Shown here one piece after another: positions 1-56,305 of a stretch of 56,305 bases of DNA (position 1 is the first letter of the stretch; each line of letters opens with the position of its first letter). A model generated the notes under the pieces. That model had not been told where the DNA came from. It did not search any database and was given only the letters and a program-made list of their open reading frames with translations. Source of the stretch: a virus. Lineage: Duplodnaviria > Caudoviricetes. Where the stretch lies: IMG/VR virus record IMGVR_UViG_3300028326_000005, positions 1 through 56,305 of that record. One strand, written 5' to 3'. The position numbers and the translations under genes were made by a program.

Positions 1-44
1 AGAAAGAACGCTGGGAAACGGCCTTTGACCGGCGTGACATTTAG

Positions 45-70
45 CGCGAAAAATACAAACAATATTATGG
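45..70 (+). promoter_or_regulatory. Phage promoter-like motif copy 1
   Basis: CGCG AAAAATACAAACAATATT ATGG; 18 nt between CGCG and ATG, same as seven other intergenic copies. Confidence 0.8.
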
Positions 71-109
71 AGAACAAACAATCCTATAAATTGAATGGAG
101 TGTTTTCGT

Positions 110-310
110 ATGAAATCAGTGCTAAGAATCATGGTGCTAATTATTTCGAATCTGTTGACGCTGCCGTTCCAACTCGTTGTCGTGGCGATAATATGTTTAA
201 CGAGTTGGACGAACGACGAACAGAAAGAACTGGTTGACGAATGTGAAGAGACTTTGAACGTAACAAAACACTGGATAAAAACAGGACGGTTTGAAGAACC
301 AGAGGACTGA
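110..310 (+). CDS. Small membrane protein (cassette 1)
   Basis: GGAG RBS, ATG at 110, hydrophobic N-terminal half, followed by a terminator. Confidence 0.65.
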   Translation: MKSVLRIMVLIISNLLTLPFQLVVVAIICLTSWTNDEQKELVDECEETLNVTKHWIKTGRFEEPED

Positions 311-339
311 GCCCCGCAAGGGCTCTTTCCTTTTTATTT
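309..339 (+). terminator. Intrinsic terminator
   Basis: GAGCCC-CGCAA-GGGCTC then TTTCCTTTTTATTT. Confidence 0.8.
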
Positions 340-365
340 CGCGAAAAAAACACATCCCTTTATGG
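340..365 (+). promoter_or_regulatory. Phage promoter-like motif copy 2
   Basis: CGCG AAAAAAACACATCCCTTT ATGG. Confidence 0.8.
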
Positions 366-403
366 ATGAGAATGAAACTTGACATTGAAGGGAGGAACAT
401 ATT

Positions 404-538
404 GTGGCTTTCTTGAGTACGATATTTTTTGGATTCCTTGGGGTATGTGCCATCGTGGCGTGCGTCAGGAGCGGGAAACTATTGATTAAAGGAATCAACA
501 ATCTGTTTGACAAGATTGACAGCAAGTTTATTCACTGA
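404..538 (+). CDS. 44-aa membrane protein (cassette 2), absent from the ORF track
   Basis: GGGAGG RBS, GTG start, MAFLSTIFFGFLGVCAIVACVRSGKLL...KFIH*. Confidence 0.65.
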   Translation: MAFLSTIFFGFLGVCAIVACVRSGKLLIKGINNLFDKIDSKFIH

Positions 539-544
539 CTGAAA

Positions 545-580
545 GGGAGGGCCAAATGCATTGGCTCTTCCTTTTTTATT
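545..580 (+). terminator. Intrinsic terminator
   Basis: GGAGGGCCAA-ATGCA-TTGGCTCTTCC then TTTTTTATT. Confidence 0.75.
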
Positions 581-599
581 AGGGAAAGGGGCAGCACGT

Positions 600-1037
600 A
601 TGTTTCGAAAAATGGTTGAGACCATTATCGGAGGGGCAATCGGATTGGTAACGCTGTATGTTGTGGCCAAAGTGGCTTATGAGGCCGGGCATGATATGGC
701 AGAAGCAGAACACCGGTATGAAGAAATGTCAGACAGTAAACCGGAGGATAACGTTTCTGGCGGTGCGGAAGTACCGGAACCGGATGGGGCTGAATCGGAA
801 AGCGGCGACCCGATCAACCGAAACAGCAAGAAGATGAATAAAATCGGTCTGTTTCTGAGCGCCAGCAAGTTGTTCCGAAAGGGGAAAAGAGGTTCCATTC
901 TTGGCGATTTGATGAAGGATCCGGAAGACCATCAACTGGAGGCGTACGTACACGAGGGGGAGGTGCATATCAACATTAAAAAACGAAGATCCGTTACAAA
1001 AAACTTGTGCAAACAACCTCAAATCTGTGCGACCTGA
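600..1037 (+). CDS. Hypothetical protein with N-terminal membrane anchor
   Basis: ORF; TIIGGAIGLVTLYVVAKVAY hydrophobic segment; probable start ATG 600. Confidence 0.65.
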   Translation: MFRKMVETIIGGAIGLVTLYVVAKVAYEAGHDMAEAEHRYEEMSDSKPEDNVSGGAEVPEPDGAESESGDPINRNSKKMNKIGLFLSASKLFRKGKRGSILGDLMKDPEDHQLEAYVHEGEVHINIKKRRSVTKNLCKQPQICAT

Positions 1038-1052
1038 CGAAAGGAGAAACCA

Positions 1053-1835
1053 ATGAGTATTATCCGATGGGTAAAACGACATTCCCCGACCCTGTTGGCA
1101 ACGGTTGGCGCTATTGGGACCATTGTAACGGCGATACTGTCTGCGAAGGCGACGCCGGGCGCCCTGATGGCTGTATATCAGGCGGAGGGGGAAACTGGTG
1201 AGAAACTGTCAGTAAGGGAAAAAGTGAAGGCAGCGGCACCTCACTATATTCCAACAGCAATCGCCGGAGTGTCTACCATTGCCTGCATTTTCGGGGGAAA
1301 CGCAATCAGCCGGCAAATGCAGACAACGTTACTGAGCGCCTATACGCTGTTAGACAGCGCCTACAAAGAATACCGGGACCAGGTGACCGGAATCATAGGC
1401 CCGCAGGCCAACCGGATTGTCGAAAAAGCGATGGCCGAATACAAGGAAAATCCTCATTATGCGTTGGATGAGCCTCAGACCTTTTACGAAGAGCATTACG
1501 GAAAGTTCTTCGAACGGACAAAAGAAGAGGTTTTAAGGGCCGAGTATCTCATTAACCGGAACCTTGTGCTGAAAGACTCGGTTACACTGAACGAATTCTA
1601 CGATTTCCTAGGGCTTGAACATGTTCCGACCGGAGACGATCTGGGTTGGAACAAGTACGATGGGGAAGTGTATTGGGGGTATCGGTGGATTGATTTCGCC
1701 CACCAATACAAAGAAATGGACGATGGGCTGACGGTGTGCATCATTGATATGTCATTCCGTCCGCATCTGCCGGAGGAAGAAGGCCCGCAGGATGATCCGC
1801 CCGAATTTCTACAGACACTTCAGAACCCTGAGTAA
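1053..1835 (+). CDS. DUF6353-like phage membrane protein, paralogue 1
   Basis: HSPTLLATVGAIG...KATP...YIPTAI...LNEFYDFLGL...LGW pattern shared with 2468 and 5165 ORFs. Confidence 0.8.
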   Translation: MSIIRWVKRHSPTLLATVGAIGTIVTAILSAKATPGALMAVYQAEGETGEKLSVREKVKAAAPHYIPTAIAGVSTIACIFGGNAISRQMQTTLLSAYTLLDSAYKEYRDQVTGIIGPQANRIVEKAMAEYKENPHYALDEPQTFYEEHYGKFFERTKEEVLRAEYLINRNLVLKDSVTLNEFYDFLGLEHVPTGDDLGWNKYDGEVYWGYRWIDFAHQYKEMDDGLTVCIIDMSFRPHLPEEEGPQDDPPEFLQTLQNPE

Positions 1836-1839
1836 AATC

Positions 1840-1865
1840 CGCGAAATATTCAGTTCCTATAATGG
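1840..1865 (+). promoter_or_regulatory. Phage promoter-like motif copy 3
   Basis: CGCG AAATATTCAGTTCCTATA ATGG. Confidence 0.8.
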
Positions 1866-1882
1866 AGAAGGAGGTGACTGCT

Positions 1883-2029
1883 TTGAGTGGATCCGTTGTG
1901 AAAATTCTGGGAATTGTCGCGACAGTCGTCGGCATTGGCGCAAATGTGCTGAGTGAAGTGATCAGCGACAAGAAAACAGATGCAAAAATCGAGGAAAAAG
2001 TTCAAAAGGCACTTTCGAAAAAACAGTAA
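1883..2029 (+). CDS. 48-aa membrane protein (cassette 3), absent from the ORF track
   Basis: AAGGAGGTGA RBS, TTG start, MSGSVVKILGIVATVVGIGANVLSEV...KKQ*. Confidence 0.7.
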   Translation: MSGSVVKILGIVATVVGIGANVLSEVISDKKTDAKIEEKVQKALSKKQ

Positions 2030-2037
2030 GAAGGCAG

Positions 2038-2064
2038 GAGCCCCACAAGGGCTCTTTCCTTTTT
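2038..2064 (+). terminator. Intrinsic terminator
   Basis: GAGCCC-CACAA-GGGCTC then TTTCCTTTTT. Confidence 0.8.
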
Positions 2065-2083
2065 GCGGAAAGAGGGGGAGGAC

Positions 2084-2455
2084 ATGACACGGGAAGAGTA
2101 CGAGTTCGAACAATGTGTCGCTGATGCGACGAAGCGTTTTCACGATCGAACCGGAAAGTATCCGACAAAGGAATTCGTACTTAAGACGATTCGGGATCAG
2201 CGAAATACCGGACGGTTCTCCCCAAGCCATTTCACAGGAACGAACGGAATACAAAAGCAGACCTATATCTGGTTTGCCTACTCCGAAACGATCCGAAGGA
2301 TTCGTGAAAACCCCGATCCGGATCCGATCCGGATCATCTACAAATTCTATTACTACATGGATGACACTATTGGGAACAATGATAATCCTTGTATCTGGCC
2401 GTTTCTTGGAACAATGCAGGACGCGGTGCATAAGATATTAGATCTGTTGCGCTGA
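2084..2455 (+). CDS. Hypothetical phage protein
   Basis: GGAGG RBS before ATG 2084; ORF fills the gap. Confidence 0.65.
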   Translation: MTREEYEFEQCVADATKRFHDRTGKYPTKEFVLKTIRDQRNTGRFSPSHFTGTNGIQKQTYIWFAYSETIRRIRENPDPDPIRIIYKFYYYMDDTIGNNDNPCIWPFLGTMQDAVHKILDLLR

Positions 2456-2467
2456 AAGGAGAAACGA

Positions 2468-3238
2468 ATGGGTAAACCAAACTTGCATGGCATAATTCAA
2501 ATGATAAAGGGAGTACTGTTCAAACACAGTTCCGAAATACTGACCGGTGCCGGGATTGCCGGGATGGTTACGACAACGGTACTCGCGGTAAAGGCGACGC
2601 CCGCCGCGATGAAACAGATCCAGAACCGGAAAAGCGAAATGGAAACGGATAAACTGCCGGCTATTGAAACAGTAAAGGCTGCATGGAAATGCTATGTTCC
2701 AGCAACGGTTACCGGGGTGTTGTCCACGGTTTGCCTTATCGGTGGATGTACTGTCAGCAACCGGAGAAACGCAGCACTGGCAACGGCCTACGGCTTGTCA
2801 GAAACAGCGCTGAAAGAGTACCGGGACAAAGTTGTGGAGGTCGTCGGTGAAAAGAAGGAGCAGACCATCCGGGACGAAGTGGCAAAGGAAAAAATCGCGA
2901 AAAACCCGGTAAGCAATCGGGAGATTGTCATGACCGACAATGGCGGAACTCTGTGTTTTGACGACGTATCCGGACGATATTTTTATTCGGATATTGAACA
3001 GCTTCGAAAAGCCGAGAACAACATCAACCGTCGGCTGCGGGACGAAATGACGGTTTCCCTGAACGAGTTCTATGACGAGATCGGCCTCGGGCACATCGGG
3101 GTCGGGGATGACCTTGGCTGGTGCATGGACAAGGGATATCTGGAACTGTATTTCAGCGCCCAATTGGCGGAAGACGGCCGTACCCCGTGCCTGGTGATGT
3201 CCTATTCTGTGGTGCCGGAGTATGATTACCGGCGGTGA
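2468..3238 (+). CDS. DUF6353-like phage membrane protein, paralogue 2
   Basis: HSSEILTGAGIAG...KATP...YVPATV...SLNEFYDEIGL...LGW. Confidence 0.82.
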   Translation: MGKPNLHGIIQMIKGVLFKHSSEILTGAGIAGMVTTTVLAVKATPAAMKQIQNRKSEMETDKLPAIETVKAAWKCYVPATVTGVLSTVCLIGGCTVSNRRNAALATAYGLSETALKEYRDKVVEVVGEKKEQTIRDEVAKEKIAKNPVSNREIVMTDNGGTLCFDDVSGRYFYSDIEQLRKAENNINRRLRDEMTVSLNEFYDEIGLGHIGVGDDLGWCMDKGYLELYFSAQLAEDGRTPCLVMSYSVVPEYDYRR

Positions 3239-3264
3239 CGCGAAAAAAACAAGGTCTGTAATGG
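3239..3264 (+). promoter_or_regulatory. Phage promoter-like motif copy 4
   Basis: CGCG AAAAAAACAAGGTCTGTA ATGG. Confidence 0.8.
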
Positions 3265-3296
3265 AGAACTACCTATAAAATGAGGAGGATACAAAG

Positions 3297-3515
3297 ATGG
3301 AAATGGACACTGTTGTTAATGAAACGGTTGCTGAGGAAATTGCTGATTCTGGTTCTACTGGTATGAAAACGGCGGCTATGGTGGGTGTGTCGATGACAAT
3401 TGGAGCAGTGCTCTGGGATTGCGTCGTCAAACCCGTTGGGCGCCGGGCCATTACCTGGATCCGGGATCGCAGGCAGAGCAAACGTGCGAAGAACGGTGAC
3501 GATGTCATCAAATGA
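3297..3515 (+). CDS. Small single-TM protein (cassette 4)
   Basis: GAGGAGG RBS; acidic N-terminus, TM segment, basic C-terminus. Confidence 0.7.
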   Translation: MEMDTVVNETVAEEIADSGSTGMKTAAMVGVSMTIGAVLWDCVVKPVGRRAITWIRDRRQSKRAKNGDDVIK

Positions 3516-3540
3516 TCGACTGATCATTCAGGGGAACTCC

Positions 3541-3586
3541 AAAGAGCGAAAGTGTCTTTTACAGATGCTTTCGCTCTTTCTTTTTC
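3541..3586 (+). terminator. Intrinsic terminator
   Basis: AAAGAGCGAAAGTGTC-TTTTACA-GATGCTTTCGCTCTTT then CTTTTT. Confidence 0.8.
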
Positions 3587-3605
3587 CCGGGAAAGGAGGA
3601 TACAG

Positions 3606-4217
3606 ATGGACGAACTAAAACCGAATTCTCACCGTTTTAAGGAAGCGCAGCAGCTAGCCGACACGGCTGAGAAAAAAGTGGAGAAGGTAGTATCCGGACC
3701 TGTGAAATCCCGAAAAAGGAGCATATTTCAGGACGTTGCAGGAGAGTTTCTGTCCAAAGACGTAAGCAACATCAGAAATTACGTACTTGGGGACGTACTG
3801 ATCCCGGCGATCAAAAAAGCAGTAGACGATATCGTGACCAACGGCATCAAGATGATGCTCTACGGCGAAACCGGACGGAAAAAAGGAAGCACTTACGCTT
3901 CCAGTGTTTCATACCGCGGCTATTACGATAAGCAGCGTGAACAGGATGAACCGGTTGGCCAAAGAGTTGTGAATGGGTACCGTTACGACGATATTACGTT
4001 TGCCACCAGGGGTGACGCGGAAAGCGTTCTGATGCGGATGGACGAACTGATTGATGTGTACGGATCGGCAAGCGTTGCTGATTTCTACGATCTGGCGGGG
4101 GTTACCGGTAATTACACCGATAATAAGTACGGTTGGATTGACTTGCAGTCAGCCACGGCAATTCGGATGCGGGACGGGTACATTATCAAATTCCCAAAAG
4201 TGATGCCCCTGAACTGA
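3606..4217 (+). CDS. Conserved phage protein (C-terminal SVADFYDLAG...YGW domain)
   Basis: AAGGAGG RBS before ATG 3606; clean ORF. Confidence 0.75.
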   Translation: MDELKPNSHRFKEAQQLADTAEKKVEKVVSGPVKSRKRSIFQDVAGEFLSKDVSNIRNYVLGDVLIPAIKKAVDDIVTNGIKMMLYGETGRKKGSTYASSVSYRGYYDKQREQDEPVGQRVVNGYRYDDITFATRGDAESVLMRMDELIDVYGSASVADFYDLAGVTGNYTDNKYGWIDLQSATAIRMRDGYIIKFPKVMPLN

Positions 4218-4231
4218 TGGAGGATGTGAAC

Positions 4232-4384
4232 ATGGCAGCATACCACACGCATTACTCAGCCTGGGCGCTGGAACGAGTCTGCAAATGGTTCGTACGCTAT
4301 ATTTTGCTGATGCCGGTATATCTGGTAATCTTGCCGGTAACAGCAATCGGGAACTGGCTTGGTGAAATGATCAGTCGGCTATAA
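4232..4384 (+). CDS. 50-aa membrane protein
   Basis: GGAGG RBS; MAAYHTHY...YILLMPVYLVILPVTAIG...RL*. Confidence 0.5.
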   Translation: MAAYHTHYSAWALERVCKWFVRYILLMPVYLVILPVTAIGNWLGEMISRL

Positions 4385-4413
4385 CCAAAAATAGAACAAG
4401 AGAGGGATACATT

Positions 4414-5136
4414 ATGAGCAGTGAATCGAGGATGGATCGTGTACAGGACAGTTCTGCCGATAACGTTTGCCGGTTCAAAAAACTGTGCACAGAAATTACC
4501 GATCTGTATGAAAAGAAGAACCACGATTACGGGGATTCCTTCCATAAAACGTATGTTGAAGAAGGCATGGCCATGCCCAGAATCCGACTGCATGATAAAC
4601 TTTCCCGGTTTGACACGCTGTCGCGGGGATCCGGGCAGCAGGTATCGGGCGAAGCGCTTCGGGACACGTTGATTGACCTGGCAAACTATGCCCTGATGAC
4701 TGTGATGGAACTGGATCGAGAGAAGATTGATGCCGATTCAGACGCGAAGGTAAATCCGGTTAAGATCGGGATTTGCTTCGATACAACGTTTGATGCAGAT
4801 CAAACTCTGCAAGCGATGGAAGCGGAAATCAATCGCAACGGATTTATAACGATCGCTGCCTTGAGTAACTATGTTGGTTTACACGACCTTGTTGGATCTG
4901 ACGGTCCTAACCCCAACTATCATGGCTGGACCGATCTTAAATCCGTACAGAAATGTCAAACTCTGGATGGAGCCATGGTTTATTTTCCTAGAGCAATATC
5001 TGTTGAGAGTCTCGTTCGCGCACAGCCTGTAACTACTTCGTCAAATACTTATCCCCAAAATTGCCGCCCTGTACCGGTCTTAGTATACACGGACGGCCAA
5101 CCTTTGCCGAAAAAAGACGATAAACCTCATTCCTGA
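4414..5136 (+). CDS. DUF1599 (nucleotide-modification-associated domain 1) fused to a copy of the upstream gene's C-terminal domain
   Basis: KKNHDYGDSF...RIRLHDKLSR...RDTLIDLANYALM; C-terminal half aligns by eye with the 3606..4217 C-terminus. Confidence 0.75.
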   Translation: MSSESRMDRVQDSSADNVCRFKKLCTEITDLYEKKNHDYGDSFHKTYVEEGMAMPRIRLHDKLSRFDTLSRGSGQQVSGEALRDTLIDLANYALMTVMELDREKIDADSDAKVNPVKIGICFDTTFDADQTLQAMEAEINRNGFITIAALSNYVGLHDLVGSDGPNPNYHGWTDLKSVQKCQTLDGAMVYFPRAISVESLVRAQPVTTSSNTYPQNCRPVPVLVYTDGQPLPKKDDKPHS

Positions 5137-5164
5137 CAAAAACAAAAAAAGGAGAACCGAATTT

Positions 5165-6100
5165 ATGAAAACAGAACTTACGTCCAAAATCAGCAACGCG
5201 GTTGCGAAAGCCGGTTATCAGCTGCGAAAGCAAAGTCCGAAAATCCTTATTTCTGGCGGCATCATCGGCGTTGTGGGTAGCGCGGTATTGGCGTGTATGG
5301 CTACGCTTAAAGTGAACCCGATCCTTGAGAAAACCCGCGATGATCTGACAATGGTGCGCGAAACCGCAACGCCGGAAGAAGAAAAGAAAGAACTGACGAT
5401 GGTGTATTTGCGTGCCGGGGTTCAGCTGGCCCAACTGTATCTGCCGGCGGTCGGCGTCGGGGCGCTGTCTCTTGCCGGGATTATCGGTGCCAACACCATC
5501 CTGAGCAAACGCAATGCCGCTATGGCCGCGGCCTATGCCGCCGTTTCCGGAGGGTTCAAGGAATATCGTGATCGTGTAGCGGAACGGTATGGAGCGGATG
5601 CGGAACAGGAACTCCGGTATGATATTCATACCGAGAAAATCGAGGAGACTGTGACCGGCGAAGACGGAAAAACCAAGAAGGTTAAAAAATCGGTGCAGGT
5701 GATTGGCGCCGATGGTGTCAGCGATTACGCCCGGTTTTTTGATACAAACACCTCCGAATATTGGATCGACGATCCGGACTACAACATGATGCTGCTGAAA
5801 GCGCAGCAAAGTCTGGCAAACAATCAGCTGAATACCAGAGGTTACGTGTTCTTAAACGACGTGTACGATATGCTCGGCATCGACCGGTCCCTGCCTGGAC
5901 AGATCGTTGGCTGGATGCGCGACGAAACGCGTGAGAAAGCCGACGATGATTGTAAAGGTGACGGTTACATTGATTTCGGGATCAGGGAAATGTACGTACA
6001 CAACGAACACGGCGAACTGGTGCCCACGATTTTCCTCGATTTCAATGTGGATGGCAACATCTGGGAAAGAGCAGTTCATAAAAATCTGATGACGGACTGA
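5165..6100 (+). CDS. DUF6353-like phage membrane protein, paralogue 3
   Basis: QSPKILISGGIIG...YLPAVG...FKEYRDRV...FLNDVYDMLG...VGW...LDFNVDG. Confidence 0.82.
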   Translation: MKTELTSKISNAVAKAGYQLRKQSPKILISGGIIGVVGSAVLACMATLKVNPILEKTRDDLTMVRETATPEEEKKELTMVYLRAGVQLAQLYLPAVGVGALSLAGIIGANTILSKRNAAMAAAYAAVSGGFKEYRDRVAERYGADAEQELRYDIHTEKIEETVTGEDGKTKKVKKSVQVIGADGVSDYARFFDTNTSEYWIDDPDYNMMLLKAQQSLANNQLNTRGYVFLNDVYDMLGIDRSLPGQIVGWMRDETREKADDDCKGDGYIDFGIREMYVHNEHGELVPTIFLDFNVDGNIWERAVHKNLMTD

Positions 6101-6140
6101 CGCAAAAGCGGCGTTGACTGCAAAGTAAGGAGGGAACACC

Positions 6141-6257
6141 ATGAAACACGGACGGGATTTCATCTCTTGTGTACTTGCCGTGGCGGCCAGTCTGTGTCTT
6201 GTTAGCGGAATCGCCATACTGGCAGGCGGAAAGGAGAGCAAACATGGATGCGATTAA
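6141..6257 (+). CDS. 38-aa membrane peptide
   Basis: AAGGAGG RBS; MKHGRDFISCVLAVAASLCLVSGIAILAGG... Confidence 0.55.
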   Translation: MKHGRDFISCVLAVAASLCLVSGIAILAGGKESKHGCD

Positions 6258-6399
6258 CAACGTTCTGGTTGCCCTGAATGACATACTGAACACAAGACGG
6301 AAACGGCATATTGCCGGCGGGCTGCTGCTGAGCGCGTCCCTCCTGTTCGGGGGACTAGCAGTAACAGTGATGACCATCAAAGACGGCAACGGCCAGTAA
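6244..6399 (+). CDS. Small membrane protein
   Basis: AAGGAG RBS before ATG 6244; RRKRHIAGGLLLSASLLFGGLAVTVMTI. Confidence 0.65.
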   Translation: MDAINNVLVALNDILNTRRKRHIAGGLLLSASLLFGGLAVTVMTIKDGNGQ

Positions 6400-6409
6400 G
6401 GAGCGGAGA

Positions 6410-6976
6410 ATGAGCAAAACGTTATGGGTATGCGCTGGTTTTGTGGCCGGCGGGGTGGCTGGATTTGTGGCTTCCAGGCAGTATTTCTGCGAGAAGTACC
6501 GCCAGATTGCGGAGGAGGAAATCGGATCGGTCAAGTCTGCTTTTCTGAAGTGCGATAAACCGGCGGCTCACGCAACGGAAAAACCACCGAAAAAAGAAGG
6601 CATCTCCAAGTACACCAATTATCAGCAGGCGCTTGGGTACGCGCCAAAAACGCCGGAACCGGAAGAAAAACCGGAGATACTGGAAACGGGACCCCGCGTG
6701 ATTGAGCCGGAACAATTCGGAGAGCATGATGACTATGAAAAAATTAGCCTGACCCTCTACAGCGACGGTACCCTGGCAGATGACGATGACCGAAAAATGA
6801 CCGACGACGAAATCAAAAATTCTGTTGGCGCAGACAGCCTGACCCATTTCGGCGAATACGAGGACGACTCGGTATATGTCCGGAATGAGGAACGGAAATG
6901 CGATTACGAGATCCTGCTAGATTCCCGGAACTACTCGGACGAACAAAAAAGAACCTTTAATATTCAGGAGGAGTAA
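6410..6976 (+). CDS. Membrane-anchored acidic phage protein
   Basis: N-terminal TM; acidic C-terminal domain (FGEYEDDSVYVRNE...DYEI). Confidence 0.75.
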   Translation: MSKTLWVCAGFVAGGVAGFVASRQYFCEKYRQIAEEEIGSVKSAFLKCDKPAAHATEKPPKKEGISKYTNYQQALGYAPKTPEPEEKPEILETGPRVIEPEQFGEHDDYEKISLTLYSDGTLADDDDRKMTDDEIKNSVGADSLTHFGEYEDDSVYVRNEERKCDYEILLDSRNYSDEQKRTFNIQEE

Positions 6977-7531
6977 ATGACAAAATTGAGGATGACCCAG
7001 GAGTATTTTGACTGGATGTGTCATCTCGTAGGCGAAAAAAAAGGTTCGCGAGGACGGTCCTGGCAAATGCTCTTGGGTTGCCTCAATGAGCATGACTTTG
7101 TGCCGATGCTCGACATGGACCAGAACCGGGCCGACGACGGGACTGACCTTCGATACCGATTTGCCTACGAAAAAGGATACACACGGTCTGCAATTGCCGC
7201 ATATCTGGACGACCGGCCCTGCAGTGTTCTGGAAATGATGGTAGCGCTCGCCGTTCGGTGCGAAGAACATATTATGGGCGACCCAGCCATGGGGGACCGC
7301 ACCGGGAAATGGTTTTGGGACATGATCGACAGTATAGGCTTATCGTCTATGGATGACAGCCGGTTTGACATTGAACCAGTAAACTGGATGATTGACCGGC
7401 TGAACCGAAAAACCTATAAACCTGACGGAACAGGTGGATTATTTACTGTAAAACAATGCTCCGATGATTTGCGAGAAATGGAGATCTGGTACCAGATGAT
7501 GCGGTACCTGAACAAGTACCTTGAAAACTAA
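6977..7531 (+). CDS. Conserved phage protein upstream of the primase
   Basis: DQNRADDG...CSVLEMMVALA...GGLF...EIWYQM; abuts previous stop. Confidence 0.75.
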   Translation: MTKLRMTQEYFDWMCHLVGEKKGSRGRSWQMLLGCLNEHDFVPMLDMDQNRADDGTDLRYRFAYEKGYTRSAIAAYLDDRPCSVLEMMVALAVRCEEHIMGDPAMGDRTGKWFWDMIDSIGLSSMDDSRFDIEPVNWMIDRLNRKTYKPDGTGGLFTVKQCSDDLREMEIWYQMMRYLNKYLEN

Positions 7532-7582
7532 AAAATTGCCGCCTTGTACCGGATGGCGCCAGGAAAGGAGCATGAAAAACGG

Positions 7583-10342
7583 ATGCTTGACTTCTTACGG
7601 GTTTCAACTCGAACCACCAAGCAGGGGACCGTTGAAATCTATCCCAAATTTGTTATCGATAATAAAAGCGACGATCTGATGATCCGGGGCGGTGATTTCT
7701 ACGCCGTCTGGGTGGAAGAAAAAAAGTTGTGGTCCACAGAAGAGCAGGATGCGCTGCGAATGATCGATGAAGCGCTGGACGAATATGCAAAAAACAACGC
7801 AGATCGGTTCGACGGCAAATGTCATGTGCTGCACATGTGGGATGCGGAGACCGGTATGATTGACCGGTGGCACAAGTATTGCCAGAAACAGATGAGAGAT
7901 GCCTTCCATATTCTGGATGAAAAATTGATATTCTCCAATACCAAGACCCGCAAAAAAGATTACGCAAGCAAGAAGTTAAGCTATCCGCTCGAGGCTGGCG
8001 AACCGGTTGCTTGGAACCGTCTGATTGACGTGCTATATTCCAAAGAGGAACGCCACAAAATCGAATGGGCGATCGGATCAGTCGTGTCCGGAGAATCCTG
8101 TAAACTGCAAAAGTTCATGGTTTTCTATGGCGCGGCTGGAACTGGCAAATCTACAGTGCTTAACATCATTGGTCAATTGTTTGACGGATATACCTCGGTT
8201 TTCGACGCCAAAGCACTTGGGTCATCCAACAACGCTTTTGCCCTTGAGGCGTTCCGTGGAAACCCACTGGTGGCGATTCAGCATGATGGTGATCTTAGCC
8301 ATATTGAAGATAATACTCGACTAAACAGTCTTGTTTCCCACGAAATCATGACCGTCAACGAAAAATTCAAATCAACGTATGCCAGCCGCTTTAAATGCTT
8401 TCTGTTTATGGGCACCAATAAGCCCGTAAAGATTACGGATGCAAAAAGCGGCTTGATCCGTCGTTTGGTGGATGTTTCTCCGACAGGTGAAAAACTGAGC
8501 CCGGGAGAGTACCGAACCACAATGAAACAGATCGGGTTTGAGCTTGGAGCAATTGCTAATCAGTGCATGGAGGTATATCTGGAGGACCCGGGAGCATATG
8601 ACGATTATATTCCAATCAACATGATTGGAGCGTCCAATGACTTCTACAACTTCATGATGGATGCGTGGTACGTATTTGCAAAGGAGGACGAAACCACCCT
8701 GAAGGCCGCGTGGGAAATGTACAAGACTTACTGCGATGACGCGAAGGTCGGGTATCCATATTCTCAGCGTGTGTTTAAGGAAGAGCTTAAAAACTACTTC
8801 GTGGACTATCAGGAAAGAATTACTCTTGCGGACGGCACCCGGATCCGAAATCACTATCAGGGTTTCCGTAAGGATAAGTTCGAGGAGGAGGACGTTCCGC
8901 CAGCCGGAGAAAAGAGTTCACCAACTCCTGAAACAAAGGCGGCATCGCCATTTCTGACACTGATACCGCAGCCTTCGATATTCGACCGGGATTGTGCGGA
9001 CTGCCCGGCGCAGTACACTTCCGACAAGGAGACGCCGATCGCCAAATGGGGCAATGTGACCGGCACCTTGAAGGAGTTGGACACAACCAGGCTGCACTAT
9101 GTGAAGGTACCGGAGAACCATATTGTGATCGACTTCGACATTCCGGACGAATTTGGAAACAAATGCCTGAACCGTAATCTGGAGGAAGCGGCTAAATGGC
9201 CACCTACCTATGCAGAGGTAAGCAAAGGCGGACAAGGGATACATCTGCATTATAACTATGCTGGTGACACCACCAAACTGAGCCGGATCTATGACGACCA
9301 CGTCGAAATTAAGGTTCCTGTTGGGAACAGCTCGTTACGACGAAAATTGACGCTATGTAACAACCTGCCCATCGCAACCATCAGTTCCGGATTGCCGCTG
9401 AAAGGAGAGGAGAGCAAAACGGTCGACTTTGAAGGAATCAAGAACGAAAAGGCGCTTCGCACCCTGATCAAACGAAACCTGAACAAAGAGTATCATGCTT
9501 ATACCAAACCGAGCGTGGACTTTATTTATGACACCCTGGAAAAGATGTACCAGAGCAAGACACCATATGACGTGACTGACATGCGCAACGCGATTCTCAG
9601 TTTTGCGGCAGGCAGCACCCATAATGCGGATGCCTGCATCAAACGGGTAAACCGAATGAAGTTCAAATCGGAGGAACCTTCCGCCAACCGCGAGGAACCG
9701 AATGAGAAACTGATTTTCTACGACGTGGAAGTGTTCCCCAACCTTTTCCTTATCAATTGGAAACTAGCGGGGGAAGGAAACCCGGTCATTCGGATGATCA
9801 ACCCGAAGCCCGTCGAGGTGGAGGAACTGATGCGGCATCGGCTGGTCGGATTTAACTGCCGGCGGTACGATAACCATATTCTTTATGCCTGTCTGATGGG
9901 GTATACAAATGAAATGTTATACGACCTGAGCCAGAAGATTGTAAGCGGAAACAGCGCGAACTGCTTTTTCAGCGAGGCTTACAACGCAAGTTATACGGAT
10001 GTATACGACTTTGCGTCGGCTGGAAACAAAAAAAGTCTGAAAAAGTTTGAGATCGAGCTGGGCATTCACCATCAGGAACTCGGACTGCCCTGGGATCAGC
10101 CGGTGCCGGAAGAACTGTGGATGAAGGTCGCCGAATACTGTGACAACGATGTTATCGCGACCGAAGCAGTGTTCAATTACCTGTCGGCAGACTGGACCGC
10201 AAGGCAGATTCTGGCGGATGTGGCCGGAATGACAGTGAATGACACGACCAACAGCCTGACCACGAGAATCATATTTGGGAACGACCGGAAACCGCAGGGC
10301 CAGTTCAATTACCGGAATCTGGCGTTGCCGGTATCTAGCTGA
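7583..10342 (+). CDS. SF3 helicase - primase(-polymerase) - 3'-5' exonuclease fusion (N-terminal part of the replicase)
   Basis: Walker A GAAGTGKST and FMGTN; prim-pol VIDFD...GIHLHY; exonuclease motifs FYDVEVF, GFNCRRYD, YCDNDV. Confidence 0.88.
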   Translation: MLDFLRVSTRTTKQGTVEIYPKFVIDNKSDDLMIRGGDFYAVWVEEKKLWSTEEQDALRMIDEALDEYAKNNADRFDGKCHVLHMWDAETGMIDRWHKYCQKQMRDAFHILDEKLIFSNTKTRKKDYASKKLSYPLEAGEPVAWNRLIDVLYSKEERHKIEWAIGSVVSGESCKLQKFMVFYGAAGTGKSTVLNIIGQLFDGYTSVFDAKALGSSNNAFALEAFRGNPLVAIQHDGDLSHIEDNTRLNSLVSHEIMTVNEKFKSTYASRFKCFLFMGTNKPVKITDAKSGLIRRLVDVSPTGEKLSPGEYRTTMKQIGFELGAIANQCMEVYLEDPGAYDDYIPINMIGASNDFYNFMMDAWYVFAKEDETTLKAAWEMYKTYCDDAKVGYPYSQRVFKEELKNYFVDYQERITLADGTRIRNHYQGFRKDKFEEEDVPPAGEKSSPTPETKAASPFLTLIPQPSIFDRDCADCPAQYTSDKETPIAKWGNVTGTLKELDTTRLHYVKVPENHIVIDFDIPDEFGNKCLNRNLEEAAKWPPTYAEVSKGGQGIHLHYNYAGDTTKLSRIYDDHVEIKVPVGNSSLRRKLTLCNNLPIATISSGLPLKGEESKTVDFEGIKNEKALRTLIKRNLNKEYHAYTKPSVDFIYDTLEKMYQSKTPYDVTDMRNAILSFAAGSTHNADACIKRVNRMKFKSEEPSANREEPNEKLIFYDVEVFPNLFLINWKLAGEGNPVIRMINPKPVEVEELMRHRLVGFNCRRYDNHILYACLMGYTNEMLYDLSQKIVSGNSANCFFSEAYNASYTDVYDFASAGNKKSLKKFEIELGIHHQELGLPWDQPVPEELWMKVAEYCDNDVIATEAVFNYLSADWTARQILADVAGMTVNDTTNSLTTRIIFGNDRKPQGQFNYRNLALPVSS

Positions 10343-10361
10343 CGGATAGGAGGATAAGTCT

Positions 10362-10598
10362 ATGGTCTACGCGGAAAAACAGAATGATACCTGCGAAACC
10401 TGTATGCACGATGCAATATGTGTGATGAAACCCATTTTTTGGGAACTGCGCAAACGGCGTAATGAAATGGCCAATCAAATTGCATTGTCATACCGAAGTT
10501 CATTTCCGGTTACCGTCCGTTGTGAACTGTACATGCCTCGAGAAACCAAAGTCTATCGTCAGGAAATGACGCTTATCCAAAACTTAAAGCAACAATAG
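10362..10598 (+). CDS. Small Cys-rich protein between the replicase halves
   Basis: AGGAGG RBS; CETCMHDAIC...C. Confidence 0.6.
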   Translation: MVYAEKQNDTCETCMHDAICVMKPIFWELRKRRNEMANQIALSYRSSFPVTVRCELYMPRETKVYRQEMTLIQNLKQQ

Positions 10599-10624
10599 CG
10601 CGAAATAAACAACGCCCTTTATGA
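10599..10624 (+). promoter_or_regulatory. Phage promoter-like motif copy 5
   Basis: CGCG AAATAAACAACGCCCTTT ATGA. Confidence 0.8.
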
Positions 10625-10649
10625 AGGTATTTCTATTTCATAAAGGAGG

Positions 10650-10925
10650 ATGACTATTATGGCTATGGAAAAACTGAATGAGAAAGACGAGAAGGCACTT
10701 TCATTTTACGAAGAAGTGAACGATCTTTATTACGACTGCTTGGTATCTGCAAAAAAAACAATTCTGTATATGACAGAATACGGTTTAAGTTTAAGGATGC
10801 TGAGTTTGTTGGCGAAGGCCGTTCGCCGGGCACGGAAATGCACGTGTTTGCGCAATAAGCTTATTCAGAAGTTTAAAGTGGTCGAAGAATACGACCGTCA
10901 ACTGGAAATGCAACAGACTGCCTGA
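10650..10925 (+). CDS. Hypothetical protein (cassette 5)
   Basis: AAAGGAGG RBS; lies between the motif and a terminator; true start may be a few codons later. Confidence 0.65.
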   Translation: MTIMAMEKLNEKDEKALSFYEEVNDLYYDCLVSAKKTILYMTEYGLSLRMLSLLAKAVRRARKCTCLRNKLIQKFKVVEEYDRQLEMQQTA

Positions 10926-10930
10926 CAATC

Positions 10931-10966
10931 GGAGGAGCTCTATACAAGGGCTCTTCCTTTATTTTT
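10931..10966 (+). terminator. Intrinsic terminator
   Basis: GGAGGAGCTC-TATACAA-GGGCTCTTCC then TTTATTTTT. Confidence 0.8.
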
Positions 10967-10985
10967 ATAAGTAAGGAGGGCACTG

Positions 10986-11060
10986 ATGAACGACAAAATA
11001 CTGCACGTCATGCTAATTGCCGTTTTTGAGCGGCTTCGTAAAAAACAGGAGGGCCAATGA
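10986..11060 (+). CDS. 24-aa peptide coupled (ATGA overlap) to the polymerase gene
   Basis: AAGGAGG RBS; MNDKILHVMLIAVFERLRKKQEGQ*; stop overlaps the polymerase start. Confidence 0.4.
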   Translation: MNDKILHVMLIAVFERLRKKQEGQ

Positions 11061-12334
11061 GAATATTTGATGAACTCGGGCAGCCGTTATACCGGGATTG
11101 GACAGGCGAAAAGCTGCCAGACGGATACAGCGTGCAGCCGTTCTTTCCAGGGTACACGTTCGAAGGCGGAAAATCCATATACCGCGGAGAAGAAGTCGGC
11201 GAAGGCGGGTATGTATATTCGGAACCTGGAATGTACGGAAATGTAGCGCTGTTGGACATTGCCAGCATGCATCCATCAAGCATCATAGCCGAGGATCTGT
11301 TTGGCCCGACCTATACTGCGCGGTTTGCGGACCTCAAAAAAGCCCGTATCGAAATCAAACATAAGAATTGGGATGTCGTCCGGGGTATGCTGGACGGAAA
11401 ACTGGAGAAATATATACAGAAGGTGCTCAACCATGAGATGACAGCCAAGCAACTCTCCAATGCCCTGAAAACAGCTATCAATTCTGTATACGGACTTACA
11501 AGTGCCAGCTTCGACAATCCATTCCATGACCCGCGCAACAAGGACAACATCGTTGCCAAACGCGGAGCGCTGTTCATGGTGAACCTTAAGCACGCGGTGC
11601 AGGAACAGGGTTTCCGGGTTGCCCATATCAAAACCGACTCGATCAAGATACCGGACGCCACACCCGAGATTATCAAGTTTGTAACCGATTACGGGAGGGA
11701 GTATGAGTACAACTTCGAACATGAAGCTACATACGACCGGATGTGTCTGGTAAACGACGCAGTATATGTGGCGAAGTACGCAACAGTAGAAAAATGTGAA
11801 GACCTGTACGGACGGGAGTATGTGCAAAGCAGCGACGATGTGCTGTCCGGATGCAAAGACCATCCGGGGGAATGGACTGCTACCGGAACCCAGTTCCAGA
11901 TTCCGTACGTGTTCAAAAAACTGTTCAGCCATGAGGAGATTGTGTTCGACGACCTGTGCGAGACCAAGAGTGTAACTTCCGCACTGTTCCTGAAGGGTGA
12001 GGATCCGGCGGACGACCCCGAGTTTATCGGACGCGTCGGCCGGTTCTGCCCAATCAAACCCGGATGCGGGGGAAAGGAACTGCTTCGGGAATCGCGGGAT
12101 AAAGACGGAAATGTAAAGTACGGGGCGGCCACCGGCACAAAAGGATATTTCTGGCTGGAAAGTGAGTTAGTAAAGAGTCTTGGAAAAGAGAACGACGTTG
12201 ACCAAAGCTACTATACCCGGTTGGTAGGCGAAGCAGTAAAGAGTCTGAGCGAACAGGGCGACTTTGAGTGGTTCGTGTCCGACGACCCCTATATTCCGGC
12301 AGCGCCTTCGGAGGATCGGGCACCCTGGGAATAA
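11057..12334 (+). CDS. Family-B-type DNA polymerase catalytic domain (C-terminal part of the replicase)
   Basis: Motif A LDIASMHPS, motif B KTAINSVYG, motif C HIKTDSI. Confidence 0.88.
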   Translation: MRIFDELGQPLYRDWTGEKLPDGYSVQPFFPGYTFEGGKSIYRGEEVGEGGYVYSEPGMYGNVALLDIASMHPSSIIAEDLFGPTYTARFADLKKARIEIKHKNWDVVRGMLDGKLEKYIQKVLNHEMTAKQLSNALKTAINSVYGLTSASFDNPFHDPRNKDNIVAKRGALFMVNLKHAVQEQGFRVAHIKTDSIKIPDATPEIIKFVTDYGREYEYNFEHEATYDRMCLVNDAVYVAKYATVEKCEDLYGREYVQSSDDVLSGCKDHPGEWTATGTQFQIPYVFKKLFSHEEIVFDDLCETKSVTSALFLKGEDPADDPEFIGRVGRFCPIKPGCGGKELLRESRDKDGNVKYGAATGTKGYFWLESELVKSLGKENDVDQSYYTRLVGEAVKSLSEQGDFEWFVSDDPYIPAAPSEDRAPWE

Positions 12335-12341
12335 GGGAATA

Positions 12342-12367
12342 CGCGAAAAATACCTCTGCTATTATGG
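12342..12367 (+). promoter_or_regulatory. Phage promoter-like motif copy 6
   Basis: CGCG AAAAATACCTCTGCTATT ATGG. Confidence 0.8.
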
Positions 12368-12397
12368 AAAAAATATCCATATTATCAAAGCGGAGGA

Positions 12398-12682
12398 ATG
12401 AACATGAACCAAATGGGAAAACGTGTGTTTCTTTACGGATTTGATGAGGAATATCGGGTGATTCACTATGGCCGCGTTGCCAAAGAATATCCGGATTTTA
12501 AAGAACTGAAGCTTCAGGCATATAACATGAAGCACCAATTCCCAATAATCCAATATCTCTTTGCCGCAAACAGCAGCCAGGAGATCTACCGTGCCTGCAT
12601 CGATTCTGTTAAGAACAAAACAGTGGAAGACCGTGTGCTGTTCAAGATCATGGTCGAAGCGGAAGGTATCCGGATATATTAA
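12398..12682 (+). CDS. Hypothetical protein (cassette 6)
   Basis: GGAGG RBS; lies between the motif and a terminator. Confidence 0.65.
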   Translation: MNMNQMGKRVFLYGFDEEYRVIHYGRVAKEYPDFKELKLQAYNMKHQFPIIQYLFAANSSQEIYRACIDSVKNKTVEDRVLFKIMVEAEGIRIY

Positions 12683-12686
12683 CGGG

Positions 12687-12728
12687 AGAGAAGGCGCCGA
12701 ACACATGGCGTCTTCTTTTCTGCTTTTA
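12687..12728 (+). terminator. Intrinsic terminator
   Basis: AGAAGGCGCC-GAACACAT-GGCGTCTTCT then TTTCTGCTTTT. Confidence 0.75.
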
Positions 12729-12826
12729 CGACAGCAAAGGAGGGAACCAAATGAAACGGTACTTCTGACGAATATCTGCCCATAGAACAAGTATACGAAA
12801 CGCTGAGAAAGAGTGGGGAAACAAAG

Positions 12827-13291
12827 ATGGAAAAGCAACTGGATAACCTTGTTATTGAGAACGCCCACGTTATTTTCCGTAATTTTTCGGGCAAAGAGAG
12901 CAAGTTCAACCGGCCGGGGGACCGAAATTTTGGCGTGATTCTCAATGACCCGAAATTAGTGGAGCAACTGAACGAGGACGGATGGAACGTCCGAATTCTG
13001 AAGCCACGGGAGGAGGGCGAGGAGCCGCGTTACTGGCTGCCGGTCAAGGTGAGCTTTGACCATGTTCCGCCCCGTGTATTCCTGGTAACCAAGAGGGCAA
13101 AGACACCGCTGGACGAGGAATCCATCGAAACGCTGGATTACGCGGAGATCCGGACGGTAGACCTCACAATCCGGCCATATTCCTGGGACGTGAACGGGAA
13201 AACAGGCGCGAAGGCTTACCTGAAGACCATGTACGTAACCATCGAAGAGGACGAATTCGGGGACAAGTACGCACGGGAGGACGATTTTTAA
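12827..13291 (+). CDS. ssb: Phage single-stranded DNA-binding protein
   Basis: IFRNFSG...GDRNF...KAYLKTMYVTI with acidic tail EDEFGDKYAREDDF; position in the replication module. Confidence 0.75.
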   Translation: MEKQLDNLVIENAHVIFRNFSGKESKFNRPGDRNFGVILNDPKLVEQLNEDGWNVRILKPREEGEEPRYWLPVKVSFDHVPPRVFLVTKRAKTPLDEESIETLDYAEIRTVDLTIRPYSWDVNGKTGAKAYLKTMYVTIEEDEFGDKYAREDDF

Positions 13292-13443
13292 TGGAACAAC
13301 ACGACAAACTGGTATATTTCAAGGATTACTGTGCAAAATGCCGGTATGCTAACGCATCCGAGGTCGACGACCCGTGCTTTGACTGCCTGGCCGAACCGAC
13401 AAACACCGATTCACACAAACCGGTTAAATACGAGGAGAAATAA
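13291..13443 (+). CDS. 50-aa Cys4 zinc-binding protein
   Basis: TAATG overlap with ssb; YCAKC...PCFDCL. Confidence 0.6.
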   Translation: MEQHDKLVYFKDYCAKCRYANASEVDDPCFDCLAEPTNTDSHKPVKYEEK

Positions 13444-13452
13444 CATTAGACA

Positions 13453-13484
13453 AGATGAGCCTGATTACATGGGCTCGTCTTTTA
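13453..13484 (+). terminator. Intrinsic terminator
   Basis: AGATGAGCCT-GATTACAT-GGGCTCGTCT then TTT. Confidence 0.65.
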
Positions 13485-13485
13485 T

Positions 13486-13552
13486 GCGCACATGGCGAAA
13501 TTGGCAGACGCGATAAAAATCTTATGTGAGTTCAAATCTCACTGTGCACACC
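13486..13552 (+). ncRNA. tRNA-Leu-like RNA lacking a canonical anticodon and variable arm
   Basis: Acceptor GCGCACA/TGTGCAC (6 of 7 pairs), D region TGGCGAAATTGGCAGACGCG, T arm GTGAG-TTCAAAT-CTCAC, 3' ACC; only 13 nt between D and T arms. Confidence 0.7.
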
Positions 13553-13579
13553 GCGACAAAATAAGGAGGACGATTAACT

Positions 13580-14497
13580 ATGACCGGAGATTTCAAACTT
13601 ACCAGTGAGTATCTTGAAAGTATCGGCGCCTGCGAAGAAGGGCGGACTGCATTTGCAAACCGTTTTCCGGATGGGGCCGGATATCAGGAAACGCTGAATG
13701 AATGCGCAAAAGAACACCGCGAAGATTTTGCAACGTGGCTATTTGGAAAAATCGGGAAGACTGCTGACACCCTAGTAATCTACGAGGAAATCCAAGATCC
13801 GGAGCGTTCCATCCTGTTTGCCGGAAGTATTACATTTAAAAAGCCAGCATTGCTCAAATGCGTAGTGGCCGGAGAGTTTATCAAGGCCAGAGGGTCTATC
13901 AAGGCCGGAGGGTCTATCAAGGCCGGAGGGTTTATCGAGGCCGGAGGGTCTATCAAGGCCGGAGGGTTTATCGAGGCCAGAGAGTTTATCAAGGCCGGAT
14001 GGTCTATCACGGCCGGAGAGTTTATCAAAGCCGAAGAGTTTATCAAGGCCGAAGAGTTTATCAAGGCCGAATGGTCTATCAAGGCCGGAGGGTTTATCGA
14101 GGCCGGAGAGTTTATCGAGGCCGGAGAGTTTATCAAGGCCAGAGGGTCTATCAAGGCCGAATGGTCTATCAAGGCCGGAGGGTTTATCGAGGCCGGAGAG
14201 TTTATCGAGGCCGGATGGTCTATCAAGGCCGAATGGTCTATCAAGGCCGGAGGGTCTATCAAGGCCGGAGAGTTTATCGAGGCCGGATGGTCTATCACGG
14301 CCGGAGGGTTTATCGAGGCCGGAGGGTTTATCAAGGCCGGAGAGTTTATCAAGGCCGGAGGGTCTATCGAGGCCGGAGAGGATTATGGAATATTTGCAGG
14401 TCTGCAAGTAAAAATCAGTGATTGGAAAATCAACGCAATGGTTGTCGCAACTGAAAAACCAAAAAATCTGATTAGCGGATACTGGAAAGAACGTTAA
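13580..14497 (+). CDS. Hexapeptide-repeat (beta-solenoid-like) protein
   Basis: AAGGAGG RBS; 28 x I[KET]A[GER][GEW][FS] flanked by unique domains. Confidence 0.8.
   Translation: MTGDFKLTSEYLESIGACEEGRTAFANRFPDGAGYQETLNECAKEHREDFATWLFGKIGKTADTLVIYEEIQDPERSILFAGSITFKKPALLKCVVAGEFIKARGSIKAGGSIKAGGFIEAGGSIKAGGFIEAREFIKAGWSITAGEFIKAEEFIKAEEFIKAEWSIKAGGFIEAGEFIEAGEFIKARGSIKAEWSIKAGGFIEAGEFIEAGWSIKAEWSIKAGGSIKAGEFIEAGWSITAGGFIEAGGFIKAGEFIKAGGSIEAGEDYGIFAGLQVKISDWKINAMVVATEKPKNLISGYWKER
13880..14383 (+). repeat. 28 tandem 18-bp repeats
   Basis: Unit ATC-(AAG/GAG/ACG)-GCC-(GGA/GAA/AGA)-(GGG/GAG/TGG)-(TTT/TCT). Confidence 0.95.
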
Positions 14498-14512
14498 AAA
14501 GGAGCGGCTGAT

Positions 14513-15733
14513 ATGCAACTTTACGACTACCAACTTGACGCCATCAAACGAATGAAAAACGGCTGCATTCTGTGCGGAGGGGTTGGCAGCGGAAAGAGCA
14601 GAACAGCCATCGCTTATTACTTCTTTCAAGAGGGGGGACTTATCGGGGATCCAGATGGTGACGAACCATATTCCCCAATGGATGATCCGCCAAAAGACCT
14701 GTATATCATTACCACCGCCAGAAAACGTGATACGCTGGAATGGGAGGGCGAGCTTTTGCCCTTCCTTCTTTCTACAGACAAGACCGTAAACCTGTATGCC
14801 AACACTGTGACAATCGATAGTTGGAATAATGTCGGTAAGTATAAAGAAGTAACCGGCGCCTTCTTTATATTTGATGAGCAGCGTGTAATTGGCAGCGGGG
14901 CTTGGGTGAAATCATTTCTTAAAATAGCCAAGAATAACGCCTGGATCCTGCTGTCGGCAACCCCCGGAGATACCTGGCAGGATTATATTCCGGTGTTTCT
15001 GGCCAATGGATTCTTCAAAAACCGATCGGCATTCGTGCGGGAACATGTCGTGTACAGCACGTACTGTAAATTCCCTAAAGTGGACCGGTATCTGAATACA
15101 GGCCGACTGGTCAGGTTACGGAACAGCATTCTGGTTACAATGGACTTCGAACGGCAAACGGTAGCGCATCATGAAGACGTATACGTATCCTACAGCGTGG
15201 AAAAGTACAGAGACATAGGGAGGAACCGCTGGGATCCGTATAAAAACGAGCCGATCCAAAACGCCGGAGGACTGTGCTATATTTGGAGAAAAATGGTGAA
15301 TTCGGACGTTTCACGACAGGTTGCACTACTAAACCTATTCGAAAATCATCCGAAGATGATCGTGTTTTATAACTTTGATTATGAATTGGAACTTTTGAAA
15401 GGGTTGGGGTATGGAGAAGATGTTGAGGTAGCCGAATGGAATGGACATCTGCACCAGCCACTTCCGGAAGGAAAGACGTGGGTCTATCTGGTGCAGTACA
15501 CCGCCGGATGCGAAGGCTGGAACTGTATTAAAACAGACACCATTGTATTCTATTCCCAGAACTACAGTTACAAGGTGATGGCGCAGGCAGCGGGGCGAAT
15601 TGACCGGCTGAACACCCCGTTTCACGATCTGTATTACTATCACCTGAAAACCAGAAGCGGAATCGACCTTGCCATTTCCAGGGCACTGCGCGATAAACGA
15701 ACCTTCCATGAAACAAGCTTTGTGAAGTGGTGA
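14513..15733 (+). CDS. SF2 (SNF2-like) DNA helicase
   Basis: LYDYQ, GVGSGKS, FDEQR, LSATP, EGWN, QAAGRIDR. Confidence 0.88.
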   Translation: MQLYDYQLDAIKRMKNGCILCGGVGSGKSRTAIAYYFFQEGGLIGDPDGDEPYSPMDDPPKDLYIITTARKRDTLEWEGELLPFLLSTDKTVNLYANTVTIDSWNNVGKYKEVTGAFFIFDEQRVIGSGAWVKSFLKIAKNNAWILLSATPGDTWQDYIPVFLANGFFKNRSAFVREHVVYSTYCKFPKVDRYLNTGRLVRLRNSILVTMDFERQTVAHHEDVYVSYSVEKYRDIGRNRWDPYKNEPIQNAGGLCYIWRKMVNSDVSRQVALLNLFENHPKMIVFYNFDYELELLKGLGYGEDVEVAEWNGHLHQPLPEGKTWVYLVQYTAGCEGWNCIKTDTIVFYSQNYSYKVMAQAAGRIDRLNTPFHDLYYYHLKTRSGIDLAISRALRDKRTFHETSFVKW

Positions 15734-15746
15734 AGGAGGTGTCAGG

Positions 15747-16061
15747 TTGAAAAACGACTATGGGTTCAAACGAGTTGCGGAGAGTGAGTTCAAAAAAATC
15801 GATGAGTGGACGACACCTGCTTCGAAGAAAAAATGGCATATACGCTGCCTGTATAATAAGATCTTGCCAAAACAGAAAGGACATCATAGTGTTGGGAAAT
15901 ACCAGGGTCCAGCGCTTATAGACACGGATAACGATCTGCGAAACATGGACATTTCAAAGGAGTTACGGCTGCTTGGATATCCAGAATCGGAGATCAACCG
16001 ATGGGCGTTGATTAAGAAAATCGAACAGCGAACCGGGAAACAATGCGATGACTATCTGTAA
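15747..16061 (+). CDS. Hypothetical protein
   Basis: AAGGAGGTG RBS before TTG. Confidence 0.6.
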   Translation: MKNDYGFKRVAESEFKKIDEWTTPASKKKWHIRCLYNKILPKQKGHHSVGKYQGPALIDTDNDLRNMDISKELRLLGYPESEINRWALIKKIEQRTGKQCDDYL

Positions 16062-16083
16062 AAAAGAACAGGAGGAATCCATC

Positions 16084-16557
16084 ATGAAAAAGTTCTTTAT
16101 GGTTCTTCTTTTTATTCTTGTCGTGGCGATGGTGGTGCTTGCAAGCCCCAGTGGTTATTCTGCGATAGGCGAGACCATGTATGTTTCCGTCAAAGACAAT
16201 ACGTGGCTGAACGGCAGAGCCGAACCGAACATGCAGGCCAATATCGAATGCCATTTTTCAGACAAAGATACGGTGACCGTTCTGGATATGGCAGACGGTT
16301 GGGCCAAAGTACAGGAGGGCGGGGAGGCACCGTTCAGTTACGTAAAATGGGATTACCTGACGGCGAGCCTTGATGGACCGCATCCAATGCAGGTTGCCTC
16401 GAACGGACGGGTGCGGATCCGGAACAATCCGAACGGAAAAGAGATTGTCGGTTATGCGGAAAACGGCGACGTGGTGAACGTCGCTTTTTTCTTTTCTGGC
16501 TGGGCCAAAACGGACAAAGGCTGGATCAATACTGACTACCTGTCGGAACAGCAATAA
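16084..16557 (+). CDS. Exported protein with two SH3b domains
   Basis: Signal/anchor MKKFFMVLLFILVVAMVVLA; LNGRAEP...GWAKV...YVKWDYL and VRIRNNP...GWAKT..GWINTDYL. Confidence 0.75.
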   Translation: MKKFFMVLLFILVVAMVVLASPSGYSAIGETMYVSVKDNTWLNGRAEPNMQANIECHFSDKDTVTVLDMADGWAKVQEGGEAPFSYVKWDYLTASLDGPHPMQVASNGRVRIRNNPNGKEIVGYAENGDVVNVAFFFSGWAKTDKGWINTDYLSEQQ

Positions 16558-16586
16558 AAAATACCAAGATATAGAAGGAGTAACCT

Positions 16587-16889
16587 ATGAAATTTCAGCT
16601 TGGAAAATTGGTGGCTACACGCACCGTTGCAGACCTGATGGCAACCGACGCTCTGTTTTCTCAATTTGTATCGGACTCGCTTAAGCGGTATATGGATGGT
16701 GACTGGGGCGATCTGGACAAATCAGATCTGGCGCAGAACGAAGCAGCCCTGCAAAGTGGAGAAGACCGTCTATTCGCCGCATACAAACTCCATTCTGCGT
16801 TTGCCGGATGCAAGACCGAAGATAAAATCTGGATCATTACTGAATGGGACCGCAGTGTGACGACAGTGTTGTTTCCGAGTGAATATTGA
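16587..16889 (+). CDS. Plasmid/ICE-associated small protein family
   Basis: FQLGKLVAT...GDWGDL...NEAAL...IWIITEWDRSVTTVLFPSEY. Confidence 0.7.
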   Translation: MKFQLGKLVATRTVADLMATDALFSQFVSDSLKRYMDGDWGDLDKSDLAQNEAALQSGEDRLFAAYKLHSAFAGCKTEDKIWIITEWDRSVTTVLFPSEY

Positions 16890-16902
16890 GGAGAGATAAC
16901 CG

Positions 16903-17610
16903 ATGCTGGAAATTGAAAATGTTCAAACTCCGTCACCGGAGCAGTGGATGTCAATAATTCGCGGCATGCGGAATCCGATGAATAGCTGGGATAAAGCCGA
17001 TTCGTATCAAGAAAATTATTCGGACGGGTCCTCGGCATTTGTCGCTGGAGAGAAAGACCTAAAACTTATGTCCAAGTTAGCAAAAGAGAGCAGCCCGAAC
17101 CGGAAATTCCTTCGCATGATCGTGGTCTATCTGGACATCACTGCTCCGCTGTACTGGTGGAAAGAATTTGATACCTATAAAGTCGGTACGGTCGCCAACT
17201 CCTGCTCTACTATGCACAAGATTCAGGATAAGGAGTTCACGCTGGATGACTTCTCGCATGAGCACATCATATCTGATTGGATTGATGGTAACGTCGAGGC
17301 GTTTGTCGAGTTTGACAACGGTATTCAAAAGACATTCATCTCACCGAAAGATATTTTTAATACCGTAATAGATGCGTTAAATGCTTCACGTGATGCATTT
17401 CTAAAAAGCGGTGACAAACGCTTCTGGTGGCAAATGATTCAGTTGCTTCCATCCAGCTATAACCAACGCAGAACAGTGATGCTGAATTACGAAGTGCTCG
17501 CCGGACTGTACCCGGAGCGGAAGAATCACAAGTTGGACGAGTGGCGGGATTTCTGCGGCTGGATTGAACAACTTCCGTACCATGAACTGATTACTGTTGG
17601 TAAGGAGTAA
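16903..17610 (+). CDS. Divergent ThyX-like flavin-dependent thymidylate synthase
   Basis: RKFLRMI...APLYWWKEFDTYK...SCSTMH...LPSSYNQRR...RKNHKLDEW; canonical RHRx7S motif not present. Confidence 0.6.
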   Translation: MLEIENVQTPSPEQWMSIIRGMRNPMNSWDKADSYQENYSDGSSAFVAGEKDLKLMSKLAKESSPNRKFLRMIVVYLDITAPLYWWKEFDTYKVGTVANSCSTMHKIQDKEFTLDDFSHEHIISDWIDGNVEAFVEFDNGIQKTFISPKDIFNTVIDALNASRDAFLKSGDKRFWWQMIQLLPSSYNQRRTVMLNYEVLAGLYPERKNHKLDEWRDFCGWIEQLPYHELITVGKE

Positions 17611-17616
17611 AGAAGC

Positions 17617-17904
17617 ATGAGAACTATTTGGAAATTTCCTCTGAAAATTATCGAAACACAAGTGATTACAATGCCCGGGATATTCTTGAAGGGAGATCGT
17701 GACGTAATTACAAAAGGCAATGTCCTAAAAGTCGGGGTGATGAACAATGAGGCTTTTATATGGGCAATGGTTGATAATAATGCTCCACAAGTAATAAGAA
17801 TGATTCACATGATCTGGACTGGGGAGCCGTGCGATTGTTTGTACGAAGATTATGTTGGAACTATTGTTTATGACGGTCTTGTCTATCATGTGTTTGCGGA
17901 GTAA
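17617..17904 (+). CDS. Conserved small phage protein
   Basis: MRTIWKFPL...IWAMVD...TGEP...YVGT...LVYHVF. Confidence 0.65.
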   Translation: MRTIWKFPLKIIETQVITMPGIFLKGDRDVITKGNVLKVGVMNNEAFIWAMVDNNAPQVIRMIHMIWTGEPCDCLYEDYVGTIVYDGLVYHVFAE

Positions 17905-18079
17905 TCACCAAGAAAGTGGGCAGCCGGTGTGTGCACAGCAGATGACCTGTTTTTAATCGTTACGCCTGACGATATCGTGTTTGTTCCAGACGAATCAACG
18001 CAGTGTGGGTGTCTTGTGTTGTATACGCATGTTTTGGACAATCATTTACGGTGATTAACTTAAAGGAGGTCGCGTCTTA

Positions 18080-18211
18080 ATGTGCAGATGCCGAAAATGT
18101 AATGGAATCATGCAATTTCATTATACGGATTATGGCGGCTATTGGCGATGTACGTCATGTGGCCGCCGTTCTGTTTTGACCGCCACTGATGACAAGGAGG
18201 AACTGGAGTAA
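18080..18211 (+). CDS. 43-aa zinc-ribbon protein
   Basis: AAAGGAGGT RBS; CRKC...WRCTSCG; TAATG coupling to the next ORF. Confidence 0.55.
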   Translation: MCRCRKCNGIMQFHYTDYGGYWRCTSCGRRSVLTATDDKEELE

Positions 18212-18408
18212 TGAAAATCGATAACCAACTCAAACCGGAATGTGATGGGTGCCTAAACTTTGAACTGGATGCTAATGCAGAAACGGAAAACTACTTTTTC
18301 GGCGATGGTCGTTATCCGGATCAGCACATCACTATTAACTGCAAGAAACGAGTGCTATGCGATCATTTGTGCAGGTATTTAGGGAAAGTCAGCAACGGAA
18401 AGGAGTAA
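18211..18408 (+). CDS. Small Cys-rich protein
   Basis: AAGGAGG RBS; CDGC...C...C. Confidence 0.55.
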   Translation: MKIDNQLKPECDGCLNFELDANAETENYFFGDGRYPDQHITINCKKRVLCDHLCRYLGKVSNGKE

Positions 18409-18416
18409 ACAAAACG

Positions 18417-18869
18417 ATGCATGTAAAAGACGAGTATTCTGGACTCAAAATTATTGCGGTAGATTTTGATGGGACCTTGTGCGAGAACCAATGGCCTGAG
18501 ATTGGGCCTCCGAATGACGAAGTGATTCGCTATATTTTGGAAGAGCAGAAACTTGGTGCCAAACTGATCTTATGGACCAACCGTTCAAGTGTTGAGTTGC
18601 TGGCTGCCCGTCGATGGAGTGAAGAACACGGCATCGTGTTTGACGCGGTGAACGAAAACCTTCCGGAAATCATTGAGGCGTTTGGAGGACGGGACACCCG
18701 AAAAGTTTATGCTGATGAATATATTGACGACCGAGCGAATACCAGGTTTAACCTTCCATACATATCTTCCGAAACCAGGCAAAACAGATTTGTGTACACC
18801 CTTGGTTCGTGGTTAAATGAATTTTCCAAAGGAGCCGCATCGGGTGTTGACTATGGAAAAAAGGAGTGA
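18417..18869 (+). CDS. HAD-superfamily phosphatase (capless type)
   Basis: IIAVDFDGTLC, LILWTNR, RKVYADEYIDDR. Confidence 0.8.
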   Translation: MHVKDEYSGLKIIAVDFDGTLCENQWPEIGPPNDEVIRYILEEQKLGAKLILWTNRSSVELLAARRWSEEHGIVFDAVNENLPEIIEAFGGRDTRKVYADEYIDDRANTRFNLPYISSETRQNRFVYTLGSWLNEFSKGAASGVDYGKKE

Positions 18870-18874
18870 CATAC

Positions 18875-19045
18875 ATGAACGACAATGCCAAGTGCCGGAT
18901 TGAAAAAGGCGCCAGTATGGTTTACACCTGCCATGGAATTTATGCCATCATTTCATCTACCGGTAATACTCTTTTCGAGGGGCCGTTTGACGAATGTATG
19001 GACGAATACGAACGTCTCTGCGGAACGGATCTAGATATTTCCTGA
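18875..19045 (+). CDS. 56-aa hypothetical protein
   Basis: AAGGAG RBS; open frame to TGA 19045. Confidence 0.45.
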   Translation: MNDNAKCRIEKGASMVYTCHGIYAIISSTGNTLFEGPFDECMDEYERLCGTDLDIS

Positions 19046-19085
19046 TTGACAGACAAACCAAATAACATTATAGGAGGAGCTCAAC

Positions 19086-19253
19086 GTGTCTAAACAATCA
19101 AGTGCCTGTAAATCCTGTGGATTACGATGCAAAAATGGGAACTGTCTTCCTCTGGATACGCCCTGTAAATCGGTAGCAAACAGCCTATGCAATCCGATGA
19201 AGACCGCTTTCGAAATCGGGCAAGCAACGGAAAGCCCGGAGAATCGCAGTTAG
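19086..19253 (+). CDS. 55-aa Cys-rich hypothetical protein
   Basis: AGGAGG RBS, GTG start; CKSC...C...C...C...C. Confidence 0.45.
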   Translation: MSKQSSACKSCGLRCKNGNCLPLDTPCKSVANSLCNPMKTAFEIGQATESPENRS

Positions 19254-19378
19254 TTGGAGGTCAACGGTCTGTGCCCCTTCTGTTTGAGCAAACCGAAAGT
19301 TAAAAAGCCCGGTTGCAATTGTCGGGTATATTCTGAAAACATGCGGGATCTTTGTACCAGTTGTTCTTTAAGCATTAC

Positions 19379-19409
19379 GGGAGCCTTGCACAAAGGCTCC
19401 TCGTTTTTC
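19379..19409 (+). terminator. Terminator-like hairpin upstream of nrdD
   Basis: GGAGCCTT-GCACA-AAGGCTCC then TCGTTTTT. Confidence 0.6.
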
Positions 19410-19441
19410 AAAATTTCCAGCAAGAGAGGAATCAGTAAAAC

Positions 19442-21379
19442 ATGAATGACACGGAATTCGGACAAAAAGTCAGAAAAATTTTTGATACGATCACACTGCA
19501 GCAGGCGACTGACTGCGAATTGAAACGCGACAACGCCAATATCAACGGTGATACCCCCATGGGGGCCATGCTTCAATACGGGTCTAACGCCGCCAAGGAA
19601 TATTATCTGGATACGATGGTCGATCCGGATATCGCAGACTTGCATCGGAAAGGGTACATCCATATTCATGATCTGGATTTCTATGGATGGACTACCACAT
19701 GCACCCAGATTGAGCTCAGGAAGCTGTTTAAGGGCGGCTTCAACACCGGACATGGACATCTGCGGGAACCTAAGTCCATCGGCTCCTATGCTGCGCTGGC
19801 GGCGATTGCGATACAGTCCAACCAGAACGATCAGCATGGCGGGCAGTCGGTCACGGACTTTGATTATGCAATGGCCGACGGCGTTCGGATGACCTACCAG
19901 AAATATCTGGAAGAAGCGTTTGAAATTGCGTCACACTTCGGTGAAAATGACATTGCCTGGCGGGAAGAATACGCGATGAAAAAAACTGAACGAGACACGT
20001 ATCAGGCGATGGAAGGGTTGATCCATAACCTGAACACCATGCATTCCCGCGCCGGAGCGCAGGTACCGTTTAGCTCCCTTAATTACGGCATGGACACTTC
20101 CTGGGAAGGGCGAATGGCGATACAGCAGCTTTTGCTGGCTACGGAAGCAGGCCTTGGGGACGGAGAGACCCCTATATTCCCGATTCAGATTTTCCGAGTA
20201 AAGGAAGGCGTAAATTACAACCCGGACGACCCGAATTACGACCTGTTCCGGCTGGCCATACGGGTAAGCGCCAAACGACTGTTCCCGAACTTCTCCTTTC
20301 TGGATGCGCCATTCAACCTACAGTATTACGATCCTAAAAACCCTGGCACACAGGTTGCATATATGGGCTGTCGTACACGGGTGATCGGGAATGTATACGA
20401 CCCAAGCAGGCAGGTAAGCCCCGGAAGAGGAAATCTGAGTTTCACCACCATCAACCTTCCCAGAATTGCCCTCGAGTCTGAACTTGTATCACCCTCCGAT
20501 CAGTCGAGAAGAATTGAATGCTTCTTCATGAAAATGGAAGAGATACTTGAAAGTACTATGCATCAGCTTCTTGATCGCCTCCGTATACAGCAGAAACGAA
20601 AAGTCCGCAATTTCCCGTTCCTGATGGGTGAAGGGGTTTGGATAGATAGTGACAAGCTTGACCCGGATGATGCGGTTGGTGACGTCCTTAAACATGGTAC
20701 TCTTTCCATCGGATTTATCGGCCTGGCGGAGACACTGAAAGCCCTGATCGGCGTCCATCATGGGGAAAGTGAGGAAGCGCAGAAACTGGGTCTGCGGATT
20801 GTACGGTATATCCGCAATTTCTGTGATATTCAGAGCAGCACCTATCATTTAAACGTAACCTGCCTTGCCACACCTGCCGAAGGCTTGTCCGGACGGTTCG
20901 TACGGTTGGATCAGGAACGATACGGAAAGATTGCCGGGGTAACTGACCGAGATTACTACACCAACTCATTCCATATTCCGGTGTATTACCAGATCTCTGC
21001 CTTTGACAAGATCAAACTGGAAGCACCTTATCACGCGCTGACAAATGCCGGGCATATTTCGTATGTAGAAATGGACGGTGATCCCAGCAAGAATCTGCAG
21101 GCGTTTGAATCCATTATCCGCTGTATGAAAGAAAACGGCATCGGATACGGATCCATCAACCATCCGGTGGATCGGGACCCGGTATGCGGATACAACGGCA
21201 TCATTGGTGACACCTGTCCAAAATGCGGAAGAAGCGAGGAAATAGACGGACATATGGATAAGGTTCCGTTCGAACGGATTCGCAGGATTACCGGGTATTT
21301 GGTAGGGTCTTTGGACAAATGGAACAACGCCAAACGGGCGGAAGAACGTGATCGGGTGAGTCACAATTTGCCTAATTAA
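19442..21379 (+). CDS. nrdD: Anaerobic (class III) ribonucleoside-triphosphate reductase, no ATP cone
   Basis: IHIHDLDF, TTTC, QHGGQS, YMGCRT, GRGNL, TPAEGL, YYTNSFH, glycyl-radical loop RIRRITGYL. Confidence 0.95.
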   Translation: MNDTEFGQKVRKIFDTITLQQATDCELKRDNANINGDTPMGAMLQYGSNAAKEYYLDTMVDPDIADLHRKGYIHIHDLDFYGWTTTCTQIELRKLFKGGFNTGHGHLREPKSIGSYAALAAIAIQSNQNDQHGGQSVTDFDYAMADGVRMTYQKYLEEAFEIASHFGENDIAWREEYAMKKTERDTYQAMEGLIHNLNTMHSRAGAQVPFSSLNYGMDTSWEGRMAIQQLLLATEAGLGDGETPIFPIQIFRVKEGVNYNPDDPNYDLFRLAIRVSAKRLFPNFSFLDAPFNLQYYDPKNPGTQVAYMGCRTRVIGNVYDPSRQVSPGRGNLSFTTINLPRIALESELVSPSDQSRRIECFFMKMEEILESTMHQLLDRLRIQQKRKVRNFPFLMGEGVWIDSDKLDPDDAVGDVLKHGTLSIGFIGLAETLKALIGVHHGESEEAQKLGLRIVRYIRNFCDIQSSTYHLNVTCLATPAEGLSGRFVRLDQERYGKIAGVTDRDYYTNSFHIPVYYQISAFDKIKLEAPYHALTNAGHISYVEMDGDPSKNLQAFESIIRCMKENGIGYGSINHPVDRDPVCGYNGIIGDTCPKCGRSEEIDGHMDKVPFERIRRITGYLVGSLDKWNNAKRAEERDRVSHNLPN

Positions 21380-21380
21380 T

Positions 21381-21650
21381 TGCCCACTTTTGAACTCCAA
21401 AACTGGGCGCTGCCCACTTTTATCTGGCCATATTCTGAATCAGCGAGAAAAAACAACGCAAATCGCCGGAAAACGCCCAGAAAAAGTGGGCAGTTGCCCA
21501 CTTTTAAAAGCAAAAGTGGGCAGAAGAAAACCCTTATAAATCAACGGTTTGCGGACTTTCTGCCCACTTACCCACTTTTATTTATAAGTAGACGCGAAGA
21601 AAAAAGTAATAATATATATAAAGTGTAAAATAAAAGTGGGCAACTGGGCA
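21381..21650. repeat. Iteron-like array, putative replication origin
   Basis: About ten copies of AAAAGTGGGCA/TGCCCACTTTT in both orientations around an AT-rich tract (21575-21635). Confidence 0.75.
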
Positions 21651-21723
21651 GAAGCAATCTGAATAAACGGAAAGGAGGACAATCGGCGTCGAATTCAATT
21701 TTCAAACCCTCGTAAAATGACAG

Positions 21724-21752
21724 TTGAAAAATGGAATATTTTCCAGTATACT
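21724..21752 (+). promoter_or_regulatory. Host sigmaA-type promoter
   Basis: TTGAAA-17-TATACT; spacer holds the inverted repeat TGGAA-TATT-TTCCA. Confidence 0.6.
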
Positions 21753-21779
21753 GCATCGGGAAGTAAGGAGGTGGCAATC

Positions 21780-21968
21780 ATGGAACCAAACAATAAAAAA
21801 ACCGACGACGAGTACAACACAATCTTTCATGATCGGGAACCCAAACCCAAAAACGACATGTCCCATATGTACGACGGTATGAGCCGAAAGAAGAAACCAA
21901 AATGTTGCGAGGCCTGTGGCGGCCCCTACCCGATGTGTAAAGACGGATGCTCACTGTTTGACGACTAA
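21780..21968 (+). CDS. 62-aa Cys-rich protein
   Basis: AAGGAGGTG RBS; CCEACGGPYPMCKDGCSLFDD. Confidence 0.65.
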   Translation: MEPNNKKTDDEYNTIFHDREPKPKNDMSHMYDGMSRKKKPKCCEACGGPYPMCKDGCSLFDD

Positions 21969-22037
21969 TAAGGGGGTGACGTGTCAAACTACAAACGTAT
22001 AGAACAACCCGGACAAAAATAAGGATGATTGTGAGAG

Positions 22038-22751
22038 GTGCGTATGAAAAGAATTGGGTCGGTACTGTTAATAATGATCCTGGTAAGCGGTATATTCTGC
22101 GGGGCTGCTTTTGCCGATGATAAAAAAGGCAAGGAAGTTACTTTTCTGGACATTCCGTGGGAGTCCAGCATAGAGGACACCGTGGCACTGTTAAAAGATA
22201 AAGGTGTAATTGTCGATATTGCACAAAAGTGTATTCCGACTGAAAATTGGTTAATTGACGGCAGTCAGAATGGGAATTTGCTAAATTCCAAATGCGCCAT
22301 TATGTGGTCTACTGAATATTCAGCGGTGTTGCAGAGCGCAGATTTTTATAAAGATGTTGAACTGACTGACTATGAAATCGGTGGATATGTGATATCAAAT
22401 ATGGAACTATTGTTTATGAACGATGGCGATAACTCCAAGTTGATTAGTGTTTGCGTGTATTTAGAAACGCCTTCCGGATATGACGCAACCAAAGATGTCT
22501 TCCCCAATATAAAAGAAAAGTTGGAATCGGTTTATGGAAAGTTAAAAAAAGTGAGCTGTTTCGGCTATAGGGGTTACAGCTATAAAGGTAACAATAATGC
22601 TGGTGTGTGCCTAATGAATTTAGCAGATAATGGCGGATGGATCACATTGGTGTATGGAAGAACGGATGCCGTTGATTTATTGAAAGAGGCTATGAAGTCA
22701 GTGCGCGACTCCAATCCCGATCTGTCAACAACAAACACCAACGGATTATAA
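22038..22751 (+). CDS. Secreted moron-like protein
   Basis: Signal peptide MKRIGSVLLIMILVSGIFCGAAFA; AT-rich; own terminator. Confidence 0.75.
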   Translation: MRMKRIGSVLLIMILVSGIFCGAAFADDKKGKEVTFLDIPWESSIEDTVALLKDKGVIVDIAQKCIPTENWLIDGSQNGNLLNSKCAIMWSTEYSAVLQSADFYKDVELTDYEIGGYVISNMELLFMNDGDNSKLISVCVYLETPSGYDATKDVFPNIKEKLESVYGKLKKVSCFGYRGYSYKGNNNAGVCLMNLADNGGWITLVYGRTDAVDLLKEAMKSVRDSNPDLSTTNTNGL

Positions 22752-22774
22752 ACCGATGCGTTAGGTTTATCTGC

Positions 22775-22810
22775 AAAGCCTGTGCTAAATAAGCATAGGC
22801 TTTTTTATTT
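22775..22810 (+). terminator. Intrinsic terminator
   Basis: AAAGCCTGTGCT-AAATA-AGCATAGGCTTT then TTTATTT. Confidence 0.8.
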
Positions 22811-22836
22811 CGCGAAAATTTCATGCCCTTTTATGA
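22811..22836 (+). promoter_or_regulatory. Phage promoter-like motif copy 7 (ahead of the nuclease-RNAP operon)
   Basis: CGCG AAAATTTCATGCCCTTTT ATGA. Confidence 0.78.
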
Positions 22837-22883
22837 GAGAGAGGGAACTCATGCACCGAGCATGTACCTTCTCTTTTTATTTT
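22836..22883 (+). terminator. Terminator/attenuator hairpin directly after motif 7
   Basis: AGAGAGGG..CATGC-ACCGA-GCATG..CCTTCTCT then TTTTATTTT. Confidence 0.6.
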
Positions 22884-22922
22884 GTGTTTAAAAAATCAAT
22901 GCAAGCGGAAAGGAGTGGTTTT

Positions 22923-23231
22923 ATGGCGGTATCCAAACCTGAAAGAGAGTTTCAGGCACAGTTGATCCGGGACGTGAAGAGTCGATTCTCAGGATGCATG
23001 GTTATGAAACTGGACTCCGGCTATATTCAAGGCATTCCAGATCTTTTGGTTTTATACCATGACAAATGGGCGACGCTCGAATGCAAAAAACAACTGACGG
23101 CAAAACGGCAGCCGAATCAGGAGCATTATGTGGAGCTCATGGACCGTATGTCTTTTTCCAGATTTATATCACCGGGGAATAAGGAGGAAGTGCTGGATGA
23201 ACTTCAACAAGCATTTGGATCTGGTCGGTGA
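22923..23231 (+). CDS. VRR-NUC-like PD-(D/E)XK nuclease (possible resolvase)
   Basis: EREFQ...QGIPDLLVL...LECK...QPNQ. Confidence 0.8.
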   Translation: MAVSKPEREFQAQLIRDVKSRFSGCMVMKLDSGYIQGIPDLLVLYHDKWATLECKKQLTAKRQPNQEHYVELMDRMSFSRFISPGNKEEVLDELQQAFGSGR

Positions 23232-23760
23232 GCACGCGTTCCTCGGGGCGAGCAAGTACCATTGGATCAACTACGACGATGAGAAAATTGCGGAAAGTTA
23301 TGCTAATTTTCTTGCCGCGCAAAAAGGGACGACGCTGCACGAGTTTGCCTGCCAGTGTATTCTGCTTGGGCAAAAACTTCCGAAATCGCAAAAAACATTG
23401 AACCTCTACGTGAACGACGCAATCGGATACCGGATGACCCCGGAACAGGTGCTGTACTATTCCGACAATTGTTTCGGTACGGCGGACACAATCTCTTTCC
23501 GGAACGGGCTGCTCAGGATCCACGACCTGAAAACCGGAGTAACCGCGGCGCACATGGAGCAGCTGATGATTTACGCGGCGCTGTTCTGCCTGGAATACAA
23601 GGTGAAACCAGCGGAAATCGGCATCGAACTTCGGCTGTATCAATCGGATGAGGTTCTTTGCCATAATCTGGAATCGGAGGAACTGATTCCTATTATTGAT
23701 AAAATTGTTACTTTCAATAAGATCATTAACCGTATCAAAGAACAGGAGGAGCAGGCATGA
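23197..23760 (+). CDS. PD-(D/E)XK exonuclease (Cas4/RecB-like fold)
   Basis: GTTLH, PEQVL, FGTADTI, IHDLKTG, QLMIYA. Confidence 0.75.
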   Translation: MNFNKHLDLVGEHAFLGASKYHWINYDDEKIAESYANFLAAQKGTTLHEFACQCILLGQKLPKSQKTLNLYVNDAIGYRMTPEQVLYYSDNCFGTADTISFRNGLLRIHDLKTGVTAAHMEQLMIYAALFCLEYKVKPAEIGIELRLYQSDEVLCHNLESEELIPIIDKIVTFNKIINRIKEQEEQA

Positions 23761-26576
23761 ATTGTGTGACAGAAGACATTCTGATGCATTATGGGATGCC
23801 CCGACGGAGTGGACGCTACCCCTGGGGATCGGGGGATGAACCGTATCAGCGAAACAAAGATTTTATCGGTCGTGTGCAGGAACTTCGCAAGTCCGGAATG
23901 ACTGAAAACGAAATTGCGCTTGCCGTGGGATGCAAGAACACCAGCGATTTGCGTGTCCGCTACTCTATTGCCACAAATGAACGCCGTTCCTATGATGTGG
24001 CCAAGGCTAAATCCATGGTGGGGGATGGGTACACGCATGCTGAAATCGCCAAAGCGGCTGGAGAAAACGAATCAACCATTCGGTCCTGGTTAAATGCCGA
24101 TTCAGAAATGCGCATGAGCCAGGCACAGGGCACAGCAAAGATATTGAAAAAATTGGTTGACGATAAAGGCATGATCGATGTCGGGGTCGGGGTCGAAAAG
24201 GAATTAAATATCTCAAGAGAAAAGCTGACGCAGGCTCTACGCCTGTTGGAAGATGAGGGATATCTGGTATATGGCGGCGGCGTTCCGCAAGTTACCAACC
24301 CTGGTCGACAAACAAACATCAAAGTGCTTTGTCCACCGGGAACCGAGCACAAAGAAATTTATAATTTCGACAACGTCAATTCGGTACGGGATTATCGGAT
24401 TCGTCAGGATGCCGACGGCAATGATATTTTGACGCCGGCTTTTGTTTACCCAAAATCGATGGACTCTTCCAGGATGCAGGTTCGGTATGCGGAAGAAGGC
24501 GGTCAGGCAAAAGACGGAGTCGTTGAAATTCGTCGCGGAGTGGAAGATCTTTCTCTTGGCGAAAGCCATTACGCGCAGGTTCGGATTCTGGTGGACAACG
24601 ACCATTTCATTAAGGGAATGGCTCTGTACTCCGATGACCTGCCGGATGGCGTGGATGTTGTGTTCAATACCAACAAACCGCAAGGGACGCCGCTTGAAAA
24701 GGTGTTGAAGCCCATCAAAGACGATCCCGACAATCCGTTTGGAGCCCTGATCAAGGAAAACGGAGGGCAGAGCTATTATCCCGACGAAAACGGAGAAATG
24801 CAGCTGTCCCTTATTAACAAACGATCGGAAGAGGGCGATTGGAAGGAATGGAGCGACAGCTTGCCATCTCAGTTTCTTTCTAAACAAAAGCTGAGTCTGA
24901 TCAACAAGCAGTTGAACCTGTCCGTGGCGGACAAACAGGCGGAATTTGAAGAAATTTGCGCGCTGACAAACCCGACGGTAAAGAAGGAGCTTTTGGAAAC
25001 CTTCGCCAACGATTGTGATTCGACAGCCGTACACTTGGATGCCGCAGCCTTGCCCAGGCAGAAGTATCAGGTGATACTTCCAATTCCGAGCATGAAGGAC
25101 AATGAAATTTATGCGCCTAACTATGATGACGGTGATACGGTTGCCCTGATTCGGTATCCGCATGGCGGAACCTTTGAAATCCCGATTCTGACCGTAAACA
25201 ACAAACAGGCAGATGCACAACGGATTCTGGGCGCTACGCCAAGCGACGTGGTGGGTATCAACAGTACCGTAGCAGAACGATTGTCCGGTGCGGACTTTGA
25301 TGGGGACACGGTTATGGTGATCCCGTGCAATTCAGAACGCACCACTGTCAAAATTACATCTACGCCGCGATTGGAAGGGTTGGTCGGATTTGATCCAAAG
25401 ACGGAGTATGGCACGACTCCAAAAGTGGATGCGCAAGGTATCACCCACTATTATCGCGGCGATAAAGAGATCAAGGTGATGTCCAATACTCCAAATGAAA
25501 TGGGTCGGATATCTAACCTGATCACCGACATGACTCTGGTTGGCGCGCCGCCGCAGGATCTGGCCAAAGCCGTGCGCCACAGCATGGTCGTAATCGATGC
25601 TGAAAAACACAAGCTTGATTACAAGCAAAGCGAAATCGACAACGATATCGCTGCCTTGAAAGCGAAGTATCAGGGCCGGTTTGATGAAGACGGCAAGTAT
25701 CACGAAGGGGCGTCGACCTTGATTTCCCGGGCCAAGCATGAAGTGGAAGTTCCCAAAAGAAAGGGGAGCCCCATCATTGACCCGGAAACAGGCGAAGTAT
25801 CTTATAAAGAAGTCGAGGAGTCGTATCGGGTTTATAAGAAAGTGAAGGATCCGGTTACGGGAAAGGCAGTCGTGAACCCTGATACCGGAAAGCCTTTGCG
25901 GATTGACACGGGAAAGGACAAGGTACGGACTGATTCTGACTATTTGATGGCAGTCACTAAGGATGCGCGTGACCTGTTATCCCCCTACAGGACCCCCCAG
26001 GAAGAAGCATACGCCGACTATGCGAACAAGATGAAATCTCTGGCCAACGAAGCTCGCAAAGAGATGCTTCGCACTGGAAACATCGAGTATCATGCTTCTG
26101 CTAAGGAAGCCTATAAGCCGGAAGTGGACTCTCTTACTGCACAACTCAATATTGCGTTAATGAACGCGCCCCGAGAACGGAAGGCGCAACTCGCCGCAAA
26201 CAGCGTTCTTGCCGCAAAAAAGGCTCGCAATCCAGATATGACGCCAAAAGAAATTAAGAAAGCCGGACAGCAAGCGTTAACAGCGGCTAGGATCCGTTTT
26301 GGTGCAAAACGTACTCCTATTTGTATTACTGATCGGGAATGGGATGCCATACAATCAGGAGCTATCAGTGAGAACATACTTTCCCGTATCATTAAGAATA
26401 CAGATATTGATGAACTTCGGCAAAGAGCGACACCTAAGACGTATAACACGATAGGACCCGCCAAACAGGCAAAGATCAAAGCTATGAAGATCTCTGGCTG
26501 CACCACTGCAGAGATCGCAAAGGCTATAGGCTGTTCTTCGTCCACTGTTCTAAACTACATCAATGGAAAGGAGTGA
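23757..26576 (+). CDS. Single-chain two-barrel RNA polymerase with HTH motifs
   Basis: IRYPHGG (RxP) followed by LSGADFDGDTV (DxDGD catalytic loop); HTH-like segments at both termini. Confidence 0.78.
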   Translation: MNCVTEDILMHYGMPRRSGRYPWGSGDEPYQRNKDFIGRVQELRKSGMTENEIALAVGCKNTSDLRVRYSIATNERRSYDVAKAKSMVGDGYTHAEIAKAAGENESTIRSWLNADSEMRMSQAQGTAKILKKLVDDKGMIDVGVGVEKELNISREKLTQALRLLEDEGYLVYGGGVPQVTNPGRQTNIKVLCPPGTEHKEIYNFDNVNSVRDYRIRQDADGNDILTPAFVYPKSMDSSRMQVRYAEEGGQAKDGVVEIRRGVEDLSLGESHYAQVRILVDNDHFIKGMALYSDDLPDGVDVVFNTNKPQGTPLEKVLKPIKDDPDNPFGALIKENGGQSYYPDENGEMQLSLINKRSEEGDWKEWSDSLPSQFLSKQKLSLINKQLNLSVADKQAEFEEICALTNPTVKKELLETFANDCDSTAVHLDAAALPRQKYQVILPIPSMKDNEIYAPNYDDGDTVALIRYPHGGTFEIPILTVNNKQADAQRILGATPSDVVGINSTVAERLSGADFDGDTVMVIPCNSERTTVKITSTPRLEGLVGFDPKTEYGTTPKVDAQGITHYYRGDKEIKVMSNTPNEMGRISNLITDMTLVGAPPQDLAKAVRHSMVVIDAEKHKLDYKQSEIDNDIAALKAKYQGRFDEDGKYHEGASTLISRAKHEVEVPKRKGSPIIDPETGEVSYKEVEESYRVYKKVKDPVTGKAVVNPDTGKPLRIDTGKDKVRTDSDYLMAVTKDARDLLSPYRTPQEEAYADYANKMKSLANEARKEMLRTGNIEYHASAKEAYKPEVDSLTAQLNIALMNAPRERKAQLAANSVLAAKKARNPDMTPKEIKKAGQQALTAARIRFGAKRTPICITDREWDAIQSGAISENILSRIIKNTDIDELRQRATPKTYNTIGPAKQAKIKAMKISGCTTAEIAKAIGCSSSTVLNYINGKE

Positions 26577-26581
26577 ATTAG

Positions 26582-26839
26582 ATGACCGGCCAGGACGTCG
26601 CACTGACTACAATCGACAATCCATTCGATCCGTTCAAACAATTCATTCCTTGGTTTATGTTTGATACGGAAAAAGGGTACAATTCTTGTTCATACTTGGG
26701 CCGCATTGCTCGTACTTCTGACCAATTATCGGATGAAGAGAATGGTCAAGAGATTGAGCGTGCTGTTGATGAGATTATTAGGTATGATTTCAGAAACATC
26801 TATAAGAAAGTGGCTAGAAAGGTAGAGCAACAAGCTTAA
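26582..26839 (+). CDS. Conserved small protein following the RNAP
   Basis: AAAGGAG RBS; LTTIDNPFDPF...W...D...GYNSCSYLGRI. Confidence 0.75.
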   Translation: MTGQDVALTTIDNPFDPFKQFIPWFMFDTEKGYNSCSYLGRIARTSDQLSDEENGQEIERAVDEIIRYDFRNIYKKVARKVEQQA

Positions 26840-26867
26840 CGGCACATATAAATAGCTTTATAAGACA

Positions 26868-26946
26868 GGAGGGGGGGGGGTCGCCAAAAAAGCACCCCCT
26901 ACTGTCATCGCATGTGTCCCTGGAAATTCTCCGGGGGGAGTTTTTT
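26868..26946. other. Putative cos/packaging-start region
   Basis: Non-coding G11 run, CCCCC tract and CGCATGTGTCCCT between the RNAP operon and the packaging genes. Confidence 0.45.
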
Positions 26947-26960
26947 AAGATGGGGCTTAG

Positions 26961-27070
26961 CGTTCACCGGTTCTGAAAAGAGCCAGCAGATTTCATTTAT
27001 GATGGACTTACTCTTTTCTCTTTTCGGTGAGCCGTCGATTTCTGCTGGTTTTTTTCAGAACCGGTGAACG
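26961..27070 (+). ncRNA. Long hairpin RNA in the late leader
   Basis: 30-bp inverted repeat 26961-26990 / 27041-27070 with two G-U pairs, plus inner stem and pyrimidine loop. Confidence 0.55.
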
Positions 27071-27104
27071 TTGCTCCAAATGATTTCTGGCAAAAGGAGG
27101 CAAC

Positions 27105-27461
27105 ATGAAGAACAGAAAATCGCTTACATCTTCCGGGTCTTGTAAAAAAATTAGACCGGCGTTGTCTCCGGAAGCTCGGGAGAACCAATTGATAGCGCTG
27201 GCAGTCGACCTCGTGGAAAAGCGATTGCTTGAGGGAACCGCGTCTTCGCAGGAGACAACACACTTTTTAAAACTCGGGTCTACGACGGCCCGACTTGAAA
27301 AGGGTATTCTGGAAAAACAAAAGGAACTGATTGAAGCAAAGACACAATCTCTTCATGCCTTGCAGGAAACGAAAGAGATGTATAACAACGCGCTGAAAGC
27401 TATGCGAGTATACAGCGGTCACGGGGATGACGACAGTATAAGCAACGAACAGCATGAGTGA
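27105..27461 (+). CDS. Probable terminase small subunit
   Basis: First gene after the putative cos; helical RPALSPEARENQLIALA...THFLKLGS; call is positional. Confidence 0.55.
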   Translation: MKNRKSLTSSGSCKKIRPALSPEARENQLIALAVDLVEKRLLEGTASSQETTHFLKLGSTTARLEKGILEKQKELIEAKTQSLHALQETKEMYNNALKAMRVYSGHGDDDSISNEQHE

Positions 27462-28557
27462 TGAACAGTATAAGCGACAAACAGCATGCGTGAAGAACAG
27501 AGTTGATGCTTTTTCAGTTCTATCAAAAGGAGGACAAATAATATTGCATACAATGCCTGCCCATGGATTGGGTTTCGCTATTCCGTCTGAGAATGAGGAT
27601 TGGAAGGCGACAGCGCTTACTTTGCGGAAGAGCCATCGCAGCGTAAAGTATATTTCAGACAGAATCCATGTCAGCGAGGATGCCATTCGTAAATTTTTTA
27701 TTAAGGAAAAAGCAAAAGGCAAAGCGAAGAAAGATACAAAAGACAGTTTCCAAGTGTATGAGAACTTGAGACCGAATCTTTACAAACCGGTTTGGGGCGG
27801 GAACCAAGTGTTAACCATCGCTTTGATGGGAGACACGCAGATTAATTCAAAGTACACACAGTTGACGTACCTGCATCAATTTTACGATGTGTGTTACGCT
27901 CGCGGAGTTCACGACGTTTACCACACAGGGGATATCGACGAAGGTGAGAAAATGCGCCCTGGACATCAGTATGAGTGCTACAATCAGGGAGTAGACGACC
28001 ACGTGGACGAAATTGTGAGAGTATACCCAAAACGTGAGGGCATCCAAACACATTTTATTACTGGGAACCATGACGCGAGTATTTACAAACTTTGCGGACT
28101 GGATTTAGGTGAATTGATCGCTCAAAAGCGAGAAGACATGCATTATCTTGGTCGGGACTGTGCAAGAATTAACCTGACGCCAAACTGTGTTTTGGAATTG
28201 CGCCACCCATGGGACGGGACAGCCTATGCATTGTCCTACAAACCTCAAAAAATGATCGCCGCTATGGAATCGGACAGTAAGCCTAACATCCTTGCTATCG
28301 GGCACTATCATAAGGTAGAGTATTTATTTCGTCGGAACGTTCATGCTTTGCAAACTGGATGTTTCCAATCACAGACTCCGTTTACGAGAGGTAGGGGAAT
28401 CGAAACTGATATGGGCGGATGGATCGTGACAATAGAGGTGGATGCTGACGGGCACATTCAGCGATTCATTCCCGAACTGATTCCATTCTATAAGGGGATC
28501 GCCGACGATTATAAAAACTGGGATGACGACCGCGATGAAAGTAAGAAGTTATTCTGA
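27454..28557 (+). CDS. Calcineurin-like metallophosphoesterase with N-terminal HTH-like segment
   Basis: GDTQ, TGDIDEG, TGNHD, RHP, IGHYH; true start probably near 27543-27553 after AAAGGAGG. Confidence 0.8.
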   Translation: MSDEQYKRQTACVKNRVDAFSVLSKGGQIILHTMPAHGLGFAIPSENEDWKATALTLRKSHRSVKYISDRIHVSEDAIRKFFIKEKAKGKAKKDTKDSFQVYENLRPNLYKPVWGGNQVLTIALMGDTQINSKYTQLTYLHQFYDVCYARGVHDVYHTGDIDEGEKMRPGHQYECYNQGVDDHVDEIVRVYPKREGIQTHFITGNHDASIYKLCGLDLGELIAQKREDMHYLGRDCARINLTPNCVLELRHPWDGTAYALSYKPQKMIAAMESDSKPNILAIGHYHKVEYLFRRNVHALQTGCFQSQTPFTRGRGIETDMGGWIVTIEVDADGHIQRFIPELIPFYKGIADDYKNWDDDRDESKKLF

Positions 28558-29026
28558 ACTTATTACCATTGATGATTTTAAGAACCGATTTGAATACCTT
28601 CGACTAAACGGATCCGTCGGAATAGATACTTTCGGATTTGATCGATACTTAAATCAGCGTTTTTATCATTCAACTGAATGGAATACGATACGGGATAAAG
28701 TGATCGTCCGGGATTGCGGATGCGATCTTGGTATAGACGGCCGAGAGATTTTCGGCCGTATTTATATTCACCACATGAACCCGGTTTTGGTCGAGAATCT
28801 TTTAAACGGTATGGACGCCGATTTGCTGAACCCGGAATATCTGATCTGTACCACGCACAACACACACAACGCAATTCACTATGGGGACGAGCATCTCCTG
28901 ATGGAAGAATTTATTGAACGAAAGCCGAATGATACCTGCCTGTGGAGAGAGGGGGATCCGAATGCAAAGCATATTATCGTCGATCAAGAAATTGATTGGT
29001 ATCGGGGAAGAAGACGAAAGTTTTGA
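28523..29026 (+). CDS. HNH endonuclease (packaging-associated)
   Basis: RDKVIVRDCGCDLG...IHHMNP...LICTTHNTHNAIH. Confidence 0.85.
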   Translation: MTTAMKVRSYSELITIDDFKNRFEYLRLNGSVGIDTFGFDRYLNQRFYHSTEWNTIRDKVIVRDCGCDLGIDGREIFGRIYIHHMNPVLVENLLNGMDADLLNPEYLICTTHNTHNAIHYGDEHLLMEEFIERKPNDTCLWREGDPNAKHIIVDQEIDWYRGRRRKF

Positions 29027-29303
29027 TGCCGATATCATTATGGCAATCAACACGGCACTGGCCGGACTTATCCAGATGGGGGTCGGCCCCCCTGAAGGTT
29101 ATGCAATTCAAGACAAGACGGCAACCTGGGAGAACTTTTTGGGGACCGGATCCAATCTGGAAAACGTAAAATCCTACGTATATTTGAAAACCCGTTTGCT
29201 GTTTGATCCGCCTACGAGTTCTGCTTTACTGGACAGCCTCAACAATGTTCTTGGCGAACTGGAGTTCCGCATCTATGTGCAGGCCGACAACAGAACTATA
29301 TGA
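28962..29303 (+). CDS. Head-tail connector-like protein
   Basis: SILSSIKKLIG...FDADIIMAIN...VKSYVYLKTRLLFDPP. Confidence 0.65.
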   Translation: MQSILSSIKKLIGIGEEDESFDADIIMAINTALAGLIQMGVGPPEGYAIQDKTATWENFLGTGSNLENVKSYVYLKTRLLFDPPTSSALLDSLNNVLGELEFRIYVQADNRTI

Positions 29304-29332
29304 GAAAAAAGTAAAGAAAGGAGGTAACAGCA

Positions 29333-29827
29333 ATGGACGACATTATTCAGCATCATGGAATTCTTGGAATGAAATGGGGCGTGCGCCGAACCGACGCACA
29401 ACTTGGACGAGCATCCGGCAACGAGAAGGATGGCGAATCGGGTCAGTCTGAGAAAAAAGTAAAACCGGCTGATATGACAGATGCCGAATTGCGAAATAAG
29501 GTAAATCGCCTTATGCTTGAAAAACAGTATAAGGATTTGGATGCGTCGCTTAATCCCAAAAAAGTGTCGGTTGTTAAGAAGCTTGTGTCTGAAGCCTTGC
29601 AGAATTTTGGGCGGCAGGCGCTTGCCGTCGGTGTTGACAAACTGGTAAAAGCGATAATCAACAAACCAGAAGGGGAGCTCACCCTTGACGATTTGGAAAA
29701 GATGGACATGGATAAAATCAAGAAACTGAGTCCGTCTAAGATTAAGAAAGCTTCGGAAACATACGGGTCAGTTGTCAGTATTTCGAAATTGCGTGAAAAA
29801 ATGCGGGATCCGGATGCGTCCGTTTAA
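29333..29827 (+). CDS. Virion-associated protein with HHGILGMKWGVRR motif
   Basis: N-terminal IQHHGILGMKWGVRR; MTDAELRNKVNRLMLEKQY. Confidence 0.7.
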   Translation: MDDIIQHHGILGMKWGVRRTDAQLGRASGNEKDGESGQSEKKVKPADMTDAELRNKVNRLMLEKQYKDLDASLNPKKVSVVKKLVSEALQNFGRQALAVGVDKLVKAIINKPEGELTLDDLEKMDMDKIKKLSPSKIKKASETYGSVVSISKLREKMRDPDASV

Positions 29828-29842
29828 TTGCTGAAGTAAAAA

Positions 29843-31588
29843 ATGGCACTATCCAATACTGCCGTACCAAAGTATTACGGACTATTCCGTGATGCCGTGA
29901 TTCGCGGCGAAATCCCAATTTGCAAAGAAATCGCCATGGAGATGGGGCGAATTGATGATCTGATTGCCAATCCCGGAGTCTACTACGACAGCGAAGCGAT
30001 CAACGGTTTCATTGCTTATTGCGAGAATGAGTTGACCCTTACAGACGGAAGCGATTTGAAGCTTCTGGACACTTTCAAACTGTGGGCGGAGCAGATCTTC
30101 GGATGGTATTACTTTGTTGAACGCAGTGTATATGTGCCTAACCAAAACGGACCAGGCGGACACTACGTGAAGAAAAGCGAAAAACGAAGACTAGTCAACA
30201 AACAGTATTTGATCGTGGCCCGAGGCGCCGCCAAATCGATGTACGGAAGCTGCATCCAAAGTTACTTCCTGAACGTGGATACGACGACCACTCACCAGAT
30301 CACGACCGCGCCGACCATGAAGCTGGCAGAAGAAGTGCTGTCACCGATACGCACCTCCATTATCCGATCCAGGGGTCCGCTGTTCAAATTTCTGACAAAC
30401 GGATCTTTACAGAATACGACCGGATCCAAGGCAAACCGGATGAAATTAGCATCGACAAAGAAAGGGATTGAGAATTTCCTGACCGGATCGTTGCTGGAAA
30501 TTCGGCCCATGTCCATCAACAAACTGCAGGGGTTGAAAAATAAGATTTCAACGGTTGACGAGTGGCTGTCCGGAGATACAAGAGAAGATGTGGTTGGCGC
30601 GCTGGAACAAGGCGCATCCAAAGTGGAAGACTACCTGATCGTAGCGATGAGTTCTGAAGGAACCGTTCGAAACGGGAGCGGCGACACCATCAAAATGGAA
30701 CTAATGGACATCCTGAAAGGGGAATACATCAACCCGCACGTTTCGATATGGTACTACAAGCTGGATTCTATCGACGAGGTAGGCAACCCTGACATGTGGC
30801 TGAAGGCAAACCCGAACCTCGGAAAGACAGTAAGTTACGAAACTTACAGCCTGGATGTGGAGAGAGCCGAGAAAGCGCCTGCGGCCAGAAACGATATTCT
30901 GGCAAAACGCTTCGGTATCCCAATGGAAGGTTACACTTATTATTTCACCTATGAAGAAACGCTGCCCCAAAAGAAACGAAGTTTTTGGCAAATGCCATGT
31001 TCTCTTGGCGGGGATCTTTCGCTTGGTGACGATTTCTGCGCGTTTACGTTTCTGTTTCCGCTGGCAAACGGAACCTTCGGGGTGAAGACCCGCGACTATA
31101 TCACGTCTTTAACATTACAAAAGCTTCCGGCGGCAATGCGGAACAAGTATAACGAATTCATAGATGAGGGAAGCCTTATCGTCATGGACGGAACGGTTCT
31201 GGACATGATGGATGTTTATGAAGATCTGGATAATCACATCACCGAATGCGGCTATGACGTGCGTTGTTTCGGATACGACCCATTTAATGCCAAGGATTTT
31301 GTCGCCAGGTGGGAATCTGAAAACGGACCGTTTGGCATCGAAAAAGTAATACAAGGAATTAAAACCGAGTCCGTTCCGCTTGGAGAGTTAAAGAAACTTT
31401 CCGGGGAACGGATGTTGCTTTTTGATGAGGCTTTGATGAGTTTTGCTATGGGAAATTGCATTACCCTGGAAGATACAAACGGGAATCGCAAACTTCTAAA
31501 GAAGCGGTGCGACCAGAAGATTGATGCCGTTGCCGCGTTACTGGACGCATATGTCGCATACAAAATAAATCGCGAATCATTTGACTAA
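29843..31588 (+). CDS. terL: Terminase large subunit
   Basis: Walker A VARGAAKS, Walker B TVDEW, KANPNLG, nuclease GGDLS...YDPFN...KIDAVAALLDA. Confidence 0.92.
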   Translation: MALSNTAVPKYYGLFRDAVIRGEIPICKEIAMEMGRIDDLIANPGVYYDSEAINGFIAYCENELTLTDGSDLKLLDTFKLWAEQIFGWYYFVERSVYVPNQNGPGGHYVKKSEKRRLVNKQYLIVARGAAKSMYGSCIQSYFLNVDTTTTHQITTAPTMKLAEEVLSPIRTSIIRSRGPLFKFLTNGSLQNTTGSKANRMKLASTKKGIENFLTGSLLEIRPMSINKLQGLKNKISTVDEWLSGDTREDVVGALEQGASKVEDYLIVAMSSEGTVRNGSGDTIKMELMDILKGEYINPHVSIWYYKLDSIDEVGNPDMWLKANPNLGKTVSYETYSLDVERAEKAPAARNDILAKRFGIPMEGYTYYFTYEETLPQKKRSFWQMPCSLGGDLSLGDDFCAFTFLFPLANGTFGVKTRDYITSLTLQKLPAAMRNKYNEFIDEGSLIVMDGTVLDMMDVYEDLDNHITECGYDVRCFGYDPFNAKDFVARWESENGPFGIEKVIQGIKTESVPLGELKKLSGERMLLFDEALMSFAMGNCITLEDTNGNRKLLKKRCDQKIDAVAALLDAYVAYKINRESFD

Positions 31589-31618
31589 TGTTTGCGTAAA
31601 TTAAGGAGGAACTCTGCA

Positions 31619-31939
31619 ATGAAAGCAATGCTGAGCCAACCAATGGGCGGAAAAACAGAGGAAGAGATTGTATCGACCCGGGATCGGGCGATTTCTTTTC
31701 TGAAGGAAAAGGGATATGAGGTTGTAAACACTTTGTTCACGGACGAGTGGTATAGCCGCCAGGCTATGAATGACCGTGGCGTGGTACAGATTCCGCTCTG
31801 TTTTTTAGCCAAATCACTGGAAAACATGAGCCTTTGTCATGTTGTTTACTTCTGCAAAGGGTGGGAAAACGCCAGAGGCTGCCTGATTGAGCACGAAGCC
31901 GCGAAGGCTTACGGGCTTGAGGTTGTCTATGAGCAGTAA
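31619..31939 (+). CDS. DUF4406-like (nucleoside deoxyribosyltransferase-like fold) protein
   Basis: MLSQPMGG...SLENMSLCHVVYFCKGWENARGCLIEH. Confidence 0.7.
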   Translation: MKAMLSQPMGGKTEEEIVSTRDRAISFLKEKGYEVVNTLFTDEWYSRQAMNDRGVVQIPLCFLAKSLENMSLCHVVYFCKGWENARGCLIEHEAAKAYGLEVVYEQ

Positions 31940-31954
31940 GGGGGATCATTCAAA

Positions 31955-33214
31955 ATGGGGTTGATCGATAGGCTGAAACAGGCCTGGAATGTATTCAATA
32001 ATAAGGATCCTACCCTGCAATACCAGGAAATTGGCGCCAGTTATTCGCGACGACCTGATCGGGTTCGATTCAGCCGCGGAAATGAACGGTCTATTGTTAC
32101 TTCCGTATATAACCGGATTGCATTAGATTGTGCGTCTATTGACATTAAACACGTGAAACTGGATGAGAACGATCGATATTTATCGGAAGTGGACAGTGGA
32201 TTAAACCGATGTTTGAGTTTGGAAGCGAATCTTGACCAGACTGGACGGGCTTTTAAGCAAGATGTTTACATGTCGATGCTTGACGAAGGATGCCTGGCCA
32301 TTATCCCGACAGATGTCGCCATTAACCCGTCTACCGGAGGATTTGACATCGAAAAAATACGGGTAGGGCAAATTCTGGAGTGGTATCCTGCTCACGTCCG
32401 TGTACGTGTATATAACGAACAGACCGGCCGCAAAGAAGATATCACCGTAGCCAAAAGCGCGGTATCGATTATCGAAAATCCATTATATGCGGTGATCAAC
32501 GAGCCAAACTCCACCATGCAGCGGTTGATACGAAAACTGAACTTGTTGGACGCGGTAGACGAGCAATCCAGTTCCGGGAAACTGGACCTGATTATTCAGT
32601 TACCCTACATTATCAAGACCCCCGCCCGGCAGCAGCAGGCTGAAAACAGGCGGAAAAGCATCGAAGACCAACTGTCCGGATCAAAGTATGGAATCGCGTA
32701 TACCGATGGAACAGAACGCATTACGCAGTTGAATCGCCCGGTCGAGAACACCCTGATGAAACAGATTGAATACCTGACGAGTATGCTATATAGCCAGTTA
32801 GGAATCACTCAAAGCATTCTGGACGGATCGGCCGACGAGAAGACAATGCTGAATTACTACAGTCGGACCATTGAACCGCTTGTTTCCGCACCGGTGGACG
32901 AAATGAAACGGAAATTTTTGACAAGAAAAGCACTTACTGATCGGGAATCTGTGGTGTTCTTCCGCGATCCGTTCAAACTTGTCCCGGTCAATGACATTGC
33001 CGAGATTGCCGATAAGTTTACCCGCAACGAAATTATGACGTCCAACGAATTGCGGCAGATTGTAGGCATGAAGCCTTCGAAAGACCCGAACGCGGATGTG
33101 CTTCGCAACAAGAATTTGAGCGAACCGGCCGGTGGGGAATCAACTGGAACAGATACGCCGGAACCCAAAGACACCGAACCATCAAAGGAGGAAAAAATTC
33201 AAAATGAACAATGA
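31955..33214 (+). CDS. Portal protein
   Basis: After terL; VYNRIALD, EANLDQTG, MTSNELRQIVG. Confidence 0.9.
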   Translation: MGLIDRLKQAWNVFNNKDPTLQYQEIGASYSRRPDRVRFSRGNERSIVTSVYNRIALDCASIDIKHVKLDENDRYLSEVDSGLNRCLSLEANLDQTGRAFKQDVYMSMLDEGCLAIIPTDVAINPSTGGFDIEKIRVGQILEWYPAHVRVRVYNEQTGRKEDITVAKSAVSIIENPLYAVINEPNSTMQRLIRKLNLLDAVDEQSSSGKLDLIIQLPYIIKTPARQQQAENRRKSIEDQLSGSKYGIAYTDGTERITQLNRPVENTLMKQIEYLTSMLYSQLGITQSILDGSADEKTMLNYYSRTIEPLVSAPVDEMKRKFLTRKALTDRESVVFFRDPFKLVPVNDIAEIADKFTRNEIMTSNELRQIVGMKPSKDPNADVLRNKNLSEPAGGESTGTDTPEPKDTEPSKEEKIQNEQ

Positions 33215-34994
33215 ACCATTCGATTTCAGCGGATGGGCGACCCGTGCAAATCTGAAATGCTCTGACGGGAGAACCATCCTTAAAGACGCATTCAAGATCA
33301 ATGACGGGCAGACGGTCCCGTTGGTGTGGGACCACATTCACAACCAACCGGATGCAGTGCTTGGCCACGCGGTTTTGGAAAACAGGGAGGAAGGTGTTTA
33401 CGCCTATTGCTCGTTTAACGACACTGAAAACGGAAAACTTGCCAAGACGTTGGTGACGCATGGTGACGTTGCGGCGCTGTCTATTTTTGCCAACCAGTTG
33501 AAGCAACGGGGTTCTGACGTGATGCACGGTAATATCCGAGAGGTGAGCCTTGTGCTTGCCGGCGCGAACCCTGGAGCCTCTATCCAGTCGGTCATGAAAC
33601 ACGGCGATGATGGAACCGACACCGAAGACCCCGAACAAGGGGTGATCTATACGGGGGAAACCATCGAATTGGTGCATTCTGGTACAGAAGCAGGCGCCGA
33701 TACTACAGAAAAACCTGACGATGAAACGGTTGAAGATGTATTTAACAGCATGAGTGACAAGCAGAAAACGGTTGTGTACGCGATAATCGCAAATGCATTG
33801 AATACCGATGATTCCGAAAACAAGGAAGACAAGGGCGACAAGGACGATCCCGAAAATAAAAAGGAGGACAAAGTTGTGAAGCACAACGTGTTTGATAAGG
33901 ATACCGAAAAGACCAAGGAAGAGCTCGAAAAGGACAATGGGGATACGCTTACTCATTCCGAAATGAACGCCATCATTGATGATATGAAGCGTTACGGAGG
34001 TTTCCGAGAAAGCTGCAAACAGCATGATGTTAAATACGTTCCGTATCTCGCACATGGCATTGATCAGATTGATTACCTGTTTCCCGATGCGAAAACGACT
34101 GGCGCTACTCCCGAATTTATTAAACGCAAAACTGGTTGGGTCAGCAAGGTTATGAACGGGGTGCATCATACGCCGTTCAGCCGTATCAAAAGTATCTTCG
34201 CCGATATTACGGATGTTGAAGCTCGCGCCCGCGGTTACGTGAAGGGTAAACTGAAATTGGAGGAAGTCTTTGGTTTGCTGAAACGCACCACGACTCCGAC
34301 GACCGTTTACAAGAAGCAGAAACTGGACCGCGATGATGTGGTTGATATTGTGGATTTTGACGCCGTATCCTGGGTGAAGAGCGAAATGCGTGAGATGCTG
34401 GACGAAGAGCTGGCGACCGCATATCTTATCGGTGATGGCAGGACGTCTGCCAGCGATGACAAGATCAACGAACAGAATATCCGTCCGATCTGGACCGACT
34501 CGGAACTGTTCGTAATCAATAAGGTTGTTGACGTTGCCGCAAATGCCACCAATGACCAAAAAGCGCATGATTGCATTCGTGGGGCAATCCAGTCCTATGA
34601 AGATTACGAGGGTTCCGGCGAACCGACATTCTTTATGGCCCCTGGTGATCTGACCAACATGCTTCTTATGGAAGATACTACGGGCCGGGTAATCTACGAT
34701 ACCGTTGAAAAACTGCGTACCGCGTTGCAGGTGAAAGAGATTGTGACTGTTCCGGCCATGAAAGGTAAAATCCGTATTGTGGATGGCGAGACCCGCACGT
34801 TGGTTGGCATTATCGTGAATCTTGCCGACTACAACGTTGGCGCGGACAAAGGCGGTGCTGTGAATATGTTCGATGACTTTGACATCGACTATAACCAGCA
34901 GAAGTATCTGATTGAGACCCGGTGCTCCGGGGCGCTGACCAAGCCGCATTCCGCGATTGTGTTGGAGACAAAGAAACCGGGTACTAATACTTGA
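33204..34994 (+). CDS. Prohead protease - major capsid protein fusion (HK97-like)
   Basis: FSGWAT, VPLVWDH, LSIFAN, EVSLVLAGANPGA, acidic linker, capsid domain ending YLIETRCSGAL. Confidence 0.88.
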   Translation: MNNEPFDFSGWATRANLKCSDGRTILKDAFKINDGQTVPLVWDHIHNQPDAVLGHAVLENREEGVYAYCSFNDTENGKLAKTLVTHGDVAALSIFANQLKQRGSDVMHGNIREVSLVLAGANPGASIQSVMKHGDDGTDTEDPEQGVIYTGETIELVHSGTEAGADTTEKPDDETVEDVFNSMSDKQKTVVYAIIANALNTDDSENKEDKGDKDDPENKKEDKVVKHNVFDKDTEKTKEELEKDNGDTLTHSEMNAIIDDMKRYGGFRESCKQHDVKYVPYLAHGIDQIDYLFPDAKTTGATPEFIKRKTGWVSKVMNGVHHTPFSRIKSIFADITDVEARARGYVKGKLKLEEVFGLLKRTTTPTTVYKKQKLDRDDVVDIVDFDAVSWVKSEMREMLDEELATAYLIGDGRTSASDDKINEQNIRPIWTDSELFVINKVVDVAANATNDQKAHDCIRGAIQSYEDYEGSGEPTFFMAPGDLTNMLLMEDTTGRVIYDTVEKLRTALQVKEIVTVPAMKGKIRIVDGETRTLVGIIVNLADYNVGADKGGAVNMFDDFDIDYNQQKYLIETRCSGALTKPHSAIVLETKKPGTNT

Positions 34995-35027
34995 TAACCG
35001 AAGAATAAAATAAGGAGGAAAGAGATT

Positions 35028-35372
35028 ATGCCTACTGTCCCTACTGGTACTGTTTTTAACAATCATAACAACAAAGTTTTCGAATGTGCTGAGGATTTGC
35101 ACATTAAAGCGAAGCTGGTTTACGTAGGTGCCGATGGAGTTGCTTACAGTGACGAAAAAATGACTATGCCCATCCTCGGTGTTGTTTTGGAGGACATGTT
35201 TATGAAGGGGTTATTGGTAGTCGCCGGTTCTGTGATGTATCAACCGGTTGGCTTGTCCATCGATACAGATAACAACGTCACTACGGTTACCTACGTAAAA
35301 GCTGATGCCACAACGGCGACAACGGCCGTACTGGCGACGGTTGATTCTGCCGAGAAACTATCTGGGATCTAA
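35028..35372 (+). CDS. Probable head decoration/minor structural protein
   Basis: Strong RBS; directly after the capsid gene; beta-rich. Confidence 0.55.
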   Translation: MPTVPTGTVFNNHNNKVFECAEDLHIKAKLVYVGADGVAYSDEKMTMPILGVVLEDMFMKGLLVVAGSVMYQPVGLSIDTDNNVTTVTYVKADATTATTAVLATVDSAEKLSGI

Positions 35373-35390
35373 GGAGAGGAATAGTTCAAA

Positions 35391-35711
35391 ATGGCAAAGT
35401 TTAGCGGTGTCGTAGGGTATGCCGACAAGAAACAAATTTCTCCCGGCGTTTGGAAAGGCGTTGTTGAACGACCCTATTACGGGGATATTATCAAAAACAC
35501 AAGGCGTCTGGAAAATGGACAGCAGATTAACGACAATGTTGTACTGAATAATCAGGTGAGTATTGTGGCCGACCCTTATGCGAATACACATTTCTTTGCC
35601 ATTCTGTACGTTCGGTGGCAGGGGACCTGCTGGACAGTCACCAATGTGGAGGTCCAGCGCCCCCGCCTTCTGCTTACGCTAGGGGGCGTGTACAATGGGG
35701 AAACGGCTTGA
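35391..35711 (+). CDS. Head-tail adaptor
   Basis: MAKFSGVVGY...NQVSIVADPYA...WTVTNVEVQRPRL; position. Confidence 0.75.
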   Translation: MAKFSGVVGYADKKQISPGVWKGVVERPYYGDIIKNTRRLENGQQINDNVVLNNQVSIVADPYANTHFFAILYVRWQGTCWTVTNVEVQRPRLLLTLGGVYNGETA

Positions 35712-36000
35712 CCTGCATAACCTGTTATGCGGTGCTCTCGGAAGCGAAAACGTGTACTATGAACCCCCGGAAAACATTAAGATAGTTTATCCGTGCATCG
35801 TATACGAACGGACAAAAATTGATTCCCGGTATGCTGACGGAATACCATACCTGCGAAAAAAAAAGTACACATTGACTGCAATCTACAGGGATCCGGATTC
35901 CGAAATTGCAGACCGGTTATCCGAATTGCCGACGTGCATGCACGATCGGTTTTTTAAAACGGATTCCCTGTATCACGACGTATTTACGATCTATTTTTGA
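35695..36000 (+). CDS. Tail terminator/completion protein
   Basis: VYYEPPENIKIVYPCIVY...LYHDVFTIYF; position before the major tail gene. Confidence 0.72.
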   Translation: MGKRLDLHNLLCGALGSENVYYEPPENIKIVYPCIVYERTKIDSRYADGIPYLRKKKYTLTAIYRDPDSEIADRLSELPTCMHDRFFKTDSLYHDVFTIYF

Positions 36001-36014
36001 AGGAGGACAACTTT

Positions 36015-36725
36015 ATGTTCAAACTGGTTTGGGACGAAACGGGAAAACGGTTTTATGAAGTCGGCGTATCCAAAGGGGTGCTCTACAAGGCAACGGAATC
36101 AGATCCGTACGGGCTGGGCGTTGCCTGGAACGGCCTGACCGCGGTGACCGAGTCCCCGGAAGGCGCGGAACTTACGGACCTGTATGCCGACGGTATCAAG
36201 TATGCTTCCCTGCGATCTGCGGAGGTCTACAAGATGACAGTGGAAGCGTATACCTATCCGGATGAATTCGCGGAGTGCGACGGCAGTGCGGAGCCGGTTC
36301 CGGGTCTGCACGTTGGTCAGCAGAAGAGGCTGCCGTTTGGTCTTTGCTATCGGACGGAAGTCGGCAACGATGTTAACGAAGCGGGCGACGGCGACTACAA
36401 ACTGCACCTGGTGTACGGGGCCAGCGCTTCGCCTTCCGAGCGTGCGCACAACACGGTAAACGATTCGCCCGATGTGGAGGCAATGTCCTGGGAAGTAAAC
36501 ACCACGCCGATCAACGTAACAGGCCATAAGCCCACGGCGTGCCTGACGATTGAATCGGCTAAAGTGACACCTGCTAAGTTGGCGGCGCTGGAGGCCATTT
36601 TGTACGGCACGGAAGCCGCTGAGGCAGTCGGTACTGTCGGCGAGACAGGGTATGTAGCCGCGGTTGCGGAGGTAAAACCCCGCCTACCGCTTCCGGACGA
36701 AGTAATTACCCTGATGACTGCCTGA
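36015..36725 (+). CDS. Major tail protein
   Basis: KLVWDETGKRFYEVGV, AWNGLTAVTESP, EAYTYPDEF, YKLHLVYGA, LPLPDEV. Confidence 0.88.
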   Translation: MFKLVWDETGKRFYEVGVSKGVLYKATESDPYGLGVAWNGLTAVTESPEGAELTDLYADGIKYASLRSAEVYKMTVEAYTYPDEFAECDGSAEPVPGLHVGQQKRLPFGLCYRTEVGNDVNEAGDGDYKLHLVYGASASPSERAHNTVNDSPDVEAMSWEVNTTPINVTGHKPTACLTIESAKVTPAKLAALEAILYGTEAAEAVGTVGETGYVAAVAEVKPRLPLPDEVITLMTA

Positions 36726-36845
36726 GACAGAATTCGGTAATCGGTTATAGGAGAGTGCCTGTGTTGAAATGGGCGGGAGATGTGGCATTGGCGGGGATGT
36801 CACTTAAATATCGGATGTTCCATATTTGAAAGGAGAAAAAAAACG

Positions 36846-37265
36846 ATGCTTAAGAAGACGATCAAATACACAGACTACGACGGTACCGAACGGAACGAGG
36901 ATTTTTATTTCAACCTGACCAAGGCGGAAGTAATGGAAATGGAAATGGGCACGACCGGCGGCATGCAGAAGATGCTGGAAAAGATTGTGGCCGAACAGGA
37001 CAGCAAACGGATCATCGAAACGTTCAAGGACATCATCATCCGCAGTTATGGCGTGAAGACGCCCGATGGCAAGCGGTTTATGAAATCCAAGGAACTGGCG
37101 GATGCGTTTACGCAGACAGAGGCATACTCCGAACTCTTTATGGAGCTGGCTACCAACGCCGATGCAGCCGCGGCATTCGTTAACGGCATTATTCCGCAGA
37201 ACCTGGCTGGTGCGGCCGCTGCCACTACCCCTACCCCTACCGGCCCGATTGGTCTGGTTAAGTAA
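36846..37265 (+). CDS. Tail assembly chaperone
   Basis: MLKKTIKYTDYDG...FYFNLTKAE...AYSELFMEL; position. Confidence 0.72.
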   Translation: MLKKTIKYTDYDGTERNEDFYFNLTKAEVMEMEMGTTGGMQKMLEKIVAEQDSKRIIETFKDIIIRSYGVKTPDGKRFMKSKELADAFTQTEAYSELFMELATNADAAAAFVNGIIPQNLAGAAAATTPTPTGPIGLVK

Positions 37266-37288
37266 AAAACAGGAAGGAGAGAAGGAGA

Positions 37289-37831
37289 ATGCTTCAGATC
37301 ACAGTTCCAGCGGTTGAATATTACGACGAAAAAACCAGCACGTTTATCAGTACCCGGGAACAGACATTACAACTGGAGCATTCTCTTGTCTCCATTTCCC
37401 GATGGGAATCAAAATGGCATAAACCTTTTTTAAATCCGGAAAACAAAACAGACGAAGAATGCGCGGATTATCTGCGGTGCATGACGATCACCCAGAACGT
37501 TGACCCACGTGTGTATAGCAATGTGACCCCTGAACTGTACCGGCTGGTAGACGCATACATTGATGCTTCAATGACAGCAACCTGGTTCAGTGACCCGCCA
37601 AAAGGGGCAAAAAACCACGAAATCATCACGGCAGAGATTATCTATTACTGGATGATTTCACTGAATATCCCCTTTGAATGCCAGAAGTGGCATTTGAATA
37701 AGCTGTTAGCATTGATTCGGGTATGCAACAGCAAGAACGCTCCGAAGAAAAAAATGAGCAGGAAAGACATTTACAGCCAGAACCGGGAACTGAATGCTGC
37801 CAGAAAAAAACATTTGAATACAAAAGGCTGA
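37289..37831 (+). CDS. Tail assembly protein
   Basis: LEHSLVSISRWESKWHKPF...IIYYWMI...WHLNKL; position. Confidence 0.68.
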   Translation: MLQITVPAVEYYDEKTSTFISTREQTLQLEHSLVSISRWESKWHKPFLNPENKTDEECADYLRCMTITQNVDPRVYSNVTPELYRLVDAYIDASMTATWFSDPPKGAKNHEIITAEIIYYWMISLNIPFECQKWHLNKLLALIRVCNSKNAPKKKMSRKDIYSQNRELNAARKKHLNTKG

Positions 37832-37856
37832 CCATGGAGCCGGAGGGGAGAGTATC

Positions 37857-38234
37857 GTGATTCGATTTAAGCATATGGGAAGTTTTAAACATATAGAAAA
37901 ATTCTTCGCCAAGGCGACCAAAGAAGATTACCTGCAGATGCTGGCAAGATTGGGTCAGGAGGGTGTGAATGCTCTTGCCTCGGCAACACCGACAGATACG
38001 GGGAAAACTGCAAATTCCTGGAACTATGAGATCGTGACCGATAACGGCAGGACTTCAATTTTTTGGACAAACTCGAACATAAACGACGGCGTGAACATCG
38101 CCGTTATTTTACAATATGGGCACGGAACCGGAACCGGTGGATACGTGCAGGGGATTGATTACATTAACCCGGCCATTCGACCGGTTTTTGATAAGATCGC
38201 CCAAGAGGCGTGGAAAGGGGTGACGACTTCGTGA
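37857..38234 (+). CDS. HK97 gp10-like tail component
   Basis: ATPTDTGKTANSW...LQYGHGT...YINPAIRP. Confidence 0.75.
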   Translation: MIRFKHMGSFKHIEKFFAKATKEDYLQMLARLGQEGVNALASATPTDTGKTANSWNYEIVTDNGRTSIFWTNSNINDGVNIAVILQYGHGTGTGGYVQGIDYINPAIRPVFDKIAQEAWKGVTTS

Positions 38235-41200
38235 GCAGCGTTGATACCCGGGTTGTTGAGATGCAATTTGACAACCAGCAGTTTGAAAAAGGGGTTCAGA
38301 CCAGCGTGAAATCACTGGACGACCTGAAAAAAGGACTGGATCTGGAAAAATCGGCCAAAGGCCTTTCCGCCCTCGAAAGCGCAGGAAGGTCGTTTTCCCT
38401 TGCCGGGGTCGCCAACAGTGTTTCGACCATTGAAGGCCGGTTTACATCGCTTGGCATCGTCGGAGTGACGGCACTTACAAACATCACAAACTCCGCGATC
38501 AATGCCGGAAAGCAGATGCTCAAATCGCTTACGATCGACCCGGTTTCTTCCGGATTCAGCAAATACGAGAAAGAAACCACTTCCGTGCAGGCGATTATGA
38601 ATGCGACGGGAGAAGGCGTTGATACCGTTGAGGGAAAAATTGAAAAACTCGGATGGTTTACGGACGAAACGAGTTACGATTATTCAACAATGGTTGATAC
38701 TCTTGGTAAATTTGTTGCCGCAGGATCCGGCCTTGACGAGTCTATTACCGCCATGGAAGGTATTGCGACCGCCGGCGCTTTGGCAGGCGTGTCCATAGAC
38801 AAGACAAGCATTGCCTATTACAACCTGGCGCAGGCAATGGCTGCCGGAAAAGTATCTGCCCTCGACTGGAGATCAATCGAACAAGCCGGAATGGCAACTA
38901 AAAAGTTTAAACAAGATGCGATTGATGCTGCGGTAGCAAGTGGCACGGTTATCGATCTTGGCGATGGAAATTATATTTCTTCTTCAGACAAAGCAACTGC
39001 CAACAAGACTAAGAACAAAAGCAAGAGAAATGACCAGATAAAGAAGAAATCGTTCACCGCAGATTCAATGGGCGACCATTTGGAAAGCGGATGGTTCGAT
39101 AAAAATGTTCTAATGACAACTCTGAATAAATACGGAGAATATGCTGATGCCGTTTACAAAGTTGTTCAAGAACAGAATGTAACCACGCAAGAGGCCATGG
39201 ACATTGTCGACAAGAATACGGAGCTTTGGGACGATCCTTTTAAAGCGGCACAGGAAGCCAAAACGTTTACCGATGCTGTTAACTCGGTAAAAGATGCGGT
39301 AAGCACTGGCTGGAAGGATACGTTTAAGGCTGTATTTGGAAATTACGAGGAAGCAAAGGTTTTATGGACCGATCTTGCCGGATATCTGCTTGATATTTTT
39401 GCGGAATCCGGGAATGAACGGAACAAGATGCTGAAAGAGTGGAAGGAACTTGGCGGAAGAAACGATTTAACAGACGCGTTCTATAACATTATGGACTCAT
39501 TGGAGAACATCATTGCAACTGTTAAAGGGGCCATCTCCGAGATATTTCCGCCAATGACGGCTAATGTTCTGAAAAGCATGACTGCCGGAATTGACGCATT
39601 TACCGTAAAGATCAAAGCTTTTACTGAAAATACCGACAAAATGGACAAGGTAAAGAGCATTTTCAAAGGCATTGCCGCTATAGTTGACAATGTCCGTATG
39701 GCGATTTCCTGGCTCTGGGACGGTTTTAAAAAACTGATCGGGATTGCGGCGCCCGCCGGAGGTTCTATTTTGGATCTGGCGGCGAAAGTTGGCGATTATC
39801 TTGTAGCGTTCCATGATGCGATTAAGACATCCAAAACCTTTCAGGATATTTTAACCACTGTCGGCAAAGTGATCGTTTCGGTTCGCGGGTTTGTGGTGCG
39901 CGCTGGGCAAGTGATTGGCAAAGTATTCGGCGATTTGTTTGAAAAACTGAAAAACACCGGGATTTTTAAAAAGATCGGTGACGGGGTAAACACCTTTTTA
40001 GGGAAGATTCCGCAGGCGATCGAAACCCTGGAACGATGGGGCAAAGCGGTAGTCGATTACGTTGCAAGCACCGGAATTTTGCAGAAAGCATGGCAGAAGA
40101 TCAAAGAGTTTGCCGGACCAGCGATTCAGAAGATCAAAGAGTTTGCGAAATGGTTTGGAACGGCATTAAGAGCATTTTTCAGCGCAGATACAAGCGGCAT
40201 CACTGGATTCTGGGAGAAACTGAAAGCCCGGTTTATGGCAATGGGAACTTCTTTTGCCGGGACATGGACTACCGTAAAAAAGAAAGTGACTGCCGTATGG
40301 GAGTCTATTAAAACTTTCTTTGCCAAACTGTTCGGGAAAAACGGGGACGCTGAGAAAGAACTTACAAATCAAAATGGTGTAAAAGTAGGCCTTCCAATCG
40401 ATACCTCCAACTGGTTCACGATATTACGGGAAAAAGTGGGAACTGTTTGGAGCGGAATCAAGGCCTATCTCAAGAACTTTTTCAGCAAGACAGTTCCCGA
40501 TTTTTTCACCAAGACCGTTCCGAACCTGATGAAAAGCATTCCGCAGGTGTTCGGCGGTCTTGTGGAGCAACTTAAGACCATTGACTGGGGAGCAGTGTTT
40601 AATACTGCAATGACTGTACTTGGTGGTATTGCAGTTTTATCGCTGGTGAAGAGCATCAGCAATATCGGCAAGGGATTTAAAAGCCTCAGTGGCCTTTTTG
40701 ACAATTTTGGAAAAGGAGCCAAGGCCGCTCAAAAGGGACTTGGAAAGTTTCTTGGCAACTTTGACAAGATCCTGAAGAGTTTTAACACTAAAACCATTGT
40801 GCATAAGGATAGTCTGGGCAATAACATACTGAAAATTGCCACGGCAATCGGCATACTGGTTGCAGCGATTATCGTGATTGGGAACACTGAAGACAGCAAG
40901 CTGCAAAAAGGGTTGACTGTGCTGGGCATACTGGCCGTCGGTATGGTCGCTTTAGGCGTTGCGTTTAAGAAACTAGGTCCGGAGGACAGTAAAGGGATTT
41001 TACAGGCGGCAGCGGCACTTGCACTATTGACAAGACCAGTAATGATTCTCGGTAACATGAAACTGGATAAGCTGATTCTCGGACTAGGTGCAGTCGGATT
41101 GCTGTTAACGTTTTTAGTGGCGTTTACACAGCAAGCCAAAGGCCTTGGGAAAAGCACCGGATTCGTCGCGATGGCCGTTGCCCTGAACCTGCTGACTATT

Positions 41201-44200
41201 CCGATTAAAATTCTTGGCAGCATGGACTTTGACAAACTTGTTCTCGGACTAGGTGCGGTCGGGTTACTGTTGACCATGTTAACAATGTTTACGCAACAAG
41301 CCAAAGGCCTCGGGAAGAGCACCGGATTCATCGCGATGGCGGTTGCCCTGAACCTGCTGATTATCCCGATTAAAATTCTTGGCAGCATGGACTTTGACAA
41401 ACTTGTTCTCGGACTAGGTGCAGTCGGATTGCTGCTAACGTTTTTAGTAGCGTTTACACAGCAAGCCAAAGGTCTTGGCAAAAGCACCGGATTCATCGCG
41501 ATGGCCGTTGCCCTGAACCTGCTGATTATCCCGATTAAGATTCTTGGCAGCATGGACTTTGACAAACTTGCACTTGGAATGGGAGCAATCGGTGTACTAC
41601 TGCTTGGTCTAAGCCTATTTTGTAAGAAAACTAAAACACTTGGAAAAAGCACGGGGTTGATTGCTATGGCCGTCGCCCTGAATCTGCTGGTTATTCCGAT
41701 TAAAACCCTCGGCAAGATGAAACCGACAGATCTGGCTAAAGGCGTTGGGGCAATTTCCGCGCTGCTTGTTATTATGGGCGTGTTCAACAAATTGTCCGGC
41801 ACCGGAAACCTGCAATCTGCCAGTGCGCAAATCGTAAGTATGATCGGGATCGCCGGAGTCATTGTGATATTTGCGGAATCGCTGACTCTGATTAAAGGCA
41901 TACCCTGGCAATCGATCGCCGCGTTCAGCGTGGGAATCGTAGCAGTGGTAGGGGCGATGATTGCCTCGGCATTACTGCTAAAGGGCATTGACCCCATGTC
42001 AGCAACGAAGGCATCAGCGGCGCTCGCTATCCTCTCGGCAGGACTCGGCGCAGCCATTGAAGTACTGGCAGGATTTGTGGGAAACGCGGCTGAAGGGTTA
42101 TCCGGAAACGCGACGACAATCGTATCCAATCTACAAATATACAGTAACATGGCGGACAAGGTAAAATACGACGCCATTGGAAAGTCTATTACCGCCATTG
42201 AAAACCTAGCTGATATGATGGTAACGGTTGGCAGTAAGAACATCGGGAAGTTTGATGATTTCTCCAGCCAATTGACGTCACTTGGCGCAAGACTTTACCT
42301 GTTCAACCTTGGAATTTCTGGAATCGCCGCTGGAGGCGCGGACAACGCCGTCGCCATGGTGGATGACATCGACACCATCGGCAGTAAAATGGTGGAAATG
42401 CAGAAAAAGGGGTACGACCTGGACGCTATGGGTTCTGCGATCAGCACCTTCGGCGCAGACATGGAACTCTATGCGACGTCAATGAACGATGCTAACGGGT
42501 TGCTGAAAGATGACAAAGGCAAAAAGGTAGCCAGTGCAGACGATCTTACCGGCATGTTCACCGAAATGGCGAAGGTCGATCTTCCGCAGGAAACGATCAA
42601 CAGGATCGCCAAATACGGCGAAAATAACGGAGCCGGACTTCAAGGGTTTTCAGAAGGGTTAATCCAAATTGGGGACGCGGTTCAGGGGTACGCTGTCAGC
42701 ATCAAAGACATTTCTTTATTGGACGCTATCAAATCTGACATTGTCCTGGGGATGATTAACAACCTGCAAAACAATCTGCCTACTGTTGGAAATGAATTAT
42801 TCAGTTGGATCAACGGAAAACAGGAAACACTGGATGATTTTGCCACATCGCTGGTAACCCTCGGAGGAGGACTGACCGGATTAAACGACGGACTTAAAAA
42901 TTTCGACAATGATACGGCAATCGTGGTAACTGATACATTGGGTAAACTGATCGATGTACAGCAGAAACTTAAAATCCAGAACAGTCTGACAACATTTTTA
43001 GGTCCAAAAGGAGATCTCGGTGAGTTCGGAAACACCCTGAATGTGATGGGCGAGGGATTCCGACTTTATGTAGGAAGTTTGGAAGCATTCGCAAAAAACA
43101 CGGCAACTGTAAATAACGCGACAACTGCATTGCAGAAATTATCTGATGTACAAAACAGCCTTGCCAAATCTGGAGTCGGAGCACAATTAAATGGCGGAAG
43201 TCAGGATCTTGGCACATTTGGAGCCCAACTGAAGACACTTGGCGATAATTTTTATCTGTTCAGTGGAGCAATGGCCGGGGTAAAACTGCCGACGAACATG
43301 GCTGATATACAGACGGTGATTCAGAGTTTTGCGGACATCGCCGTGCAACTGAAGGATGTACCAAACGTTGGTTCCGGCACATACGACCTAAGTTCTCAGA
43401 TCGGTTGGTTTGGTGCGCATCTGAAAGATTTTTTCAGTAATGACAAAGGCATTGGGAACGTTACCGTAGACAACCAAAAGGTATTCGACATCATGACAAT
43501 GGTGGGCAACATCGCCGACATTGCAGTTAAATTGAACGGTATTACAGGCGGGATTGACTTCGACTTTCTGCAATCGGTACTGGACGGCGTCAACACACTG
43601 GTTATTCCTTCATTTGTGAGCGCCGGAGGCGATACGGCCAGTGTGTTTGTAGGCGGAATGGCGAATGGAATTCAAAATGGAACCAAAACGATTGCAACCG
43701 CGGCCAAAAACCTGGCCACCAACGGATGCGGCAATGCAAGGATGGCCTATCCCAACTGGTACACAACGGGACAATACCTGGCGCAGGGGCTGGGGAACGG
43801 CATATCCAGCATGGCGGGGCGTGTTCGAAACGCCGCCGTTAACGTCGCCGCCGGCGCCATACGATCCATCCAAATGACCTGGTCTGTACATTCCCCTTCC
43901 AAAGTCGGCAACGACCTGGGGATGTACTTTGACCTGGGTATTGCAGGAGGACTTGACGGTTACTCCAAAGTGGTGACACAAAGCGCAGCCGACGTTGGAA
44001 AGAACGCGACCGAATCCGCAAAGGCGATGCTTGGTAGTTTTACGGCGAATACCATCGACGGAATGGACACCGCGCCAACCATCCGCCCAGTTATCGACAT
44101 GAGCGATGTAACAAACGGCGTGAACACCATTAACGGATTGTTCAATGCCAACCGGTCACTAAACGCTGGGATCTTCACCGGCGCAACCTTTAACCGGAAC

Positions 44201-44422
44201 GCGGCAAAAATCAACATGGACGGGGGGAGACAGACAGGGACTGGCGACAACCGGGACGTGGTGAACGCGATCGGCACCCTTACCGCACGGTTTGATAACC
44301 TGAGCGATGCAGTGGCAAATATGAAACTGGTGCTGGATACAGGCACCCTGGTAGGACAAATGGGCGCAAAGATGGATAAACAACTGGGTGTACTGGCCGG
44401 AAGACGGGATCGGGGAAATTGA
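38231..44422 (+). CDS. Tape measure protein
   Basis: About 2060 aa, Ala/Gly-rich helical; RVVEMQFDN start, HSPSKV near the C-terminus; GTG 38231 overlaps the previous stop. Confidence 0.92.
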   Translation: MSSVDTRVVEMQFDNQQFEKGVQTSVKSLDDLKKGLDLEKSAKGLSALESAGRSFSLAGVANSVSTIEGRFTSLGIVGVTALTNITNSAINAGKQMLKSLTIDPVSSGFSKYEKETTSVQAIMNATGEGVDTVEGKIEKLGWFTDETSYDYSTMVDTLGKFVAAGSGLDESITAMEGIATAGALAGVSIDKTSIAYYNLAQAMAAGKVSALDWRSIEQAGMATKKFKQDAIDAAVASGTVIDLGDGNYISSSDKATANKTKNKSKRNDQIKKKSFTADSMGDHLESGWFDKNVLMTTLNKYGEYADAVYKVVQEQNVTTQEAMDIVDKNTELWDDPFKAAQEAKTFTDAVNSVKDAVSTGWKDTFKAVFGNYEEAKVLWTDLAGYLLDIFAESGNERNKMLKEWKELGGRNDLTDAFYNIMDSLENIIATVKGAISEIFPPMTANVLKSMTAGIDAFTVKIKAFTENTDKMDKVKSIFKGIAAIVDNVRMAISWLWDGFKKLIGIAAPAGGSILDLAAKVGDYLVAFHDAIKTSKTFQDILTTVGKVIVSVRGFVVRAGQVIGKVFGDLFEKLKNTGIFKKIGDGVNTFLGKIPQAIETLERWGKAVVDYVASTGILQKAWQKIKEFAGPAIQKIKEFAKWFGTALRAFFSADTSGITGFWEKLKARFMAMGTSFAGTWTTVKKKVTAVWESIKTFFAKLFGKNGDAEKELTNQNGVKVGLPIDTSNWFTILREKVGTVWSGIKAYLKNFFSKTVPDFFTKTVPNLMKSIPQVFGGLVEQLKTIDWGAVFNTAMTVLGGIAVLSLVKSISNIGKGFKSLSGLFDNFGKGAKAAQKGLGKFLGNFDKILKSFNTKTIVHKDSLGNNILKIATAIGILVAAIIVIGNTEDSKLQKGLTVLGILAVGMVALGVAFKKLGPEDSKGILQAAAALALLTRPVMILGNMKLDKLILGLGAVGLLLTFLVAFTQQAKGLGKSTGFVAMAVALNLLTIPIKILGSMDFDKLVLGLGAVGLLLTMLTMFTQQAKGLGKSTGFIAMAVALNLLIIPIKILGSMDFDKLVLGLGAVGLLLTFLVAFTQQAKGLGKSTGFIAMAVALNLLIIPIKILGSMDFDKLALGMGAIGVLLLGLSLFCKKTKTLGKSTGLIAMAVALNLLVIPIKTLGKMKPTDLAKGVGAISALLVIMGVFNKLSGTGNLQSASAQIVSMIGIAGVIVIFAESLTLIKGIPWQSIAAFSVGIVAVVGAMIASALLLKGIDPMSATKASAALAILSAGLGAAIEVLAGFVGNAAEGLSGNATTIVSNLQIYSNMADKVKYDAIGKSITAIENLADMMVTVGSKNIGKFDDFSSQLTSLGARLYLFNLGISGIAAGGADNAVAMVDDIDTIGSKMVEMQKKGYDLDAMGSAISTFGADMELYATSMNDANGLLKDDKGKKVASADDLTGMFTEMAKVDLPQETINRIAKYGENNGAGLQGFSEGLIQIGDAVQGYAVSIKDISLLDAIKSDIVLGMINNLQNNLPTVGNELFSWINGKQETLDDFATSLVTLGGGLTGLNDGLKNFDNDTAIVVTDTLGKLIDVQQKLKIQNSLTTFLGPKGDLGEFGNTLNVMGEGFRLYVGSLEAFAKNTATVNNATTALQKLSDVQNSLAKSGVGAQLNGGSQDLGTFGAQLKTLGDNFYLFSGAMAGVKLPTNMADIQTVIQSFADIAVQLKDVPNVGSGTYDLSSQIGWFGAHLKDFFSNDKGIGNVTVDNQKVFDIMTMVGNIADIAVKLNGITGGIDFDFLQSVLDGVNTLVIPSFVSAGGDTASVFVGGMANGIQNGTKTIATAAKNLATNGCGNARMAYPNWYTTGQYLAQGLGNGISSMAGRVRNAAVNVAAGAIRSIQMTWSVHSPSKVGNDLGMYFDLGIAGGLDGYSKVVTQSAADVGKNATESAKAMLGSFTANTIDGMDTAPTIRPVIDMSDVTNGVNTINGLFNANRSLNAGIFTGATFNRNAAKINMDGGRQTGTGDNRDVVNAIGTLTARFDNLSDAVANMKLVLDTGTLVGQMGAKMDKQLGVLAGRRDRGN
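41045..41704 (+). repeat. Four tandem 165-bp (55-aa) repeats in the tape measure gene
   Basis: Units start at 41045, 41210, 41375 and 41540; ILGSMDFDKLVLGLGAVG...AVALNLLIIPIK. Confidence 0.9.
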
Positions 44423-44447
44423 CAAGCCCCAAGGGGCACGGTATAAT
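44419..44447 (+). promoter_or_regulatory. Consensus sigmaA promoter overlapping the TMP stop codon
   Basis: TTGACA-17-TATAAT; spacer holds GCCCC-AA-GGGGC. Confidence 0.85.
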
Positions 44448-44486
44448 ACTGGAAGCGTGACCAAAAGACGGAAAGGCGGAACCGAA

Positions 44487-44909
44487 ATGAAAAAGGTTTT
44501 AGCGTTGGTACTTGCATTGACTTTATTTACTGTGCCCCTTTGCACTGCCGCGGCTACCGGAACGGACCTGAGCGGCATGACAAACGAGGAACTGACGGCA
44601 CTAAAGGAACAACTGGATGCTGAAATGATGAATCGCGGAATGGTGAAGACGGCGGTGTTGCCGATGGGAACATATACGATCGGCGTTGATATATCACAAG
44701 GAGATTACATGTTGATAAACGATGTCGATGGTGGCGCCACCTATTGTCAATATGCAAGTAACGAGGATCTCAAGAACGGAATAATAATGGATGCAGAGTG
44801 GTTAAAAAATGTAAATACTTCGGCGAGGGTTGTATTGACTGACGGACAAATATTACAGATTACCAATAATACTTTAAGAATAGAACCATTTGACATTCAG
44901 TGGCAATAA
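44487..44909 (+). CDS. Secreted moron protein
   Basis: Signal peptide MKKVLALVLALTLFTVPLCTAAA; DLSGMTNEEL...GTYTIGVDISQGDY. Confidence 0.78.
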   Translation: MKKVLALVLALTLFTVPLCTAAATGTDLSGMTNEELTALKEQLDAEMMNRGMVKTAVLPMGTYTIGVDISQGDYMLINDVDGGATYCQYASNEDLKNGIIMDAEWLKNVNTSARVVLTDGQILQITNNTLRIEPFDIQWQ

Positions 44910-44961
44910 CATCGTACATTGACCATGCAGGAATAAATTCAAAATGGAATGATTGCGTTGG

Positions 44962-44998
44962 AAAAGGCCCCCTGCTGAAATATGCAGGGGGTTTTTAT
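44962..44998. terminator. Bidirectional terminator
   Basis: AAAAGGCCCCCTGC-TGAAATAT-GCAGGGGGTTTTT between convergent genes. Confidence 0.8.
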
Positions 44999-45019
44999 AA
45001 ACTTTACTCAAGTATATCG

Positions 45020-45487
45020 TTAAGAGTGGCGATGGCATTGCCCACCATTTCGATACGTGTACCCCTCACAACCAGACAACCCCATAGTTGTCATCTCCTG
45101 TATTTTTCGTGGGGAAACTTGTTGATTATCGTGAAGCTTTACCAGACATCCATTTCCAGGCCATTCAAAAGCCGTAAAAACCGGTTGAGAATTGACAGAT
45201 TTGGTTGACGCGCACGAACTTGATATTGCGGAAGCTGTTACAGGCATGTTGGGTAGAGGCATTCGCTTGATGCCAAGAGTTGGAGAGGCCGATGTTTCTT
45301 TTACAAGCGAGCTAAGGATAAGACTCGCACCGGCTATCAGCAATACTTCAGATGACGTAATGGCTAAAGTATAGAGAACGGGATGCTCGTCTTTAAATTT
45401 GCGGATACTATGCTTTTTTTGAGAACAGAGATTCAACGAAAGAGATTGATCCCGATTTTGATTGCCATCTTGGTTGTTTTCCTGCAT
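45020..45487 (-). CDS. Membrane-anchored moron protein (only minus-strand phage gene seen)
   Basis: GGAGG RBS before ATG 45487; TM segment LLIAGASLILSSLV; own promoter and terminator. Confidence 0.6.
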   Translation of the reverse strand: MQENNQDGNQNRDQSLSLNLCSQKKHSIRKFKDEHPVLYTLAITSSEVLLIAGASLILSSLVKETSASPTLGIKRMPLPNMPVTASAISSSCASTKSVNSQPVFTAFEWPGNGCLVKLHDNQQVSPRKIQEMTTMGLSGCEGYTYRNGGQCHRHS

Positions 45488-45519
45488 TCCATTACCTCCC
45501 ATTTACCATTTTAGTGGAC

Positions 45520-45547
45520 ATGATACCACTCCATGACAAATTGTCAA
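45520..45547 (-). promoter_or_regulatory. sigmaA promoter for the minus-strand moron
   Basis: Minus strand TTGACA-16-TATCAT with extended TG; overlapping palindrome TGACAA-A-TTGTCA. Confidence 0.6.
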
Positions 45548-45714
45548 TACTTTGGTAAGTATTTAATGCAAAAAGTAAAACCTGTTAGAAAATAAGAGGG
45601 GGGGAATGAAGAAGAAAGTTCTGCTGCCGATTTGCCATGAAGATCATATTTGTCCAGCAAATATATTCCTCCTTTTTCCAAACAGTATACAGCGATGGTA
45701 TAAGAAATACAATA

Positions 45715-45740
45715 CGCGATATACGCAAACACTGTTATGG
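45715..45740 (+). promoter_or_regulatory. Phage promoter-like motif copy 8
   Basis: CGCG ATATACGCAAACACTGTT ATGG. Confidence 0.72.
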
Positions 45741-45767
45741 AAAACAATAATGTTTGGAGGGATTTTT

Positions 45768-46019
45768 ATGGAGACGGAGAATTTGAAGTTTTTAGATTCG
45801 CTTACATCGGAACAGGAGGCAACTGTAGAACAAGGGATTGAGAACTTTCTGGCTGACTTTCAGGACGGTTTTGAACTGGGTTTTAAACAGAGTTTAACAC
45901 GTAATCTGATTGTTGGCGGAGTAGCACTTGTTGTAGGGATTGTTGCTGTGCCGGTTGTCAAATGGACGACCAAAAAAATCAAGAACCGGAAACAGGAAAA
46001 GATAGACGAAACAGTATGA
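45768..46019 (+). CDS. Small single-TM protein (cassette 8)
   Basis: GGAGG RBS; LIVGGVALVVGIVAVPVV then basic tail. Confidence 0.7.
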   Translation: METENLKFLDSLTSEQEATVEQGIENFLADFQDGFELGFKQSLTRNLIVGGVALVVGIVAVPVVKWTTKKIKNRKQEKIDETV

Positions 46020-46028
46020 TTTTCCAGA

Positions 46029-46060
46029 GTGAAGAGCCTATACAAGGGCTCTTTACTTTT
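46029..46060 (+). terminator. Intrinsic terminator
   Basis: GTGAAGAGCC-TATACAAG-GGCTCTTTAC then TTTT. Confidence 0.78.
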
Positions 46061-46093
46061 GTACAAAAACAAGGAGGGGGGAGGGGGGATGAG

Positions 46094-46519
46094 ATGTACC
46101 ATTCGATTACCTTTGGAACCAAGAACACATGGGACGACTGGCATTTGATTCCCACGACAAGACCGGTAGTCAGTCCACCTGGCGTGAAAACAAATTACAT
46201 GGACGACCCAGCCGGTGACGGGGTCATCGACATGACAACTGCGCTGACCAGCAGACCGATGTACAAAAACAGAATTGGATCCTTTGAATTCTACGTGGAA
46301 AATGGATTTAAGGATTGGACCGTTTTGTACAGCGAAATCACAACCTATCTGCAGGGGCAGAAAATGCGGTTGATTTTGGAAGACGACCCTGATTATTACT
46401 ACGAGGGCCGGTATTCGGTTGGGGTATGGAAATCCGAGGCGGAACGTTCCGGCATCACGATCAATTACGAGGTGGGACCATATAAGAGGGAACTTGCCGG
46501 ATCTGCAGCCCTGTTATAA
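46094..46519 (+). CDS. Distal tail (Dit)-like protein, short paralogue
   Basis: MYHSITFGTKNTWDDWHLIPTTRPVV...YYYEGRY. Confidence 0.75.
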   Translation: MYHSITFGTKNTWDDWHLIPTTRPVVSPPGVKTNYMDDPAGDGVIDMTTALTSRPMYKNRIGSFEFYVENGFKDWTVLYSEITTYLQGQKMRLILEDDPDYYYEGRYSVGVWKSEAERSGITINYEVGPYKRELAGSAALL

Positions 46520-46553
46520 GAAGAACTTGAATTAACGAGGAGGAGGGAATGAG

Positions 46554-47258
46554 ATGTACCATTCGATTACCTTTGGGACTAAGAACACATGGAGCGACTG
46601 GCATTTGATTCCCACGACGAGACCAGTTGTAAATCCGCCGAACGTAAAAACCCGATATGTGGAAATACCCGGAAGTGACGGAGTTATTGACCTGACAACC
46701 GTATTATGCGGAAGGCCATTATATGAGAACCGAACCGGAACCTTTGAATTCTACGTGGAAAACGGATTTAAGGACTGGACCGTTTTATACAGCGAAATTG
46801 CAACCTATCTGCAGGGGCAGAAAATACGGATGGCTCTGGAAGACGACAGTACCTATTACTATGAGGGACGTTTTTCTGTGAATGACTGGAAATCCAACGC
46901 GCAACGGTCCAGCATTGTGATCGATTACACGATCGAACCCTATAAAAGAGAAGACACCGGATACTTTGGCAAATGGCTATGGGATACTTTAAATTTTGAA
47001 ACCGGGATTATCCGAGACTATCAAAATATCCGTATCAATGGAAGTACACTTGTCCGCGTGATCGGGTCCGCGATGCCGACCGGGATCATCATCACCGCAT
47101 CCAGTGCACTTATGACGGTGACCTTTCAGGGAAATACATATTCACTGCCAAAAGGTGCAGCAACGGTTAAAGAGATTACCATTACGGCCGGGATCAATAA
47201 TTTGCTATTCAATGGTAACGGAACCGTATCCATTGAATATACAGGGGGGCTTCTCTAG
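46554..47258 (+). CDS. Distal tail (Dit)-like protein, long paralogue
   Basis: MYHSITFGTKNTWSDWHLIPTTRPVV...WLWDTLNFETG plus C-terminal beta domain. Confidence 0.8.
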   Translation: MYHSITFGTKNTWSDWHLIPTTRPVVNPPNVKTRYVEIPGSDGVIDLTTVLCGRPLYENRTGTFEFYVENGFKDWTVLYSEIATYLQGQKIRMALEDDSTYYYEGRFSVNDWKSNAQRSSIVIDYTIEPYKREDTGYFGKWLWDTLNFETGIIRDYQNIRINGSTLVRVIGSAMPTGIIITASSALMTVTFQGNTYSLPKGAATVKEITITAGINNLLFNGNGTVSIEYTGGLL

Positions 47259-49363
47259 TGTTTTATATTTATGCAGACGGGGAGCCTTTGTACTACCCGG
47301 GAAACGATAAGCTGAAGGTTTTATCCCCAAAACTTACGCTAGAAATGGGAAAGGCCGGCGCGCTTGAATTTGATCTTCTGGCCTCCAACCCATTATACGC
47401 TCAAATACGTAAATTGAAGACAATCGTAACCGTAGAGATGGACGACACTGAAATTTTCCGAGGAAGGGTGCTATCCTACGACCGAGACTTTAATAATACA
47501 AAAAAAGTATATTGTGAAGGCGACCTCGCGTATCTGGTGGACAGTGTTATTAAAGGGGAAAAGTATGAAGGAACGACCCGAGGCCTTTTCCAAAGGATTT
47601 TAAACGCGCATAACGCCAGAGTAGAAACCGAAAAACGTTTTGCGCTCGGAACCGTAAACATTGAAGATCGTTCAGTTATTATACGAGGTCAATCCGAGAG
47701 CATTCAAGATTTGGAAACTGGAAGGTTCGATTACCGGCAAATAGCGCTCAATTCCATCGTAAATGAATGGAAGACGGCATACGACTACATTTCCGAATGC
47801 CTGATTGATTACTGTGGCGGATATTTGCGTACGCGAAGAGTCAGTGACGTTACTTACCTTGATTACGTAACAAGTTATGGCCGAACCGCATCACAAAATA
47901 TTCATTTTGGCGAAAACATACTGGATCTGAGCGAAGAAGTATCTGCCGAAGAGTTATTTACAGTTTTAATTCCGCTTGGCGACGACAACCTGACTATAGC
48001 CAGTGTGAACAACAGAAGCGATGAACTTGTGGACGCAGAGGCAGTGGCACAATACGGCCGTATTATTCGTACCCACGTATTTGATAGTGTGACTGCGCCA
48101 AGTACATTGCTGGAAAACGGAAGACGATTTCTATCCAGCAATGGAAACATTCCAAACGTTATAACAATTAACGGGATTGACTTACATCTGGTTAACCCGG
48201 ACATTGAAGAGATCTACGTTGGAGATGTTGTGAATGTGGTGTCTGCTCCCCACAGCATATCCGGAAACCTTACCTGTTCAAAAATCGAGTATGACCTTGT
48301 GCAGCATGAGAACACCGTGTACACCTTTGGGATGCCAAGGCAAACGCTGACAGAACGATACCGGAAAGATATTAAGAACGCGGAAGACAGCGGAACGAAC
48401 GCTGGCAGTTCCGGAGGGGGAGGAAGCGGCGGAGCAGCATCGGATGAAACGGACGATAAACTGGAGCATGCTTACGCCGAATGGGTCAATTGGGATCCGG
48501 CCAACCCGGACGGGCACGTATCCCTTGGAACACTCTGGCAGCAGTTAAAAGACGCAAAAATCGGATTAAAATCGGTTACCGGAATCGATTTGGATTCTTA
48601 TGAAGATTACACCAGTTTTAATATTTTCAGTCGATTCGGAAATATCGAGGCGGTTGGGAAAGATCTGTACAAGGTGATCGACGGCCATGAAGCAACTATC
48701 AAATCTCTGACTACTGCAACGGAATCAAAACTTACGCTTTCCACGGCAGAATACAAGAAAGAAGTAGTCGATAAGATCGCAAGCATCGAGTTATCGGAAA
48801 ACGCAAATGGAACGGCAATTGCGATGAAAGCCGATAAAACGAGCGTAGATACGTTGGAATTCAACATCAATCAGACCATTGATGGGATAGAGACCAGCAT
48901 CGCAAGCTTTACCAGCAAAATCACGACGATTAACTCCGACATTACGAAGGTACGCGATCTGATCGCTGACCAGATCAGTGCTATTAAGGCTAATGTCGAT
49001 TGGCTAAATGGTAAAACTATTAATGCCTCAGAACTTCATGGAACTTCGGTAATCGGAAATTATATATATGCTTCATCAGGAATGTATGTCAATAATAACC
49101 CTGTTGCAACGCAATCCTGGGTTAATACGCAGGGGTTTTTAAAAGACAATGACGTTTCTTGGGGAACTGTAAATAACGGATTTGTTTACTTGAACGTGGA
49201 CGGAACCTGGAAGTACATGGCCATGGCCAACCATACGCATTCTCAGTATCTGACTGCATTGCCCAGTCATCGACATTCATTCTACGGATATACGACCATA
49301 CAATTGGCAAGTTCAGGCACACGAAAAATCGTTATTCAAGGAAATACTGGATACGCGAGTTGA
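47258..49363 (+). CDS. Tail-associated (Tal/baseplate hub) protein
   Basis: LEMGKAGALEF, FRGRVL, CEGDLAYL, IHFGENILD, TVLIPLG, C-terminal coiled coil. Confidence 0.82.
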   Translation: MFYIYADGEPLYYPGNDKLKVLSPKLTLEMGKAGALEFDLLASNPLYAQIRKLKTIVTVEMDDTEIFRGRVLSYDRDFNNTKKVYCEGDLAYLVDSVIKGEKYEGTTRGLFQRILNAHNARVETEKRFALGTVNIEDRSVIIRGQSESIQDLETGRFDYRQIALNSIVNEWKTAYDYISECLIDYCGGYLRTRRVSDVTYLDYVTSYGRTASQNIHFGENILDLSEEVSAEELFTVLIPLGDDNLTIASVNNRSDELVDAEAVAQYGRIIRTHVFDSVTAPSTLLENGRRFLSSNGNIPNVITINGIDLHLVNPDIEEIYVGDVVNVVSAPHSISGNLTCSKIEYDLVQHENTVYTFGMPRQTLTERYRKDIKNAEDSGTNAGSSGGGGSGGAASDETDDKLEHAYAEWVNWDPANPDGHVSLGTLWQQLKDAKIGLKSVTGIDLDSYEDYTSFNIFSRFGNIEAVGKDLYKVIDGHEATIKSLTTATESKLTLSTAEYKKEVVDKIASIELSENANGTAIAMKADKTSVDTLEFNINQTIDGIETSIASFTSKITTINSDITKVRDLIADQISAIKANVDWLNGKTINASELHGTSVIGNYIYASSGMYVNNNPVATQSWVNTQGFLKDNDVSWGTVNNGFVYLNVDGTWKYMAMANHTHSQYLTALPSHRHSFYGYTTIQLASSGTRKIVIQGNTGYAS

Positions 49364-49388
49364 TAATTCTTGGAAAGGAGTTTGTAGT

Positions 49389-49646
49389 ATGAAGACATTA
49401 ACGGAATTAGGGGAAGCCATTATACAGGTTCGCGAAGCGATTAACCAACTGGAGGTGAAAGGGGTTAACAATGCAGGAATCGTTTTATTCTGTAACAAGA
49501 AATGCGACGAACTGGTAAAAGATATTAACGAAGCCGTTAAAACGGCTCCTCCGGGCAATATCGAACTGCACATCACGGAACAGCCACCTGAGGAAAATCA
49601 AACTGGAGAGCCGAACCCCGCAACAACCGGGAACCGAGGTAGTTGA
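49389..49646 (+). CDS. Small tail-region protein
   Basis: AAAGGAG RBS; helical. Confidence 0.6.
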   Translation: MKTLTELGEAIIQVREAINQLEVKGVNNAGIVLFCNKKCDELVKDINEAVKTAPPGNIELHITEQPPEENQTGEPNPATTGNRGS

Positions 49647-51100
49647 CCATGATGACCATTGCCCAGATACTTGACGCATTACGGAATGCGATCTATGGGG
49701 AAGAAGTCCGTACCGCCATCGTGGATGGCATCAGCCAATGTTATTCGGATGTGTCCGCTTCTAAAGCGTTAGCCGATACAGCCGCCGCCAATGCAGACAC
49801 AAAGGCGGCTTTAGCCGACACCGCCGCCGCCAACGCCAACGCAAAAGCCACACTGGCCAACGATAAGGCGACTTTAGCGGATACTGCTGCCACCAACGCA
49901 AATACAGCCGCCACAAACGCCAACACAAAAGCCACGCTGGCCAACGACAAAGCGACATTAGCGGATACTGCTGTTGCCGCCGCAAATACAGCCGCTGCCA
50001 ACGCCAACACCAAAGCGACGCTGGCCAACGATAAAGCGGCACTGGCCGATACCGCCGCCGCCAACGCCAACACCAAGGCGACACTGGCAAACGACAAGGC
50101 GACGTTGGCTGATGCGGCTGCTACTGCCGCGAACACTGCCGCAACGTTAGCAAATGACAAAGCAGCGTTAGCCGATACCGCCGCTGCGAATGCCACCGCA
50201 AAAGCGACGTTAGCCGATACTGCCGCCGCCAACGCCAATGACAAGGTGCAGGGTTGTACGGCTGCCGCGCAGGACGCGACTAACGCCGCTTCGGCCGCCG
50301 AACATGCGGCGCAAAAAGCAGATGATATTACAACCAGCCTTGAAGATATGACGATTACCTCCGAGTCTGGAGGACCCTATGCGGATGCATCGGCTCTTTT
50401 AACAACGGTGGACGGGCATAAGAACATTCACTTTGTGTTAAAACAGGGGGAACAGGGCGACCCGTTCAAGGTTATTGGCATGGCATATCCGACGCTTGAA
50501 GTTTTGCAAGCCACGATTACGATGCCTCTTGTTGGGGATCAGTATAATGTAGGACAAATTCCACCGTATACTATATATCGTTGGACTGGAACTACAAAAG
50601 GATGGGAAAGTCAGGGTGTGGTGCAAGGACCGCAGGGCATCCAGGGCGAACGGGGCATTCAGGGTCTTCCTGGTGAAAACGGCGACACCGGACCGAATGC
50701 CGTTACTGAAGCGACGACAACAAATATTGATGGCCTTTTAAAAGGAAATGGCACTGTTTTACGGGCAGTTCCAGGAGTCGACTATCCTAAAATGGTAAAG
50801 ATATGGGAAGGCACTTGGAGTTCCGGAGCAATCACCGTTGCTAACATTAACAACTATGCCTTATTTATTGTACATATTGGTGCTGTGTTTATGCTAGTAT
50901 CTCGTATTGGCACTTATTTCAGAGGTGGCACGCTATACAATAGCAACAATACGGCTATCTCTTATTTTTTAAGTGCGACAATCAGCGGAACGACTTTGAC
51001 ACTTGAGAATTGCAGTTCTATATCGCACATGTCTAATGGAAATCACGGATATAATGCTGGACAATCAGTGTCGGAGATATTTGGTTTTCTCCAATATTGA
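49643..51100 (+). CDS. Tail fibre/receptor-binding protein
   Basis: AIYGEEVRTAIVD head, Ala-rich heptads, collagen GPQGIQGERGIQGLPG, C-terminal beta domain. Confidence 0.75.
   Translation: MTMMTIAQILDALRNAIYGEEVRTAIVDGISQCYSDVSASKALADTAAANADTKAALADTAAANANAKATLANDKATLADTAATNANTAATNANTKATLANDKATLADTAVAAANTAAANANTKATLANDKAALADTAAANANTKATLANDKATLADAAATAANTAATLANDKAALADTAAANATAKATLADTAAANANDKVQGCTAAAQDATNAASAAEHAAQKADDITTSLEDMTITSESGGPYADASALLTTVDGHKNIHFVLKQGEQGDPFKVIGMAYPTLEVLQATITMPLVGDQYNVGQIPPYTIYRWTGTTKGWESQGVVQGPQGIQGERGIQGLPGENGDTGPNAVTEATTTNIDGLLKGNGTVLRAVPGVDYPKMVKIWEGTWSSGAITVANINNYALFIVHIGAVFMLVSRIGTYFRGGTLYNSNNTAISYFLSATISGTTLTLENCSSISHMSNGNHGYNAGQSVSEIFGFLQY
49770..50243 (+). repeat. 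Heptad-based repeats (ADTAAAN / ANTKATL / ANDKATL)
   Basis: Degenerate 21-bp units read from the translation and DNA. Confidence 0.8.
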
Positions 51101-51126
51101 TGGTGCTTTATAAGTATTAGAAAGGA

Positions 51127-51387
51127 ATGCCTATGAACAATATGCATGTGAGTATCGACAATGTTGGAAGAATCACGGCAACCAGCAAAGATTATCCGTT
51201 CGGAGAAAAGGACGCGACGTTCGATTTTCCGGACGGATTTGATTTTTTGACGCAGAGTGAGTACCGGATCGCAGACGGGGAACTGGTTCACGATCCGCTA
51301 CCGGTTCCGGTATCGCTGCCATCCGTCGAAGAGGTGAATGCAGCCAATATCAATTATTTGAGCATGATGCTTGGGGTGACTTTATGA
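51127..51387 (+). CDS. Tail-fibre-associated small protein
   Basis: EYRIADGELVHDP...INYLSMMLGVTL; precedes XkdX-like gene. Confidence 0.65.
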   Translation: MPMNNMHVSIDNVGRITATSKDYPFGEKDATFDFPDGFDFLTQSEYRIADGELVHDPLPVPVSLPSVEEVNAANINYLSMMLGVTL

Positions 51388-51518
51388 GCGAGCATTTTGA
51401 ACTGGTAAAAGACTACTACAATCGGGGGCTATGGGATATTTCCCGTGTTCGGAATGCCGTCGGCAAGTGGATTACCGAGACTGAGTTTCTTGCAATTACC
51501 GGAGTCGAGTACACGTAA
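51384..51518 (+). CDS. XkdX-family protein (44 aa), absent from the ORF track
   Basis: MSEHFELVKDYYNRGLWDISRVRNAVGKWITETEFLAITGVEYT; ATGA coupling. Confidence 0.8.
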   Translation: MSEHFELVKDYYNRGLWDISRVRNAVGKWITETEFLAITGVEYT

Positions 51519-51537
51519 TGTCTGGAGATGACCGATC

Positions 51538-51672
51538 ATGAACCTGATGATTTGGGGGCTCGTGTTGTGCAGACTGTCGATCTTCGCTGGTTTACGGCTT
51601 GGAAGAATGGCTGCCAATGCGGATAAACAGACAGATAGACAGTATGAAAAATTCAAAATGGGTGGCGATTGA
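51538..51672 (+). CDS. 44-aa membrane peptide before the endolysin
   Basis: MNLMIWGLVLCRLSIFAGLRLG...; stop abuts the endolysin start. Confidence 0.4.
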   Translation: MNLMIWGLVLCRLSIFAGLRLGRMAANADKQTDRQYEKFKMGGD

Positions 51673-52506
51673 ATGTATAGTTTGACTGATTTTCTGAAGC
51701 ACGTACAGGATATTGCCGCAGCAAACCCGGTATATGTCAACGGTGGATTAACCAGGTCAAAACTGGACTGCGTCGGATTGCCGATGCTTGCCATGAAAGA
51801 ACTTGGACGCAAATCTTACGACATGCACAGCAGCAACTATTTCTACAGATACCAAGTAGATGATCTTGTTCAAATTACTGGAGAAGAAGATGTATACCTT
51901 GGTATGCTGCTGTTTAAAACGCGGTCAGATGAGGAAACCGGGTATGACTTAAGTACGACATACATTACGGGCCGATACAACACTGGCGACTACCTGGATG
52001 CATACCACGTTGGTATTGTTACCGGAGTCCATCCGCTGGAGATCACGGAGTGTACCTCTACGGGACTTGCCAGCGGCATTAAAATCACATCCAAACTTGG
52101 AAGCCCTTCCAGAGGTGGATGGGACTGCGGCGGCAAACTGAAGGGGATCGACTACGAAGATTATGATGGCGAAGGAGATACTGTTATGGAATTAACCGGA
52201 AAAACCTGCATTGTAACGGGTGGCGCGCTGAACCTGCGTGAATCTAAGAACACGGCCAGTATCCGTATTTGTTTAATTCCGGAAGGAACGAATGTTTACT
52301 GCTACGAGGACGACGGAACCTGGTCCCGCATTAAGTATGATGTTTCCGGAAAAACATACACTGGCTACGTGAAAAGCGAATTCCTTTCTGAATCCATTGA
52401 CGGAGCAACAACGAATGAAGATTCTTCTTCCGCAGAATCAGGGGTAACGCTTAAGCTTACTATGGCTGAAGCAGAGATGCTGAAGGCCGTTTTAAGTCGA
52501 CTGTAG
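51673..52506 (+). CDS. Endolysin: NlpC/P60-like peptidase plus SH3b
   Basis: LDCVGL (Cys), YHVGIV (His); LNLRES...WSRIKY...GYVKSEFL. Confidence 0.78.
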   Translation: MYSLTDFLKHVQDIAAANPVYVNGGLTRSKLDCVGLPMLAMKELGRKSYDMHSSNYFYRYQVDDLVQITGEEDVYLGMLLFKTRSDEETGYDLSTTYITGRYNTGDYLDAYHVGIVTGVHPLEITECTSTGLASGIKITSKLGSPSRGGWDCGGKLKGIDYEDYDGEGDTVMELTGKTCIVTGGALNLRESKNTASIRICLIPEGTNVYCYEDDGTWSRIKYDVSGKTYTGYVKSEFLSESIDGATTNEDSSSAESGVTLKLTMAEAEMLKAVLSRL

Positions 52507-52530
52507 AAATGTGGCGGAGGAATAGCAACA

Positions 52531-52890
52531 TTGGAAGCAATTACTTTTGACAACATAAAGACTGCTATTATTGTTTTGCTGGCAATTGCGGGAGCGTTAA
52601 GAATAGTTGACGGCGCAATTGATGCCATCAAGAAATGGCGAAAACCGAGAACCGATGTTGAAGAGAATACCAAGCTTGAACTGGATAGTATTCTTAAGAA
52701 AATGGATACCGGAAAACAACGATTAGACTGCCATGATGAGCAGATACAAGATATTCAGGACATGTGCCGCGCATCCTGTATGGCGTTGAAAGCGTTACTG
52801 TCGCACGGTATTAACGGAAATAGCATCGACAAGTTAAAACTGGCGGAAGAAAAACTGGATTCCTATTTAATCGAAGCGGGGACCAAGTAA
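52531..52890 (+). CDS. Holin-like membrane protein with coiled coil
   Basis: N-terminal TM, C-terminal LLSHGINGN. Confidence 0.6.
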   Translation: MEAITFDNIKTAIIVLLAIAGALRIVDGAIDAIKKWRKPRTDVEENTKLELDSILKKMDTGKQRLDCHDEQIQDIQDMCRASCMALKALLSHGINGNSIDKLKLAEEKLDSYLIEAGTK

Positions 52891-52891
52891 T

Positions 52892-53239
52892 ATGCGGAAA
52901 CCGGAGAAGAAAGCCCGGGCGCCTACTGCCCGGATCGGCGGCAAGAGCGCTGCGGATATTGTGCTATTTGCGCTGGAGTGCAGTCAACGTATCGGACAGT
53001 GGATCACTCTGCTGGCCATTGTGCATATTCTGTCCACAGAGATTGCGGTAATGATATGCCCGGCGCTATACGAGCCTTTGCAGGGGGTTCTGGACACGTG
53101 CCAGGGACTCTACAAACTATCGATCAGCGCTTATTTTGGGAAGGCCGCAATCGAAAACACGCTTAAGATCTGGACAAATATCAAAACCGTTGACCCCGCA
53201 CTGACAGTGGTTGACGACACATCTGATGGAAACGGATAA
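52892..53239 (+). CDS. Membrane protein in the lysis module
   Basis: Hydrophobic segments; YFGKAAIEN. Confidence 0.55.
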   Translation: MRKPEKKARAPTARIGGKSAADIVLFALECSQRIGQWITLLAIVHILSTEIAVMICPALYEPLQGVLDTCQGLYKLSISAYFGKAAIENTLKIWTNIKTVDPALTVVDDTSDGNG

Positions 53240-53253
53240 GGAGGAGAATCATT

Positions 53254-53772
53254 ATGATGGCATGGTATTGGGTTTTGGCAATCATCGTCGGCTTCTTTGC
53301 AGTAGCCGGTTTTCTGGTATGGCTGGGTTTGAAGGGTAAACTCGGGGCGTCTGGTATGAATCTGATTACAAAGATTATGAATGCCCTTACCGACATCTCG
53401 GCGGCAGCTGCCGCAGCAACCGAGAACTCGACTATTGACGTGATCGCGTTGGTGATGCAACTTGTGGAGAAGGCGGTTCACGCTGCCGAAAACGCGTACT
53501 ATAATAATTTGATTACTGCGGACGAACGGTATGCCCTGTGCATGCAATATTTTGACGAGATGCTGGTGGCTGCCGGGATCACGCTGGAAGAATCCCAACG
53601 GAAGATTGTGGATGCGTTGATCAAAGCCGCCTGTGAAGAACTGGGCCATAATACGGTGATCACCGAACCAATTAAAACGACTGCCCAAACGGTGGTCGCC
53701 GAACCGATTAAAATGACTGCCCAGACAAGGTTGCTGGCTGATAGCGCAGGTGCAGATTCTATTCTAGATTAA
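53254..53772 (+). CDS. Holin-like protein (LL-H-like)
   Basis: N-terminal TM; VEKAVHAAE...IVDALIKAAC. Confidence 0.6.
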   Translation: MMAWYWVLAIIVGFFAVAGFLVWLGLKGKLGASGMNLITKIMNALTDISAAAAAATENSTIDVIALVMQLVEKAVHAAENAYYNNLITADERYALCMQYFDEMLVAAGITLEESQRKIVDALIKAACEELGHNTVITEPIKTTAQTVVAEPIKMTAQTRLLADSAGADSILD

Positions 53773-53849
53773 ACATTTTATTCTAGAATAGAAGTACAGT
53801 ACGCAGGTGACGGTTTTGTGTGATATATTGTCAGCATGACCAGCATATG

Positions 53850-53884
53850 GAGGGTGCGCGTAGTGTGCACCCTCTTTTATTTTT
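53850..53884 (+). terminator. Terminator after the lysis module
   Basis: GAGGGTGCGC-GTAGT-GTGCACCCTC then TTTTATTTTT. Confidence 0.8.
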
Positions 53885-54034
53885 CTGAAAGGACCGCTGA
53901 CTGTGACTCAAAATAACCTGCACGACATGTTGACAAAAAACGGCAATACGATTATCGTTGTGGTGCCGAATCTTGAAAACGGAATAACAAATCAGGCGGA
54001 CATATTATGTGCACAACAAGGGGTGAACACTGAT

Positions 54035-55156
54035 ATGTCCAAACAGTTGAAAGACCGGGTCCAGATTGGGACGGACGAGAAAGGCCTGCCCATCTACAAA
54101 TGGGCAACAGGCCAGACCAAGCAGGAACTGCAGGCGAGCATCGCGAGGATTATAGTGGAGGCCGGAATCGTATCCGGGATAACACCCGGACAGGCAGCGC
54201 CCTCCAAACCGGAGAAAACGCTTACTGTGGAAGAGTTTATCCTTGAAACCTATATTCCGACCTTTATGACAAATCTTGCCCCGACGACCCGGGAGAACTA
54301 CCGGCAGTACATCAATCTGAATATCCTTCCCTTTATGGGGAACTTCAAAATGGATCAGGTAACGGTTACGACAGTGCAGCAGTTTTACGATTGGATGGCG
54401 ACTGCCGCACAGAGGGGCCGGAAACAAAACCTGAACCAGAAAACGATCGAACGGATAAGTGGGTTAGCCAGCCGGATCTTCAAGGTGGCTTTTGAAATGA
54501 AGGTGATTGACGACACCCCCTTTAAAAAGACGCTGCTGACGATCCACGCAGAGGAAGCAGACCACCATCACGCTCTGCCCGATGAACTGGTTTACCGGGT
54601 AAAACAGGAGATCCCGTTGCTTACAAACCGGGATGAACGCCTGTACATGGCGCTGCTGGCCTACACCGGGATGCGCCCCGAAGAAATACGGGGGATTGCA
54701 TGGGAAGAACTGAATCTTGAGGAGCAGTTTGGAACGATCCGGAAGGCAGTAACCTATCCGGGGAACAATAAAGCGCACATCGGAAAACCGAAAAGCAAAC
54801 GTTCCGGCCGGACAATACTGCTGCCGAAACCGCTTGTTGACATTTTGCTGCCAGAGAGACAGCCTTGTGGTTTTGTATGCGGCGGGGCCGAACCATGGGG
54901 GTATACCAAGGCAGCGAGGGTCAGCAATGCCGCGTTTGAGAAACTGGGGATTGATCAATACACCGATTACGACTTTCGTTCCACCTTCGGCACCCAACTC
55001 AAAGAGATGGGGATGACATCGGCACAGGTGGCGGATGTGATGGGCCACGCAGATACGAGGATGGTCGAAACGGTGTATGCACGGGCAAGGCACGAAGGCA
55101 TTATGAAGCAACTTTCGGTTGTCGAAAAACTTGCTTTTGTGGAGACTTCTGGGTGA
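54035..55156 (+). CDS. int: Tyrosine integrase
   Basis: YTGMRPEE, KPKSK, YDFRSTF, MGHAD, TVY; probable start ATG 54035; adjacent to the att site. Confidence 0.92.
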   Translation: MSKQLKDRVQIGTDEKGLPIYKWATGQTKQELQASIARIIVEAGIVSGITPGQAAPSKPEKTLTVEEFILETYIPTFMTNLAPTTRENYRQYINLNILPFMGNFKMDQVTVTTVQQFYDWMATAAQRGRKQNLNQKTIERISGLASRIFKVAFEMKVIDDTPFKKTLLTIHAEEADHHHALPDELVYRVKQEIPLLTNRDERLYMALLAYTGMRPEEIRGIAWEELNLEEQFGTIRKAVTYPGNNKAHIGKPKSKRSGRTILLPKPLVDILLPERQPCGFVCGGAEPWGYTKAARVSNAAFEKLGIDQYTDYDFRSTFGTQLKEMGMTSAQVADVMGHADTRMVETVYARARHEGIMKQLSVVEKLAFVETSG

Positions 55157-55165
55157 TTTTCTAGT

Positions 55166-55212
55166 CGTTGACATCGTGGAGGTCATAGGTTCGAGCCCTA
55201 CTAATCCCACCA
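55166..55212 (+). other. Prophage att site: 3' half of tRNA-Val(GAC)
   Basis: CG-TTGACAT-CGTGG-AGGTC-ATAGG-TTCGAGC-CCTAC-TAATCCC-ACCA; no D arm or 5' acceptor strand upstream. Confidence 0.85.
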
Positions 55213-55221
55213 TACAAGTAA

Positions 55222-55266
55222 CGCATCCCGCCGGCATCAACGTGATGACACGGGATGTGTTTCTTA
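55222..55266 (+). terminator. Host terminator downstream of the tRNA site
   Basis: GCATCCCG...CGGGATGT then GTTTCTT. Confidence 0.55.
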
Positions 55267-55336
55267 TTATGTGAGTTTTAATCTACTCCCTTGATTTGAT
55301 CGTTCGCTTTCTTCGCCGTTGAACTTAAAAGCATTT

Positions 55337-55846
55337 CTATTCCTGAAAGGCAGGGTCTGTTAACAAGTCGTTTAACCGGATAATTTTGCTGCCTTTGCTT
55401 TCATAATAGCGCAGCATTCCTTCAATTTTCTTTTTATCATAACTGGTTATACAGTCGGACAGGACGAAGACATTATAATTTTCTTTGCGCAAATTATAAC
55501 AGGTAGATTTTACACAGGCAGTGGCATCCGCTCCTGTTATGTAAAAATCGGATATGGCATGATCTTGAATGAAGGCTTCCAGTTCTTCACAGGTTAATGC
55601 GTTCCCCTTTGTCTTTGTGAAGATGTTCTTGGATGCGATGATTAAGTCAGAAGCCAGTTCGGCTCCATGTGTATTCGGCTTAAATGTTCTCGTGCCATCC
55701 GACAGGTTTTCATGCCGGACATAGATGACATGGATATCATGATTAACCGCCCAATGAATCGCTTTATTAATATTATCAATGATATCCTTGTAATTCTTTG
55801 TGATGTCATTTTGGATGTCTATGATCACCAGGGCTTTATTTCGCAT
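55337..55846 (-). CDS. Isochorismatase-family cysteine hydrolase (host)
   Basis: ALVIIDIQND, KTK, GADATACVKST, LSDCI; AGGAGG RBS. Confidence 0.88.
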   Translation of the reverse strand: MRNKALVIIDIQNDITKNYKDIIDNINKAIHWAVNHDIHVIYVRHENLSDGTRTFKPNTHGAELASDLIIASKNIFTKTKGNALTCEELEAFIQDHAISDFYITGADATACVKSTCYNLRKENYNVFVLSDCITSYDKKKIEGMLRYYESKGSKIIRLNDLLTDPAFQE

Positions 55847-56305
55847 CGTGTTTCCTCCTGAAAGAAGACTGATTGAGTTACGGTTCTATTTTACTCTGCA
55901 AATGTTGACAACAGCATGTCAACATTGCAGAGTATATAGTAATACTTTTTGCTTGCTCTGTCGCTTCTCAATACAAACAATCTCACGCCGCGCCCCTTCG
56001 CACCGTGCCCGCATCGTTGTTTTCTGTCGGCTACTGCCCCTGATTCGTCGCTTTGTGTTTATTCATTAATAAGATTGCGAACCGTTTCCCTGCCCCTTAT
56101 GCGCAAGACAGAAAATTCAAACAAGGCAGAGTCGGTCAACGACCCGATTCTGCCCTGTTCGATATAATACCGCAATTTAAATACGTTTTTCCTTGCTAAC
56201 CTGCGATGTTTCTGTTTACTTACCCTTTCACGCTGCCCAGCACAATACCTTTCACGAAGTACCGTTGCAGGAACGGGTACACCAGAATGATCGGCAACGA
56301 CCCCA

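Follow-up and report, generated by a model that had tools for sequence, protein, structure and literature searches.

A probable two-subunit family-B replicase, cut between exonuclease and polymerase core, in a phage and a diverged clade of its relatives

Results and Discussion

In the window (the whole stretch analysed, 56,305 nucleotides, record IMGVR_UViG_3300028326_000005), a phage replicase is encoded in two open reading frames (ORFs), 7583–10342 (N-half) and 11057–12334 (C-half), separated by a 714-bp gap (10343–11056). We consider it probable, at roughly 0.8, that they form a natural two-subunit family-B replicase; the assembly of the halves is deduced from sequence and predicted structure. 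Subunit 1 (919 aa) would provide the helicase, primase and exonuclease, and subunit 2 (425 aa) the whole polymerase core, the gene having apparently been cut in the variable linker between exonuclease and core both here and in a diverged clade. The conserved tail of subunit 1, RIIFG...NLALPV, would interlock with RIFD..GQP...PFFPGY in the N-terminal arm of subunit 2, giving a complex shaped like an ordinary family-B polymerase. Small genes that vary from phage to phage appear now to occupy the room made by the cut; in this phage it holds ORF78, a promoter-like motif, ORF91 and a terminator.

The two halves of the replicase

The N-half lies on the plus strand and encodes a helicase (SF3/DUF5906), a primase and the 3'-5' exonuclease domain of a family-B polymerase. 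Its frame is open from 7544, with an upstream in-frame TTG, but the ATG at 7583, which gives 919 aa, is the start in the database copy (P0121) and in relatives. The protein ends with ...NYRNLALPVSS* at 10342. A Walker A motif is located at 8129–8155, and AEP-type primase motifs, recognised by eye and named by no tool, at 9125–9145 (DxD) and 9227–9253 (GxGxH). Exo I (9716–9742), Exo II (9857–9883) and Exo III (10136–10165) have the family-B forms DxE, Nx2-3[FY]D and Yx3D, and the residues D42, E44, D91, Y180 and D184 do not vary in any of the 26 exonuclease domains aligned. Pfam assigned DUF5906, and a P4-type primase C-terminal domain is also present. The best PDB matches of the exonuclease model were family-B polymerases, although these were weak (E 5e-3, TM about 0.4).

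The C-half, also on the plus strand, encodes a family-B polymerase core (palm, fingers and thumb). Motif A (11249–11281, LLDIASMHPSS), motif B (11468–11500, KTAINSVYG) and motif C (11624–11650, KTDS) correspond to the family-B patterns DxxSLYPS-like, KxxxNSxYG and DTDS, and the motif residues are invariant in all 17 split-type C-halves. The earlier note had placed the helicase, primase and three Exo motifs in the first ORF and motifs A–C in the second, and every element was found where it was described. A profile search matched residues 403–552 of E. coli Pol II (E 4e-6). The C-half model (pLDDT 76) shows the palm-fingers-thumb fold and gave 200 PDB matches at E up to 0.001 (best E 8.7e-9), of which the best 45 were all family-B polymerases.

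The N-half matches positions 1–922 of the 1304-position family PHROG 4210 (E 0, 1373 bits), and the C-half matches positions 921–1294 (E 5e-162). Together they span this profile, which represents the helicase-primase-polymerase of the FP_oengus gp28 type. Because the two ORFs lie end to end on a single family, their pairing is more than chance. Exonuclease and polymerase on one chain are the usual, although not strictly defining, form of family B; here a stop at 10342, a start at 11057 and three ORFs in the 714 bp between them interrupt that chain.

Both halves look functional, since their catalytic residues are invariant and the strain variants are mostly synonymous. The earlier note had judged the halves intact and had named relaxed selection as a sign against a two-subunit enzyme. 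The invariance agrees with that judgement. The variants are few and come from low-depth contigs, but they give no sign of relaxed selection: among the 40 listed of 52, the N-half has 10 synonymous and 2 nonsynonymous changes, and the C-half 11 and 4.

Position of the break and predicted docking of the halves

The break maps between Exo III and motif A, inside a variable linker, as had been proposed. In the fused loci L202, L112, L136 and L234, the same tail and head are joined by about 18 residues, and likewise in P0078 and P0099. Faecalibacterium phage FP_oengus gp28, a single chain of 1337 aa, has 63% identity with the N-half and 56% with the C-half. It and the actinophage 'DNA primase/polymerase' proteins of PHROG 4210 belong to the same family with the same domain order; Microbacterium phage Count gp75 is likewise a single chain (1311 aa). 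The fused form was found in nearly all relatives (259 of 261 and 67 of 73 loci). The statement in the earlier note that relatives encode one fused protein holds for cultured and most uncultured phages, with chains of about 1250–1470 residues, but not for a diverged clade that shares the split. Split homologues are a minority, which runs counter to the refuting case named in the earlier note, a break at this place in most homologues.

The C-terminal tail of the N-half (RIIFG...NYRNLALPVSS; 10265–10339, plus strand) is a predicted docking element for the polymerase half. In the complex model, N-half residues 902–932 are predicted to contact C-half residues 4–34 and 79–172, and the contacts agreed in at least 93% across three runs. 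The model gave an ipSAE of 0.77 against 0.00 for the best control (partner pLDDT 88); of 80 solved complexes, 58 reach this ipSAE mark, as do 2 of 110 mismatched pairs. However, the two parts of a split gene are prone to succeed in such a test, owing to their likeness to single-chain polymerases of solved structure, and a pass indicates fit rather than binding.

The halves may instead not form one enzyme: the N-half would combine a helicase-primase with an autonomous proofreading nuclease, the C-half would be a free polymerase, and the two would meet only at the fork. Separate proofreading subunits do exist, such as epsilon of bacterial Pol III, and the C-half carries a complete core with motifs A–C. 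However, the conserved tail and arm form a low-error interface in the predicted complex, the arm is disordered when the C-half is modelled alone (residues 1–28, pLDDT below 50), and both segments are continuous in the fused forms. We regard independent enzymes as unlikely.

Relatives with the same split

The four best N-half matches (914–921 aa) are the window's own protein, P0121, and three relatives with 80–89% identity. All four (P0121–P0124) end with LALPV plus two residues, whereas the matches that follow them, none above 79% identity, are fused proteins. A more distant locus, L263 (66% identical in the N-half and 61% in the C-half), has the stop and the start at the same places as the window, while its 474-nt gap contains a different ORF. 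C-half-like proteins beginning with M-x(0-4)-R/Y-[ILVM]-F..GQP numbered 29 of the 120 listed (P0008 was read by eye). Judged from these sequences, the split is common to a diverged clade and not unique to the phage of the window. The gap content varies among relatives: a DNA comparison covering the window, L263 and L261, with the closest relatives P0001/P0122, P0005/P0124 and P0123 left out, detected only short motif matches between the window gap and the other two.

A tree holding all 32 split rows as one clade had a log-likelihood 114.5 above that of the quick free tree (p-AU 0.89), which is compatible with a single origin of the split. In the quick free tree, 8 of the 32 split rows are scattered among fused rows; therefore, recombination or several origins are possible. 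In L297, the same linker of an Oengus-type polymerase is interrupted by an HNH endonuclease gene (HNH_3, NUMOD4, I-HmuI NUMOD-like), and this locus shows a split independent of that in the window.

A recent foreign insertion could have broken the polymerase gene, leaving decaying halves in a phage that is defective or uses another polymerase. The predominance of fused relatives would agree with this, as would gap cargo that looks like moron-type DNA brought in together with a promoter-like motif and a terminator, and ORF91 has 1 synonymous to 3 nonsynonymous variants. However, the same split occurs in relatives only 60–66% identical, the catalytic residues are intact in every aligned domain, the variants are mostly synonymous in both halves, and near-identical phage DNA is present in runs from several studies. 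Decay is accordingly improbable. Since the same cut is kept in diverged relatives, the pair looks like a working two-piece enzyme rather than a broken gene.

Continuity of the locus in DNA and RNA

Removal of the gap at the RNA level, by a self-splicing group I or group II intron or otherwise, to yield a single fused protein is very improbable. Group I introns are well known from the DNA polymerase genes of phages, and the gap ORF of L297 is an HNH endonuclease of the I-HmuI type, a type known among intron-encoded enzymes. Rfam covariance models, which cover described intron classes only, so that unusual introns may escape, found nothing at E up to 1 across 9800–11600, the region where a group I or II ribozyme core was sought. 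Nor did they give a match at gathering score in L297, L263 or L261, and in the L297 gap even a threshold of E 10 yielded no intron family. Neither a joined form nor its joints appeared in contigs of four runs (three DNA and one RNA), with the reservation that contigs drop rare forms and that the RNA run covered only 10656–10921. In addition, the window gap is unlike those of L263 and L261 save for short motifs, the N-half stop and the C-half start each fall at the same residue in diverged relatives, and the gap ORFs have their own ribosome-binding sites, one of them also having homologues. The earlier view that splicing is unlikely is thus supported.

An intein or split intein, which would lengthen the N part by about 100 aa at its C-terminus and the C part by about 35 aa at its N-terminus, was rejected because no extra residues flank the break; the N-half end and the C-half start lie inside the linker that is continuous in fused loci.

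Although the record is a virus contig assembled from a metagenome, is classed as linear and showed no end repeats, junctions created by misassembly or chimerism, a concern of the earlier note, are hardly credible, because a 1684-nt contig of run X1 runs 9600–11037, contigs of X1, X5 and X6 each bridge 11057, those of X5 and X6 bridge 10342, and these runs come from three different studies. Shared lengths further suggest that P0122 and P0001 (both 12465), and P0124 and P0005 (both 25906), each lie on one contig.

Comparison with known split polymerases

Split family-B polymerases are already known in T4-like phages, PhiKZ and magroviruses. In the T4-related Aeromonas phages 44RR and 25, gene 43 is divided into two adjacent genes, 43A and 43B, with an intercistronic insert that carries a homing endonuclease gene in one phage; the two proteins purify together and have activity (Petrov et al. 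2010, as described in PMC2988022). The window shares with them a family-B polymerase split into adjacent genes and an insert whose content varies between relatives (PMC2988022). From what is described, 43A/43B represent another polymerase lineage, without a helicase-primase fusion, whereas the ORFs of the window gap are small, are not endonuclease genes and are accompanied by a promoter-like motif and a terminator. The T4-type split reportedly falls within the polymerase part rather than at the exonuclease/polymerase boundary.

DNAP-N and DNAP-C of PhiKZ are two polypeptides that form a stable 1:1 family-B polymerase/exonuclease complex (PMC13648687, 2026 preprint). They resemble the proposed replicase as a two-polypeptide family-B enzyme and, as reported there, are proof that such splits can work. 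However, the PhiKZ cut is described in a palm insertion, so that the N subunit has motif A and the C subunit has motif C, and the genes, gp82 and gp50, are far apart (PMC13648687). Those of the window are 714 bp apart, with all three motifs on the C-half. A split DNA polymerase is also described in group B magroviruses, with cyanophage P-SSP7 and Methanobacterium thermoautotrophicum cited alongside (PMC5434244). There too the split, as presented, defines a clade among otherwise unsplit viral family-B polymerases. By the same account, those splits fall within the catalytic domain, in archaeal viruses and archaea, whereas the cut in the window is upstream of motif A and leaves the core whole (PMC5434244).

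Free-standing homing endonucleases are reported to make genes in pieces, as with mobE in nrdA of phage Aeh1 and mobA in T4 gene 60 (PMC2988022), and 'fractured genes' with split inteins have been described (PMC2677866). L297 fits the homing-endonuclease type, as described in PMC2988022, with its I-HmuI-like HNH gene in the same linker, and the split in the window may, by analogy with L297, have begun in this way. Unlike both types as described, the window gap has no recognised endonuclease (no match for ORF78 or ORF91 in Pfam, PHROGs or NCBIfam, or for ORF24 in Pfam, the sole library scanned for it), and the halves have no intein segments.

The replicase would be a natural and apparently long-lived case in which family-B proofreading and polymerisation are divided between two chains, one of which carries the entire catalytic core; the split family-B polymerases compared above, according to these sources, are cut inside the polymerase part. 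A small 425-aa core with a defined, predicted docking tail may be of use in structural and engineering work. The locus also bears on how phage genes break and survive: a flexible linker appears to have been struck independently, in L297 by an HNH endonuclease gene and in this phage by other DNA, after which the gap seems to turn into a slot for small genes. In annotation, both ORFs are best named subunits of one replicase, and not a truncated pseudogene.

Contents of the gap

The promoter motif, 91-aa ORF, terminator and 24-aa peptide reported in the 714-bp gap are all present, with the promoter role being putative. The 30-nt promoter-like motif at 10599–10628 (plus strand) is one of eight plus-strand copies in a single register (45, 340, 1840, 3239, 10599, 12342, 22811 and 45715), and it may function as a promoter. 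A similar motif is located 3' of the N-half stop in L263. ORF91 (10650–10925, plus strand) is an orphan small protein between this motif and the terminator, and the three resemble a moron-type unit. Among 5.8 billion proteins, it matched only its own record and one 89%-identical relative. One metatranscriptome contig spans 10656–10921, which is a weak hint of transcription.

An intrinsic-terminator-like hairpin and T-run follow at 10931–10967 (plus strand), consisting of an 11-pair stem and then TTTATTTTTA; the 3' part of the site is a member of a 4-copy repeat family (D8). This hairpin stands between the only recognised promoter-like motif of the gap and the polymerase start. Polymerase mRNA could arise past it by read-through or from an unrecognised promoter.

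ORF24 (10986–11060, plus strand) is a 24-codon leader ORF with a strong ribosome-binding site, and its TGA overlaps the ATG of the C-half (ATGA). Translation of subunit 2 is probably coupled to it through this overlapping stop and start. The overlap also occurs in L263 (GTGA) and L261 (TTGA); it is partly dictated by the second codon (AGA, AAC or AGG) and could be due to chance.

ORF78 (10362–10598, plus strand) encodes a small putative protein with a ribosome-binding site, GGAGGA, 7 nt 5' of its start. The ORF exists as the earlier note said, but 'Cys-rich' was overstated; it has four conserved Cys (CxxC-x5-C...C), all of which are kept in the homologue P0243. Two true relatives (67–70 aa) were found among 1.84 billion representatives. 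A broader idea, which we offer tentatively and think rather doubtful, is that the exonuclease/polymerase linker is a recurrent landing site for foreign DNA and that in one clade the split became a regulated two-subunit replicase. The polymerase core would then be an exchangeable module with its own expression signals (internal promoter-like motif, leaky terminator and leader-ORF coupling), and gap proteins such as the 4-Cys ORF78 would act on the replicase or on the subunit ratio. In the strains of runs X1 and X5, ORF78 carries an in-frame 18-nt insertion.

Results

Nearly all long ORFs of the 56,305-base record lie on the plus strand. One of them, the N-half ORF (7544–10342, plus strand), ends in ...NYRNLALPVSS and a stop codon; it probably starts with the ATG at 7583, the start also used in the database copy (P0121) and in relatives. 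The N-half matches Pfam DUF5906 in a Pfam scan and the P4-type primase C-terminal domain. It carries a Walker A motif (8129–8155), primase-type DxD (9125–9145) and GxGxH (9227–9253) motifs, both recognised by eye, and the Exo I, Exo II and Exo III motifs, starting at 9716, 9857 and 10136, respectively. Polymerase motifs A, B and C start at 11249, 11468 and 11624 in a separate ORF, the C-half (11057–12334). PHROG 4210 ("DNA polymerase", 1304 positions) is matched at positions 1–922 by the N-half and at positions 921–1294 by the C-half. With the gap elements also present, this confirms the earlier note, which had described a family-B replicase in two ORFs with an expression cassette between its exonuclease and polymerase domains.

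A profile of split-type C-halves matched residues 403–552 of E. coli Pol II over motifs A–C (E 4e-6), and a model of the C-half (pLDDT 76) matched family-B polymerases with a best E of 8.7e-9. The best PDB matches of the exonuclease-region model (pLDDT 85) were also family-B polymerases, weakly (E 5e-3, TM ~0.4), and a single-sequence search of this region against the PDB returned nothing useful. The catalytic residues D, E, D, Y and D are invariant in 26/26 aligned exonuclease domains, and the motif A–C residues in 17/17 split-type C-halves.

The break was located by comparison with single-chain (fused) relatives. In FP_oengus, a Faecalibacterium phage and the nearest cultured relative, the polymerase is one 1337-aa protein. 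In closer fused relatives, Exo III is followed by RIIFG...FNYRN(L/M)..., a variable linker, ...(I/V)FD..G(R/Q)P...FPGY and motif A. Four fused loci (L202, L112, L136 and L234) join the tail of the window's N-half to the head of its C-half via ~18 residues, NLALPV-GPEQYEEYREKFGPDYKF-RVFNDEGQP, and the proteins P0078 and P0099 show the same joining. The stop of the N-half comes two residues past LALPV, and the C-half begins one residue ahead of R-I-F; the joined loci therefore place both within the linker. From these alignments, the cut site is the linker upstream of motif A. Overall, the proposal of a two-subunit replicase split at a variable linker is supported. No extra residues that could represent intein parts were found on either side of the cut in comparison with the fused loci. 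A target-site duplication, seen in the first alignment as ~20 codons repeated on either side of the gap, was dropped because the N tail and C head follow one another within a single linker in the closer fused relatives.

A complex of N-half residues 600–932 with the C-half was modeled with an ipSAE of 0.77, against 0.00 for the best control; the ipSAE mark was attained by 58/80 solved complexes and 2/110 mismatched pairs. Contact agreement was at least 93% across three runs, and the partner pLDDT was 88. The predicted interface involves residues 902–932 of the N-half and residues 4–34 and 79–172 of the C-half, of which residues 1–28 had a pLDDT below 50 when modeled alone. Since the halves of split genes resemble solved single-chain enzymes and so tend to pass, the modeled complex shows a predicted fit of the halves, not binding.

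Contigs from runs of three studies span the gap junctions. Those of run X1 cover 9600–11037 (a single contig) and 11008–11119, those of X5 cover 10287–10618 and 10751–11150, and those of X6 cover 10219–10369 and 10879–11131; parts of the stretch are without coverage in X6 and in the metatranscriptome run X16. No joints across the gap were reported in the run contigs, and the gap region had no Rfam match at E up to 1. The runs in which the window's sequence occurs carry the labels wastewater and bioreactor sludge. The variant counts, which cover 40 of 52 variants and are small, are 10 synonymous and 2 nonsynonymous in the N-half, 11 and 4 in the C-half, 2 and 1 in ORF78, 1 and 3 in ORF91, and 1 and 2 in ORF24. 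ORF78 has an 18-nt in-frame insertion in X1 and X5.

The 714-bp gap (10343–11056) contains, in order, ORF78 (10362–10598, with the ribosome-binding site GGAGGA), one occurrence of a 30-nt motif, ORF91 (10650–10925), a terminator-like hairpin with a T-run, and a ribosome-binding site with the 24-codon ORF24 (10986–11060). Neither ORF78 nor ORF91 matched a family in the family libraries. Among 1.84 billion representatives, ORF78 has two true relatives of 67–70 aa, and all four Cys residues are retained in one of them (P0243); another candidate, P0244, was rejected as a spurious, repetitive match. In the protein atlas, ORF78 falls in unnamed phage clusters only. The matches of ORF91 comprise its own record and one relative, which is 89% identical.

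The 30-nt motif occurs on the plus strand in eight copies in one register (45, 340, 1840, 3239, 10599, 12342, 22811 and 45715), at sites read as intergenic. Its pattern is CGCGA(A/T)A, an A/T-rich hexamer and ATG(G/A), and it probably represents the type of promoter used by the phage. The copy at 12342 directly follows the polymerase gene, where fused relatives (L003–L022) have a like motif; a like motif also follows the N-half stop of L263, a split relative. A contig of X16 (10656–10921) corresponds to ORF91, flanked by the promoter-like motif and the terminator. It hints only weakly at ORF91 transcription, because DNA may occur in metatranscriptome libraries.

ORF24 ends in a TGA that shares bases with the ATG starting the C-half. 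Such an overlap of the C-half start with TGA is present in the window (ATGA), in L263 (GTGA) and in L261 (TTGA), and ORF24, upstream of the C-half, has a strong ribosome-binding site. The overlap and this site suggest that the C-half may be translated by termination-reinitiation coupling, although chance is a possible explanation.

The split is rare among the fetched loci, of which some contigs were fetched repeatedly (278 distinct polymerase cores). In the first set, 259/261 loci are fused; the two exceptions are one locus cut by a contig end and L261, a window-type C-half with other genes upstream. In the second set, 67/73 are fused and three more are cut by contig ends, leaving L263, with the window's split, L297, with a different one, and L271. 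L271 was rejected as a split because its gene, at a contig end, is continuous apart from a frameshift. In L263, the N-half stops at ...NYRDLALPVRA and the C-half starts with GTG (MNRIFNQYGQP) after a 474-nt gap; this gap opens with a promoter-like motif and holds a different ORF of 67 aa. Apart from short motifs, the window's gap has no DNA similarity to those of L263 and L261. In L261 (1–1362), other genes occupy at least 1.3 kb ahead of the C-half (TTG, MRVFNEKGQP); two of these are an HTH-like ORF (157 aa) and a Lys/Glu-rich one (232 aa). The N-half lies outside this view.

A search of the protein collection with the exonuclease region gave P0121, the copy of the window itself, and three relatives (80–89% identical) as its four top matches; all have 914–921 aa and end in LALPV plus two residues. 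The next matches (at most 79% identity) are fused proteins of about 1300–1420 aa. Of 120 listed C-half-like proteins (233–744 aa), 29 (60–89% identity; P0008 counted by eye) start with M-x(0-4)-R/Y-[ILVM]-F..GQP, 78 extend upstream into exonuclease sequence and 13 have other start positions. The region had no megablast match in the phage collection, and searches of DNA collections with patterns from the window's C-half, a relative's protein (P0001) and the alignment did not return the 80–89% protein relatives. In P0015 and P0087, unrelated N-terminal residues join the polymerase immediately before Exo III; from their sequences, these may be other interruptions, within the exonuclease domain. 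Three fused loci (L104, L122 and L126) are found on scaffolds or chromosomes from cultured Clostridia, namely Clostridium leptum DSM 753, Hungatella hathewayi DSM 13479 and Ruminococcus torques ATCC 27756, which indicates prophages among the members of this polymerase family.

Discussion

Published reports describe several split family-B polymerases. The polymerase of T4-related phages is split into 43A and 43B, whose gap may or may not hold a seg endonuclease (PMC2988022), and the PhiKZ DNAP-N and DNAP-C, cut at a palm insertion, form a stable 1:1 complex (PMC13648687). The polymerase of group B magroviruses is cut inside the catalytic domain (PMC5434244), and "fractured genes" are of the split-intein type (PMC2677866). 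The cuts in PhiKZ and the magroviruses differ from that in the window's family, which lies upstream of motif A. Consequently, the exonuclease stays joined to the helicase-primase, and a separate chain carries the complete polymerase core. Family-B polymerase splits are thus already known; for a split within the PHROG 4210 family, our literature and full-text searches found no published account.

In a quick polymerase-core tree built without the junction, 24/32 split rows form one clade (SH-aLRT 88) and the other 8 are scattered. The tree with all 32 split rows as one clade has a log-likelihood 114.5 above that of the free tree, with a p-AU of 0.89. These values are compatible with a single origin of the split; recombination is also possible.

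L297 shows an independent split. The cut in its Oengus-type gene falls in the linker that is also cut in the window, and the N part ends in ...RLVYTDLATGVQSEGR and a stop codon. The ORF in its gap (7346–7987) starts 5 nt past this stop and matches HNH_3, NUMOD4 and an I-HmuI NUMOD-like domain; Rfam gave no intron in the gap. This HNH gene in the linker points to endonuclease insertion as one route by which the exonuclease/polymerase linker may break.

P0121 (7583–10342) and P0241 (10659–10925, ORF91) are also recorded on a 103,162-base contig, longer than the window's 56,305 bases; this contig may represent a concatemer or a host contig with an integrated copy. The window also contains repeats within three ORFs. 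An 18-nt unit is present in 26 head-to-tail copies (13777–14478) within a 305-aa ORF (13580–14497), which would encode a hexapeptide-repeat protein. Repeats with a 21/42-nt period (49765–50238) lie within a 485-aa ORF (49643–51100), and four 165-nt repeats (41045–41719) lie within a 2070-aa ORF (38210–44422).
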